A stretch of DNA of 64,000 nucleotides from Octopus vulgaris (taxonomy: Eukaryota), in the NCBI GenBank assembly GCA_951406725.2, contig OX597821.1:51150001-51214000 (forward strand), given 5' to 3'. The translations under genes and the position numbers were made by a program. Each line of letters starts with the position of its first letter. Positions within the stretch are counted from its first letter, which is position 1. The notes under the pieces were generated by a model. The model was not told the origin of the DNA, made no database searches, and worked only from the letters and a program-made list of their open reading frames with translations. Below, in pieces: positions 1 through 64,000 of this stretch.

Positions 1-129
1 CTATCTATCTATCTATCTATCTATCTCTCAATATATATGTATATATACGCATATATACATATATATACATATGTATGTATGTATATATATATATTTATAT
101 ACACATACAAACATACATACATACATATG

Positions 130-179
<50 letters not shown>

Positions 180-196
180 TACACACATACACACAC
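1..196. repeat. Compound microsatellite (CTAT)n/(TA)n/(TACA)n
   Basis: Directly visible simple repeats. Confidence 0.95.
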
Positions 197-839
197 TTGG
201 GATGAGTACCAACACCTCCATGTGGTACACTGGAACAATTATGAAATTCTCTTCATATGAAACTATTGGTTGCATTGTTAACCCACAAATAATATACACA
301 CCTTCGCACACGTATATAATTTAGTCCGGTAAGTGGGGCTAGAAATCTAGCAATAAGTACCAGTTTGCTATTAACCCACACCCTGCAACTAAAAAATAAA
401 CGGGATAGTAAGGGCAAAAAACAAAACAAAAAACAACAACAACAGCCACAGTCATAACTACGACAACACCGACTGTAAAGCATTCAAACGAGAGTTCAAT
501 CCAGTATTTAATTTCAGCTTACATTTCTATGTCATGACATTTGTAGTTCACTTCGTATACAATTACAGCTAAGATACGAACAAATGACATACAGGTATCT
601 TTATTTTCGCTATTAAAATCTAAACAAGAAAATTCAAAAGATTTTGCAACGATTTACTCGTCTATTCATTAGTTTTATGAATGAGATGTAATAGCATCAG
701 ACACTTTCACAATTCAATGCAACCATGTTAGAAATATAAAGATAAAAAAAGACATCTAAGAGTTATTTGAAGTGAATAAACTTCAAATATAAAGGTGTTT
801 GTGGTGTGCGTATGTCTTAGAAGTGGATGTACTTTGCAA

Positions 840-872
<33 letters not shown>

Positions 873-3800
873 CGTTATATATATTTATATATGTGTGTGC
901 ATATGTGTATATATGCGTACAGAGTAATGTGTACTAACCATGTACACACACACAGACGAGCGCACACAAACAGACACACACACGCTCGTACATAAACACA
1001 CACATACAAACATATATATCTGTGTATATTATAACTAGATAGTTTTATATATATACATATATATATATATATAATTGCACTAAGAGAAATAACTTAGAAT
1101 GGCCTGTGGCGTGCATTTCAACAAGAAAATTACAGGTCTTGTAAAATACCGTACAAGATCATTTCTTGATGTACAGAAATTACAGTCGCTGCGAGAGAAA
1201 GTAAACAAACGCCTATTAGGAATTGAGAACAAGAAAGGGAGATAATCTCAAGCATTAAATTACACATATGCTCAACCACAGACACACACGCACAAATACA
1301 GACACACATGCAAAGGCTTGGAAGAAGAAAATAGTCTATATGTATATACACACATAGTTGTTTGAGATATATAGTTCAGTCAGGTAAAACTATTTTGCCA
1401 GAGGCAAATCCAAACCTAGAGAGAACCAGCTAAACTGAACAGTGTTCAGTAGAAGTCGTCTTTAAAATAATAATGATTGGTTCAAAACGAAAGTGGAATG
1501 AAAAGGGCAATGCACAAAAATAAAATAAAATAGAATGAAATTAAATAAAAAGTATAAAGAAACAGTCAAAGAAGTAAAACGTGAAAGAAAGAATATTAAC
1601 TTTTACGTTCTTGCAAGTTCTGAACCAATTTCTGTCGGCTGTACTTACTTTTTCTTTCTGATATGTTAAGCATTCTCGTTTCATTACATTCATCAAAGTA
1701 TATTATAGAATAATGTTTGCTTGTATGCATGCATAATGTCTGTTAAATGTATTGAAATGCGGATCGTTATGTTGTGGTTCTTGACGTCAATGAAAAGCAG
1801 AGACGGTTGAGCGTTAACTTTAATGATGTTTGGTATTTATCTATATCTCTTTACATTTTGAGTTCAGTTCCAAGTGGAGCTGAGTTTAATTTGAATATGT
1901 TGGATGACAGATGCATTCTACTACTTAGTTTAACGTCACTACATTCTTAACAGGAGCTTCTCGCAGAATCCTTTCTGTAGCAATCCTTTGTACAAACCAT
2001 TCAGTCATCCACTATATATACCATTCCACAATGAACCTCCACAACTCTGCACATCTGTTTTTCAGATTGTTCCAATCCGAATACGCTAGTGAACATTTCA
2101 GATAATGGGGCCTACGCCCTTCTAATAGCTCAGGTACATCTACCAATAAACTGTCCACCAAAACTTTATTTCCTGTGTGTTCTATGTGCATTGCACCCAT
2201 TCTTTCACTCATACTTTCGCTTTCATTCCAGTTGCCTCTCATTGTATACTTCATTCATCAATTCCTCATTAAATATCTTTACTTTGTGTGAATGTCCTGG
2301 GATCCAAGAGGGTGTGAAGTTTCTACATTTCTGTTTGTTCTGGCGAAGAGAGAACATCCCTTTTTCTATTCTTGATACTGTCTCTTAGAGCTGATTTTAC
2401 TTTTGTCTATATTCGTGCCTTTCCCACTTTGCACTGTCCCATGTTCGCATTCCATACTCTCCACATTTTTTTCTTAAAATAACAACATAGCACTACTGGT
2501 TGTGACCGAAGAAAGGGAACTTGATCGATGACTTTTCGAGTTTTCTCATTGTTGCTCCGTGAGGTTCAACTATTACTGTTATGGGATCAGCAGCAATCAT
2601 GTCATGTTATTATCACTGATTATTCTATTGCTGACTACCGCTATTCACTGCTCTCTTTTTCTTCCTTTGAAGGTACACGAATCAGAATATTTCAAGTAGC
2701 TCATATGATCACAAGTGCAGCGGTTTCATTTTCTGCAATACTTGCTTTTACCTCTGCACCTACCATGGGGCATTGCTCTGAATTGTTTTATTATTATTTC
2801 TTTTAATCAGTAGGGAAGTAATTAGGCTCATCTTAAACAGTATTATAATTCTACACGAGAAAGCAAAGCACAGTAATTCATAAATGTATTCCTTGTCCGC
2901 AAGGTACAGCAAACACATTGATTAGTGTTGGGCCTCTAGGTACAAGAGACCTCAGCTGCTAGTGTGTCCTTGTTTTGTGACAGCACTGTATGGAAGTTCC
3001 TACCATCCGCGACCCACAACATATCGTTTTCGTGTCCTCTTTTCGCATAGCATTCCCGTATCATTTACAAAGATAACAAAGAATTATTGAAGTCAGTAAA
3101 AGTGTCAGTGTCTCTTGAGAGTAGCACTTGCCTTGTAGCAGTTCATGTACTGTTGTATAACTGTGCTCGTTACCTTGCCACATCCTTCGTATGATTTGCA
3201 CTGGTTTCTGGATGTACCACACATGCTAGAATTTCCCCTACTGACTCTTTCGAGAGCGCACTGAATGAATAACAACCTGTTTGCTCGCAGGGCAGGTGTA
3301 TATCCCATACCACTTGACCAATCCTGAGATCAGTTCAACAGGCAAACAGACATAGCGTTTTGTGTCAAGTCATTCTTATGTTCCTTCTCTATTTGACAAG
3401 ATTTCATCTAAATCACAAAAGGTTCGTTGACTATTAACATTTGCAATCGGCATATGTGTTTGTGCATGTGCGTGTGTGTGTATATATGTGCGTGTGTTTG
3501 TGTGTGTGTGTGAGTGAGAGGGGGGAGAGGGAAACGGAAACAGAGACTGAAACGGAAAGTGAGAAAGTGATCTTTTGACTGTTGTTTTACTCTTTAGCTC
3601 CCAATGGTTAAATCTCCAACAGTTTCTGCTACAAAGTCATTATTTCTTTCTCTTCCATATCTATGTGACAGCTGGGTGTCATTAAGCCGAGGGAGTTAAA
3701 ATTACCTCACTCTTCCACAACCAATTGTACTGGAAAAGGAGTGTTAACATAGACTCGTGCATCTCATTGTAATATTTTAACTTATTCTATAGTTTGGATG

Positions 3801-4330
3801 CTTAGGTCCAGCAAGTAGATTAGCGTTCGAATATGAATATCTGTTTTCCTGCATGAATGATGACGAAATATTCACGCCACAATCTTTGCCATATCAATAA
3901 TGGCAGGTCGTATTCTACTGTATCAAATATGACCATGGAATAACATTGTATCAGGTGAGCCGAGCTCATTGCATTTGTAGTTTTCTGATTTCTCCATTTA
4001 TTGCTGAAGTATATAATCAATAAATACTCAGAGAAGAATACACCGTGTAAAAAGACAGTATCATTGCATAGAAACTGCATATTAAATCTATATTATTGCA
4101 TAGAAACTATGCATAAAAATTATACTATTGCACAGGAACGTAAGGAAAATATTATTATTACATAGGAAGTGTATATAGAGACAACCGAATTGCATTGCAT
4201 TAAAAATAAAATCTGAAATGAAATATTGGGTAAAAAGAAGAACGTAGCGGTATATTTAAGATTAACAAAAACTCAATGATACAGAAATACGAAAGAGAGA
4301 AACTATATATAATAAAATATGATAATATAA

Positions 4331-4372
<42 letters not shown>

Positions 4373-4432
4373 GTGTGTGTACATATATATATACATATAC
4401 ATATACACAAGTAAACACACACACACACACAC

Positions 4433-4467
<35 letters not shown>

Positions 4468-5048
4468 TGTATGTATGTATGTATGCATGCATGTACATAT
4501 GTATGTTATTCGAAATAATGAGCATTGCAGAATTATGGAACAATTGCAACTAAAAGATAATGAAGCAAACATGCGTTAAGATATGCTAATATAATGATCT
4601 AAGGAAATCATTTTCGGTCGAAATATTTTACTTATAGTAACGTTGCGGTTATTATATCAGGAAAGCTAATTAAAGATATCCATACTTACACAAAATTTTA
4701 GTGTTGGGCACCCATAGTGACCAATTAAATAGAAACTGGAAATACGTAGTAGCGCACTTGATACCATACATAGCATGTTTTAATATAATGAAATATTCAT
4801 CTACGTTGAAAAAAGAAAACGACACATATACTTAGCTATACTTGTTTTGCACATATACTTGGCTCCAGCTCTCTTTATCAGCGTTCAAACGGCTAGCGGT
4901 AGTTGCTAGCGACTATCAAAGAAAAAATGGAAGATACTTTGAAGCAGTTAATAAGTAATTGATGTAGTTAATTTACATGCTTATACAATTTGTGTATTAA
5001 TAGTTGATAAGACATGTAATTGAAGATGATAAGGTCTGTAATAGTAGA

Positions 5049-5463
5049 GGCGGCGAGCTGGCAGAAATGTTAGCACGTCGGGCAAAATGTTTAGCAACGT
5101 TTCGTCTGTCATTACGTTCTGAGTTCAAATTCCGCCGAGGTCGACTTTGCCTTTCATCCTTTCGGGGTCGATAACTTAAGTACCGGTTACGCACTGGGGT
5201 CGATATAATCGACTTAATCCGTTTGTCTGTCCTTGTTTGTCCTCTCTGTGTTTAGCCCCTTGTGGGTAGTAAAGAAATAGGTATTTCGTCTGCCGTTACG
5301 TTCTGAGTTCAAATTCCGCCGAGGTCGACTTTGCCTTTCATCCTTTCGGGGTTAATAAATTAAGTACTAGTTACGCACTGGGGTCGATATAATCGACTTA
5401 ATCCGTTTGTCTGTCCTTGTTTGACCCCTCTATGCTTAGCCCCTTGTGGGCAATCAAGAAATA
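5049..5463 (+). mobile_element. tRNA-derived SINE (family A), dimeric insertion with 18-bp TSD
   Basis: Head GGCGGCGAGCTGGCAGAA (A-box-like), GAGTTCAAATTCC (B-box), core GCCTTTCATCCTTTCGGGGTCGATAA; second unit starts at GGTATTTCGTCTG (~5280); TSD AAGGTCTGTAATAGTAGA at 5031-5048 and 5464-5481. Confidence 0.92.
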
Positions 5464-5643
5464 AAGGTCTGTAATAGTAGATGGTAATCTGTGTCATAGA
5501 AACTGGAAAATTTGCCATAGAATATGATAGATATCGAATGATAATATGTGCAATAGCGGCTGGAAGGTATGCAAAAGACGATGTTAGATGTAATTATTTT
5601 GTTACGTTATTTTATCAAATTTTATTTTATCAAATTTATACCA

Positions 5644-5686
5644 AACTAGCACTATGACCCGGCAACGCCGGGTCATAATCCTAGTT
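5644..5686. mobile_element. Helitron-like terminus (GC-rich hairpin followed by CTAG)
   Basis: AACTAG-cac-TATGACCCGGC-aac-GCCGGGTCATA-atc-CTAGTT; a hairpin just upstream of CTAG|T is the Helitron 3' signature. Confidence 0.55.
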
Positions 5687-5779
5687 ATCTATAATTGTAG
5701 AAACTTACTGCCGACAAAGGTTACGTGTCGTTCAATGAATAAATAAATGAAGAAATAAATGAAAAAATACATATATATA

Positions 5780-5947
5780 TGTGTGTGTATTTATAACTAA
5801 TTACCTTACAACTGGTGTTGGTTGGTTTACCTCCCCGTAAGCAACCGATACTCTAAGTGCTGGGAGTCGATTCTTCAACTAAAACCCTTCAAGGCTGTGC
5901 CCCAACACGGCCGCCGTCCAATTACTTAAACACACAAAAACAAAAGA
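5780..5947 (+). mobile_element. SINE family B, degenerate 3' fragment
   Basis: GGCTGTGCCCCAACACGGCCGCCGTCC...AAACAC resembles the family B tail GGCGGTGCTCCAGCATGGCCGCAGTC...GAAACAAG. Confidence 0.6.
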
Positions 5948-6493
5948 TATACACACGCATATATATTTACATGCATATATCTTTATATGACTTCATTAAA
6001 CCGCACATATATGCATATGCAATAAAATTCTTTCTCTATACTGACTACAACAGATATGTTCTTAAATATGTTACCACGTTGCAATCATTTTAATTACTGC
6101 CAAACTTAATACTGATGTTGAATAACAATTTGCTATTCTTAATAGCAACGAAATATTTAATACTGAGCATAGCAGTAACTTACAATCGGTAAGGTCAGAT
6201 AGCACGAGATTTGCTCCGCAGCAGCACTAAACATACATGATTTAATATTTAATATGCAATTCTCTGTACTCTACATTTTAATAGCTTTAGTTTAATAATC
6301 TGATCGTTGTTAATTCTCATAACCTGGGAATTCGTATTTAATCACCTTTTGCCAGGCTTAAATATTTTAACTTAATCCAAGTTTTATATTCACGTAATTT
6401 AACCTATCAATCCAACCATCAAATAAACAAATCGTAGATATGCAATAGAATTTGGTGAGATGTTGAGTTGGAATAGGTATATACAGAATAAAA

Positions 6494-7298
6494 GGCGGCG
6501 GGCTGGCAGGAACGTTAGCACGCCGGGCGAAATGCTTAGCAGTATTTCGTCTGCCGTTACGTTCTGAGTTCAAATTCCGCCGAGGTCAACTTTGCCTTTC
6601 ATCCTTTCGGGCTCGATAAATTAAGTACCAGTTACGCACTGGGGTCGATATAATCGGCTTAATCCGTTTGTCTGTCCTCGTTTGTCCTCTCTGTGTTTAG
6701 CCCCTTATGGGCAGTAAAGAAATAGGTATTTCGTCTGTCTTTAAGCTCTAAATCCAAATTCCGCCGAGGTCGACTTTGCCTTTCATTCTTGCGGGGTTGA
6801 TAAATTAAGTACCAGTTGTGTACTAGGGCCGATCTAATCGACTGTCTCTCTTCCCCCAAAGTTCGGGTTTCGTGCCTAGAATAGAGAAGAATTTTAAGGC
6901 AGCGAACTGGTAGAAACGTTAGCAAGCCGGGCGAAATGCTTAGCGGTATTTCGTCTGCCGCTACGTTCTGAGTTCAAATTCCGCCGAGGTCGACTTTGCC
7001 TTTCATCCTTTCGAGGTCGATTAAATAAGTACCAGTTACGCACTGGGCTCGATATCATCGAATTAATCTGTTTCTCTGTCTTTGTTTGTCCTCTCTGTGT
7101 TTAGCCCCTCGTGGGTAGTAAAAAAATAGGCATTTCTTCTGCCGCTACGTTCTGCGTTCAAATTCCGCCGAGGTCGACTTTGCCTTTCATTCTTGCAGGG
7201 TCGATAAATTAAGTACCAGATGCGTACTGTGGTCAGTCTAATCGACTGGCCCCCTCCTCCAAAATTTTGGGCCTTCTGCACAGAGTAAAAAAGGATAT
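6494..7298 (+). mobile_element. SINE family A tandem array: two composite [head-core-tail1][core-tail2] blocks
   Basis: Four copies of the core AAATTCCGCCGAGGTC(G/A)ACTTTGCCTTTCAT; heads at ~6494 and ~6898; two alternating 3' tails. Confidence 0.92.
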
Positions 7299-8587
7299 GT
7301 ATCTATCTGCGCATGCGTCTGCGTGTGTATCTCTGTGTGTGTGTTTTTTTGTGAATGTGTGTGCGTGAGAGGGAGAGAGAGATGGGTGAGAGAGTGTGTA
7401 TATGTATATGCATACAGATTACATGGTATTTCGGAGGAATGAAAATACGACACTTTACTCTTGTTCTGTTATGTGTGTACTGGTATGTTTAAGTGCCTGT
7501 GCCCATGTGTGTATACGTGTAAATGTTCTATGTGAGTGTGTGTGCCCGCTTTGTTTGCTTGGTTATCTCTTTGTAACCAACCCCTGTGTATGTGACAGGA
7601 CAATGTGGGTGCTTTGTATCTGTGTCTGTATGTGATTTCTACAAAGAAAGACATTTAGTCCCACAAGAACATTGTCACCTTGGTATAAAAGCTTTACAAT
7701 AGGAGCGATAAAATGACGTGCCTAACTTAACTTGCGATGAAAAACAGGAGTGTATATTAGGCTAAATTTTTGTTTGATAGACTCAGCACACCACCTTCTT
7801 TTGCACATATACTTGGCTCCGGCTCACTTCGTCAGCGTTTAATCTACTGCAAGCCTTAACACCGATTTGCCTCGTTCGTCTCTATCGATATTCCTTCTGT
7901 AGATATGTAGTCAGTGCATCTTCTGCATTAATCCCTGCACACTGTGAGTCACAGTGAACGCTATTGCCGTTTTTAAGCTTCTTTAATTTGTAATAACATT
8001 TACTGACAAACTAGTAGTTATTGACCGTGCTAAAATAGCAACGACGTATCCTCCAAATAACATCCTGACTTCTATAAAATACAGTTGTTTATAAGGTAAA
8101 GATGCGTGATTGTTACAGTTAGGAGTCTTTTCATTATATGATCTGTGATTATATAACATACCAACAGCAACAACAGCGTATAGTGAAGTAATGATAAGGA
8201 ATTTAGTGCTGACGCCATTCGTAGGTAGCATCTGCTGATTTGGAGATAATAATTCATTAATTTATATGTTTCAAACTAAATTTTCTGGTGTTCTATTACA
8301 AAAGTGATTACAAGGAATTTGTTAAGCACAGCAATTAGAAAATTAACTAAAGATTTTCTTTAATCTGAAACAGAATAAAAAATGAAAATCGAAGATCGTG
8401 TAAAGAATAACATCAGCTGAAATACCAAATATTTCACAAGCTCAGAATATACAAAACTTTAAATTAATTGTAACCTGATTTTATCAGTAAATATTTAATG
8501 GAACTTCGAATAAATTCGTCTGATTCCTATACTTGCACAATCTCTTCTATATATTTTGCTTTAAATAAAATGAAAATGAAACAATAC

Positions 8588-8780
8588 AGGTTTCAAATCT
8601 TGGCACAAGGTTAGGAATTTTAGAGAGTGGAGATACGTCGAGTACATCGACTCTCATGATCAACTGGTACTTTTTTTATGGAACCTGGAGGGATGACAGG
8701 TTAAGTTGAATGCGGCGGAATTTGACTCAGAATGTAACGAATCAGGAGAAATACCATTATCTATTTTGTACGGCACTCTA
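8588..8780 (-). mobile_element. SINE family A, degenerate
   Basis: Reverse-complement similarity (AACTGGTACT...GGCGGAATTTGACTCAGAATGTAACG...AAATACC). Confidence 0.65.
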
Positions 8781-8889
8781 AGAAAAAAAAAAAAAAAAGA
8801 ACATTTAACTTTTCCTATCCAAACGGATTTTTTTCTTTTTATTTTAACTAAATAATTATACGCTGTTATATTGTTATAGCTTTAGTTAA

Positions 8890-9095
8890 AGCAGTGAGCT
8901 GGCTGAAGCGTTGTCGTGCCGGACGAAAAAAGTTCAGCAGCAGCAGTTCTCCCGGCACTTAACATTGTAAGTTCAAATTCCACCGAGGTCGACCGTGCCG
9001 TTCATCCTTTCTGGGCCGATAAATTAAATACCAGTTAAGCACTGGGATCGACTAGTCCTCACTCACCAAAACTATTAGGCCTTTAGTAGAAAATT
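8890..9095 (+). mobile_element. SINE family A variant with TSD
   Basis: GCAGTGAGCTGGCTGAA...GTTCAAATTCCACCGAGGTCGAC...; direct repeat TTATAGCTTTAG at 8874-8885 and 9096-9107. Confidence 0.8.
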
Positions 9096-9729
9096 TTATA
9101 GCTTTAGCTATGTAGACTTCCTCTGCTAACAAAACAAAATATTTCACCTTTTTTAAAACGTCATTTTACCTACTAGATATAGAAGCTAAATTTCTGTCCA
9201 ATAACAACTTACGGTCAGGCTGAATAATATGAATCGGCGTACAGTATTCCTAAAGAAAAAAGATAAAACTTTAACTCCGCACCCTTCATTATTTTCTTGA
9301 AGACTCTGCCAGAAAATTTCTCCTTTCTTTATCACTTCTCACTGCCTGTTCTTTTCAACATTCAAAAGAAAAGAAAAAAGAAAAAAAAACCAAAGAAACC
9401 ATGCAGATTATGTTATGTAATTGTCTTAAAGATATATTGTTGTTGTTTAGGAATAGGTCATCCCTAATAGAGCTGACGTATGATCAGAGGGATTCCAGTC
9501 GTGTTCATCTCCCCTTCAATTTAAATAAAGGATTATACAACACGATATTGTATAATTTTTTCTTTTGTTTTTGAAAGACAGTTATACGTGATGGGAGTGA
9601 GATTTCACTGTTATTTGTATCAGGCCATGCATACATTTACTGTCTCACACTTAGTCTGAGTAATGTGAAGATAGTATGATGTCGGTGATAATATTGGCGA
9701 GGAAAATGTTAATGGTTACTGTTACTTAA

Positions 9730-9920
9730 GGCAGTGGGCTGGCTGAATCGTGACCGTGCCGGACGAAAAATGCAGCAGTTCTTCCGGCACTTAACATTGT
9801 GAGTTCAAATTTCACCGAGGTCGACTGTGCCGTTCATCCTTTCTGAGCCGATAAATTAAGTACCAGTTAAGCACTGGGATCAACTAGTCCTCGCCCGCCA
9901 TAATTCTTCAGATTTGTGTG
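9730..9920 (+). mobile_element. SINE family A variant, close relative of 8890-9095
   Basis: Shares diagnostic variants (CCGGCACTTAACATTGT, GTGCCGTTCATCCTTTCTG, ACTAGTCCTC). Confidence 0.8.
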
Positions 9921-10074
9921 TGGAATGTATTTTTATTTACATCAATCTCACTTCGTTATTTATTCATTTATTCAATTAATTTATTCAATTAATTCCGAAA
10001 GAATGAATTGCAAAGTAACCTTGCTGGAATTTGAACTCGGGACATAGTCAGGCGTGACTAAATACCGCAAAGCA

Positions 10075-10380
10075 GAGGCATGTGGCCTAGTGGTTAGAGC
10101 AGCGGGCTCGCAGTCGAGGGATCACGGGTTCGAATCGCAAACCGGGCGATGTGTGTGTTTATGATCGGAAAACCTAAGCTCCACGCAGCTCCGGCAGAAG
10201 GTAATGGCGAACTTCTGCTGACTCATTCACCGCAACTTCATCTCACTCTCTCCTGCTGCATCTAGCAACTCACCTGAGACGGACAGCCGTCCCGTCCAGA
10301 TGGGGAACCTAAACGCCAATGAAACCAGGAAACTGGCCCTTATGAGCCATGCATGACTCGAGAAGGAACTAACAACAAAA
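10075..10380 (+). mobile_element. tRNA-derived SINE family C
   Basis: TGGCCTAGTGGTTAGAGC (A-box), GGTTCGAATC (B-box), tail CGTCCCGTCCAG...GGCCCTTATGAGCC...CGAGAAGGAAC; lies next to a minus-strand family A fragment (~9995-10072). Confidence 0.9.
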
Positions 10381-10434
10381 AATAACTAATAGTAGCACAT
10401 AAAGTCATATATTGTGTTTATTAAATTATATATA

Positions 10435-10465
<31 letters not shown>

Positions 10466-12271
10466 AGCTTTGATTACAAGAAATCAATAACGGATCGAGA
10501 GATATCAAAATGAGCCACAATCCAAATCGGCTGGAGAGCATGATGCAAAACAAACAGTTAAGTAATCTATTATCATTGTAGGGAGTGATAATGATGCTTC
10601 TAGAGTAATAGACGAGCAGTTCACTATTGTTAGGTAATCTACAACGCCAATAGTATAACAAGGTATCCAACGATGAATGGAATCTTAAGGGGGCGTGGAA
10701 ACGTAACAAAAGCAGACAAATAGGTTGTGTGGTATTGCTACATAAGTTTCGTTAAGAGTTTTTGTTTTGCGACGTAAGCATAGTACAGTCAGGTACTCAG
10801 TATCTTCAACATCCAAAATATTACATAATAGGTTACATAACTCACATCTCATCAAGCTAAACAAAATAAACAAGCGAATAATGACATGTTCTTTAATCCA
10901 CTGTTCATCAACAAGGGAAATTTCTAATCAAAATCTTAGAATAATTCTGATTGTCATTGCGTTACTTAGCCTGTCGGTAACGCTTTCATGTGATTAGCGA
11001 AAAAGTGGGAAGCAGAAAAGATGGAGAGAGAAAACGGAAGGAGAGAAAAGCATCCATGATATGAGGTAGAAAGAATGTAATTGTAACTCTTTCACGTGAT
11101 TAGTTGAAGGGAAATAGAGGAGAAAGAAAAAGAGGATACAGCAAAGAGGGAGACAGAAAGAGGGAGAAAGAAAAGAGAGAGATAGAAAACGTAAAGACAT
11201 AAGAGAGAGAGAGAAGCGCTCATAACATGAGGTAGGAAGCACGTAATAATTTTAACAGAGAGGTGATGTTCTGATGGTGAAGTTAAAGAAAGGTAGAGAG
11301 AATGAGAGGTGAGAGAGAGAGGGGAGGGAGAGAAAAAGGAGAGAGTGAGAGAGGTGGAGAGCGGGATGATGATGGTGGTAGTGGTGGTGGAGATGCATTG
11401 GTGTTGGTGGTGGAGGTGATTGTGGTGTAGGTGGAGATGGTGACTGGATAGTGAAAAGTGTATTTATTTTTATTTGAAGTAATCTTTTTATATCACCTAT
11501 CACCTAACGCTTGGGCATAAGTGCATTTCCATGAAATATTCACTCTTATTCACGTGGCAGTTATGTGCACATTAACTAAAGGTTGTATCATATGAACGGG
11601 ATATTTTTATCTTTATGGCAAAAAAGGAAAATAAGCGTGCATATTGATGTTATGAGTATTTTATGAGTGTTTCATATGTATTAAGTCTATAAAATTTTGC
11701 ATGAAATATATAAAGTGTATATATAAAATGCATTAAGTATTCATCATATTCCAATTTCTCTCATTTTTCAATGAGTAGCAGATGATCGACTATCTTTCCA
11801 TATAGACACAACGAAGGCTACTCTTTCAGGTTTTCTGGATAAAGTTTTCAGAAGTAATCCAATAGATTTACCATTAATTCTGTGAAATATTCACGGGTCC
11901 CTCTAGTTACCAATATTTAAGAAATCTAACGTGGGTGGATTTCATAATGAGATTGTAAACCGAAGAACATTTAAAGGCATTTCTACTCCCAAGATTTCAT
12001 TAAACTTAGGAACTTACATCATAAAGTTTGGAATGCCAGATCATCCTTCTATACGGGTGCATAGCAGGTGCTAAGCATAACGTTTGACACAATGAAAACA
12101 TATATTAAGGGACAGCTGCCGATGCTGCTCATGAAGACCATTTACAGTGTTATATTCCTTTAAAGTTAACTACATTCAGGAGTGGGGTGTCATATAAATT
12201 CTAAAGTTATTTATTCGTTCTCTTAATTAGTTCTAATGAAAATGCAGCGATTAATTATTAGAGAACTAATT

Positions 12272-12633
12272 CTTTTATTGTTTTATTCTTTTAATTGTTT
12301 CAATCATTTGACTGCAGCCATGCTGGAGCCCCACCTTGAAAGGTTTTGGTCGAACAAATGGAGCCCAGGACTTATTTCTTAAGCCTAGTACTTAATCTAT
12401 CGGGCTCTATTTTCGCCCCGCTAAATTACGGGGGACGTAAACATACCAACACGGGTTGACACACACACACGATTGACTTCTTTCAGTTTCCGTCTAGCAA
12501 ATCCACTCACAAGGATTTGGTCGGCCCGAGGCTATAGTAGGAGACCATTGCCCAAGGTGCCGCACAGTGGGACTGAACCCGGAACTCTTTAGTTGAGAAG
12601 TAAGCTTCTTGCCACACAGTCGTACTTGTGCCT
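12272..12633 (-). mobile_element. tRNA-derived SINE family B
   Basis: Reverse complement of the family seen at 34748 and 39717. Confidence 0.85.
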
Positions 12634-12712
12634 TTAATGAATGGTGGTCAAAGTAATCGAACTTCGGAGGGGATAACTTAAATAAAATACAGACGAGTAA
12701 AGTTCTCGGCGT

Positions 12713-13020
12713 GGAGGCACATGGCTTTGTGGTTAGAGCAGCGGACAAGCGGTCGAGGGATCACGGGTTCGAATCTCAGGCCGGGCGATGTGTGTGTGTT
12801 TATGAGCGAAACACCTAAGCTCCACGCGGCTCTGGCAGAAGGTAATAGCGAACTTCTGCTGACTCTTTCGCCACAACTTTCTCTCACTCTTTCCTCCTGC
12901 ATCTTGCCGCTCACCTGTGCCGGTCGGCGTCCCGTCCAGGTGAGGAAACTATACGCCAAGGAAACCGGGAAACCGGCCCTAATGAGCCAGGTATGGCTTG
13001 AGAAGGAACAAGAGAAAGAA
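12713..13020 (+). mobile_element. tRNA-derived SINE family C
   Basis: Colinear with 10075-10380; A/B boxes present; imperfect flanking repeat AAGTTCTC. Confidence 0.9.
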
Positions 13021-15094
13021 GTGGTAAGTTCTCAGTAAAATTCAGAGAAAAACGAGAGCAAATTAGGACATGGATGAAACGAAAAAGAAATAAGAGAAAC
13101 AGGATAGAATAAATGAAGTAGAGACAGTGGTTAACACACTTACAGGGAGATGGTATTCGCATAAACAAATAATTATGCTTCTAGGGTAATTGATGTTGTA
13201 TAGCCAATAATCAGATTGTGGGTGTTATCAGGAACTGTACCAGAGTATTCAGTATATATATATATATATATACATAGCAGTACGGATTATTTAATTATAT
13301 AGTAGTTTAGTGTCTGTTACACATCGTCGTATCTAGAATATTGTGAAGTGTATTAACCGCAGCAATTTGTTATGAAATATTACTTTTCAACAGTGATTAA
13401 GACTTCGAATCTCACTTGAAGGAATTAAACGTGTGCAATGCATAACATACCAATATTTACCGTTACAGCGACTTATTTCCCTTGAGGTTACTCAAAATGG
13501 TGTGTCTGAATATCTTTAACTACGGCTGGTTTGAAGAGGGAATATTTAAGAACATTATTACAGGGTAAGAGAAAGGAAATTAATGAGAAATGCTAATGAG
13601 TTGCATTCGTAAAACTGTCCATTAGTGTATTGATGCATGTTATTGTGAGACAGTAGGGATTGATGGCATAATTGACAGTCTAGAATTAAAGAGTGTCTCA
13701 CTGTGTGGGAAATATAGAAGAAAACTTAGGTGTGGACGTTTATGGTGTAAATATATTTGTTTAATGAAGTGGTAATATTTGTAATGCTATTCTGAGATGA
13801 CAGCAGGGATTGGTGACATCAATATTATGTATTCCCTTGATGTATACAATTCATATTATACATCTAAAAGATTCTAAAAATGATATATTGTTTTATCAGT
13901 CTATAAAATTTTTGCTAACTCGAAATGCTGTAAATAGTACTCTTGGGCTTAGAATTTGCTCTACTTCCCCAAAGAGTGAGGCAAAGTATGCAATGGTGAG
14001 TCTAATATTTGGAACAATTTTAGAAGAGGTTCAATTTCAAATCGGTTATTTTATTTTGTTCTCAATGACGTGGCACTACCGGTCGAGTTGGCTTACGTGT
14101 AGCTCTGAGGAGAGACTTGTCGTTTAGCCGTGTGTATGTGAGTCTGTACGTGCGTGTGCGTGTATGTGTGCGTTTATGTGTGTATGTGTGCGTGTAATTT
14201 GTATATGTGCATGTGTATGTGCGTGATCCCGTCACCTAAAAATCTCATGTAAGTACCGATTTCATGATGGTTCATTTGTTCTGTCGACTGATTGAATGAT
14301 TGATTCCTATGATTACATCCAACTGCTTTCTGGATTTAATCATAGAAATTTTAAATTCTATCATCTTATATATTCATACTTGGTAATTACATCCAAATAT
14401 AATCATCAATATTCTGTAAGAAAAAAAAAACATATTCCTGGCAATACTTCCATCAAAATTAAACTCCAGAAGACGAGTTGTATGATGTAATTTCAGTTAT
14501 ATTTATTTGCTTAGATAACAGTAATTTAGTTGTTAATTGGTATTAGTTTATATGAAATATTCGTTTCTTAACATCATCGTCAAACACTTGTGTATGCTTC
14601 TAGATTTTCTTACGAATTTGTTATATTCTATTTCACTTGCTAAAAGCTCAATCAAAGCATTTGAATAAGATTACACAGGAATAGCATTTTATATTCGCTT
14701 AATGAATTTTACATATAATTTGCAATTAATTTACTTTCAAAGATAACTAGATATTTCCAATATTCATGGGCAATTTTCAATTATGAAACAAGAAAAGGAA
14801 TTGAAGGAAAATTATATTTTGTGTAAAATTATTCTTGAGGAAAACTGCACTAAAGACTAGCTTTGAAACATTCTCTTTCCTTTTGAAGTTTATTACAAGA
14901 TTGTTTTTTGTAAAAATTATATAAGAATTAAATGGGCCTTACGAATTTTGGATAATGGAGAATGTCGTGAAGAGAAGAATAATCTGACGTTTTCGAATGT
15001 CTTTTCGTCTGAGAAATAATCAAATTTTATTGTAGCACATTTTATTGTAAATTGAAAAAATAAATTGGTTGATAAAACTCGCTCTTAAATCTTC

Positions 15095-15391
15095 TTTTTA
15101 TTTGTTTTGTCGAAGAAATCAATCTCAGAACATATTTTTAAAGCCTGGTAATTATTCTATCATTCTCTTCATGATCAACCGCTAAGTTACCGGTTGTTAA
15201 GTGGTGGGGTGGAGGAAAATATTAACACACACATATCGGGCTTCTTTCAGTTTCCATCTGTCGAATGCACTCATAAGGCTTTGGTCGGCACGGAGCTATA
15301 GTACAGACACTTATCCAATTTTCCAGGCGTTGAGACAGACCCTGGAACAATGTATCTGGGAAACAAACGTCTTACTACGCGAACTCGCTTG
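15095..15391 (-). mobile_element. SINE family B, degenerate
   Basis: GGGCTTCTTTCAGTTTCC...AAGGCTTTGGTCGGC...GCTATAGTA matches family B in reverse. Confidence 0.7.
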
Positions 15392-15699
15392 AAGTTTATG
15401 AAATAAAAAAAAAAACGAGAAATGAAACAGGTAAGGTATGTAAATCGAATAAAATCAGTTCATTAACTTTTTTCAAAAATGGAGATAACAGATTATAAGG
15501 TGTAGCATGTCTTTAAAGTCAGTTGATGAAGGTGATAGACATCTAACAGTTTTATTAGCTCTTCTCCGCAAAACATTACGTTAGAGAGACTTAGAGTGAA
15601 CAATATATAGAAATAGAGGGGAAAAATATTATTCGGGGTCAGCTTTTATGATTATCAAAATAAGCTCTAGAGAAATTGATCAATGGGAAAACATTTTGC

Positions 15700-16042
15700 A
15701 TAATGCAAATACGATAGAACCTCTGTCCGAATGCAGTGGGATATAAAATACTTTTGTCAACCGAGATCACCCAAGAAATTAGCAGACAAAGTTGCCTCAG
15801 AGAGAGTTAAAAATTATATAAGAATATGAGGTAAATACAATAAGATATGTTAAACGAAACTTTTAGAGAATATTAGCGATAGAAACGGGAGAAGATCAGG
15901 TATATAAGGCCAACTAATGAAAGCAAGAGACAGGTTTCAGTATAATGAGCATTCATCAGCCGATCATATTCTACTCAATGGCCTCATATTTATCTTATGA
16001 TATAATCGTTAAATCTGCTTTGTATACTGGACTGTTTTTCCA

Positions 16043-16111
<69 letters not shown>

Positions 16112-16127
16112 GCTGTCTACCTGTCTG

Positions 16128-16189
<62 letters not shown>

Positions 16190-17170
16190 ACACACGTTCT
16201 CTCTATCTTCTCTCTTTCTTTCTTTCTGTCTATCCTCGTATCAATCTATGTACACACACACACACACAAATATGCGCTCACACCCGCACATACACATATA
16301 TATTACATTCCCACTACCATCATCATTGTCATCATCTCAAACATCACTAAACAAATGCTATCAATACAACACCAATGCCAATCCAACAACTTTTGAATAA
16401 TCAACCAACAATAATAACGATTTTGTGAACATGATAGCAAAACCTGTAGCTACGAATAGCTTATGTCAGCACAACGATTCATGAGGGGTGTGTGGACTTT
16501 TTATGGTTTGGGGCAGAGAAGCAAGAGGGGAAGTTCCCATGTAGCGGATGACCCTTCAGCTAACTGCAGCTGACAGTACCAACTCACTCCTACACCTTTT
16601 CATCTTTTCATTCCCATTCCTACACAGACGGGATTAAAATCAACAGTGTTTTGCTCTCACGAAATAGTCCTTTCCTGATGCTACTTTTTGCGCAATATCT
16701 TTTGTATATAATTAATGATGCAGGCGCTTTTGGATATAGTCTGGAAACAGGCTGTCCAGTGGAACTGAAGGCAGTAATGGGGAAACGAATCATAAAAGGA
16801 TTATACCTGATATTGGAATTGATGTTATAAAATGGCTTGATGCCTCGGAAAAAAAAGTAGTTCTTCACCAAAAGCAATAAAGTTTACACCATCTATATTG
16901 AGAACAATACGTGACAATTATGAGAAGATTAAGTCAAGAAATAAACAAGTTACTCGGTCGAGTGCTTGGATCTTCTTTTCTCATAGATATGAAATAATTA
17001 AAATGGGACCGCTTTTGACTGCATGAATCAAAAATATATGGTCAGACTATATACGTGACTTAAGGTTTCCAAAACCAGAAAGTCTTTGTTAGATTCGGAA
17101 AGATATTGTGACACTTGCATTTGGTACAGGGTTGAAGGAAGTCATAGAGAATGGCATGACTAGGTGGCTA
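15700..17170 (+). pseudogene. Possible highly decayed RTE-like LINE remnant, interrupted by (TATC)n
   Basis: Traces of an RT-like Q.GF...S.DHI motif near 15930-15975 and weak C-terminal-like traces at 17000-17170; many stops and frameshifts; boundaries uncertain. Confidence 0.3.
16023..16189. repeat. (TATC)n microsatellite
   Basis: Directly visible. Confidence 0.95.
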
Positions 17171-17524
17171 GTGTTCCAAAGAGAAACTTTATCCAAGGAG
17201 GAACTGATGTTGATAGAAGAGAAATCCGAGAAACAAATATAACAGTGATTCTAACAATTACACTTTAGTTAAATGCAAAGGTGTTTACTAAAGGGTTTGA
17301 GAATGATCTGTGAGTTTTTGATGATAATAATCTTAATCGCGAATGCAACCCACTTACTTCAGTTACTAAATGACCTATACAAAGACATGATGCACCATAA
17401 ACATCAGGCAATTTCGAATAAGTGATTCGCACATGGAATAGCTGGTGATCATGATGGATCATAAGAATATAGTGTTCTCAGCCACTTCGTAAATGTCGCT
17501 CATAACCACTCCTTAGACAATATT

Positions 17525-18381
17525 CGGTACTTTTTGATTATCTCGCCCCCATTAAAAAATTGGGTTATATATACACCCACGATTTACGAGAAATATCGGT
17601 TCTTTTGGTTATCTCCTTCAACTAAAAGAAAATGTTCTTTCTCTCAATAAAACAAAGCAAAAAAAAATAAATTTTTAATTAATGAACATAGAAAGTGAAA
17701 AGATGAACATCGTTTTGAATCTGATATTTTTATAACAAAGAGGCGGCGAACTAGCAGAAACGTTAGCACGCCGGGCGAAATGCGTAGCCGTATTTCGTCT
17801 GCCGGTACGTTCTGAGTTCAAATTCTGCCGAGGTCGACTTTGCCTTTTATCCTTTCGGGGTCAATTAAATAAGTACCAGTTACACACTGGAGTCGATATC
17901 ATCGAATTAATCCGTTTGTCTATCCTTGTTTGTCCTCTCTGTGTTTAGCCCCTTGTGGGTAGTAAAGAAATAGGTATTTCGTCTGTCTTTATGTTCTGAG
18001 TTCAAATTTCGCCGAGGTCGGCTATGCCTTTCATCCTTTCGGGGTCGATAAATATAGTACCAGCTGCAGACTGGGGTCGATCTAATCGACTGGCTCTCTC
18101 CCACCAAAATTTCGGGCCTTGTGTCTAGAGTAGAAAAGATTTTATTTAACAAATCATGCAAAACTAAAAAACCAAAATTAACATGAAAACTGAAAGAATT
18201 AAACATCTTATTGAATCTGATAATATTTTTATAAAGAATCATACCATGCCTATTGAGGAGGCTAAACGTCAACAATGTATTGAAATACTGAATCAAAAGG
18301 ATCTGTCGCTACATTAACTCGATTTTTTAGTGGGGGGATAACACAATTTTTTAATGGGGGTGAGATGATCCAAAAGTACCC
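17525..18381. mobile_element. Non-autonomous DNA transposon (MITE-like) with ~45-bp TIRs and a nested SINE
   Basis: Left CGGTACTTTTTGATTATCTCGCCCCCATTAAAAAATTGGGTTAT vs reverse complement of right GGGTACTTTTGGATCATCTCACCCCCATTAAAAAATTGTGTTAT; AATATT on both sides (17519-17524, 18382-18387). Confidence 0.8.
17742..18140 (+). mobile_element. SINE family A composite [head-core-tail1][core-tail2]
   Basis: Same organisation as 6494-6890; junction AAAGAAATA|GGTATTTCGTCTG. Confidence 0.92.
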
Positions 18382-18472
18382 AATATTCACCACCTTTGTG
18401 GTAGGTTCATACTCTACTGCGATATTATGATACATATTTATTCATCAACCCATACTCAGTTCGCATGACTAC

Positions 18473-18560
<88 letters not shown>

Positions 18561-18563
<3 letters not shown>

Positions 18564-19462
18564 AAAGAAAGGTCAGGTTTGGCCGAACACCGGTCACGTG
18601 GGGAGAGAAGAGAGAGAGGTAGAAGTAGAAGGACAGAAGAAATAAGGAGGGGCGAGATAAAATGGCAGGGACACAGTGACGTGAAAAGAGGCGGTAAAGT
18701 GAGCATGAAGAGAAAGCAATGAAATGTGAGAGAGGGGAAACGAAAGAACGAAGAGTGAAATGAACGAAGTAAGCGTGAAAGAGCTGATAGAAAGAAGGAA
18801 TGAATACAGTTTTACATAGATACAGTCGTATATAAATAAATATATACTTACATATAAGAGACGAAAGTGTACGGGCACCGCTATATATATATATATATAT
18901 ATATAATGGGACAAGAACACAAAACATCCAGACAGTTAGGTGATACAAGAAAAGGACAACAAAACATCTACATAGACGATACAAAGAAAAAAAGACGGGT
19001 CATTCGGAGTTTTGTTTCCTCAGTCGAGTTCAAGATTATTTTTGCAATTTCCACTGGTTATACTCGAGATTGCTTCAATCTAGCCAGCCCTAAGGAAAAC
19101 TAAGCTAAGTGCATTAGATTCCCCGGAAGAAAGCGGCGAATGTATACGAAAACAAGGACGGAAAAAAATCGGAGAAGGTTACACAAATACAAATAACAGA
19201 ACATAACAACGGATGTCTTTCGACTAAGGGCGTGTCTGGATATAAAGCCTTACGGCAGGGATACAAGATTTCACAGGCACAGGGAATAATATAGGTGTTG
19301 CACAGACAGCTGCCGAACCAAGAAAGAAAGATCAGGCTAGGCCGAACACCGGTCACGTGGGGAGAGAAGAGAGAGAGGTAAAGGCAGAGGGGGCAGAAGA
19401 AATAAGGAGGGGCGAGAGAAGTTCCCAAAAGATGGGGAGGTTTATCCGTGGAAAGAAAAACC
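18561..19462. mobile_element. Unclassified interspersed repeat in two partially overlapping pieces, each bounded by (TA)n
   Basis: ~95-bp direct repeat (GAAAGAAAG..CAGG..GGCCGAACACCGGTCACGTGGGGAGAGAAG...AAGGAGGGGCGAGA) at ~18562-18657 and ~19321-19417; (TA)n at 18510-18560, 18882-18905 and 19463-19488. Confidence 0.55.
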
Positions 19463-20395
19463 TATATATATATATATGTATATATATATTCATATTGTAC
19501 TGAGTATGTTTAGATATTGCTATTTTTGTGTACTGAAGTGATGATGTTGCTTTCTTCATATTTTCATTGGTAGTGGTGGCGGTGGTGGGAACGCCCCTTT
19601 TCTTTTTCTAAACTATCCGTCGGAAAGCATTTCTTAACATGAAACTCAATGGGAAAATTCATTTCATGTAATGGAATTTTTCGTTACAAGATTTTCATGG
19701 TCTAAATAGTATGTGATACATTATATGTTTGTTTGAGTAAGTGTGTGTCCTATATTTTGAGTGTTAAATACATTTTGAACATATACACCAGACGCATGCA
19801 AGAGTACACACGCATACACACACATGCAGGGCTATAGTAATCTACATTATATTTTTATGTATTCATTATAATTTTCTATTTCTCATCATCATACAATTTG
19901 TAATATTCTGTTTATCAAATTATTTCTTGCAATATGAAACCGTGAACATTCAGCTAAATGTCTCTTATAAAAATGGTGATGTTAAAACATCGATTCATAA
20001 TAATTTCGTTTAAGTTCCTCTGGCTTGTTGTTTTCTCTGCAACTCCATGCAAGACGTGTCAAATAAACATTGAACGGTAAAGGTAATTTTGAATACAGAT
20101 ATGGATGTATATTCCTCTAACACAATCCTATGTGTCAAAAATATCATTTATGGAATAGGGATAAATATAGACGTTATGCAGTTTCATAGCAAAACTGGCG
20201 CCTTATCTACACTGAAATATAGATAATTTGTCAGTTTTTCTACAACAGATAGATTCTTTGTAACAAAAGTTCGAGAGAATAGCAAGGAAGAAAAATGATC
20301 AAATTCTCTAAATTGACATAGATATAGAAGATACAGAGAGAGATCTACAGAAAATCATACAAATAAAGAAGAGATAAAGAAACTAAACTTAAGAT

Positions 20396-20452
<57 letters not shown>

Positions 20453-20617
20453 ACATACACGCACATATACATGCATATGTATGTATGTATATACATATAA
20501 GCATCCACATACACACACATATAGATGTATATATATATGTAAGTATGTATATATACATATACATATACATACAAGCATCCACATACACACATATATATAT
20601 GCATATATATATATATG

Positions 20618-20657
<40 letters not shown>

Positions 20658-21339
20658 AGTGTTTGTGTCTGTGCGTAAGTATAGATATTTATTTAGATAC
20701 ATATACAGAGATTAAAGATATATACAAATATTTAGATATAGTTTGCTAGATGAGGTAGATACTAAGTCAAAAAAAGAGAAAGTGGGATAGGAGGAGTGAG
20801 AGAGAGAGAGAAGGGGAAGGAGAAAGGGAGAGAGTGAGGGATCGGTTTAAGAGATATATACAATTTTGTGTATGTCGGATAGAACAACCTAAAGAAATAA
20901 TTTTCAAGGAAAAATAATTTTCAGCGATCGATTCAGGAATGAAAGACAATATTTGAAAACGAAAATATTTATGGATGGGCTGATTACATTCATATAAAAA
21001 CGAATACACATATTTATAGGAATGTATGTGTACACATTTTTAGTGTCGCTTTTTTTCATTTATAGCTATACATAGAAGTAGTCGAACATTAATTTAAGGA
21101 GCAATCAATATATTCAAGTAGAGGGTCAGATTTATTTCGCAACGAAAATTTTGATAGTGACTTCGAACTTTTATGAATGGTTTGCTTCGTCAAACCGTCT
21201 GAGTCCGTCAATTATCCTCTGTTCAAGTTTCTGTTCACCATTTCCTTTTACAAATAATGAGTATGCGTTGGAAGGGTGGCATGTGATTGCGTGTTTGTGC
21301 TTATAGACGTGTTTGCATCCGTTTGCATACATACGGCTG

Positions 21340-21399
21340 CGTACATATATATACATGTGTATATATATATGTATACATGTATATATATATGTATATATG

Positions 21400-21435
<36 letters not shown>

Positions 21436-21459
21436 CATATATATATATGTATATATGTA

Positions 21460-21495
<36 letters not shown>

Positions 21496-21505
21496 TATAT
21501 GTATG

Positions 21506-21537
<32 letters not shown>

Positions 21538-21635
21538 TATATGTATGTATATATGTATGTATGTATATATATATAATACACGTATATATTATATAGTATA
21601 CATATATATATATACACGTATATATATAGTATACG

Positions 21636-21666
<31 letters not shown>

Positions 21667-21720
21667 AATATATATATACATATATATAAACATATATACA
21701 TTATATATATACATACATTA
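21340..21720. repeat. (TA)n/(TATG)n compound microsatellite
   Basis: Directly visible. Confidence 0.95.
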
Positions 21721-23489
21721 TTATATGTATGCGTGAATGTATGTATTATTCTGTGTTAATGTAGTACCAATGTTTTCATGCTGAATTTTAGCAATTATTC
21801 AACTGCAGTCATACTTGTTTTACTGTTTGCAAATGCCAATCTTCCACAAAGAACCATGCGCATTCAGGCAGAGAAATATGATCAAACTTGACCGACAGAC
21901 GCCTGAAGACTACAACACCTTGATATGATTTCTATTATAACTTCTAGTCGTACTAACTCTACGATACAAAAGTTACGATGACAACTAGCAATTGTATACT
22001 TCAATTTACATTCTATTTTACATTTTACCACTTCAGTTACACTGCTGTTAATGTTTTGGAACGTTTTTTATGTCACAAATTCACGTTACTATTACTATAA
22101 TTATATAATCCTTGTAATTCGTGGTGTGAAGTTACATATTATTTTCTCAGCACTGGAAGTGATGCCCACGTTACATTGAATGAATAGTGAAGTCGATGCT
22201 AATTTGTGTAAAATCTCATTTCATTATAATTATATCTGTAATAATAGAAGTAATTTCCTATTCTCATTTAATTCTTGTGGAGAAAAACAAAGGAAATAAT
22301 CCTCGAATTCCTAATTAACTTTCATTAAATCATTAACAAAACATTAAATTAGGGAAATATTCTGGCCACCGGCAGCACAATGACAGCATTAAACTGTTTC
22401 CGACCTCATTAGCCAAGTATAATCCAACTGTTTCTTACAATGACTTGGGCAAGTATGAATATAGCATTTAAATACATTCTGTAAAGCAGGAGGTATTCTC
22501 TCAGCTGACAATAATGTCTGAAAATCATTTGGAGTTATGTTAATTAGGTACTTCATACTCTTGTTCTCAGCATGAATACTGCAGCTGCACATCTATGCCG
22601 CTTCCCTTCTTAAAATATTTGGCATTACACATTTTCAAAAGAACGATAAATTTACCTTCAAAAGTTTAATGTATTTACAGAGAGAAATGCGAGGAAAGAT
22701 ATTTAAAGATAGCAATATTGTTTTCTTCGAGCGAAAATGAGAACAGGGATTTTATTTTGATTAAATTTGTAAAGCAAAAAAGAAATATTTTATTCTGAAT
22801 TAAATTCGTACTGACCTGGTATTTGTATAATTTTTTCTTTTTTATTTTCATTAATGAAATACGATAGAAAGTTCTCATTGTAAGATGTAAGGGAATCTTT
22901 TCTTCAGAGTATTTAATGGACATACAAAAATTGAATCAGCCAAACCATATAGTATTAAACCATCATTGCAGATGAATCCGTAAATAACATTCGCGTGAAA
23001 CTTGTGATATTTTATTTTATTTTATAATATAAATATGATGAATAACATGACGCGTTTTACTCTGCCAAATGATGCTGAAATATGTAATACAAATGCAAGC
23101 AAAATGCTAAATATTAGAACCAGGATAAAAAAACAAATTCACTTAAAAATTTACTCACTTCCCTTTTCCATTAGAATATTTCTGTTGGGGTATTTAAATT
23201 ATAAGATTTTATGCCGTGTGTTGTTGATCAATCTGGGGAGAGAATAAATGTGAAACATAAAAACAAAATAAGCAAATATTTAAATACAAAATAAATTTTC
23301 AATTGGGGATGAAAATCATGTATATATTATTAAATTACTAAAGATGGCCTGCTTTGAATTTTATGTAATAGGCTTTAGAAAGTAAGAAGATGTCGAAGAA
23401 AAATAAGCTGTGATATTATACACATTCCGCGTGATAGTGTTTATTAAGAAACATAGAGTAGAACGATATAAAGCACACGAAGAGAAATC

Positions 23490-24445
23490 AGATATTGGAG
23501 TATCTATTCATTCGTTTTTAAAGCATCTTTGCCAAGCAGAGAGAGTACCGTTGTTGGAGTGTTTATATATACATCTATAAATCAACTACTGTAAAGAGAA
23601 AAGATATAACAAACACAGCATGTATACATTTCTCTACAAACCATTTATGGTGTATAGAAAATAAACAAAGGTTTGAGTGTCTATATATTCTACTTTAAAT
23701 CATCTACGATGAAAAGAAACACAGCAAATATCGGAGTAACATTCTCTTGAGAATAGAGAAAGATAGATGTTGGAATATGTATTTTTCTATAAATCCTCCA
23801 AAGACAAAGAAAGAGTACAAATGTCCAAGTATCAAATTATTCCTCTATAAAGCAACTATCAAAAAGAAAAGAAGTTCATGTGTTGGAATATCTATAGATT
23901 CATTTATAAACCATCTACAGTGAACAGATAGAGATATAGTTCGAAGTTTCTCTAGCTTATTCTAAAAGCACCTTCAGCAAGCAGAGAGTACAGCTGCTAG
24001 AGTTCCTATATATTCCTATATAAAAAATTAAAAAGGCAAACTAAAAGAAGACAGAGACCGAAGTATTTATTTCTGCAAGTCATCTATGCTAAACATAGAG
24101 AGTTACAGGAGTAGTAGTAAGTATATATTCCTCTGTAAACCATCTATAGCAGCGGGTCTCAGACACTTTTTCATATTTGATCCATTTTACTTTAATGGAC
24201 ATAAATAAAATTTCACTGTATATAAAAAAAAAATCCAACTGTATTTCTATAATTAAATGTTATTATTAATTGCAACAAAAATATTATTATGTGTTTTGTA
24301 AATTTTAGTAATAAAATCTTATATGAACACGCGGGGGCTATATGGATCCCCATTAAGAATCACTAATCTAAAGTAAACAAAGTGTAGACGGAGGTCAGAC
24401 TATCTTATATTTCCTCTTAAAATAACTACAGGTTAGAGAGAGTGC
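23490..24445. repeat. Degenerate minisatellite, ~55-60-bp unit
   Basis: Recurring motif ~TTGGAGTATCTATATTC.TCTATAAACCATCTAC...AGAGAG with starts near 23496, 23554, 23672, 23731, 23824, 23884, 23940, 23997. Confidence 0.65.
24150..24365. mobile_element. hAT (Charlie-like) MITE
   Basis: Ends CAGCGGGTCTCA...TTAAGAATCACTA; 8-bp TSD ATCTATAG (24142-24149) / ATCTAAAG (24366-24373). Confidence 0.75.
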
Positions 24446-25571
24446 TGCAGTGCGTGTGTCTAATTATTTCAAGAAAGTTAAGTTAGAGCTGAAAGAGAAC
24501 GTAGTTAGTAAGCCAGTCACGTCAATACAAATGGATTCAGTAATAGATCTTACAGTATCGCGAATTAACTAAACTAATCAACAAGGAAGTCTACATGTGG
24601 TCATACACCACGGAAGAATTTACGACCAAATCCCGTAAAAAGCACACCCTGTTGTCTCAAAAAGACTGGAGATATTGGATAATGAGATTCACTATTCTTG
24701 AAAGAAATAACAAAAACAGCGTATTGGTCAAGGCTGAAATACATTTAATCAGAATCAACATGGTCAGAACTGGTTTAAGATTAAACGATTTGATGGTCCT
24801 CCGCCACCACAGCAAGAACAACAGCAACGAGAAAAACAACGACAACACCACCACCAAAAAAAAAAAAAAGTAGTCGCCGCCATCACAACGCCATCAGCAG
24901 AAGCAGCAGTAGAACCATGGAAACCAAGACATAACACCCCGCTGCATCCCACTACCAACAGTCAAACCAACATCATGTCAAGCTTCCAGTTATATTCCAA
25001 GTTGTTATTGTTGTGTTGTGTTTGAATTGAGCGGGTTTGTTTATTCATAACATTGATATTTTCCTCCTATCTCAGCTAGTAACACGATGCACAATTTCTA
25101 CAAATATTTATGATGTTGAAACCCACTTCAGTAATTACAGATATATTGATGTAATATTTATATTTGGCTTACTAAGTAGGTTTGCTTGCAGCCGTATAAC
25201 GATGGTCTGGTTTGAAATTTAATTTCCTGTATACTCAACTCTGATTCAACCCGTGGTAGCATTATGATTTCTTTTCACACATTCATGTTTTGCTGTTCAT
25301 CTCATTCATATTTCATTAAATCGTAGCACTTTTGGGGGTGTTTTTTATTCTATATTATCGTTCTAATTTTCTTTAAATGTATTACCGCTGTCTGTCTCAC
25401 TCTTTTTAGTATGTAGTATATCTTACAACTTATATGCGAAGTTATTCATAAAAATATCCGATTCTTTTAATTCTGTGGAAGGATCTACACTTCCATTTAA
25501 AGAAATTGATATACGTTAGATATACATATATAAACACTCAAGTTTCTGTGTTGCTGCTGCTGCTACTTCAA

Positions 25572-26179
25572 GGCGGTGAGTTGGCAGAATCGTTAGCACA
25601 CCGGGCGAAATGCTTAGCGGTTTATCGTCTGCCGCTACTTTCTGAGTTCAAATTCCGCCGAGGTCGACTTTGCATTTCATCATTTCGGGGTCGATTAAAT
25701 AAGTACCAGTTACGCACTGGGGTCGATATAAGTGACTTCATCCGTTTGTCAGTCCTTGTTTGTCCTCTCTTTGTTTAGCCACTTGTAGGTAGTAAAGAAA
25801 TAGGTATCTCGTCTACCGCTACTTTCTGTGTTCAAATTCCGCCGAGGTCGACTTTGCCGTTCATCCTTTCGGTGTCGATAAATTAAGTATCAGTTGCGCA
25901 CTAGGGTCGATCTAATCGACTTAATCCCTTTGTCCGGCCTTGTTGGTCCCCTCTATGTTTAGCCCCTTGCGGACAATAAAGAAAAAAGAAACTTTAGCAC
26001 GCTGGGCTTAGCGGTATTTCGTCTGTCAACGTTCTGAGTTCAAATTCCCCCAAGGTCGACTTTGCCTTTCATCCCTTCGGGGTCGATAAATTAAGTACCA
26101 GTTGCATACTAGGGTCGATCTAATCGACTGGCCACCTCCCCCAAATTTCGGGCATTGTACCTAGAATAGAAAATAATAT
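25572..26179 (+). mobile_element. SINE family A trimer (tail1, tail1, tail2)
   Basis: Three cores; junctions at AAAGAAATA|GGTATCTCG (~25800) and AGAAA|CTTTAGCACG (~25990). Confidence 0.92.
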
Positions 26180-26772
26180 GGGTTACTTATTTAATCTAAC
26201 CAGACAGCTGTTTCTGTCTCAAAAGACCATTTTTCGCGTATACAATTGAAGTATTATTACAATACAATAGTATTATTTTCCGGTGATAAGCACCGTAAAG
26301 TTTGAATTATAAACAGGAAATAGTGGCACAGCAAGGCACCAATGTTTGCTGGAAATACAGACGACAACGGCACGACACTATGTAAAGCTTTAGTGAATAT
26401 AGAGAGGCAAAGATGCGTGCAGGCGGCGAACATAAAACATTTTCACTGATCTCGGTTCTGTTTATAGCTAAGCGTATCAACCGAGTATGAAGGCATTGAT
26501 GTAGCGGATATTTAGAATTTTGTCTTAGGTGAACCTAGCTGACTAAATCTAACCAGATTTACGATCACAAACGTAATCTAGAAAGTCCAAAACTCGAGTA
26601 CTAGCTTGTCCATTTCTCCGACGTTCTTGCTAGAAGTAAGACAATTGTATTTATGTTCGCCGCCCGCACACATCTTTGTCTCTATACATTTAGTGAAGCT
26701 TTTAAATAGTGTCGTACGGTTATCGACTACTACTTCCAGCAAATATTGGTATCTTGTTGTGCCACTATTTCC

Positions 26773-26850
<78 letters not shown>

Positions 26851-27001
26851 CGGCGAGCCTTTTCAGTTTCCGTCAACCAAATGCACTCACAAGGCCGAAG
26901 CTATAGTAGAAGACACTTGCCCAAAGTGCCACGCCGTGGGACTGAACCCGAAGCCATGTGGTTGGGAAGCAAGCTTCTTACCACACAGCCGCGCCAGCGT
27001 C
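26851..27001 (-). mobile_element. SINE family B, 5' half
   Basis: CTTTTCAGTTTCCGTC...AGAAGACACTTGCCCAA...GGGACTGAACCC...CCACACAGCC. Confidence 0.85.
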
Positions 27002-27010
27002 TGTCATACT

Positions 27011-27042
<32 letters not shown>

Positions 27043-27673
27043 TACACACGCCCGTACGTTCAACGGATTTCGATCACACTTTTCTACTATGGCGGAAGAA
27101 TGTGTCACATGGCGTGATTGAACACGGAAACATTTGTTTTAAAAGCAAACTTCTTAATCACTTAGGAATGTCTACATCCACCAATTATAGTTGTTACAGC
27201 TTGTTTTTTTTTTGTTCATAAATATTGATTAAATGCTATTAACTGTCTGAAGACTGTGACATTTATTCGAGTTAAAAACTTGCCTACCAATATAATTTGA
27301 GAATGTCCGTCATAAACAGAATATGTTTAAAACATTTTTTGTTCGTATGTACAGTATTTTATGATAGTGTTTTTTTTTATTAATCTAATCGATTAACCTG
27401 CTACAATATCCAATACTGTATATCCCAAATGGATTTTGATAAATCTAATAAGAGAATTTCCTTAATGTGTCTGGTTTGATCTAAAAATAAAATATTGCAG
27501 ATTTAAGATGTAAAACCCCATGCTTAATGAGACGCAAATCACATTTACTAATGATATTAGTCATAGCAAGTACTATTTTTAGACAGAATACAAAAAAGAA
27601 CACCGAACCAGGCAAGAAAATTCCAACCACATATCTGTCTGACTGTCTGTATGTCTGTATGTATGTCTGTATT

Positions 27674-27707
<34 letters not shown>

Positions 27708-28188
27708 TGTATGTATGTATGTATGTATGTATGTATGCATGCATGCATGCCTAGCTGTCTGTCTAACTACGATTTGGTGTGAGCATCAGTGTGCTACAGC
27801 ACTATGGGCTTATGGGCTTCAGTAAATAATGTATATTATCGAATATCTATAAGTATGTGTGTGTGTTTGTAATGATACTTTGACACACGCTCAAACAGAC
27901 GTACATACATATTTTTGATCAATTGCAGCACCAAATATTTATGGTACCAACATCTACTATCAACATCGTGTGGCTAAACGATTGTCTTTATTTCAACTGT
28001 GGCTGACGAAGTAAAGGTTGATCTAAAAATCTGGTAACTTGTAATAATACTGTTGAGATACCTTTCAATCCATTCTTCCTATTTGCTTAATTGAAATAGA
28101 CTTCTATTACCTGTTTAACCACTGCAATGCTCACTGATAAATATACCTTATAGATGAACTAAAACTACATACATACATAGATACACAT

Positions 28189-28225
28189 GTATCTATCTAT
28201 CTATCTATCTATCTGTCTGTCTATA

Positions 28226-28322
<97 letters not shown>
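28189..28322. repeat. (TATC)n microsatellite at the 5' junction of a LINE
   Basis: Directly visible. Confidence 0.95.
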
Positions 28323-28323
<1 letters not shown>

Positions 28324-28330
28324 CTCTGGG

Positions 28331-29057
28331 GGCTTGTGGGCTTGTGTCGAACAACTGCTGTCACGTGTGGGACGAGTCGGTTTATCAGCTGAGTCTATCG
28401 TTAATATTGTCACGCCTCCCTCCTTCAAACGGGAAGGAAGAGCTATTTTCATCATCCTTGTGGCTATGGCGAAAGAATGTATCTGGTGGACGCGTCTGAA
28501 AGGATTGGAGACAAACACTTTCCTCTCTGGTCAATCTCTCATCAACTTCTTCAAGTACCACTTGAAAAGGAAAGTGAGAGTAGAGAGGCAAGTTTTGTCT
28601 AGCGAACGTTTTAAAAAAAGATGGGTGAATGTAGCAAGAATGGCACGTATGAATGACGAAGCCACCTTGAGCATGATCCTATGAACCCAGAAATTGAAAA
28701 CAGAGAGTTGCTTATTTGCAAAAAAAAAAAAAAAAGAAATATAACATGTGACTCCATTGACCGAGGTTACCGTGGTCTTTTCCGTAGGCTTTTCTTTCCA
28801 CGGGTAAACCTCACCTGTCCTCCCCTTTACACTTCATATTGACATTTCTGTGATAACGATCCCTATTGATCAATTTTTTTTTTCCTCTCCCCCTTTTTTT
28901 AACCCCCTTTTTTTGTCCTCTTTCTCTCCTTTTACGATCCCTTTTGATCGAAACTCCCCCTTCCTTTCTTTTTTTTTTTTTTAAATCTTCAAAAGAAAAG
29001 CTCTACCTTGTAATTTGTTCTATCTGTGTGCAGCCCTGTGTGGCTAATAAAGAAACA
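28331..29057 (+). mobile_element. 5'-truncated L1/Tx1-clade non-LTR retrotransposon (ORF2 C-terminus and 3' UTR) with 13-bp TSD
   Basis: Open frame LWACVEQLL...AKECIWWTR...F.KRW...L* to 28684, near-identical to the copy at 63127 that carries the CCHC zinc finger; pyrimidine-rich 3' UTR ending GGCTAATAAAGAAACA; TSD TATCTACTCTGGG at 28318-28330 and 29058-29070. Confidence 0.9.
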
Positions 29058-29069
29058 TATCTACTCTGG

Positions 29070-29123
29070 GAGGGTAACTTTCTAGGTGCAATCCTATGGT
29101 CAGTAATGACCGAAGGGGATCTC
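29070..29123 (+). mobile_element. Isolated 3' tail of SINE family E
   Basis: GAGGGTAACTTTCTAGGTGCAATCCTATGGTCA matches 47098-47130. Confidence 0.75.
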
Positions 29124-29311
29124 ATGGTTTGTGGAAATTATCTTTACATTGAATGATGATTGAACAATTGCTTGATTGCAAGCGGTACCTGCTCTAAGTA
29201 CATCATGAGCAATCTATCTCGTATGGTATTTATACCATTTTTGTTCTCTATTTATCTCAGCTCACTTTCATCACACACACACACGCACGCACACACGCAC
29301 ACACACACGCG

Positions 29312-29530
29312 CGAGATGAGGCTCTGAAAAGTTCTTGACTTTAAGATATTGCAAAAAGCCTGGTTGAATGTCCAACCTTCCGAATTCATTTACGGTGCTT
29401 AGTAATATTGAAAGGGTGCTGCAATAAGTGTGGGAATCTGTGAGGGGGAATATGCTGACTAATGTCATAAATAACCGCTCCTCCTGTATTTTCTTTTACT
29501 CAAAGCCAGGAACATTTCAGCAATCCTTCG
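29312..29530 (+). mobile_element. Mariner-derived non-autonomous element
   Basis: Imperfect TIRs CTGAAAAGTTCTTGACTTT / AAAGCCAGGAACATTTCAG; internal AAGTGTGGGAATCTGTGAGGGGGAATATGCTGACTAA resembles a decayed mariner C-terminus (KCV..GEYVE*). Confidence 0.7.
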
Positions 29531-31762
29531 TGTATACAAATACCCATTCATATGTATGTATGTATATATAGGGTAGTGTAGTGTAGTGTAGTGCCTCTGA
29601 CATTTCACATGTAGTTATGAAAGTATATAGCAACGTAGGTTTGCAAATGTACTTACGTTTGTGAAACCATGTTTTCTTATTTATGCAATAATGTCATGAC
29701 ATTCGCGCTTTGAAACATATATCTTCCTATTTCGGATGAAAATGTATTATATTATGAAGGTGGAAAATAAAGCAAAACCCGTGGAGCATCAGCATTCAAT
29801 GGTACCTACTTAGGAATCTTTTTGATCTTTGTTCTACAGAGCGATTTACCTGTGCTAGATTTTTCCATCCTTTCATCCGACATAAATATTTTTCTTCTAA
29901 AAGGTTGCTGCGTGAGGAGCTGCTGGTTTTGTTAGTTATCCCTAGGGTAGCTTTGATCGTGTAAAACTATCATTCTTGCAATGATTATCTCTTTGCATAT
30001 CAGGAAACGCATTGTCTTTTCTTGAGTTTGATTAGAGGGGAATTAGCTGCTAATTCCTACAAGTCAGGCAACAGAGTTAAGTATACTTCATTAGCTCGTG
30101 AACATGCCGAGTTTAATACATACATAGATGTAGATATAGATATAAATACATGCACAAACATACGCCTACTCACACATAGGTATGTGTGTGTATACATGTA
30201 TTCATTTTGATATATTAAATTTCATACCAGTCATTACTTGCGTCATCACTGACTTAGAATCAATACCCAGATCAAATAGTTGACGCAGGCTTAATGCGAT
30301 TTTTTGTTTTTAATAATTGGTTAAAACCACATCCAAACTCCAATGTCAGTAGAAATTAAACACTTTAGTGCTGCTACCAAATGAAGCAGTTATTGCTTAT
30401 TCAGTTCTCTTGCCATTTAAATCTGGCCATAATAACTACTTACGGATGGTACCAATTTATCTTTTCGATCAATATGGCAAACTATCGAACTTGGTTTACT
30501 TATATACTTTGCCTTCTAAATCAGATACACCACTTGTAGAACAAATTATGTGTAGTAGTGAATTCAATCTATAAAATCAAACACTTCAAAAAAATCGAAT
30601 TGTTTCAAAAATAAAAAAAGAAATCTATATTTAATAACACTACGTATTTCTTTGATTCTGTTGAGAAGTTATTCGTTTAAGAATAACAGAGCTGAATGAA
30701 TGTATGTAATCGACATCATTACATATATATATCTGTTTGTTGGCCTACTGCGGCTAGATGCATAGAATTTATTACTAAACTTTTAACCTATCAATGCGAC
30801 GGTTCAGAACATATATCTACGATAATAATTGAGTGATCGAGAAGATAAATCTCTCTACAGTCACTAATGCATATCTGGAGTGGTTTTTCATTATGATAAT
30901 TGATTGTACGATATTACATCTTCTCTATGCTGCAATGATAAAGTTATATTGGTTATGCATCTGTAGCAAAACCAGGTATAGCTGGGATGATACAGATAAG
31001 TACTATATCAGAACCAGAATAAGTTAAGTCTTTGTTCCATAACGGTCATGATCCCGTTTTATCTCATAGAAATTTATTTATGGTTGTGTACATGTGTACG
31101 AGATGGTGTATAAGAGGGGTCAGTATCAAAACAATTAGGGAGATTTTCGGAAATTCAAACGCATGCACTTATCTATCAATATGAATACGTGATTCCATCT
31201 CTATGTATTCAAATCAAATATCCTTACGCACATTCAATATCCGTATACAACCGTACATATAAACGTGCAACCATGCACTTACACACATACACCCACCCAC
31301 ACTGATATGTTTGTGTATATATTTATATGGATTTTGGCAGGCACGATTATTTAGCTACACATGAATATCTCCATTTAGGATACTGCTTTAGAATATTGGG
31401 TATGTTTAATTGTTTAATATACGAGTGCATTGCATTTCTGCTCGTGAGAGTGTACGTGGATGTATGCATTTATGTGTGCACGCTTGTGGATATGTATCTA
31501 TTGGTGCACGTGTTTGCTTATCTGTGTATATGTCTATGGTGCGTGCATTATTGTCTATATGCTTGAATTAGGAAAATATGTCATTTCAACATCAGATGTT
31601 ATGACTGATGAAGGCGAGTTTGATCCTTCGATATAATAACGGAATCATCTTTTCCCTGTATCAAAACACGTATACACATGCTTACATATATAAATGCACA
31701 CATATATACGCGTACATACAAGTACACACACACCCATCCAGACACACGCCCATATAGATATG

Positions 31763-31794
<32 letters not shown>

Positions 31795-31873
31795 CGTGTG
31801 TGTGTGTGTGTCTGTGTGTGTGTGTGCGTGTATATATATATGTGTATTATATGTATTAATATATATATATACG

Positions 31874-31906
<33 letters not shown>

Positions 31907-33142
31907 ATATTTATATACATACACACATATATGTATATGATATGCATATATGTATACGTGTATACATATGTGTGTGTGTGTATACTTATATGTGCGTATA
32001 TGTGTGTGTGTGTGTGCGTGTGTGGATATAAACTAAATGTCCCCATTTGTAAATATATGTATAGACTGATTACTTCTTTGTGAGCAATATTTATTCAGAA
32101 AGATGATATAAACAAAAGGTTAATATCTTTGTGACGTAACAAACTAATGGCACATAGAACTCCCCCAAATGTACATTCCAAAGAATATTGTTTATAGACC
32201 CATACATGCATATATATACATGTATATCGTATATCATATTCAGTGAAAATCTTATGCATTATTTTGTCTTGCTTTTACGAGTTTTTGATGTGCTGTAAAT
32301 GTTCAGTGTTAATTGGATTTATGGAAGGGCTGGAATTATACAGGGCTACAGAGATCCCTAACATAGCGAAGGACATAACTGCAAAAATTAGTCCCCAAAC
32401 TGTGTTTCTTTATATATAATCCGAAATGTATTCAATATAGTATTTTTTTTTAAATCCCAGAAAACTGGTAGTGAAGCATACAACTTATAAAGGAGTCAGT
32501 CATACAGACAGGCAGTCAGACAGATAGACAGGCAGATAGTGAGACAGACAAACAGGCAGACTGACTGACAGAAAGTCAGGTTTTTATGCCTTATATGCCC
32601 GTTTGTCTGTCTGTGTGCCTGCTTGCGTGTGTATCTATCTATCTGTCTGTCTGTCTATGGAATTGCATTATTTATACGTACATGTTTATTAATATGAGTA
32701 TTACTTACGTGTTTGTGTATATATAGGTTCATCCTTAACTAGACAATTGCTTAAATATTTTACAAATGTTCACTCTACCTCTAATCGATTGTCTCTGGGA
32801 AATACAAAAAAAAAAAAAAAATCAGTCCACTTTTTTCCTGTTTCTAGAATTGGAACATGCCTAGGTTTCTATGCGAAACTGTTTTTACGTAGCTCAGTGC
32901 ACCATGATAAGAAATGAAAACCTAGAACATGGATATTAGAGCTGTGACATCCTCTTAAGTTCTCCAAAGATGTGCTATTTTCTACACTTTTTGTCCAAGC
33001 CTTCATATTCACTGATCAACTAATGTCTACAACGGTGCTCGACTTTCAACCCCTGAGTCGTACAGTTTTTATCTGGCCTGCTGTGCTTACACCCGGTATT
33101 TTTTAATTGGAATGTTCCAGTAGAATTATATACAGCTATATA

Positions 33143-33350
33143 TTGGTTTCAAATTTTAGCACAAAGCCAGTAGTTTCCGGGGCTGGGTTGGAGTATAGTC
33201 AATTACATCGACCTCAGTGTTCAACTGGTATTTATTTTATGGATCCCGTAATGCTTAAAAGCATAGTCGACTTCGGCGTAATTTGAACTCGGACGAAATA
33301 CCGCTAAGTATTTTGCCCATTTTGCTAACGATTCTGCTAGCTCACCACCT
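33143..33350 (-). mobile_element. SINE family A, degenerate
   Basis: AACTGGTA...AGTCGACTTCGGCGTAATTTGAACTC.GACGAAATACCGCTAAG...GCTAACGATTCTGCTAGCTCACCACCT. Confidence 0.75.
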
Positions 33351-33908
33351 TCACATATAGATATATATTAAGGTGCGATACTATCTGGTTCTACTTCTAG
33401 CCTTCTAGATAATCCTTCCTGCATATAATTTCAGAGACTGACTTAGCGACAGTGTTTTGTCTCATGTGAAGGTACTGACGGACACTTTTGAGCAGCTACT
33501 AATTATATATTTTCCACATTGATGTTGCATAATAGACACATTGTATCCCAGCATGGTGGTCTAGAGGCGTTCTTATCTCTTTTGCTGATCTGGTATTTAG
33601 TAGCTATCTTATGTTTTTGAGTAGCAGAGGCGTAGCAAAGGCGTAGCCTTCTAAGTGAGATGTACGTAATGTGAGAGAGAAAGTGTGTAAATGTGTGCGT
33701 ATATACTTGTATATACATATATAATTAATCTGAATTAACCTAATAATCTCCATATATGTGAGTGTTCATACTAAAAAATACATGCTTTTTAGAAAGTGCA
33801 AAACTAAAAAATAAATAGAACATAGCCACACACAGACGCACACGAACAAACACTCAGATGTACATATAAGCGTACGCATACATATATACACATATGTGCA
33901 TACATATA

Positions 33909-33965
<57 letters not shown>

Positions 33966-33993
33966 ACACATACCCAGACACACATACACACAC

Positions 33994-34038
<45 letters not shown>

Positions 34039-34527
34039 ACTATGTACACTGTTATATAAAAAGACACATTAACTCAATCATAGATTATCTCATCGCTTTT
34101 TGAGCTGTATAAACAACACTATTATAAGTAGTTAAACTATTGAAAGTTTGAGAAATTTTTCGGTTATTTCTGAAAGCTTTCCCAATTTCTATAACTTTCT
34201 ATATGCTATACATTTTCTATTGTTGTTGTTTTTCTTTACTCCTGCTTTTCAAATATGAAATAATTTCAGCTAAAACATTTTTCGCCTCGTATGTGCCTAA
34301 AATTTTAAAATCGTACATTTTATGAACAAGAATTTTTGTGTATGCATCAATCATGAGAACTGCATGAAAAATAGTCACTGGTTGAAAATGCCGCTAGGTT
34401 TTAACACCTGAATTCACAGTAAAATCTAATTTAATTATTCACATATACATAGGTGAGAAAGGTAGTATTTCGTAAAATGTAACTTACAATTTCGACGATC
34501 ATATAAGAAAATTGGGATCTAAATATT

Positions 34528-34716
34528 CTTATTTCTTTATTGCCCACAAAGGGCTAAACATAAAGGGGACAAAGAAGGACAGACAAACGGATTAAGTCGA
34601 TTATATCGACTCCAGTGCGTAACTGGAACTTATTTCATCGACCCCGAGAAGATGAAAGGCAAAGTCGACCTCGGCGGAATTTGAACTCAGAACGTAAGGG
34701 CAGACGAAATACCGCT

Positions 34717-34717
<1 letters not shown>
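34528..34717 (-). mobile_element. SINE family A, 5'-truncated, tail1
   Basis: Reverse complement of core and tail1. Confidence 0.9.
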
Positions 34718-34747
<30 letters not shown>

Positions 34748-35166
34748 GGCGCAGGGGTGGGTGTGGGGTACGTAGCTTACTTACCAACCACATGGTCCCG
34801 TGTTCAGTCTCACTACGTGGCACCTTGGGCAAGTGTCTTCTACTATAGGCTCGGGCCAACCAAAGCCTTGTGAGTGGATTTGGTAGACGGAAACTGAAAG
34901 AAGCCCATTGTATATATGTATATGTATATATATAAATATGCGTATGTGTTCGTGTGTTTGTTTTTGCCCCCCCACACACACACACACATCGCCTCACGAC
35001 CGGTGCTGCTATGTTTACGTCCTCGTAACATAGCGGTTCAACAAAAGAGACCGATAGAATAAGTACTAGGCTTACAAAGAATAAGTCCTGTGGTTGATTT
35101 GCTCGACTAAAGGAGGTGGTCCAGCATGGTCACAGTCAAATGACAAACAAGTAAAAGAGTAAAGAG

Positions 35167-35169
<3 letters not shown>
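34748..35169 (+). mobile_element. tRNA-derived SINE family B, full length, with internal microsatellite
   Basis: GGCGCAGG head, GTTCAGTC B-box-like, GGCACCTTGGGCAAGTGTCTT core, tail CCAGCATGGTCACAGTCAAATGAC...AAAAGAGTAAAGAGT. Confidence 0.9.
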
Positions 35170-35211
<42 letters not shown>

Positions 35212-36572
35212 CATATATATGTGTGGGCTGATCTATATGTGTGTGTGTGTTCGTGCGTGTGTGTGTGTGTCTGCATCTTTATTTTTGTTATGTTCTTTCT
35301 GTTGTGTCCCTATATATTATTTAAGCGGTTCGACAAATAAAATTCGGTAAAGTGGGTGCTAAACTGAAATAATCACTTTCAAGATGTTATGCTAGTATGA
35401 CCCCTGTCTAGTGACTGAAACTAGAATATGAATATTTGTATAAATCCCTATATATCTATTTCATCAGAATTCAAGGTGTCTTGTGATCGTCTATACTTTT
35501 CTATACACGCTAGTCATCAATAAGTATATTTCTAACACACACTTTTACAAACAAATATACACACGTGTATATGTGTGTGTGTGTGTGCATATGGTATGTG
35601 TTAGGGGCTGTCTGTGTGTATTGATTACTTTTGTTATTTTGTATGAATCAAGCAAACAGAAATCGTGTCTTCATTTGGAAACGTTTTTCATAACTAAATA
35701 TTAATATCTTGTCCCCCAGCTTCTGAATGTCAATATATAGAATTCATTCTTGAGATGTATCACTCACGGTCAGACATAAATGTGTGACAATTCACTATTC
35801 ACTGGACTTCTACAACGGAAATGAAATTCCATTCGATTTTTTTTTAAAGAAATATAAAAATAAAAACGCAACATATTTCACAAACAATATTCAACATCTG
35901 CTTTATTTTTATTTAGATATATATGGACATGAGAGAGTTTTATTGAATGATGGAGTGATAGGAATAAAAATAGCTGTATAGTTTGCTTGTCATTTGATAT
36001 CGGATAAATAGGAGACATTTATTGATACGATGTGCTCCAAATCACTTCAGTTACAGTTCAAATATTCCGTAATATTGATAAGAGAAATCCTTCCACGTTT
36101 ACCTTGCCAGATTTTGAAAGCTATCTTCATAAATTAAAGATGCATTTCAAATATGAATTTAACGCGCTCCAGCGGGAAGCTGATAGGCGGTCCTTCAGCT
36201 ATCTCGAAATAATAGCTAAATCTTCAGCCATTCATACTCTATTGTTTTGATTGAAAAAGAAGAGCACTTTATAAAATGTAGTCTGATTAAGAATAACGTT
36301 TTAAAAAAGCAAAAACTAGGAATGTCGCATTGGAACATTTTCTTGTCCTCTTCATTCAATATGCTGTAAACATGAATTCTATAATTCAAAGAGAGTTTTT
36401 CTACGTGTTTAGTTGACCTGCTAGATATATCATACACATCTTACTCATACTACTAACTTGAATAATGTCAGGTCAGATATGGGGGTATACGTCATTGCAG
36501 CATTCACCATTTGTGCGTGTTTTAGCTTCATTACCATGGCAACAGTCCAAATACTTATTGATCAGACCACGT

Positions 36573-37485
<913 letters not shown>

Positions 37486-37486
37486 C

Positions 37487-37562
<76 letters not shown>

Positions 37563-39608
37563 GTATTACATACCAAATTATATATTTATTTGAAGTTTAA
37601 AAGGTTCGAATGTGATTTCAAAGAAAATTGAAATAAGATGTTGAGAGCAGAATCCTGAACTACAATTTCCACCTTACCCAATATTTTGGGTTGTATATCA
37701 AAATGGCAGAGCATGTCGAGCTGCTATCATTGCTCAGATACGTAAGAGAATTTGCGGCCTATGGTCTCGTGTATATCTCATCTATTGTTAATCGATGGCT
37801 TCACTTAAATAATGATGACGGACATCTCAACCCGTGTCTGAAATTGTCTGCGATAAATATGGCGATTTGTGAATCGGATATAGAATCTGAGATGAAATAT
37901 TCGCATCAAGGAATATACGCAGAATAACATGTCATTCAAACACACATTAAAATATTACCCTAGAGACTATACGGTTATCTAAAAAGCAATAGAGCGTAGC
38001 GTTGGTAATCTGTAAATCATGGGTGTCATTCTTGTTTATAAAATGAAGCTGTCTATTAACAGTTAGCGCGAGGTACAGTGGATTAATCATTGTAATAATA
38101 CCAATATTACAAAATCTGTCATTTGAGCAGATATTACAAGCTCCATTTTTTTCTGAAGAATATAGAATAAACTCGATTTAGGTAAAGCGTAAAATTTTGT
38201 TCTGAATGCGGTACTTTTGGTTTCACTCTTTTATTTCAGTTTGCATTGTATTGATATTTAAACAAGTTTTAGCGTTAAATATCACACATTACGTCACTCA
38301 AATTACACTACTCTAATGTATGTGTACCTCTTATGTATGTATGTATGTATGTATGTATGTATGTATGTATGTATGTATGTATGTATGTATGTATGTACGT
38401 ATGCATATATGTATGTACGTAAGTACGTATGTTGAATGAATGTGTGTGTGTGTGAAACTACGAAATTTGTTTCGTAAAATGAATCTTATCTTAACTTCGT
38501 ATAATTTCTGCTTAATGTTATATGTATGTGTATGTTTTTGTACGTGTGTTGTGAGAGAGGGGGATGGGGAGCAGTAAGAGAGACGGTGTAGTAGGAGTAA
38601 AAGATTGATACGTAGACGTATTTATTTTTCCATTAGGAATATATTTTCTGCTAATAGTGTCAAGTTATTGTTTTATTTCACATAGTAATTACCGGTTTGA
38701 GACAGAAGAGTGAAATAGAGGTTTAGTGTGTAAAAGTGTCACTAAGAACATCTAGTATTGCTTTGCGATCAGATTGCTGTTCTTTATTACAGTCATCGGA
38801 GATTGAAGGAACAATGTACACTTTGGCATCATTTCAACTCATAAATGCTAAATAACAGATCAAATATCGGAAAGTAGCTAATAATATCTCTACAAAATAT
38901 GCTACGTCGATCAAAGTCAAACACGAACATATGAGTCGATACGAGATTATTTACGTGGATATTATGCCTGATAGATATAGCAACCAAATATATCTCTTTT
39001 AGAAATATACACTGTAAATCGGAAGAGGACGTGATCCTGTCTGTACACAGTATGGGAAAAAAAGATACAGGTCGATCATGATTAAGTTTTGTTGATAACA
39101 GATCTGCTTAATAAAACCTTATGTCAGCAACATCAGAAATACATTCATAAGTGAACCCTGGTGAAAGTAAGAGTAGCTCCGTAAAATTTTACATAGCGTT
39201 GTAACACGTGTATTCATTCGTTTAGTATGCAGAAAGGACAGTATTCATTATCTTTTACCGGAGTAGTAGTTTGTAAGGTGTAGACAAATCGGAGACCTGC
39301 CACTTGCAGCAGACATGACACTGCTAAGAGTAGCCTAGAACCAGGTGTTCAAGTATACGTTACATTCAGTCCACTATCTAAGCTTACATTGACAGGTTAT
39401 AAACGTATTTCGTTTCTTTTGTACAGTCAGTTTTTGAATTATATTATAGATCTTTTCACTTGTTTGTATTCTTTATAGATCTATACCTCTAAAGTGCTGG
39501 CACGTCTGATGTATTGGTGTTGCTACTATGTTTTAATTAAATATGTCGCTCTGTGTGTCTTCAGTAATATACCCAATATATATATATATTTGTACGTGTT
39601 TATATACA

Positions 39609-40107
<499 letters not shown>

Positions 40108-40147
40108 ACGTATATATATATATATATCTTAAGAACTACTACTACTA

Positions 40148-40256
<109 letters not shown>

Positions 40257-40439
40257 CATATATATATATATATACATATATATACATATATATATCCTAA
40301 GAACTACTGCTACTACTACTATATAAATATACATATATAAATAAAATTTAATGTACATTATATTAAAATAAGGACAACTTATATATATATATATGTGTGT
40401 GTGTATAATATATATATATTATATTTATGTATATATATT

Positions 40440-40878
40440 TACATGTCTTGCAAACAACTTGCACATGCAAGTGCTACCAGTTAAAAGCTCCTTATACCGG
40501 AAGCTAGCAAGTGTATGGGGTCATCAGGAGAGAATGCGCGCCGTTTCGGGGCCTACCTCTCGACGGCATCAATGCGCACGGCCCCCCTCACTGATATGAG
40601 GACCCGCTTGCTAGATCAGCTGGTTATGAAGAACTCAATATACTTCTAGCCATCGCTCATCGTCTCTTTTTAACCAAGTCCAGTGGCTAGCCTTCTCCAC
40701 TGTAGATTTGATATCAGTCATGGTGGTATTGACTTTACGATGAGTTAGGCCTATCGATAACAACAGTCGTCTCACGCTGTGTCCAACAAACCCTCTACAT
40801 CCGACTTCGATAGGAAAATGTTCCGCTTTCCAGCCTGCGTCTTCACATTCCTCGAGGAGATTTTCATAACGGTTCAAT
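40440..40878 (-). mobile_element. 3' end of a restriction-like-endonuclease non-LTR retrotransposon (HERO-like)
   Basis: Minus frame [30 protein letters not shown]...[17 protein letters not shown] (stop at 40635); P.EVG.RG and AS.W.W.KR are RLE/HERO C-terminal motifs; ~190-nt GC-rich 3' UTR; flanked by TA-rich repeats. Confidence 0.8.
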
Positions 40879-40930
40879 TTTATATATAATAATATAAATA
40901 ATATAGATATATAGATGTGTGTATATATAT

Positions 40931-41028
<98 letters not shown>

Positions 41029-42264
41029 AAAGATAACGTGTGTATGTAAGTGTAGGTTGTGGGCATCTTTGTGTTTGTGTATTTTTTGTGTTTGTGTTTG
41101 TGTTTGTTAATGTGTGTACTGAGTTGAGCAGTAGACTGTTTAAATATTCTGACACCTAAATTCGTATCATCATTTTGAGCTATTTCATATCAATAGAGAA
41201 TGGACACTATACAAATATAAATATACGAATACTGGTTCACAGACACATGAAAAAACTCAAACATATGATACGAGAAAATAAATAATAGCATTTACATATT
41301 TTTACAAACGCAGTTCCGACTTACAGCTGTTTCTGATAAGTTTCATACGTTCGTTCTTCAATCTGTATACTAAATCCGTCCATTGATCGACTGAGAACAT
41401 TCGAATGATCCTTGAATCTAATGCGGTCCTCGTCAGTGAAATTTCATGCAAAAGAAAGCAGAATAATAAGTGAATAATACAGGCATGAGGAGGGGAGTGA
41501 AAGGAAGTAAGCAATATAAGATGATTGGAAGAAAAGTGGGCAGAAAAAGAAAATATAACCCGGCAGAGAAGAAAGATAAAGCGTAGAGGATGGGAGATAC
41601 AAGATGAAAAGAAGAAAAGTAGAAAACTAGAAACAAAGGAGGGGACAGAAATATAATTTGGTGTCCTTTATGCCTATAATTAGATAACCACTCTCAAAGC
41701 GTCAGTTCTCCAGGATATATCTAGAAATTATTACGTAATTTGATATTGGTTACTATATCCAGTGGTCAGCTTAAATCTTTAATTTTAGGTTGTTTACTAC
41801 TGTCTCCATTTGCAGTGTTTGTTGCTAATCGAAGCGCATTTGAAAGGTAGAAAGATAAACTGCACGGCAAACTAAAACAGCAATCATACAAAGATGGAAA
41901 GGTTGAGATGCTACACCGTTATCAGAGTTAGCTCTGCTAAATATGAATAGGATAGAGTCAGCCAATAGACAAAAGGAATACACTGGACTGAAATAAATCG
42001 ATAAATAAATAAAATAAATTAAATAAGATATCTTTGGAATTAGCTTCTTTCAACCAAGTGAATTATATTACAATGAGACAAAGTGCATAACCTGTACGGC
42101 GTAAAGGAGCAAAGCAAAACTAGAGGGTGCTGTTGAAGTGTTATTGGGGTGCTTTTAAAATCAATAATAAACAGAATAAGTGTGAAAAAATAAAAAGGTA
42201 CAAAAACGTAAAAAAAAATGAAAATGAAAGATAAAAAAATTAAAATGAAACAGAAACACTTGAA

Positions 42265-42432
42265 CATGTGTGTGTTTGTGTTTTTACCCCTTCCGTCCCT
42301 TGACAACCGATGTTGGTGTGTTTACGTCCCCATAACTTAGCGGTTTGGCAAAATTACTGAAAAAATAAATACTCGGCTTACAACTAGTAACTCCTGGGTT
42401 CAATTTGTTCGACTAAAAGGCGCTGCTCCAAA
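42265..42432 (+). mobile_element. SINE family B, 3' half
   Basis: CTTGACAACCGATGTTGGTGTGTTTACGTCCCCATAACTTAGCGGTTTGGCAAAA...GGCGCTGCTCCA. Confidence 0.75.
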
Positions 42433-42825
42433 TAGTATTAATAAAAGGATAAGAATAATGCAGGTACTAAGAATAAAATGAAATATACAGAATAAAAAAA
42501 TAGATTAGAAGAGAGCAATGATAAGTACTGCGTAAACCCCTAGTCAAGGTGACCAGCTAAACTATAGCATAAAAAATGAATATATATATATATACTCTTT
42601 TACCTGTTTCAGTCATTTAACTGCAGTCATGTTGGAGCAGCGCCTTTTAGTCGAACAAATTTAAATGACAAGGCGTGGTTGTAGTAACGAAGCTTAAAGT
42701 CAGTTGCCCAACATCCCAAATAACAGTACATTTTATTATCAATAACTACTGAACATTTGCAGACTGTTCTCAAGACGTATTTTATTTAAAGGACATACAT
42801 AAGCAGAAATCGAAAGGAGCCTGTC

Positions 42826-42906
<81 letters not shown>

Positions 42907-42955
42907 CTCACGCGTATCTTTGTGTGTATTTGTGCTTGTGTTTGTCCTTCACCGT

Positions 42956-43201
42956 GGAGGCGCGTGGCTTAGAGGTTAGGGTGTTGAACTCATAATCGTA
43001 AGGTTGTAGTTTCGATTCCTTGACCGGGTGATGCGTTGTGTTCTTGAGCAAAACACCTTATTTCACGTTGCTCCAATCCACTCAGCCGGCAAAAATGAGT
43101 AATCCTGCGACGGACCGCCGTCCCGTCCAGGTGGGGAATTTCTACGCCACTGAAACCGGGAAACCGGCCCTTATGAGCCTGGCATGGCTCGAGAAGGAAC
43201 A
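42956..43201 (+). mobile_element. tRNA-derived SINE family D nested in a family B 3' half (~42920-43400)
   Basis: GGAGGCGCGTGGCTTAG head, GTTTCGATTCC B-box, core TTCTTGAGCAAAACAC...CCACTCAGC, tail shared with family C; TCACCG repeated on both sides; family B sequence resumes after 43212. Confidence 0.88.
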
Positions 43202-43960
43202 TTTTGTACCTCATCACCGCTTCACACTCGGTGTTGTATTTGCGTCCCTGTAACCTTGTGGACTAAGAGACCGATTGAATAAGTTCCAGGCTTTAAACAA
43301 ATAAATAATTACTGGGGTTGATTCATTCGATTAAAAATTCAAGGCAGCGTCCCGGCATGGCTGCAGTCTAATGGCGGAGGTATGTAAAAAAGAAAAACGA
43401 GACGTATATGTGTGTTTGTGTTCGTGTGTGCTTGTATCAACTGAGAAAGAGAGAGAGAGAGAAACAGTGACACACAGAGGAAGAGAGTGACAGTGTGTGA
43501 GAGAAATAGGATGTGAGAGAGAGAGAGAGAGATTAAGAAAGAAATGGATATTGACAAGAAGCTGTAGATACATATAGAGACATAGTCATATAATAACAAG
43601 ATTGTGTATGAAATAAAAGGTGGCTTTGTACATTTGGTGAATCTTAGATGGGAATTGAAGAAGAATGTTATGTAAACTGGTTTTGAAATATTGAAATTTG
43701 TGTCAGTGTCAGAGTTCATATAATAGACTGCAGATTATTAGTAAGGCTACAGTTGTGATGATAAGACTGCTGTTAATTGTTGTGTGTTACGGTATCTCAT
43801 TGGAGTATGAAAGTGTTTGGTGGTGATTCGTGTTAATGTCACTGGTGATCATGATGCTGATGATGGCGATGATGAAATGTTGTTTCTTTAGTATCATGCT
43901 CGTGTATACTCATGGTTAGAAGCATCTTCCCTTTTCTTTTTTCCAGCCTAAGTAAAGCTT

Positions 43961-44264
43961 TCAAACAGGTTACAACGATGAGGGTTCCACTTGATCCAAT
44001 TAAGTGAAATTAACGTGCAAGTAGCTGAGCGCTCCACACACACGTACACTCTAAACATAATTCACAGGCAGATTCAGCGCGACACAGAATGTGACAAGGC
44101 TGGCCCTTCGAATTACAGGTACAACTCATATTTGCCAACTGAGCGGAATGGAGCAAAATGAAATACATTGTCTTGCTCAAGGTCACAACGCGCCGCCGGA
44201 TATCGAACTCACGACCTTACGACCGTGAGTCGAATATTCTAAGCACGTAACCACGTACCTTCAC
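43961..44264 (-). mobile_element. tRNA-derived SINE family F with 11-bp TSD
   Basis: Minus-strand head with GAGTTCGATATCC B-box, core similar to families D/E, distinct tail; TSD AAGTAAAGCTT at 43950-43960 and 44265-44275. Confidence 0.85.
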
Positions 44265-44772
44265 AAGTAAAGCTTATTATGTTTCTTTTCGCAATGAATT
44301 TTATCGTTAAGAAAGTAAGTGTAGGTAGGGTGCCGGTAAATTATAAAGCTATTGCTGGGAATTTCGTAAGCATGAGAGGGTCATCTAATGAATCAGGTGC
44401 TCATTCATTTGAATACTTACAGGTTGATGCTATGCTTAGTTTCTGTTGACTCTGATTTTTCCGAACCTATTTTTACGAGATGACCAGTTAAAACTAGCTC
44501 AGGAGAAATGCACGCTTGTAGCGACAACTGGAGGTAACGTAATTTTTCTTGATAAGGAATACTGCATAACTTACACCGGCTATGCATTACCTTTGAGACA
44601 CCGAATTTGAATTTATGCACGTTATTGAGTTTAAAAGGGTTTTTGTTAATGGTTTCATAGTGTGAATTATAGTGTGAAAATTATGTTACTGGTCTATAAG
44701 CTTTCAAGTATTATGGAACAGTGAAGAAGAGTTTGTGCTGTTTCTGAACTTTAATTAGGGTTGATAACGTCT

Positions 44773-45150
44773 TTTGGAAACATTAGAACCAACATTGTGC
44801 TTGTGTTTGTCCTTCACCGTGGAGGCGCGTGGCTTAGAGGTTAGGGTGTTGAACTCATAATCGTAAGGTTGTGGTTTCGATTCCTTGACCACGTGATGCG
44901 TTGTGTTCTTGAGCAAAACACCTTATTTCACGTTGCTCCAGTCCACTCAGCAGGATTACTCATTTTTGCCGGCTGAGTGGACTGGAGCAACGTGAAATAA
45001 GGTGTTTTGCTCAAGAACACAACGCATCACGTGGTCAAGGAATCGAAACCACAACCTTACGATTATGAGTTCAACACCCTAACCTCTAAGCCACGCGCCT
45101 CCACGGTGAAGGACAAACACAAGCACAATGTTGGTTCTAATGTTTCCAAA
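44773..45150. repeat. Perfect inverted repeat, 179-bp arms with 20-bp spacer, containing SINE D 5' halves
   Basis: 44773-44951 is the exact reverse complement of 44972-45150 as read by eye. Confidence 0.95.
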
Positions 45151-46773
45151 CAAGCACTTGGTTCTCCCAGGTGCTTTACGGAGTAAGTGCAATTCTTTAT
45201 ACTCCCACTTAATTAAGAAATAATCTCATCAGGGGGCGTGTGGTTCAATATTGGTATATACAGATGGGCTGTTAGGAAGTGGATAGTGCTGTTATATTTT
45301 TTTTGGTTATGCCACGTAATGCTGTAAGCGATTTTATCTAAATAAGAACAACTAAGTTTGATATTACGTGAGGGGAATAGTTTATGTAAGAAATATTCTA
45401 TCTCTCTCAGGTACCACTTCGCAACCACACAGATAGCAGAAGCCTTTCAACTTATACATTGTTAAGGTTATATATGATTTCTTAGATTACATCACTTCCA
45501 GCATTACCTGATGCAACCGACACGTTAGATCGTCATCAGCATCCACTAGAATTCCAACAGCAGTTGCCAAAATTAACAGCCTGCTAATAAACTGATTTTC
45601 TAAATCTGTGATATATAGAGTTGATGTAAGAGGAAGTCTAAAGCCTTTACCAAGAAACACTATAATCAAATTGAAATTCTTTTAGATCTTGTGAGTTGGA
45701 CACCATATCTTAGCCACGTTTTATTTCGAAACCTAAAGAGAAAAAGCATAGCTACCGCCAATAATCGAATGCGTAAATGCGTTGCACATGATATTAAAAG
45801 CTAATCTTTAATTCTCCACACAGGCAGTATGCATCCAGAATGTGTTTCAAGCTTGCAAATCGCCCTAAAATATATCGAGGATTAAATCTCTTTGGAACGA
45901 AAGTTGATCTCAGCAGAACTGATTCCTCTTAAACCTAGAAGCGCCTTACGCGTTATTAGCACTTTGTAGGTTCCAGCAATTATTTTCAAGTGGCTCATTT
46001 AACGGATAGCAACCTAACCAGTAACCAATAAGTATTCCTCTTCCAAATGTTAACGCTTACTGCAGGAGTCTAATCGATTACATACTTGCTCAAGTGCCTA
46101 CGAAGCTGTGTAGTGTCCGTATAATTCACCAGATGCCCACCTACGAAGTATGCAAAGTGTACCGGGTGCATTTTTTTCGATCTGTATTCATATACATGCA
46201 TACACATACATACATACATAGTGCATAAATACATACATACATACATACATACATACATACATACATACATACATACATACATACATGTTTATATGTTTAT
46301 CATTAACCTTTCTAAAGCCATCACAGAAAGAAGTGTTTTTTCTATTATGTCAATGAAAGCTTCCTGCCAGCATATAAAATACCATTGTATTTCTGGGAAA
46401 TCCAGTCAGACGATCTGGCAGCGAATATAATCAGTAGCACTGACAATGACGTTCATATTGTTGATGATCTACTGAATATCATCAGCAGCAAGCTTAACAT
46501 TATAATGATGACGATGTTGATGAAAGCGATGTCGACGACGACTAAATTCCTGACTGACGACAAAGACGACGACGCTGCCAATGATGATGGTAGCGGTGGT
46601 AGTCGTGGTGATGACGTTTGATGGTAATACATTCCGGACGTTATATAATCGTGTGGGTGAAAGTCAAAATAAACATTGAAATACATTTTGAAATGAAGAG
46701 AAACATTAAATAAATGAGTCTGATATGTTTGATATTTTTTAAACGAATACAGTCGTTCGTTAAAAATTAGTCG

Positions 46774-46817
<44 letters not shown>

Positions 46818-46820
<3 letters not shown>

Positions 46821-47151
46821 GGCGCATGGCTCAGTGGTTAGAGCGTCGAGCTTACGACTATGAGGTTGTGAGTTCCAATCGCGGACCGGACTGCATGGTG
46901 TGTTCTTGGGTAAGACATTTTATTTCACATTGCTCTAGTTCACTCAGCTGTAGAAAAGAGTTCCGACATCACAGGTGCCAAGCTGTATTGGCCTTTGCCT
47001 TTCCCTTGGATAACGCTGGTGGCGCGGAGAGGAGAGACCGGTATGCATGGGTGACTGCTGGTCTTCCATAAACAAACTTGCCCGGACTTGTGCGTAGGAG
47101 GGTAACTTTCTAGGTGCAATCCCATGGTCATTCGTGATTGAAGATGGTCTC
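46818..47151 (+). mobile_element. tRNA-derived SINE family E
   Basis: TGGCTCAGTGGTTAGAGC A-box, GAGTTCCAATC B-box-like, core shared with D/F, unique tail GAGGGTAACTTTCTAGGTGCAATCCCATGG. Confidence 0.88.
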
Positions 47152-47153
47152 CG

Positions 47154-47245
<92 letters not shown>

Positions 47246-47246
<1 letters not shown>

Positions 47247-47942
47247 AGTGGTGGCTCGTAGACAGAATTAATTGGGGTGCTGCTTCAGAAAATTTCGAGC
47301 TGTTGTTTTAATATTGTGTAAAAGGAACCAAACGTATAAAAATATAATTTATTCATAAATTTGATTGGTTCGCGTTTTATCCACTGCCGGGTAGTGAATT
47401 TAATTTGTTCAGTGAACACCGCCGTGAATTTGCCCTTGTTTTTCAGAAATCCCCCCTAAATCACAAAATAAGGTGGGGGATGTGCCCTATTTTCCAAAAC
47501 CTGGCAGAAACACTGAAGCTGGAAGCAGGATACTAATCTAATTCTACACTTTATCACATTTATGAATATAAACGCGTTTATAAGCACAACACCCACAGAG
47601 TCAAAAGGAAGCACTACCATTCATCAGCGCTACATGAACGACACTGCTGTCTCTCCCTAGCGTGAAGCATCCTATCTCGGATAACAGCCGAACACCACGT
47701 CGCTAGAACTGTGACGCGCACAGTTCTATAGAAGGATTTTTGCAAATTTTCAGAAACTAGGGGTTGGCTACTGACATTAAGCTTAAGGATTATATAATGT
47801 ACAAGTATAAAGAATGAATTAAAGGGAAAAGGACACATCATATTGAATGTTATCGATATAATTTGATTATAATGCTAAGCTTGCTGACGATGGAAATAGG
47901 GGGTGCTGCAGTTCCGCAGTGCTTATATATGAGCCGCCACTG
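47246..47942. mobile_element. Non-autonomous hAT-like DNA transposon inserted in (GT)n
   Basis: TIRs CAGTGGTGGCTC / GAGCCGCCACTG; GGGGTGCTGC near both ends; GTGTGTGT on both sides is compatible with an 8-bp TSD but not diagnostic inside a microsatellite. Confidence 0.8.
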
Positions 47943-47971
47943 GTGTGTGTGCGCGTGTGTATACTGTTGGT

Positions 47972-48205
47972 ATTCTTTTATTGTTTTATGTGTTTCGACC
48001 CAGAGAGTGTGGCTGTGCTGGGGCACCTCTAAGGGTATCACCTTTTTGATGTCCATATATTTCTGATTGTCTTTTGAAGAAGCGGAGATTTCGGTACTGC
48101 TGCTCTCTTCTTGAGTTTCTTGCTGTGATATAGGTTCATCTGGGGACTTGGACAGCAAACAGTAAAATTCTTTCTCGAGAACATCTACTCCTACTTTATA
48201 TTTTG
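47972..48205 (-). mobile_element. 3' end of a CR1/L2-like LINE, decayed
   Basis: Minus translation VGVDV....LLSK.PDEP...QE resembles the F...LD..L...PDEP ORF2 terminus; tail GGTGCCCCAGCACAGCCACAC...GGTCGAAACAC followed by TAAAA-type repeats. Confidence 0.6.
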
Positions 48206-48223
48206 GCATGTATGTATGTGCAT

Positions 48224-48457
<234 letters not shown>

Positions 48458-48521
48458 CTTTTCTACTCTAGGCACAAGAACCGAAATTTGGTCTTCCTCT
48501 CTCTTTTCTCTCTCTCTCTCA

Positions 48522-48573
<52 letters not shown>

Positions 48574-48802
48574 CTATATCTATAATTAGATAAATACACA
48601 CACACACACGTATAAATGTATACATATATATATATATATATATATATAAAATAATAGTAATCGCCATACTAATATGGCATTCTTATAAAAATAAGAAAAA
48701 AGCTGTCCGCTTATTAGCTCCATGAAGCCATCGCCTTAAGTTAGCTATTTGATACACAAACTGTATCCATATAACCTTCGAACAAGGGAGGTCAGTCGCT
48801 CC

Positions 48803-48880
48803 ACACTACTTGACCGGCAGCTACAGACGCGTTTCGGAGTATTGCCCCTTTTCAATGCAGCGTAGCCAGCCAGTAGGTGT
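48803..48880 (-). ncRNA. Type I hammerhead ribozyme (U3-A8 variant) with extended stem I
   Basis: Core 48861->48820: GCUGCA UUGAAAA GGGG-CAAUA-CUCC GAAA CGCG UC^ UGUAGC; stem I extends through GGCUGGC/GCCGGUC and CUACU/AGUAG; predicted cut between 48826 and 48825. Confidence 0.85.
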
Positions 48881-49181
48881 CGCTTCCGACAATCTCTGTT
48901 CGATGGTTTTATTTACCTAGTTTCGGTGGAATACATCCACTTGTTTTCAATAATAGAAATATTAAAATAACTAAGTCTCTCTAAAAGAGAACAGCGGCAG
49001 CGTTCCCGGAAAATAATAGTAATCGCCATACTAATATGGCATTCTTATAAAAATAAGAAAAAAGCTGTCCGCTTATTAGCTCCATGAGGCCATCGCCTTA
49101 AGTTAGCTATTTGATACACAAACTGTATCCATATAACCTTCGAACAAGGGAGGTCAGTCGCTCCACACTACTTGACCGGCA

Positions 49182-49223
49182 GCTACAGACGCGTTTCGGA
49201 GTATTGCCCCTTTTCAATGCAGC
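49182..49223 (-). ncRNA. Type I hammerhead ribozyme, second copy
   Basis: Identical 42-nt core 362 bp away; predicted cut between 49188 and 49187; the distal 5' arm of stem I is lost at the inversion junction. Confidence 0.82.
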
Positions 49224-49338
49224 GGACAGCTTTTTTCTTATTTTTATAAGAATGCCATATTAGTATGGCGATTACTATTATTTTCCGGGAACGCTGCCGC
49301 TGTTCTCTTTTAGAGAGACTTAGTTATTTTAATATTTC

Positions 49339-49375
<37 letters not shown>

Positions 49376-49825
49376 TTTGTTTGTATATACACATATGTGT
49401 GTGTGTGTGTAAGCAGGAGGTATATGCAATACGAAAGGGCTTCGCATGCGTTACACTGGTAAAATTAGATTAAAGAAATTCTGTTTCATCTTTTCCCTTC
49501 ACTCTTTATGCACAGTCACGTGTATTTATAAATAATTAACTCCAATATTTTACTTGCCGTTATCGATTTGTATAATTGAAACATTTATAATTTTACTCTT
49601 CTGATATGCAATTCCACATTGGGTTGGATCTCCCGGAAACAGGATTATTATCTCTATATGTAGAGTGCGTGTGCATCTTGAATTTAAGCTGTTTCTACTG
49701 CGACGTGACCCAACTATGCAGACTGACATACTTTTATAAAGAATATGTATTTTACTTCGTATATGCTATGTTTCTCCTGATAAAACATGAGTATCAGAAT
49801 TATGCTTAAACATATTTTGCTTTGT

Positions 49826-50047
49826 TCTTTTTTACTCTTTTACCTGATTCAGTCACTTGACTGTGACCATGCTGGAGAACCGCCTATAGTCGAGCAAATC
49901 GACCCCAGGACTTATTCTTTGTAAGCCTAATACTTATTCTATCAGTCTCTTTTGCCCAACCGCTAAGTTATGGGGACGCAAACACATCATTATCGGTTGT
50001 CAAGCGATGTTGGGGGGACAAACACAAACACAGAAACACATACGCAC

Positions 50048-50080
<33 letters not shown>

Positions 50081-50245
50081 TGCGACGGGCTTCTTTCAGT
50101 TTCCGTCTACCAAATCCACTCACAAGGCTTTGGTCGTCTCGAGGTTATAGTAGAAGACACTTGCCCAAGGTGCCACGCAGTGGGACTGAACCCGGAACCA
50201 TGTGTTTGGTAAGCAAGCTACTTACCACACAGCCACTCCTACGCC
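49826..50245 (-). mobile_element. SINE family B, full length
   Basis: Reverse complement of the family at 34748 and 39717, including the internal (TA)n. Confidence 0.9.
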
Positions 50246-50283
50246 TATGTATATAACTCCTTGATGTTTACGGTTATGAAAAT

Positions 50284-50465
50284 AGGAGCAGGCTTAGCGT
50301 TGAAGTGAGAAGCTTTCTTCCCAATGATACAATTTTAGGTTCAGAAACACGTGTCGGCACTTCAGGCAAGGTTCTTCTAATATACGAGCAAAGCCTTGTG
50401 AAAGGATTTGCTAGACGTAAACTAAAACAAAACCATCAAATACACACACGCGCATATAGACACAT

Positions 50466-50516
<51 letters not shown>

Positions 50517-50745
50517 TGTGTGTCTTTGTGTTTGTGTCTATCTTCACCGCTAGACATTTGTTTTTGTTTGTTTTCACATTACCATACCTTAGGGATCGGC
50601 AAAAGAGCCCGATAAAATAGGGATGTGCCAGGCTTTAAAAGAAGGATAAGTTTTAGGGGAGATTTTTTTTCAACTAAATCCTTTCTAAGCAGTGCCCCAA
50701 CATAACTGCATTTAATGAACAACAAGTAAACGAAAAAAGAAAAGA
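50284..50745 (+). mobile_element. SINE family B, old degenerate copy
   Basis: GGCACTTCAGGCAAGGTTCTTCTA...AAAGCCTTGTG..GGATTTG.TAGACG.AAACT...GCAGTGCCCCAACAT. Confidence 0.7.
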
Positions 50746-50862
50746 TAGAAGAATTAATATATAAATAAGTAAAGTTATATATACATATGTCTGTGTGCTT
50801 ACTGTATAAATATATATATGCTAGTGTATTTTGTATACGTGTATATATGTATATATATAAAT

Positions 50863-50906
<44 letters not shown>

Positions 50907-52392
50907 GTACAGATATACACATATATGTATACATATATACATATATTTTATACGTATGCATGTATATATTATATATTGTATTATATATATATATATATGT
51001 ATATATATTGTATCATATTATAGTATATATGCATAGCTATATAAATTATATATATATAGATATATACATACATATATGTATATATACATTTCAATATATA
51101 TGTATACATATAAATATATATATATATATGTACATGCATGCGTATGAATATATATGCACACACACATACACACAAACACACACACATACACACAAACACA
51201 CACACACACATACACAAAAAGGCACACACACATATATAAGACAAAAGATAAATTTTGTTTCTTTGAATGGAAACAAAAATGGTTTATAGGACAGCAAAAT
51301 AAAGACATGCTCAAATGAAATTGAGACAAGAGACTAAAAAACTTTCATTTTGGTTACCTATTTAGTAATTCATTATCTAATTAGTAATTCACTTTGATTA
51401 CCTATTTTTGTTGATTTGTATATACCGTTTCTTGACAGGCCTTTGTATATATTTTGTATTTTATATGTTCATATATATTGTTGTACCTACAGTGCGTTTA
51501 TATATGTATTCCTTTTATATGTTGAAAGCTATGGTAATGTTTATATATCAAGAAATGTATGGGAGCTTGGTGTTATATAAAGTCGTTGGCCCGATTTGAT
51601 GTTAGTTCTCTAATCAATGTTTATATATATATATATTGTCAAATAAACTTTACTCTAAAGTATTGTTGCTGCATATTTCTCGTTCAGAGATCTAGAACTA
51701 ACAGCTTATATATATATATATATAACTAGATTATGAGGTGAAAGAATATGTGTGCCTATATGCCTCTATCACTAGGTGTACTTCTGGGATACACATATTT
51801 CAGGTTATAATTCCTATGCTAAAATCATCAGCCAATCATTCACGTGTATTTGGAGATTGTTTCAGATCATATTTTCATTTCTAACATTATTGAGATTTTT
51901 ATCGCTTTTTATCTCAATGCGTCAAAAATTATTTCGATTTGCACTAATATAGATGTTTAACAACATGTTCTGGCTGAGGAAAATAGGCTTTTGACTCACT
52001 GACATTTCCCAATAAAGGGAAGATATAAGGAAAAGATAGGGAAACATTTCGATCGAATTATTCCGAGGAAGTGATCATCTAGCAACGTATTTTATTGTTA
52101 TCAGACATAATAAATATATTCATTTAAACATTATTCATGCTGTCTGCATCCATTGGTGTACAGTTAAAAAGATCGTCTGACTGGATTCGATACTATTGAG
52201 GAACTGTGTTCTAATATAGGCAAGGATTGATAAATATGTATGAGGGACAATTGATAGTCGAAACTGTATAGTCGAAGCCCGTCGTATGTGTGTGTCCTCA
52301 TGCATGTAAGTTCACACACACATACACACAAACACACACATACGCATATGTATTTGCTGTGTATATATACATATATTTATACATACAGACAA

Positions 52393-52491
<99 letters not shown>

Positions 52492-52526
52492 GTATATATA
52501 CCCATACATACATACATATGCCTGTA

Positions 52527-52618
<92 letters not shown>

Positions 52619-53985
52619 CACACACACACATATGCTTCAAGTACATTTCCAACTCCGTCTGTCCCATCTTTTTGGGGTCTTAGTGTATCATATGGAGTTA
52701 AATTAGTCAGCGACTGCTACATTTCAGATAACAGAATAGTATGATTTACGGAACATATGCTTGCTAATTCTAGCAAGTCACGTGTCCACGTTGAGATTTT
52801 ATTCACGAAGCTGTTACCTTTATATATTAAACACTTTCTTCAGTTTCAATGTAGTGTTCCGTATTTGAGTATTTATGTTTACTAGTTTTTATATCTTATC
52901 TCATGATACACCTTCCAAATGTTTCAATTACGGTTGTATATTTATAATCGTTTATTTAAAAGTTCATCGACATGTCTTTCACGTATGCAAGGATTCTTTA
53001 AAATAATATGTCTTTAATAATTCTTGACAGCATGTATTGAACAAAGATTAGCAGACTGCGCAATGGTAGCAAAATAACGATGAATAATAACGGAACTTAC
53101 AGTATAATTACAAGAAAGCTTTCGGTATTTCTTTTCAAATACCCGGAAATTGCTGTTGCTAAATATGTATAATTCACCTAGATTCATCTCAATCTATGCA
53201 AACCAGCAAAAACACAAATAAATACCAAAGAATGTACAATCTCACTTTATTTCGAGAATATTTCTTCTCCACAACACTGGAGTTTTCCTAAATATCATCC
53301 TGGCACAAAAGTCTTGTTTTAGAGGTAATTTGCCCTCAGGAAGATTTATCAATCACAACTTACTTCAAGGTCCAGACATTATCCATTTATAATTTCAGTA
53401 TCAGCCTCATAGTTTGCATTTCGTTAAGCAATGATCACATTGGTTTCTACCTGTATGACGTAAGTCCCCTGTAATTCTATGTCACGCATATTCATATGTA
53501 ATCGGGTAACGTCCTATGTATACATACAAGAAATTATATACATCAACGAAGTCTCACTGATTTCCTGTCGTCACAGTTTTACACCGTCATGGTTTGTTTC
53601 ACCTAGAGGCAATGATAAAATAAGATTGGCCGCAGAGCTACATTGTGGAAATTCGCCTAGAGCCAAATGGTGAGTTGTCGTTCATGACATTCAGGCTACC
53701 AGTTATCACATAAGTTCTATACTCTTGTACGTCCTTCTTATTACTGTTTTTTTTTTAATCGTCAGGGAGCTTCTAGAAATTGCGGCTGAATCGTTTTTGA
53801 TTGTATCTCTGCTATTTAAGTACTGACACAGAACTATATAACAACGGAGGCAACAGCAATAACAACAACAACACAGCTGATATAGCATGTAAATTTATTA
53901 AACTACAGGAAGATATTAATCGTGGAATAAAAATCAGTGCAGGTGAGAGGGTGTTGGGAGTGGGAGAAGGTAAGGATTCAATGAA

Positions 53986-54020
<35 letters not shown>

Positions 54021-54799
54021 GAGAGAGAGGATATGAGTAGAAGTGGGTGCTTGTATTATTTATTGAACAGAACCTTGTCACAAAAATGTGTTTTTGCCTG
54101 AAGCAAGAACGTAAACACACCTGGCCATTTTACATTCCTTGTAGAGGAGACAAGGACTGTTTGTTGGTGGATATTTTGATGGTCTGAATATCACAAACAA
54201 ATCTCTGAAACGTCGGCACTACTGAGCGGTGATTTGGGCCGGTCTCTTCTACAATTGTCCGACAGTAACATATATGATGTCATTTTAGGAAGATGAAGAC
54301 GGCGCAGAAAACTGGCAGATATAACTGTTCCTAAGATGCTTACACACAACTATCCGGTATTGAGATCATTCATTGCAGCTACAACCATTCGAGGGAAGCT
54401 CCTTACATGGGTAGGCGTTCTTCATTCCTTGAAGAATGACTTTTAGTTGCTGGAGCCCATGGGTTTTAGGTACCTCCACCGTATACTCAGTAGTCTAGGG
54501 GCCATAAAATGGACATCAGAAGTATCCGCTCTCCTCAGTTATCCAGAATTACGAAAAGGACATGGACGGAACAATACACTGCATCTCTTTCCACCTCTTT
54601 CCACCAAGAGAACCACGTTCACTGTTTTAGTGCAAGAATGTTGTCAGCAAAACTGCTTACAAATTGTTTTGAAAACTGTTTCAAACCTTCACGAATGAGA
54701 TTTCTAATCATTACTGTTTAACACATAAATTCATATAAATATTAAAATAAAATATAAAAGTTAACACTAGCGGTCTATTTATTGGAAATGTGCTTATTA

Positions 54800-54978
54800 T
54801 CGAATCGTTAGCAAGCGGGCAAATCTTAGCAACATTTCTTTCGGGTTTACGTTCTAAATTCAAATGTCGAGGTCGACTTTGCATTTCATCCTTTCGGGGT
54901 CGATGAAATAATTACTAGCTGAGGAATAATGTCGACCTAATCGACTAGTCCCTCACCTCAAATTCGAAATTGTAAAAT

Positions 54979-55047
<69 letters not shown>
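54800..55047 (+). mobile_element. SINE family A (degenerate) ending in an expanded (ATT)n tail
   Basis: GAGGTCGACTTTGCATTTCATCCTTTCGGGGTCGAT core; (ATT)n at 54980-55047. Confidence 0.8.
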
Positions 55048-55049
<2 letters not shown>

Positions 55050-55786
55050 GATATCATTCACTATTCCAATAATTTCTGCAGTCGCTCGATCTCCTAGAAA
55101 ACGCAGTGACATGAATATCCATAATAATGTGATAAATTACGACAACAACATGAAATGGATAATAATGCGACAAAAATTAACTAACAAAACCAAAAATGTG
55201 TACAACAATAACAGCAACACACCAAGTAATATTTAATTGCAATAATCATTACAAAAAATAGCGCTTGTAACAAAAAGAACGACTTCAACAATTCAAAGGA
55301 AATTATCAGGAGCAGCAAAAGTGTAAACTGGAAGTGACAAAGAAGCGAATAGCTTTAAAAATGGAAACAGGAAGTAGACATCATAGTGAAGGAGAGTTTC
55401 TTGTTCGATTTCATTCAGAAGGATGACAGCCATGATAAAACCTTTAAAATAGTCCATAAACGTCACATTTTTTATTAAAATACATTAAAACTGGTATTAT
55501 TGTGAGCATTTTTCTATTCGTTTAGATTGACAGGAGATTACTGGAGCAAAATTCCAGAGTTATATCGCATTTCTTCGTTGACATGTTCTCCATTATTTTA
55601 AAAATGAAATTTTGAGATAATTTATACACGTGTACGTTCGTTAGTCAACCTGTTTCACACAAACAAGATGTTTGCGTGAAACAAAATATGCTACAACTTA
55701 CACAAATTCGTCCATTCATAAGTACATACACTTGTAAAAACACCATTAGGTGCAGCATTACTGTGTTGATATTGTCTAAATTCGAA

Positions 55787-55992
55787 GGCGGCGAGCTGAG
55801 CAGAAACGTTAGCACGTCGGGCTTAGCGGTATTTCGTCTGTCCTTACGTTCTGAGTTCAAATTCCGCCGAGGTCGACTTTGCCTTTCATCTTTTCGGGGC
55901 CGATGAATTAAGTACCAGTTGCATACTGGGGTTGATCTAATCGACTTGCCACCTTCTCAGACATTTCAGGCCTTGTGCCTAGAGCAGAAAAG
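55787..55992 (+). mobile_element. SINE family A monomer (tail2) with TSD
   Basis: TSD GATATTGTCTAAATTC (55768-55783) / GATATTATCTAAATTC (55993-56008). Confidence 0.9.
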
Positions 55993-56121
55993 GATATTAT
56001 CTAAATTCTTATTTAAGTACTCTGTAATTAGGAAAGAAACAAAATCTTCGTCCAGTGGTACAGAACAGAAAAATAAATTAAGCTCCAGTACCATGCATGC
56101 AATCGCGCGCACAGGCATATG

Positions 56122-56156
<35 letters not shown>

Positions 56157-56331
56157 GTGCGCGCGCGTATGTGTGTGTTGAGAATTCGTTTCACAGCCAT
56201 GTACTTCAGTGTTCAGTCCCACTGCGTGTTATCTTGAGCAAGTGATTGCCTTCTATAATAGCCCCGTCCCACCCAACGCCGGCTGTGAGTGAATTTTATA
56301 GATGGAAGTTGCGTCGAACCTAGGTCGTGTG

Positions 56332-56508
<177 letters not shown>

Positions 56509-56539
56509 GTGTATGTATGTATGTATGTATGTATGTATG

Positions 56540-56570
<31 letters not shown>

Positions 56571-56813
56571 TTATGTGCATTCGAGCTTGCGTTTCTCACC
56601 CATAGCTTATCAAACAGTATTCGTTTCTTTACGAACTCATAACTTCAAGGGCATTAGTGTAGACTTAAAAATACGTACCAAGAGTGAAATCATTCGATAA
56701 ATACTTCAAGAGTTCCACAATATGATCGTAGTCCAATGACTGAAAACAAGTAAAGAGAATACGTACATATATGTACATATGTACATATAATTATATATAT
56801 ATGCTTGTGTATA

Positions 56814-56910
<97 letters not shown>

Positions 56911-58739
56911 ATATATATATATATTTGTTTGTTTGTGTGTGCGTGCGCGATCGCGAGTGCGTATGTGCTTGTAACACTTAAAAAAAATTTACACGTACAT
57001 CACAAACTTTCGATGTGGCTTATTTCGCAGTTTCCCTTTGTGGCATTTTATGGTACTTTTTTCAACTGTCCCTTTTCCTACTTTTTACAAGTATTTCATT
57101 TGTATTTATTGGATCTGCTTTTACATATGTCAAATAAGTTTATAAAATTTTTACAGAGGTGACAAGGTTTAGATCTTGAAAATTTTATTTGAATTTCAAT
57201 AACCCACAACAGAAATAAATAACAAACGCACACTTATACATATGCACACATTCTTCACATACAAGCACCCATATATCATGCATAATATAGTTACATCGTT
57301 TAAGGGAAATTAAGTGCAGAATTCGTTACTAGGTTATATCCTTTATATACGTACGGTGTTTTACACCACAAAACGATATCAGTAGTAGAGAATACCAGCT
57401 AGTAGCGGTGTTGAGTGTGCTAGAAGTATACGTCTCTTTCGTTGGACTTTGTTGGTAGCTTTTACCAACAGACAAGTACATGCTAAGACAAAATCTTTTG
57501 GTACTGATATAAGAAAACAGTAATTGAAAAACCATGATGTAGCGATTAGCCATTCAGCGGAATAAAATTTCGTCGTATATAAAAGAAGCAGTACTATGCA
57601 TCCATGTTCATAAAGTAACAATGATAGTGCTTTGGGTCTGATGTAAGACAGAATACAGGGTGTGATTTTAGATAGAAGAATTTTGTGTTTTGTATTATAT
57701 TAGCCGAATAATTTTTACAAAACAATGAACTTTTGTCGCTCGGTCAGTTTGTTACTTATAATATAAATTTAATATTATATGGATATATTTACTTCTAAAT
57801 TGGCCACAATGACGTTCTCTCACTGGAATAGCATAGTTCTAAGTAATTTGTCTTTTTGAGATATTTGATGTTTGTTTATTTTTAACAACAACTAGCGGTT
57901 ACTTAATAGGTGAAGAATACATTTAAGGTAAACTATTAATTTATCTTAATCACTAGTTTTATAATTACATGATCTAAATATATTACATAACTTGCTGATC
58001 TCAAAAGCAATAAATCATGTTTCTCTGATAAATTAATTATGAATGTGTTGGGTTGATATTGTAAAACCAGTAACGAAACAATGTTTTTCAGATTTTATTT
58101 TCTAATTAATGACAATCCAGACGAAATGATATTTTCGTCCTACACTGGATTTTGGCGATTTAATTTGGATATTTCGTCTTAATTTAGATATTTTGTCTTC
58201 AAATAGATTGAATCTTATTTAACTTCAGAAAATTAATTACTTGCCTCTATCTGATTGCAGTACAATAAAGAATATATTCGATTGGAATTCTGTGAAGATA
58301 TTTGTTAAAGGAGAATGTAGAAAGTAGATTCTCAATTTTGTTTTAAGATTAACAGTATTATTTTTTCATATATGTTCAAGATATCTTGGCTGAGAAATCT
58401 TCTGGAATATCAATAGGAAACTATCTCGATATTTTTTACGCCGAAGGCCGTTAATTAAATCTAATTTATCCACAAGCAATTTTACTTCCAAATTAAATAT
58501 ATGAAAGCATTTTCAGTCTCATTACTCTGAAAACCAGGTAAATGTTGTTATATATGTCTACAAGCTGTTTTGTGTGTTTAGTATTCCAGAAAAGAACGAC
58601 TGTTGAGTTGGGTTTTATCATGGCTTCATGAAGAAGTATAAGAATAAATGAGATTTCAATCATTCTCTTCAAGTCTTGACAACCTGGTGATTAGCAATCT
58701 AATAAAAGCTAATGATCAATATCTATTATAAATAAAATA

Positions 58740-60300
58740 AAGAGTTATATAACTCTGAACAATATTCGATGTGCCATCAAATTACCTTTCCAATAACACA
58801 AGTCTGGCAAATCAAATATATACTGTTAAAAAAAAACATCCATGTCTCCTTTCTTTAGAGACTTCCACTAATTTGAAGTCTTACTTTGATGGGAAATTAG
58901 GAGACCAAGATAGGAATCAGGCTCCTCATTAGGTCAGCTCAATTTGTGTTGAAGAAATAAGACACTGGACAAAATGCACAGAGAAACTGTTCGTTTTTTG
59001 GGTCCTAGTGATATGGATAGAGAGTAAAAATCATAGTAACGGCTGCTACTTTTGTTAATTCAAGGTTCAGGAGCACACTTTGAAGAGTGGGAAAACATTG
59101 TTTAACCAAATCTCCCATTTCCATTGTGATCTGTTGCAACATGGACCAGACGTTCCGATCGCATCATCACCAAGGAGTCTTCACGACGATGGAGACTTCA
59201 GCAACAGTGAAAATGAAGAACCTTAAGTAATCTGTATGAATTACACGGTCTAGTGAGGGACTTAGGGCTCGCAAAGAAGTCAGCAGAGCATTTAGTTTTT
59301 AGATTTAAATCGAAGAATGTTGTAGCTTGTGCATCATTCTATTGGTATAGTAATTGCGAAAAAGAATTTGTTCCTAATTTGACTCCAAAATAAAATGGTT
59401 TATTATAGAGAAGGATCAGGACCAATAGAAAAGTTTGGCATAAGTTACAGCCCTGATGAATAGAGATTCTTTTAAACTCTTCAAAGAGAAATCTTAAAGC
59501 TGCTCTTCTGAAACTGCATAATGGTAATAGGTATACTTCTATCCCTGTTGGACATACAGTGATCATGAACGAAACTTATGAAAATTTGGCGTCACTCTGA
59601 CAAAAGATTAAATTCAAAGACCACAAGTGAATGATTGGCAACGACTAGAATGTAATTTTCATGTTGCTTGGACAAAAGTCATGCTATACAAAGTTTCTTT
59701 GTTTCTTGTGAGAATGCAGCAATAGAGCCAGGAACCTACATCTCTCTCTCTAAAAAACGACAAAGTAGTGGTATGCTTACACCAGAAACAAAGAATATCT
59801 TTCGAAAAAGTTTGGTTCCGAGAAGGGACCTTTTACCTCCTCTACATATAAAACTTGACCCCATGAAGCAATTCATAAAAGCCTCGCTAGAAGATGGAGA
59901 GGACTTTAAATATTTACGTAGCAAGTTTCCTGCTCTGTCAGGCGCCTAGGTTGAAGATACAAGAAAACTCAAGGATAAAAATCTCGAAAACTCTCTTAGT
60001 GATTCTCAAAAAAGATGCATGGATTAATTTTAAAGGTGTGAGGAAAAGTATTACAAGTATCCAGACTACAAAGGCATAGTAGGGAGAAATCTAACAAAGT
60101 TTGAGGCCTTATGATGTAAAATAAGCATTAAAGTTATTTTCTTATATGCACATTTGGATTTCTGTCTGAAAAATCTGTGGTTGTGAGTGAGGAGCAGGAG
60201 GAAAGTTTTCATCAAGGCATAAAAGGAGATGGAAAGACGGGAAAATGGAAAATGGAATGTAAATATGAGAGCCAACTACTGCTGGATGCTCCGTTGTAAA
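58740..60300 (+). pseudogene. Decayed DNA-transposon transposase, Chapaev3-like (CMC group)
   Basis: Colinear remnants YFDGKLGDQDRNQAPH*V..CVEEIRHW...W.E.KNH..GCYFC (58880-59055), LLPPLHIKL.PMKQFIKA...F.YL..KFP.LS (59830-59940), FL.AHLDF...VSEEQ.E.FHQ.I..ME.R..GKW...M.A.YCW.L (60130-60290); many stops and frameshifts; superfamily call is from recalled motifs. Confidence 0.72.
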
Positions 60301-60427
60301 TGAACGTTAAATAATCACAAATGAGTTTCTGGCGTAGTTTCCAAGTGAATACGAATAGATTTTGAGGTGCTGAACTCAAAACAGAAACCCGCGTAAAAAT
60401 ATTTTCCCCACCTTTCAATTGCATGTA

Positions 60428-61030
60428 CCTTTTGACCGACAGATTTAAAAAATAATTTTTTGTAATTAAATACTTTAAAACGTCGAACACTGGTAGAATG
60501 TGTCATATAAAATATCTTTTACTCTTAGTATTTATATTTATGAAGTTATTTCATGTTAAATTTGTCCTATTTCGGTAATTTCAACCAGTCAATGACGTGT
60601 ATTCAGGTGAATAAAATTACTGCCGTTGTTTGTCAACAAGAACTATCAGCGGTGTATATTTTTCGTTTGTCACTGTTATTTATGACATCATTTGTGCGTT
60701 TGTACTTGTTTTAGCTTTAAGGCTTTAGGGTTAGGGTGTTAAGCTTTTAGGGTTAGGGTTGTCATAAATAATAGTGATAAACGAAATATACACCGCCGGA
60801 AGTTCTTGTTGACAACCAACAGCAGTAGTTTTATTCAGCTGAATATACGGCATTAATTGGTTCAAATTACCGAAATAGGACAACTTTAACATGAAATAAC
60901 TTCGTAAATGTAAGTTTTTCTCGAAACTACTAAGAGTAAAATATGTTTTATATGACACATTCTACCAGTGTCCGAACTTTGAAAGTGTTTAGTTACAAAA
61001 TATTATCTTTAAAATCTGTCGGTCAAAAGG
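60428..61030. mobile_element. Foldback MITE with ~260-bp TIRs, TA TSD and central TTAGGG repeats
   Basis: TA|CCTTTTGACCGACAGATTT...TATGACA (60428-60687) pairs with TGTCATA...AAATCTGTCGGTCAAAAGG|TA (60760-61030); (TTAGGG)2 at 60725-60736 and 60747-60758. Confidence 0.9.
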
Positions 61031-62084
61031 TAAAACTCGTTTTTATTTGTTTCATTTTTTCATATCATATGTGGATTTAGCTACAAATTATAGTATATTT
61101 TATGATTATACTTTGAGAAAATCTTAGGCATGGTTAGGAGCAATAGGACATACAACTATCAAAACAATTTTCAAAATGTTCCGTTTTGTAGACCTATGTA
61201 ATTCGTATTTTATTCATTGACTTACACAATTTATGAGGGAGGAACCAAGAATCTGTTTGGTTTTCCAGAAATAGCAGCCGAATTATCCTCAATTTACGCT
61301 TTGATGTACAAAGTGAAGAAATAATACACTACATAAAGTAGTCTTTGAAATATTAAGACGACAGCATGGATGGAATGCTTTTCATCACTAGCAACAAATA
61401 AGGCGAGAACTCAACTAAATTTGAATATTTTTTACATTATCTGTTATCATGTATGTGAAATTTGACGTGACAGTCAATTCTTTCTTTGAATTAACGTAAA
61501 GAAGAACTGCTGATTAAATTTATTCTCCGCCATACGTGTAGAATATTTACAAGCCGCATCAAAGTTTGGTTTGGTGATGGAAATTTGTGCTTCTATTCGG
61601 CAAATACTGGAGTGATTCAAGGTCCTCTGCTTGTATTTCTTCATATGCTCTCATTTGAATAGGGTCACATTTTATTAAATTCTTCATATTAGTAATGCAA
61701 CTTCAACTTTGTTTAGTATTGAAAGAATTTTCTGTATTTACAGGTTAACAAGGAAATGCTTTTCAATGTAAGTTAGGAAATTTTCAGCATAATCTTATCT
61801 TGGCGTAAATAGGAAATGATGTGTGATCTAGATGTTGCACCGACTCTTGGTTCGGAAAAACGGGAAAAGTAGTATGTAGTGTAAATGATTTTATTTTTGA
61901 ACTGAATTGTAGAGCTCTAATAAAAGTATGATGCCACATTATTAACACACCTTGGATGGAGGACAATAAGGTATATTATTACATGAGAGTTTTTTTTTTT
62001 TTAGAATGCTAAAGATTTTGTGAATATTAGCTAAATTGAGGATAATATGCACTGAATTAACTTCTTTGGAAATAATCATTTGTA

Positions 62085-62295
62085 GGTCGAATCGTTAGCA
62101 CGCCGGGTAAAATGCTTATCGGCATTTCGTCTCTCTTTACTTTCTGAGTTGAAATTCTGCCGAGGTCGACATGTCCTTGCATCTTTTCAGGGCTGATAAA
62201 AGAAGTACCAGTTGAGCACTGGTATCAATGTAATCGACTTACCACCTGCATTCGAAATTGCTGGTCTTGTGTCAAAATTTGAAATCGATAATTAT
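62085..62295 (+). mobile_element. SINE family A, degenerate monomer
   Basis: GAATCGTTAGCACGCCGGG...TTCTGCCGAGGTCGAC...AAGTACCAGTTGAGCACTGG. Confidence 0.8.
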
Positions 62296-62781
62296 TTGTA
62301 GACCGAAATTATTGAAGGTATCCATTGGTTCATTTATTGCTGGCAAATTATAGATCAGTGGCGAAGAGGAATAGAGAAATATTACATGTGTGTATGCTTG
62401 TGTTTGCGTGTGTTTCTGTAGGTGTGAGACGTGTATGTATGTGTTTATGTCTGAGTGTAGGCGAGAACATGCATGCGTCCATTTTTTCCCAGTACAAACT
62501 AAAAAATTCGACAATGTAAAAAAGTAAAAAAAACAAAATGACTCACAAACAGCGCGCGCATACATAAGTATATTCTTAAATATTTGACTGGATGTGTACA
62601 TTAATGTGTGATACAGATCGTCTCATGTTTTGTCTATCCTCGAATCGTCCCCTCTTTTTCTCAACCTCATGGTTAATAACGAAATTGACTGTGACAGAGA
62701 AAGAGGGAGATAAATAGATAGATAGAGAGAGAGAGGTAGAATGATAGAAACGAGGAAAAAATTAAAAAGAGAGAAGAGAAT

Positions 62782-62782
62782 G

Positions 62783-62822
<40 letters not shown>

Positions 62823-62829
62823 GTCTGTA

Positions 62830-62862
<33 letters not shown>

Positions 62863-63067
62863 GTCAATCTATCTGTCAATCTATCTGTCTATCTATCTGT
62901 CTATCTATCTGTCTATCTATCTATCTATCTATCTGTCTATCTATCTGTCTATCTATCTGTCTATCTATCTGTCTATCTATCTGTCTATCTATCTGTCTAT
63001 CTATCTATCTATCTATCTGTCTATCTATCTGTCTATCTATCTGTCTATCTATCTGTCTATCTATCTG

Positions 63068-63126
<59 letters not shown>
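62782..63126. repeat. (TATC)n/(TGTC)n microsatellite at the 5' junction of a LINE
   Basis: Directly visible, with a higher-order 12-mer TCTATCTATCTG. Confidence 0.95.
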
Positions 63127-64000
63127 GACCCGCCTGTTTCAAACGACTTTCGGCCCGGGACCTATGGACAACTTCCAGAGATCCCTGGCCTGGCGGTGCT
63201 ACCGAGAAGCGCTACCCGTTCGGGATAAGCTCTATAGGCATGGCTCGAGAAACACGGGGCCGACCTGCCCGAGATGCGGGCAGGGCGACGAAACCGCTCT
63301 GCACGCAATCGTGCAGTGTCCAGCAATTTCCGACCTGTGGGCTTATGTCGAACGACTGCTGTCACGTGTGGGACGTGTCGGTTTATCAGCCGAGTCTATC
63401 GTTAATATCGTCACGCCTCCTTCCTTCAAACGGGAAGGAAGAGCTATTTTTATCATACTTGTGGCTATGGCGAAAGAATGTATCTGGTGGACGCGCCTGA
63501 AAGGATTAGAGACAAACACTTTCCTCTCTGGTCAATCTCTCATCAACTTCTTCAAGTATCACTTGAAGAGGAAAGTGAGAGTAGAGAGGCAAGTTTTGTC
63601 TAGTGAATGTTTTAAAAAAAGATGGGTGAATGTAGCAAGGATGGCACGTATGAATGACGAAGCCACCTTGACTATGATTCTATGAACCATAAAAATTAAT
63701 ACAGAGAGTTGCTTATTTGCAAAAAAAAAAAAAAGAAATATAACATGTGACTTCACTGACCGAGGTTACCGTGGTCTTTTCCGTAGGCTTTTCTTTCCAC
63801 GGGTAAACCTCACCTGTTCTCCCCCTTTACACTTCATATTGACATTTCTGTGATAACGATCCCTATTGAAAAATAATTTGCTCTGCCCCCACCTTTTTTT
63901 TTTTTTTTTTTGTTATTAACCCCTCCCCTTTTTTTTGTCCTCTGTCTTTCCTTTTACGATCCCTTTTGATCGAAAACCACCACTCCCTTTTTTTTACCCC
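63127..64000 (+). mobile_element. 5'-truncated L1/Tx1-clade non-LTR retrotransposon (zf-RVT, C-terminus, 3' UTR), running off the window
   Basis: Uninterrupted frame to 63685 containing WR...ALPV...L...CPRCGQGDETALHAIVQCP...LW (C-x2-C-x8-H-x4-C zinc knuckle of L1/Tx1 ORF2); 3' UTR near-identical to 28685-28980. Confidence 0.92.

Follow-up and report, generated by a model that had tools for sequence, protein, structure and literature searches.

The insertion at positions 48648 to 49344 of the window, by which we mean the whole stretch of 64,000 nucleotides of Octopus vulgaris DNA that was analysed, is a copy of a large, young, non-autonomous retrozyme family. The explanation that best accounts for its structure, with a probability of roughly 0.68, is that of a non-coding non-LTR retrozyme mobilised in trans by a Penelope-like RT-GIY-YIG protein of the Neptune or Nematis type. 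Tandem copies would be transcribed, paired hammerheads, with helix III completed through palindromes, would excise monomers of 362 nt, as structure and covariation suggest, and each monomer would be closed to a circle or be held end-to-end by helix I. The helper would then nick both strands of an (AT)n target and prime cDNAs at two sites, A and B, of the same RNA, a step for which the A+B pattern is observed in the insertions and the enzymology is extrapolated from an anole Penelope-like element (PLE). Each reverse transcription may run for only part of a round or for up to about ten rounds, and the joining of two cDNAs at a microhomology would give the tandem and the inverted arm that are seen in the DNA. 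A young L1/Tx1-like LINE, for its part, inserts specifically into the multicopy retrozyme.

Anatomy of the insertion and its ribozyme

The features of the insertion are as follows, with monomer positions numbered from the first base past the predicted cut.

48648..49344, whole insertion, 697 bp, with a 577-nt direct arm and a 124-nt inverted arm
48648..49224, minus strand, direct arm, monomer positions 326-362, 1-362 and 1-178, its 3' end being site B
49221..49344, plus strand, inverted arm, monomer positions 115-238, its 3' end being site A
48826..49187, minus strand, monomer of 362 nt between two predicted cleavage sites, non-coding, 41% GC
48648..48654, minus strand, site B, monomer ~172-178, one of two fixed 3' ends and putative start of reverse transcription
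49339..49344, plus strand, site A, monomer ~233-238, the other fixed 3' end, in the RNA 60 nt downstream of site B
48950..49009, minus strand, the 60-nt 'tail' from site B to site A in the full monomer
49182..49223, minus strand, upstream hammerhead with a U3-A8 core and the proximal part of helix I only, predicted to cut at 49188/49187
48811..48873, minus strand, complete downstream hammerhead, whose helix I is extended, predicted to cut at 48826/48825 and with the palindrome of helix III at 48827-48832
49021, minus strand, private allele at monomer position 167, with further copies at 48659 in the direct arm and at 49273 in the inverted arm
48871..48887, minus strand, target of the LINE, monomer 301-317, empty in the window

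The two arms are joined through a microhomology of 4 nt (49221-49224), and the inverted arm is a perfect inverted copy of 48950-49073. An earlier note on this DNA overlooked these last 124 nt and ended the element at 49343, one position short of its end at 49344, while its account of 215-nt direct repeats (48648-48862 and 49010-49224) with one difference is correct, the sole difference lying at 48726. Both sides of the insertion are occupied by an (AT)n microsatellite, in which a target duplication is not resolvable. The unit had been said to hold no credible ORF, and once circularised the monomer indeed offers no Met-started ORF longer than 38 aa; three small hairpins are present as quoted, but the quotation follows the plus strand and not the strand of the RNA. 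Elsewhere in the window, at 44773-45150, two arms of 182 nt, 99% complementary and 14 nt apart, form a head-to-head copy of a SINE-like repeat.

It is clear that the two identical minus-strand motifs first noticed 362 bp apart are hammerhead-like, with cores at 49217-49188 and 48855-48826. They are the only matches in the window to a descriptor that calls for helix I of at least 6 bp, helix II of at least 4 bp, a palindromic helix III and either C3-G8 or U3-A8, and none was found in 100 Markov-resampled sequences of 64 kb. The downstream motif is complete; the upstream one retains just the proximal 6 bp of helix I, because the distal 5' strand has been cut off by the inversion junction. The core reads UUGAAAA, so that U3-A8 replaces the usual C3-G8 pair, a variant that had gone unrecognised. 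Its elements (U3 U4 G5 A6 N7 A8 A9, GAA, A-U and C17) are invariant among 18 variants save for N7. A search with the Rfam hammerhead models, a check that the earlier note had proposed, gave no match to the U3-A8 motif, as would be expected from the variant core and a helix III of 2 bp. Hammerheads with U3-A8 are natural and active (PMC3088659), and have been reported in Schistosoma PLEs (Cervera and de la Pena, 2014, PMC4209133). The octopus ribozyme resembles the minimal hammerhead of Schistosoma Cercyon described there in its U3-A8 core and in a palindromic helix III suited to dimers. The label of a 'minimal' type I ribozyme is nonetheless not borne out: minimal PLE hammerheads are described as having a helix II of 7-8 bp, a helix I of 4-5 bp and a poorly defined loop 1 (PMC4209133), whereas the octopus form has a helix II of 4 bp, a helix I of 5-6 bp with a distal extension, and a short palindromic helix III. 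By the definitions given in that source, and judged by its predicted geometry, the ribozyme is a canonical metazoan type I hammerhead.

Variation within the family is consistent with this fold. Across the 18 variants, which span the subfamilies, 97.4% of cells are paired, with changes on both sides at the base of helix II (AU 11, GC 4, GU 3) and in the helix III palindrome (AU 9, GC 5, UA 3) and changes on one side in helix I. None of 500 shuffles reached as high a value for paired cells and score; pair counts and pair-type counts were not above shuffles (412/500 and 442/500), and the 18 rows are related, with few independent events among them. Conservation of the core across genomic copies, on which the earlier reading had been made to depend, is found, together with compensatory changes across subfamilies. 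Helix III is palindromic in 99 of the 100 cores listed, with three different palindromes. The predicted fold of the monomer contains helices I and II and lacks helix III, which fits cleavage as a dimer, and the circular fold has a z of -7.2 for the monomer and of -5.5 for subfamily 2. Dimeric hammerheads of PLEs were reportedly described by Lunse in 2017. Only one of nine Xenopus retrozyme dimers was cleaved in vitro (bioRxiv 10.64898/2026.07.22.740005).

The family, its insertion ends and its candidate helpers

A search of 2.8 Gb in 227 contigs returned 1,866 matches to the core pattern, against none for the reversed control, and one 26-mer has 1,136 exact matches genome-wide. Copies of the monomer lie scattered as arrays that reach about ten units and are 99% identical (40 of 1,025 candidates scored), and there are at least four subfamilies, the older of which, at ~81-92% identity, keep a unit of 362-365 nt and the same ends. 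The 129 insertions examined comprise 49 older ones and 80 of subfamily 1, the latter made up of 20 from the array search, 47 taken in order along contig 1 and 13 further arrays. A supposed 'third subfamily' at one locus (L066) was set aside, since the AT-rich copies there are degraded or mis-assembled; they lie in long AT runs and are possibly assembly errors. Near-identical monomers also occur in public sequencing runs under three organism labels (X1 and X15 under A, X3 under B, X12 under C).

The family shows what is expected of non-LTR retrozymes: its tandem monomers are non-coding, fall within 170-400 nt and carry a single type I hammerhead apiece, and its copies are dispersed and mobile, with no RT ORF attached in the flanks searched. 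The closest likeness is to the metazoan non-LTR retrozymes of Cervera and de la Pena (2020, PMC7229834), especially the 350-390-bp repeats of mussels, with which it shares tandem non-coding monomers of 170-400 nt, a GC content below 45%, one canonical type I hammerhead in each monomer, dispersal as dimers to multimers, a structured monomer and the co-existence of PLEs. The retrozymes of that study are described with a C3-G8 core, unlike the U3-A8 core found here, and their cleavage and circles were shown, whereas both are predicted in the octopus family. Fixed ends A and B, inversions and (AT)n targeting, all characteristic of the octopus family, were not found described in that source, and its main text does not mention cephalopods.

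The ends of the insertions bear on how the family moves. Among 142 arms, a count in which one duplicated insertion is included twice, 71 end at site A, 61 at site B and 10 elsewhere, so that 132 of the 142 end at one of just two places, and (AT)n adjoins 123 of these 132 ends. The 59 two-armed insertions of subfamily 1 divide into 51 A+B, 1 A+A, 0 B+B and 7 unclassed (binomial p 2e-14), with the reservation that B+B insertions shorter than the monomer could not enter the sample from chromosome 1 (contig 1), while A+A insertions could. The 29 two-armed insertions of the older subfamilies divide into 19 A+B, 0 A+A, 0 B+B and 10 unclassed. PLEs with an endonuclease (EN+) are known for inversions and for a 'tail' that is often present at one end only (Craig et al., 2021, PMC8557442), and this one-end rule can be quantified in the retrozyme family, where 70 of 71 classed two-armed insertions have one A end and one B end, the Penelope 'tail' signature. 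The 'tail' and the ~50 nt after it are also the best conserved part of the monomer between subfamilies (93%, alignment columns 201-290). The PLE protein of the anole nicks and extends both strands, and two internal starts of reverse transcription delimit the tail (Frangieh et al., 2024, PMC11167929), from which we infer twin priming by a PLE dimer, with one start per strand. The retrozyme departs from the EN+ PLEs of these sources (tail 30-40 nt) in lacking an ORF and in its tail of 60 nt. Two alternative 3' ends, 5' inversion and a microsatellite target together are the marks of a non-autonomous element mobilised by a PLE, and re-insertion by a helper RT, as the earlier note had supposed, is supported by this anatomy in the more specific form of a Penelope-type helper. 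Several observations stand beside these counts: the sole A+A insertion (L022) has flanks that are inverted too, as a fold-back; one insertion (L122) is duplicated 1.1 kb apart; and rare insertions outside microsatellites have short target duplications (L096 and L021, ~12-14 bp and ~8 bp).

An alternative is that these copies are what 5' truncation has left of the pLTRs of an ordinary autonomous Penelope, made tandem by later DNA recombination and gene conversion. The hammerhead core of the older subfamilies is the same as that of a local Neptune-like family, and the search for an attached ORF covered flanks of 1.2-4 kb with a single query, the 781-aa protein of a local PLE. Within that scope, none of the 129 insertions is joined to an RT/GIY-YIG ORF, the outcome by which the earlier note had proposed to tell an independent retrozyme from an ordinary pLTR, and the family is therefore taken to be independent and non-autonomous. 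The few RT matches are separate fragments in the flanks (three flanks among 80 insertions, two loci of subfamily 2 and 1 of 20 in another set). On their 5' sides the insertions pass into further monomers, an inverted arm or host DNA, multimers can occupy both arms (L009, L025 and L127), and four subfamilies keep the unit of 362-365 nt, all of which makes a truncated pLTR very improbable. The insertion in the window likewise lacks the RT and GIY-YIG ORF between pLTRs that defines an autonomous EN+ PLE.

Neptune-like candidate helpers exist in the genome, where 148 of 150 scored candidates, from 6,136 in all, are RT+GIY-YIG elements. One young RT-GIY-YIG family, with a protein of 781 aa, has a U3-A8 hammerhead, a CxxxxCxxC linker and (AT)n targets, and its two ends lie 36-40 nt apart, giving a tail of 36-40 nt and not of 60. 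The local alignment of the monomer with the 3' end of this family scores below shuffles, and just the hammerhead core is common to both. Comparison of the monomer with 30 + 20 GIY-YIG loci and two full elements found no parent with an alignable pLTR among these 52 PLE loci (of the 6,136 GIY-YIG candidates), the sole match being a separate subfamily-2 insertion (L049). Among the PLEs seen along the way, a young Neptune-like element (L062:1930-7172, and L063) has 456-nt pLTRs that are 99.3% alike, a 359-aa ORF upstream of the 781-aa RT-GIY-YIG ORF and a U3-A8 hammerhead, and another Neptune-like family (L104) ends, ~750 nt past its ORF, with a U3-A8 hammerhead-like motif that has GCAA in place of GAAA, a helix II of 4 bp and a palindromic helix III. 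A PLE origin and dependence have also been argued for non-LTR retrozymes of vertebrates by Li, Clavereau and Pollet (2026, bioRxiv 10.64898/2026.07.22.740005). Their evidence consists of co-occurrence and pLTR homology, whereas that for the octopus family, for which no parent pLTR was found among the 52 loci, consists of insertion anatomy and allele sharing.

Circle, linear multimer or jumping polymerase

The template is best approached through alleles. At monomer position 167 the insertion in the window carries T in 3/3 copies, two in the direct arm and one in the inverted arm, and the 26-mer with 167T has two matches genome-wide, in this insertion only, compared with 1,136 for the 167A version. 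A second such allele, 271T, is present in 4/4 copies of another insertion (L129) and has no match elsewhere in the genome. That an allele is private and yet found in all three copies favours repeated copying of one monomer, a process that was proposed, not shown, in the account of metazoan retrozymes (PMC7229834). The third allele tested genome-wide, 150T, was rejected as private, with 23 matches at ~13 places, and marks a sub-lineage; the apparent presence of 167T at a second locus (L132) was rejected as an alignment artefact. In 78 insertions, scored after removal of segments below 95% identity, 70 alleles proved fixed within their insertion, 9 partial and 134 single, the partly shared ones including 2/6 copies in L018 and 2/10 in L064. 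Common polymorphisms are almost never mixed within one insertion (219 in 0/58, 128 in 1/69 and 350 in 2/47), and divergence amounts to 0.32% inside an arm, 0.36% from one arm to the other and 1.08% between insertions. As judged from these patterns, the template was probably an RNA circle of 362 nt. Li et al. (2026) attribute arrays to local amplification, for example by unequal crossover, whereas the octopus data favour arrays made at insertion.

The 5' ends of the arms bear on whether the RNA was cut. Ten of 132 lie at positions 1-6, where 2.6 would be expected (p ~1e-4), and this excess is a hint of cutting in vivo. A larger cluster of 28 of the 132 lies at positions 30-49 (49158-49139 in the window), six of them at position 39; 16 of these 28 arms cross a cut site, and the 28 include 8/20 single-arm insertions, with 5' ends at 34-45. 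The cluster may mark the transcription start of uncut multimers, or a recurring stop of reverse transcription. If it is a start, the template could be an uncut linear multimer that begins near 39 and derives from source arrays, with a hammerhead that acts rarely or in 5' trimming and with circles absent or incidental. The cluster of ends between 30 and 49 is accounted for in this way, as are the helix III that is not predicted in the monomer and the nine alleles only partly shared within an insertion, and uncut RNA is the main in vitro substrate of the anole PLE, whose ribozyme mutants were still inserted (PMC11167929). Fixation of 167T and 271T in consecutive monomers, and common polymorphisms that are hardly ever mixed, would each time call for a homogeneous source array that is absent from the assembly; such an array is needed because duplication at the DNA level cannot make the second direct copy in one of the insertions (L001). 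A linear multimer is accordingly considered unlikely, though it is the leading alternative to the circle.

Template jumping is a known activity of non-LTR reverse transcriptases. The polymerase might thus pass from the 5' end of a cut linear monomer to the 3' end of the same molecule, the two being held together by helix I, which is predicted to form in the linear monomer, so that no covalent circle would be required. Private alleles would be fixed and 5' ends would gather at 1-6 in this case also. Jumps of this kind would be expected to leave scars, and 178 of 183 cut-site junctions are intact, the other five having substitutions or truncations and no added or lost bases, which makes end-to-end jumping distinctly improbable in comparison with copying of a circle.

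Two further lines of enquiry were followed. The stretch occurs in 20 of 24 rows of public runs, from 13 studies and seven organism labels, none of them on record as RNA, and in two of four runs (X1 and X12) a contig of 392 nt closes on itself with a period of 362. This contig was rejected as evidence of a circle because the same joint is present in a DNA-like run (X15) and in the genomic arrays. Box-like words near positions 10-20 and 43-51 are what we take to be possible Pol III boxes. An internal Pol III promoter was rejected, since the T6 and T5 runs at ~125-139 would end Pol III transcription upstream of both site B and site A.

A LINE that homes to the retrozyme

A young LINE homes specifically to positions 301-317 of the retrozyme monomer, and by its domains and targeting it appears to be L1/Tx1-like. 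One array (L065, contig 1) is interrupted by a LINE of 5.3 kb (L065:2591-7943) with intact ORFs, an ORF1 of 370 aa with a zinc knuckle and an ORF2 of 1,140 aa with the domain order APE-RT-zinc, and the nearest named match is a pol-like protein of Ciona at 27%. The target lies 62 nt upstream of the predicted cut site. A search with the 3' region of the LINE, the target excluded, gave 30 loci, and monomer position ~301 comes next in 20/20 copies that are at least 98.9% identical and in 0/10 of the others. The pattern of the LINE 3' end has 31 matches genome-wide, a count that omits ends with C at the last pattern place, and is followed by the retrozyme target in 21 (16 loci), by U1 in one and by other DNA in nine. 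At the 5' side, 12 of the 13 junctions located adjoin monomer position 317, giving duplications of 16-17 bp; the sample was of 19 stretches, of which three were for older copies, two had no LINE start and one was a 3' check. At their 3' junction the inserted LINEs lack a poly(A) run, the hammerhead downstream of them is intact, and a hammerhead lies upstream in some hosts only. The hosts differ in structure and in subfamily alleles. Hitch-hiking of the LINE in one composite element was rejected, as host architecture, flanks and alleles differ among LINEs that are ~99% alike. Five tandem LINE copies stand at one locus on contig 2, and LINE copies were also recorded in L202-L221. The window itself holds 3' remnants of LINEs related to ORF2 of the homing LINE (63125-63664 and 28331-28663, 49% and 41% identity).

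Older relatives of the LINE, 92-97% identical, are tied to the 5' end of U1 snRNA (L229:1837-2000; L247:1432-1448): one copy precedes a complete U1 gene (125 bits), and another bears the initial 17 nt of U1 at its 5' terminus. Downstream of several further old copies the sequence reads (C/T)ATAC. In the endonuclease of one U1-linked copy ~13 of 240 residues differ, but the decay of this copy prevents any of them from being named as a specificity residue. Two related ORF1-only elements of 1.6-1.7 kb occupy the same target in subfamily 2 (L198:2242-3960, 4240-5817), each with a 450-aa ORF at 30% to ORF1 of the LINE and one with an 18-bp duplication, which shows that the site was used earlier too.

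Features expected of target-specific LINEs of the Tx1 clade are present, namely an ORF1 zinc knuckle, an ORF2 with APE, RT and zinc domains, one target and duplications. Known targets in this clade include Tx1D for Tx1L, Mariner-N4 for Tx1-Mar and U2 for Keno (Kojima, 2015, PMC4494074), and the octopus LINE resembles these elements in its APE-RT, its 16-17-bp duplications, its tandem runs of LINE, duplication and LINE, and its choice of a multicopy element. It differs from those described there in that its target is a retrozyme bearing a ribozyme and in that its older relatives are tied to the 5' end of U1 snRNA.

This LINE might itself be thought the helper that mobilises the retrozyme, since it is young, its ORFs are intact and it is found physically linked to the family. 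The two leave different traces, however, duplications of 16-17 bp at a fixed target other than (AT)n for the LINE, and A/B ends, inversions and (AT)n for the retrozyme; monomer and LINE have no 3' tail in common, and the LINE copies sit inside finished A+B insertions. A role for the LINE as helper is scarcely credible, and a PLE-type helper remains the preferred reading.

A broader view is offered tentatively, and would sooner prove wrong than right. There would be three tiers of parasites: circles of hammerhead RNA would be copied by a Neptune-type PLE through rolling-circle priming at two sites, and a LINE lineage that uses the 5' end of U1 snRNA as well would have shifted to the retrozyme as its target and would borrow its ribozyme. 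Read-through LINE RNA would be cut 62 nt past the end of the LINE, and the resulting 3' trailer, identical to the target DNA, would guide re-insertion. The targeting is observed directly (21/31 ends), while the borrowing of the ribozyme and the direction of the target shift are conjectured.

The kind of element represented by the retrozyme is already known, and the octopus family, its core variant and its homing LINE were not found in print. A literature search outside subscription journals, Repbase and Dfam found no published hammerhead family of cephalopods and no published LINE that targets a retrozyme or U1. The interest of the finding lies less in the retrozyme itself than in the mechanistic read-out and the homing LINE. 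How animal retrozymes move is still a matter of hypothesis, be it the circle, the PLE helper or the tandem cDNA, and this family is young and large enough for the mechanism to be read from the DNA, in the pairing of one A end with one B end in each insertion and in single-template alleles that recur in every repeat and in both arms. It provides a substrate of 362 nt with mapped start sites on which rolling-circle priming by a Penelope RT could be tested, and with which it can be asked whether each subunit of a PLE dimer uses one start site. The homing LINE and its close relatives tied to U1 form a natural pair for the study of how a retrotransposon changes its choice of target.

Follow-up and report, generated by a model that had tools for sequence, protein, structure and literature searches.

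The window analyzed here, 64,000 nt of the Octopus vulgaris genome (GCA_951406725.2, OX597821.1:51,150,001–51,214,000, forward strand), contains on its minus strand a hammerhead-like motif embedded in a tandemly repeated, non-coding unit (Table 1). All conserved core positions of a hammerhead (3–9, 12–15.1, 16.1, and 17) are present. Stem I comprises 6 bp (nt. 48861–48856 with 48825–48820) and is followed by core positions 3–9 (nt. 48855–48849), which read UUGAAAA, with U3 at nt. 48855 and A8 at nt. 48850. Stem II comprises 4 bp (nt. 48848–48845 with 48839–48836) and is closed by a CAAUA loop; positions G12 to A15.1 correspond to GAAA (nt. 48835–48832) and positions U16.1 and C17 to nt. 48827–48826, placing the predicted cut between nt. 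48826 and 48825, after GUC. Stem III has a single base pair in the monomer, with a palindromic CGCG loop, and 6 bp in the predicted dimer. Of the three helices surrounding the core, helix I is the open one. A sequence-only reading of the locus had noted that UUGAAAA departs from CUGANGA at positions 3 and 8 only, which we could read directly on the minus strand, and the 3-8 pair is Watson-Crick as U-A.

Table 1. Features of the hammerhead locus in the window (positions counted from the first nucleotide of the 64,000-nt stretch).
Feature	Position	Strand	Basis
Type I hammerhead motif	48820..48861	-	sequence, fold, pair counts
Stem I extension: UAC bulge (48864-48862) facing U1.7 (48819), with more helices beyond	48790..48890	-	MFE, both-side changes
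Full 362-nt monomer, 3' end into (TA)n tract	48648..49009	-	sequence comparison
5'-cut upstream tandem copy (215 nt, unit 148-362), with second hammerhead at 49182-49223	49010..49224	-	sequence comparison
Inverted copy, cut at its 5' end, made up of unit 299-362 and a tail of 60 nt (unit 1-60); runs into (TA)n	49221..49344	+	inverted repeat
(TA)n-rich microsatellite, left part of insertion target	48537..48648	.	sequence
(TA)n microsatellite, right part of insertion target	49342..49372	.	sequence
Most conserved segment of the unit, past the second 3'-end site	48906..48959	-	column variability among subfamilies

The predicted fold extends beyond the minimal motif, with the UAC bulge and outer stem I present in the minimum free energy (MFE) folds of both nt. 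48806–48876 and nt. 48790–48890. The fold of the 71-nt stretch had a z-score of -3.02 (1/200 shuffles equally good) and that of the 101-nt stretch a z-score of -4.43 (0/200), while the 42-nt motif alone folds in an ordinary manner (z -0.82, 38/200 shuffles equally good). Exact family cores occur 136 times in the genome against none with a reversed-pattern control, indicating that the motif is not a chance occurrence. No hammerhead was matched by Rfam in the window, in a subfamily tandem, or in a canonical-core family described below (family B); given that family B was missed too, this blank is not caused by the U3-A8 swap. A single Rfam match to RT-2 was rejected as chance (21 bits, the gathering score being 40). 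On its sequence and predicted pairing, the motif at nt. 48820–48861 can be classed as a type I hammerhead that carries U3-A8 in its core, and for which cleavage is predicted.

The 362-nt unit has a GC content of 41% and is non-coding, its longest stop-free stretch being 55 a.a. Folded as a circle, the monomer reaches a z-score of -7.3, with none of 100 shuffles as low. The hammerhead in the 5'-cut upstream copy lacks the bulge and outer stem I, the inverted repeat spans 124 nt at 100% identity, both outer ends of the insertion run into (TA)n, and no host ORF was seen within ~6 kb of it. Elsewhere in the window, two dimers of an unrelated 184-bp repeat unit were noted (5100–5463 and 25625–25969).

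Searching the genome (2.8 Gb, 227 contigs) at the DNA level, we identified at least 169 matches to the unit (40 of 1346 candidates scored), many of them in head-to-tail arrays with a 362-bp period and ~99% identity; we refer to these copies as family A. The first 30 loci represent 18 distinct insertion sites, and an inverted piece was read at 16 of these 18. Insertions end in 3' at two sites, 65 nt apart and ~175 and ~240 nt beyond the cut site rather than at the cut. At site 1, 70 of the 91 occurrences continue into the unit, two more do so with mutations, and the remaining 19 run into (TA)n, meaning that all 19 true ends lie at TA repeats. At site 2 (105 occurrences), 74 continue, 24 run into long and four into short TA runs, and three do neither, leaving 28 of 31 true ends at TA repeats. 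In two of four contig sets, the kind of which is uncertain, a 392-nt contig wraps the 362-nt unit, fitting either a tandem array or a circle, and no change is listed there at nt. 48855 or 48850.

Five subfamilies of the unit, 83–99% alike, differ at 66 of 362 columns. In the segment behind the second 3'-end site, only 2 of 54 columns vary among the same five (p 0.002), and this segment, present in part also at nt. 49284–49344 on the plus strand, may be a protein-binding or priming signal. It contains a hairpin and an imperfect hammerhead-like string with the UUGAAAA heptamer, in which extra bases precede the core and stem II and stem I is a weak A-U helix; given these extra bases and the weak stem I, cleavage of this second string is doubtful.

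Taken as a set, the tandem layout, the inverted 5' pieces, the pair of 3' ends, and the insertion into (TA)n point to a non-LTR retrozyme, likely moved by Penelope-like elements, which have been described as having partly tandem copies, 5'-cut copies in inverted orientation, a tail, and (TA)n, AT-rich or microsatellite targets (PMC8557442). The family displays the corresponding set for a non-autonomous Penelope-like element, namely partial tandems, an inverted 5'-cut copy, a tail, and microsatellite targets, as well as that of retrozymes, with tandem monomers within 150–450 bp, one type I hammerhead per unit, and GC below 50%.

To follow the core through family A, we used a search frame with both loops and the remaining core positions fixed and with positions 3, 7, and 8 left free. 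The frame matched 1435 times in the genome, and reversed-pattern controls gave no match in any of the four frame searches. U3-A8 was found in 1426 of the 1435, with position 7 being A in 1167 of these and another base in 259. The pair was broken in nine (four C3-A8, four A3-A8, and one U3-G8), and the A3 matches proved on alignment to be cut junctions or one-base deletions. C3-G8 was absent from all 1435 frame matches. Nine heterogeneous C3-G8 motifs with a similar start of stem I were unmatched by the family A profile. Another subfamily, in which loop 2 has 6 nt, carries U3-A8 in 33 of 35 cases; it was also seen to occur in two stem III forms, a 3-nt duplication at the cut site apart (L115, L117, L121, and others of L113–L142).

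None of 12 core positions varies among the five subfamily majorities (p ~0.09), a count that is partly circular because the search patterns fixed the other core positions, and position 7 is A, C, or U depending on the subfamily. In the helices, 97% of cells are paired (14 distinct rows) against 27–53% with slid partners, the corresponding shuffle test being inflated by related rows. Among 21 pairs compared across subfamilies, two, both in the stem I extension, changed on both sides and three on one side with pairing kept, and some stem II variants are mismatched. The uniformity of the core inside this young family is mostly attributable to common descent.

A canonical-core family in the same genome provides the wider comparison. 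The CUGANGA pattern had 48 genome matches (2 with the control), of which 37 come from a 359-nt tandem family, family B (L031–L060, e.g., G000:C1:20002278–20004542), and none from family A, bearing out the prediction that CUGANGA-based searches would miss the latter. C3-G8 is present in 40 of 40 family B matches. Over the ribozyme, B aligns to A without gaps and has the same helix layout, including a single unpaired U1.7, a 3-nt bulge, and a loop 2 ending in A. The known contact is between U1.7 and the last A of loop 2 (PMC11875169), and the conservation of these three elements in both families agrees with the earlier suggestion that the bulged stem I lies where a contact with loop 2 would be possible. 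Between the families, both partners changed in 8 of 17 pairs, the 3-8 pair included (7 distinct rows), although most of these changes trace to a single event, the divergence of the two families.

Outside the ribozyme, A and B are ~50% identical and collinear, and for each of three block sizes their global alignment score is higher than in all 300 block shuffles (z 4.9–5.8). Local alignment was not above shuffles and found nothing outside the ribozyme, and the family A profile search returned no family B match. Family B likewise shows inverted pieces and TA flanks, and its insertions stop at two 3' positions that correspond to those of family A. The two are likely homologous, as distant sister families. 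Scattered and diverged C3-G8 hammerhead-like motifs were also seen (L177–L185, L057, L058), several with a CAUG stem III loop; these are probably an older, decayed family.

Also present in the genome is an autonomous family of Penelope-like elements, matched at least 151 times, whose stop-free frames span 813–850 a.a. and include an RT domain (L173–L176, e.g., G000:C3:86385000–86390000, and L143–L172). By comparison of its CxxC linker with the published description, it probably belongs to the Neptune clade (PMC8557442). Of 30 loci chosen solely on the protein, a hammerhead could be read past the ORF in 29, each of which carries U3-A8. This hammerhead is minimal, lies ~110–130 nt past the ORF, and has a 2-bp stem II, in which a change from C-G to U-A was noted between subfamilies. 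Its copies terminate in (TA)n, in some cases with an inverted 5' repeat. We regard the element as a candidate driver of family A.

No significant sequence was shared between the autonomous family and the 362-nt unit in the 30 loci, and among 12 further Penelope-like 3' regions none scored above shuffles against the unit, except L133, which runs into a family A copy. A mixed dimer of family A and the autonomous element was considered and rejected, given the stem III palindrome of the latter is CCGG, not CGCG. The stem III palindrome of family B is the same CCGG, and mixed dimers with the autonomous element would be possible there in principle. A fragment of the autonomous family, with a GIY-YIG-like end, adjoins one family A copy, and three different Penelope-like fragments directly adjoin such copies (L067, L113, L116). 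Retrozyme copies were further seen to abut fragments of different Penelope-like families via short TA runs (L067, L113, L116, L133, L166). We attribute this adjacency to shared, nested (TA)n targets. The 3' end of another Penelope-like family (L113:2660–2760) has a minimal hammerhead with the core CCGAAGA, a U4C variant, and a long stem II that ends in a hairpin resembling the hairpin of the unit's conserved segment.

Taken together, we consider it probable that a U3-A8 hammerhead is fixed in a 362-nt non-coding retrozyme, which would self-cleave as a dimer and whose monomers would be copied into (TA)n by a Penelope-like protein. Transcription through a tandem would yield a transcript with two motifs 362 nt apart, which could pair via the self-complementary ACGCGU to form stem III, be cleaved after GUC, and release one monomer. 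Computed energies are a cost of 5.6 kcal/mol for stem III in the monomer and -7.5 kcal/mol for the ACGCGU self-duplex, and a dimer route has been described for such ribozymes (PMC4209133). Monomers would likely circularize, by analogy with coral and mussel retrozymes (PMC7229834), and an RT and GIY-YIG protein would be supplied in trans; copying of retrozymes by an element-encoded protein, with retrozymes as non-autonomous derivatives, has been proposed (Li et al. 2026, 10.64898/2026.07.22.740005). Copying would begin at one of two internal sites, leaving the tail, an explanation advanced for Penelope-like tails elsewhere (PMC11167929). The swap from C3-G8 to U3-A8 likely took place once, in the ancestor of family A, as two transitions towards A/U, and would have been retained because the 3-8 pair was restored. 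In a type III hammerhead, C3G/G8C was the only swap reported to rescue activity and the other motif double mutants were low (PMC9901934), and cleavage by U3-A8 could accordingly be slow in this family.

Selection for the hammerhead fold is likely and, on the sequences compared, well supported, resting on one change between families together with helix covariation. The proposal in the sequence-only reading that the double change itself points to selection is supported in part, by the covariation of the fold and by the pair being kept between A and B, but receives little from the uniformity within family A alone. Alternatively, the fold could be kept as a structural or protein-binding signal, with cleavage weak, protein-dependent or dispensable and U3-A8 a tolerated, degraded state. 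Penelope-like hammerheads are reported to cleave poorly in vitro (PMC4209133). In an anole Penelope-like element, cleavage needs the protein of the element, hammerhead mutants were reported to have no effect on insertion in vitro, and no reads were reported to end at the cut site (PMC11167929), which would make the ribozyme protein-dependent and dispensable for insertion under those conditions. The one mutational scan cited above did not single out U3-A8 as a rescuing change (PMC9901934), and the octopus insertions end ~175 and 240 nt past the cut site. However, the 3-8 pair exists in the active fold only, yet it is kept as U-A or C-G in each family, no subfamily majority has a 3-8 mismatch, and both the canonical helix sizes and the positions of the tertiary contact are kept. 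We regard this alternative as unlikely.

An account without function, in which both changes were fixed by C-to-T/G-to-A bias in one founder and then spread by neutral, satellite-like amplification of a dead relic, is highly improbable. Both changes are indeed transitions towards A/T in an AT-rich genome, and the invariance of the 12 core positions taken alone is weak evidence against it. Such an account would leave unexplained the pair-keeping helix changes, the fact that position 7 changed twice while 3 and 8 stayed fixed, and the occurrence of this swap in another element to which no sequence similarity could be detected; moreover, instead of forming one array, the copies are scattered and have ends of retroelement type. 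A more elaborate version of the preferred reading, that of a self-cleaving retrozyme moved by a Penelope-like protein, would take U3-A8 as a tuning shared by the retroelement ribozymes of this lineage, with cleavage conditional on the dimer or the Penelope-like protein and the swap arising independently in the retrozyme and its autonomous driver; family B would then be a matched control for a two-step fitness valley, and the second segment may be a protein-assisted cut or priming signal. We regard this as quite doubtful.

The implied novelty of the U3-A8 core does not hold. Natural covariation from C3-G8 to U3-A8 was published for several hammerheads in 2011, with such pairs cited there as active in vitro (Perreault et al. 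2011, PMC3088659), and U3-A8 was reported in Penelope-like elements of Schistosoma mansoni in 2014, with ~1,300 hits to a U3-A8 descriptor (Cervera and de la Peña 2014, PMC4209133). In the part of the literature on hammerheads and cephalopods that was covered, we found no description of the 362-nt family, although supplements or Lünse et al. 2017 could contain one. From the sequence comparisons, the family appears to be a non-LTR retrozyme not described before, with a core variant that is already known. Its interest lies in that one genome offers a comparison between more than 1,400 U3-A8 copies, a C3-G8 family of likely common origin, and an autonomous U3-A8 Penelope-like family, with the U3-A8 family recently active and of canonical architecture. 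Penelope-type insertion marks on an invertebrate retrozyme lend support to the idea, already proposed, that Penelope-like elements mobilize the retrozymes of animals. Surveys with CUGANGA fixed would undercount hammerheads here by about thirty-fold (48 against 1426, from comparable, though not identical, search frames).

The closest known systems are the metazoan non-LTR retrozymes (Cervera and de la Peña 2020, PMC7229834), described as non-coding tandem monomers of 150–450 bp with GC below 50%, one type I hammerhead per unit, and a highly self-paired predicted circle, all of which apply to the octopus unit; at 362 nt, it is also near the mussel retrozyme repeats (~350–390 bp). A U3-A8 core is not noted among the features given in that account, whereas the octopus family has it. 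Inverted 5' pieces and a tail are further regular features of the octopus family, as is its targeting of (TA)n, and the word 'inverted' is absent from the main text of that paper. The metazoan retrozymes are known as RNA and the octopus family from genome sequence. The Cercyon elements of S. mansoni share U3-A8, type I topology, and a dimer-type stem III, but their hammerheads are described as minimal, heterogeneous, and mostly single, with a long stem II and a short stem I (PMC4209133), in contrast to the canonical helix sizes, bulged stem I, and homogeneous non-coding tandem unit seen here. Non-autonomous Penelope-like elements are alike in their partial tandems, inverted 5'-cut copy, tail, and microsatellite targets, with a tail described as 30–40 nt against ~65 nt in the octopus family (Craig et al. 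2021, PMC8557442), and the octopus unit has no sequence likeness to the autonomous elements examined. Compared to the examples given by Perreault et al. (2011), the swap is here fixed in a high-copy animal retroelement beside a likely C3-G8 sister family.
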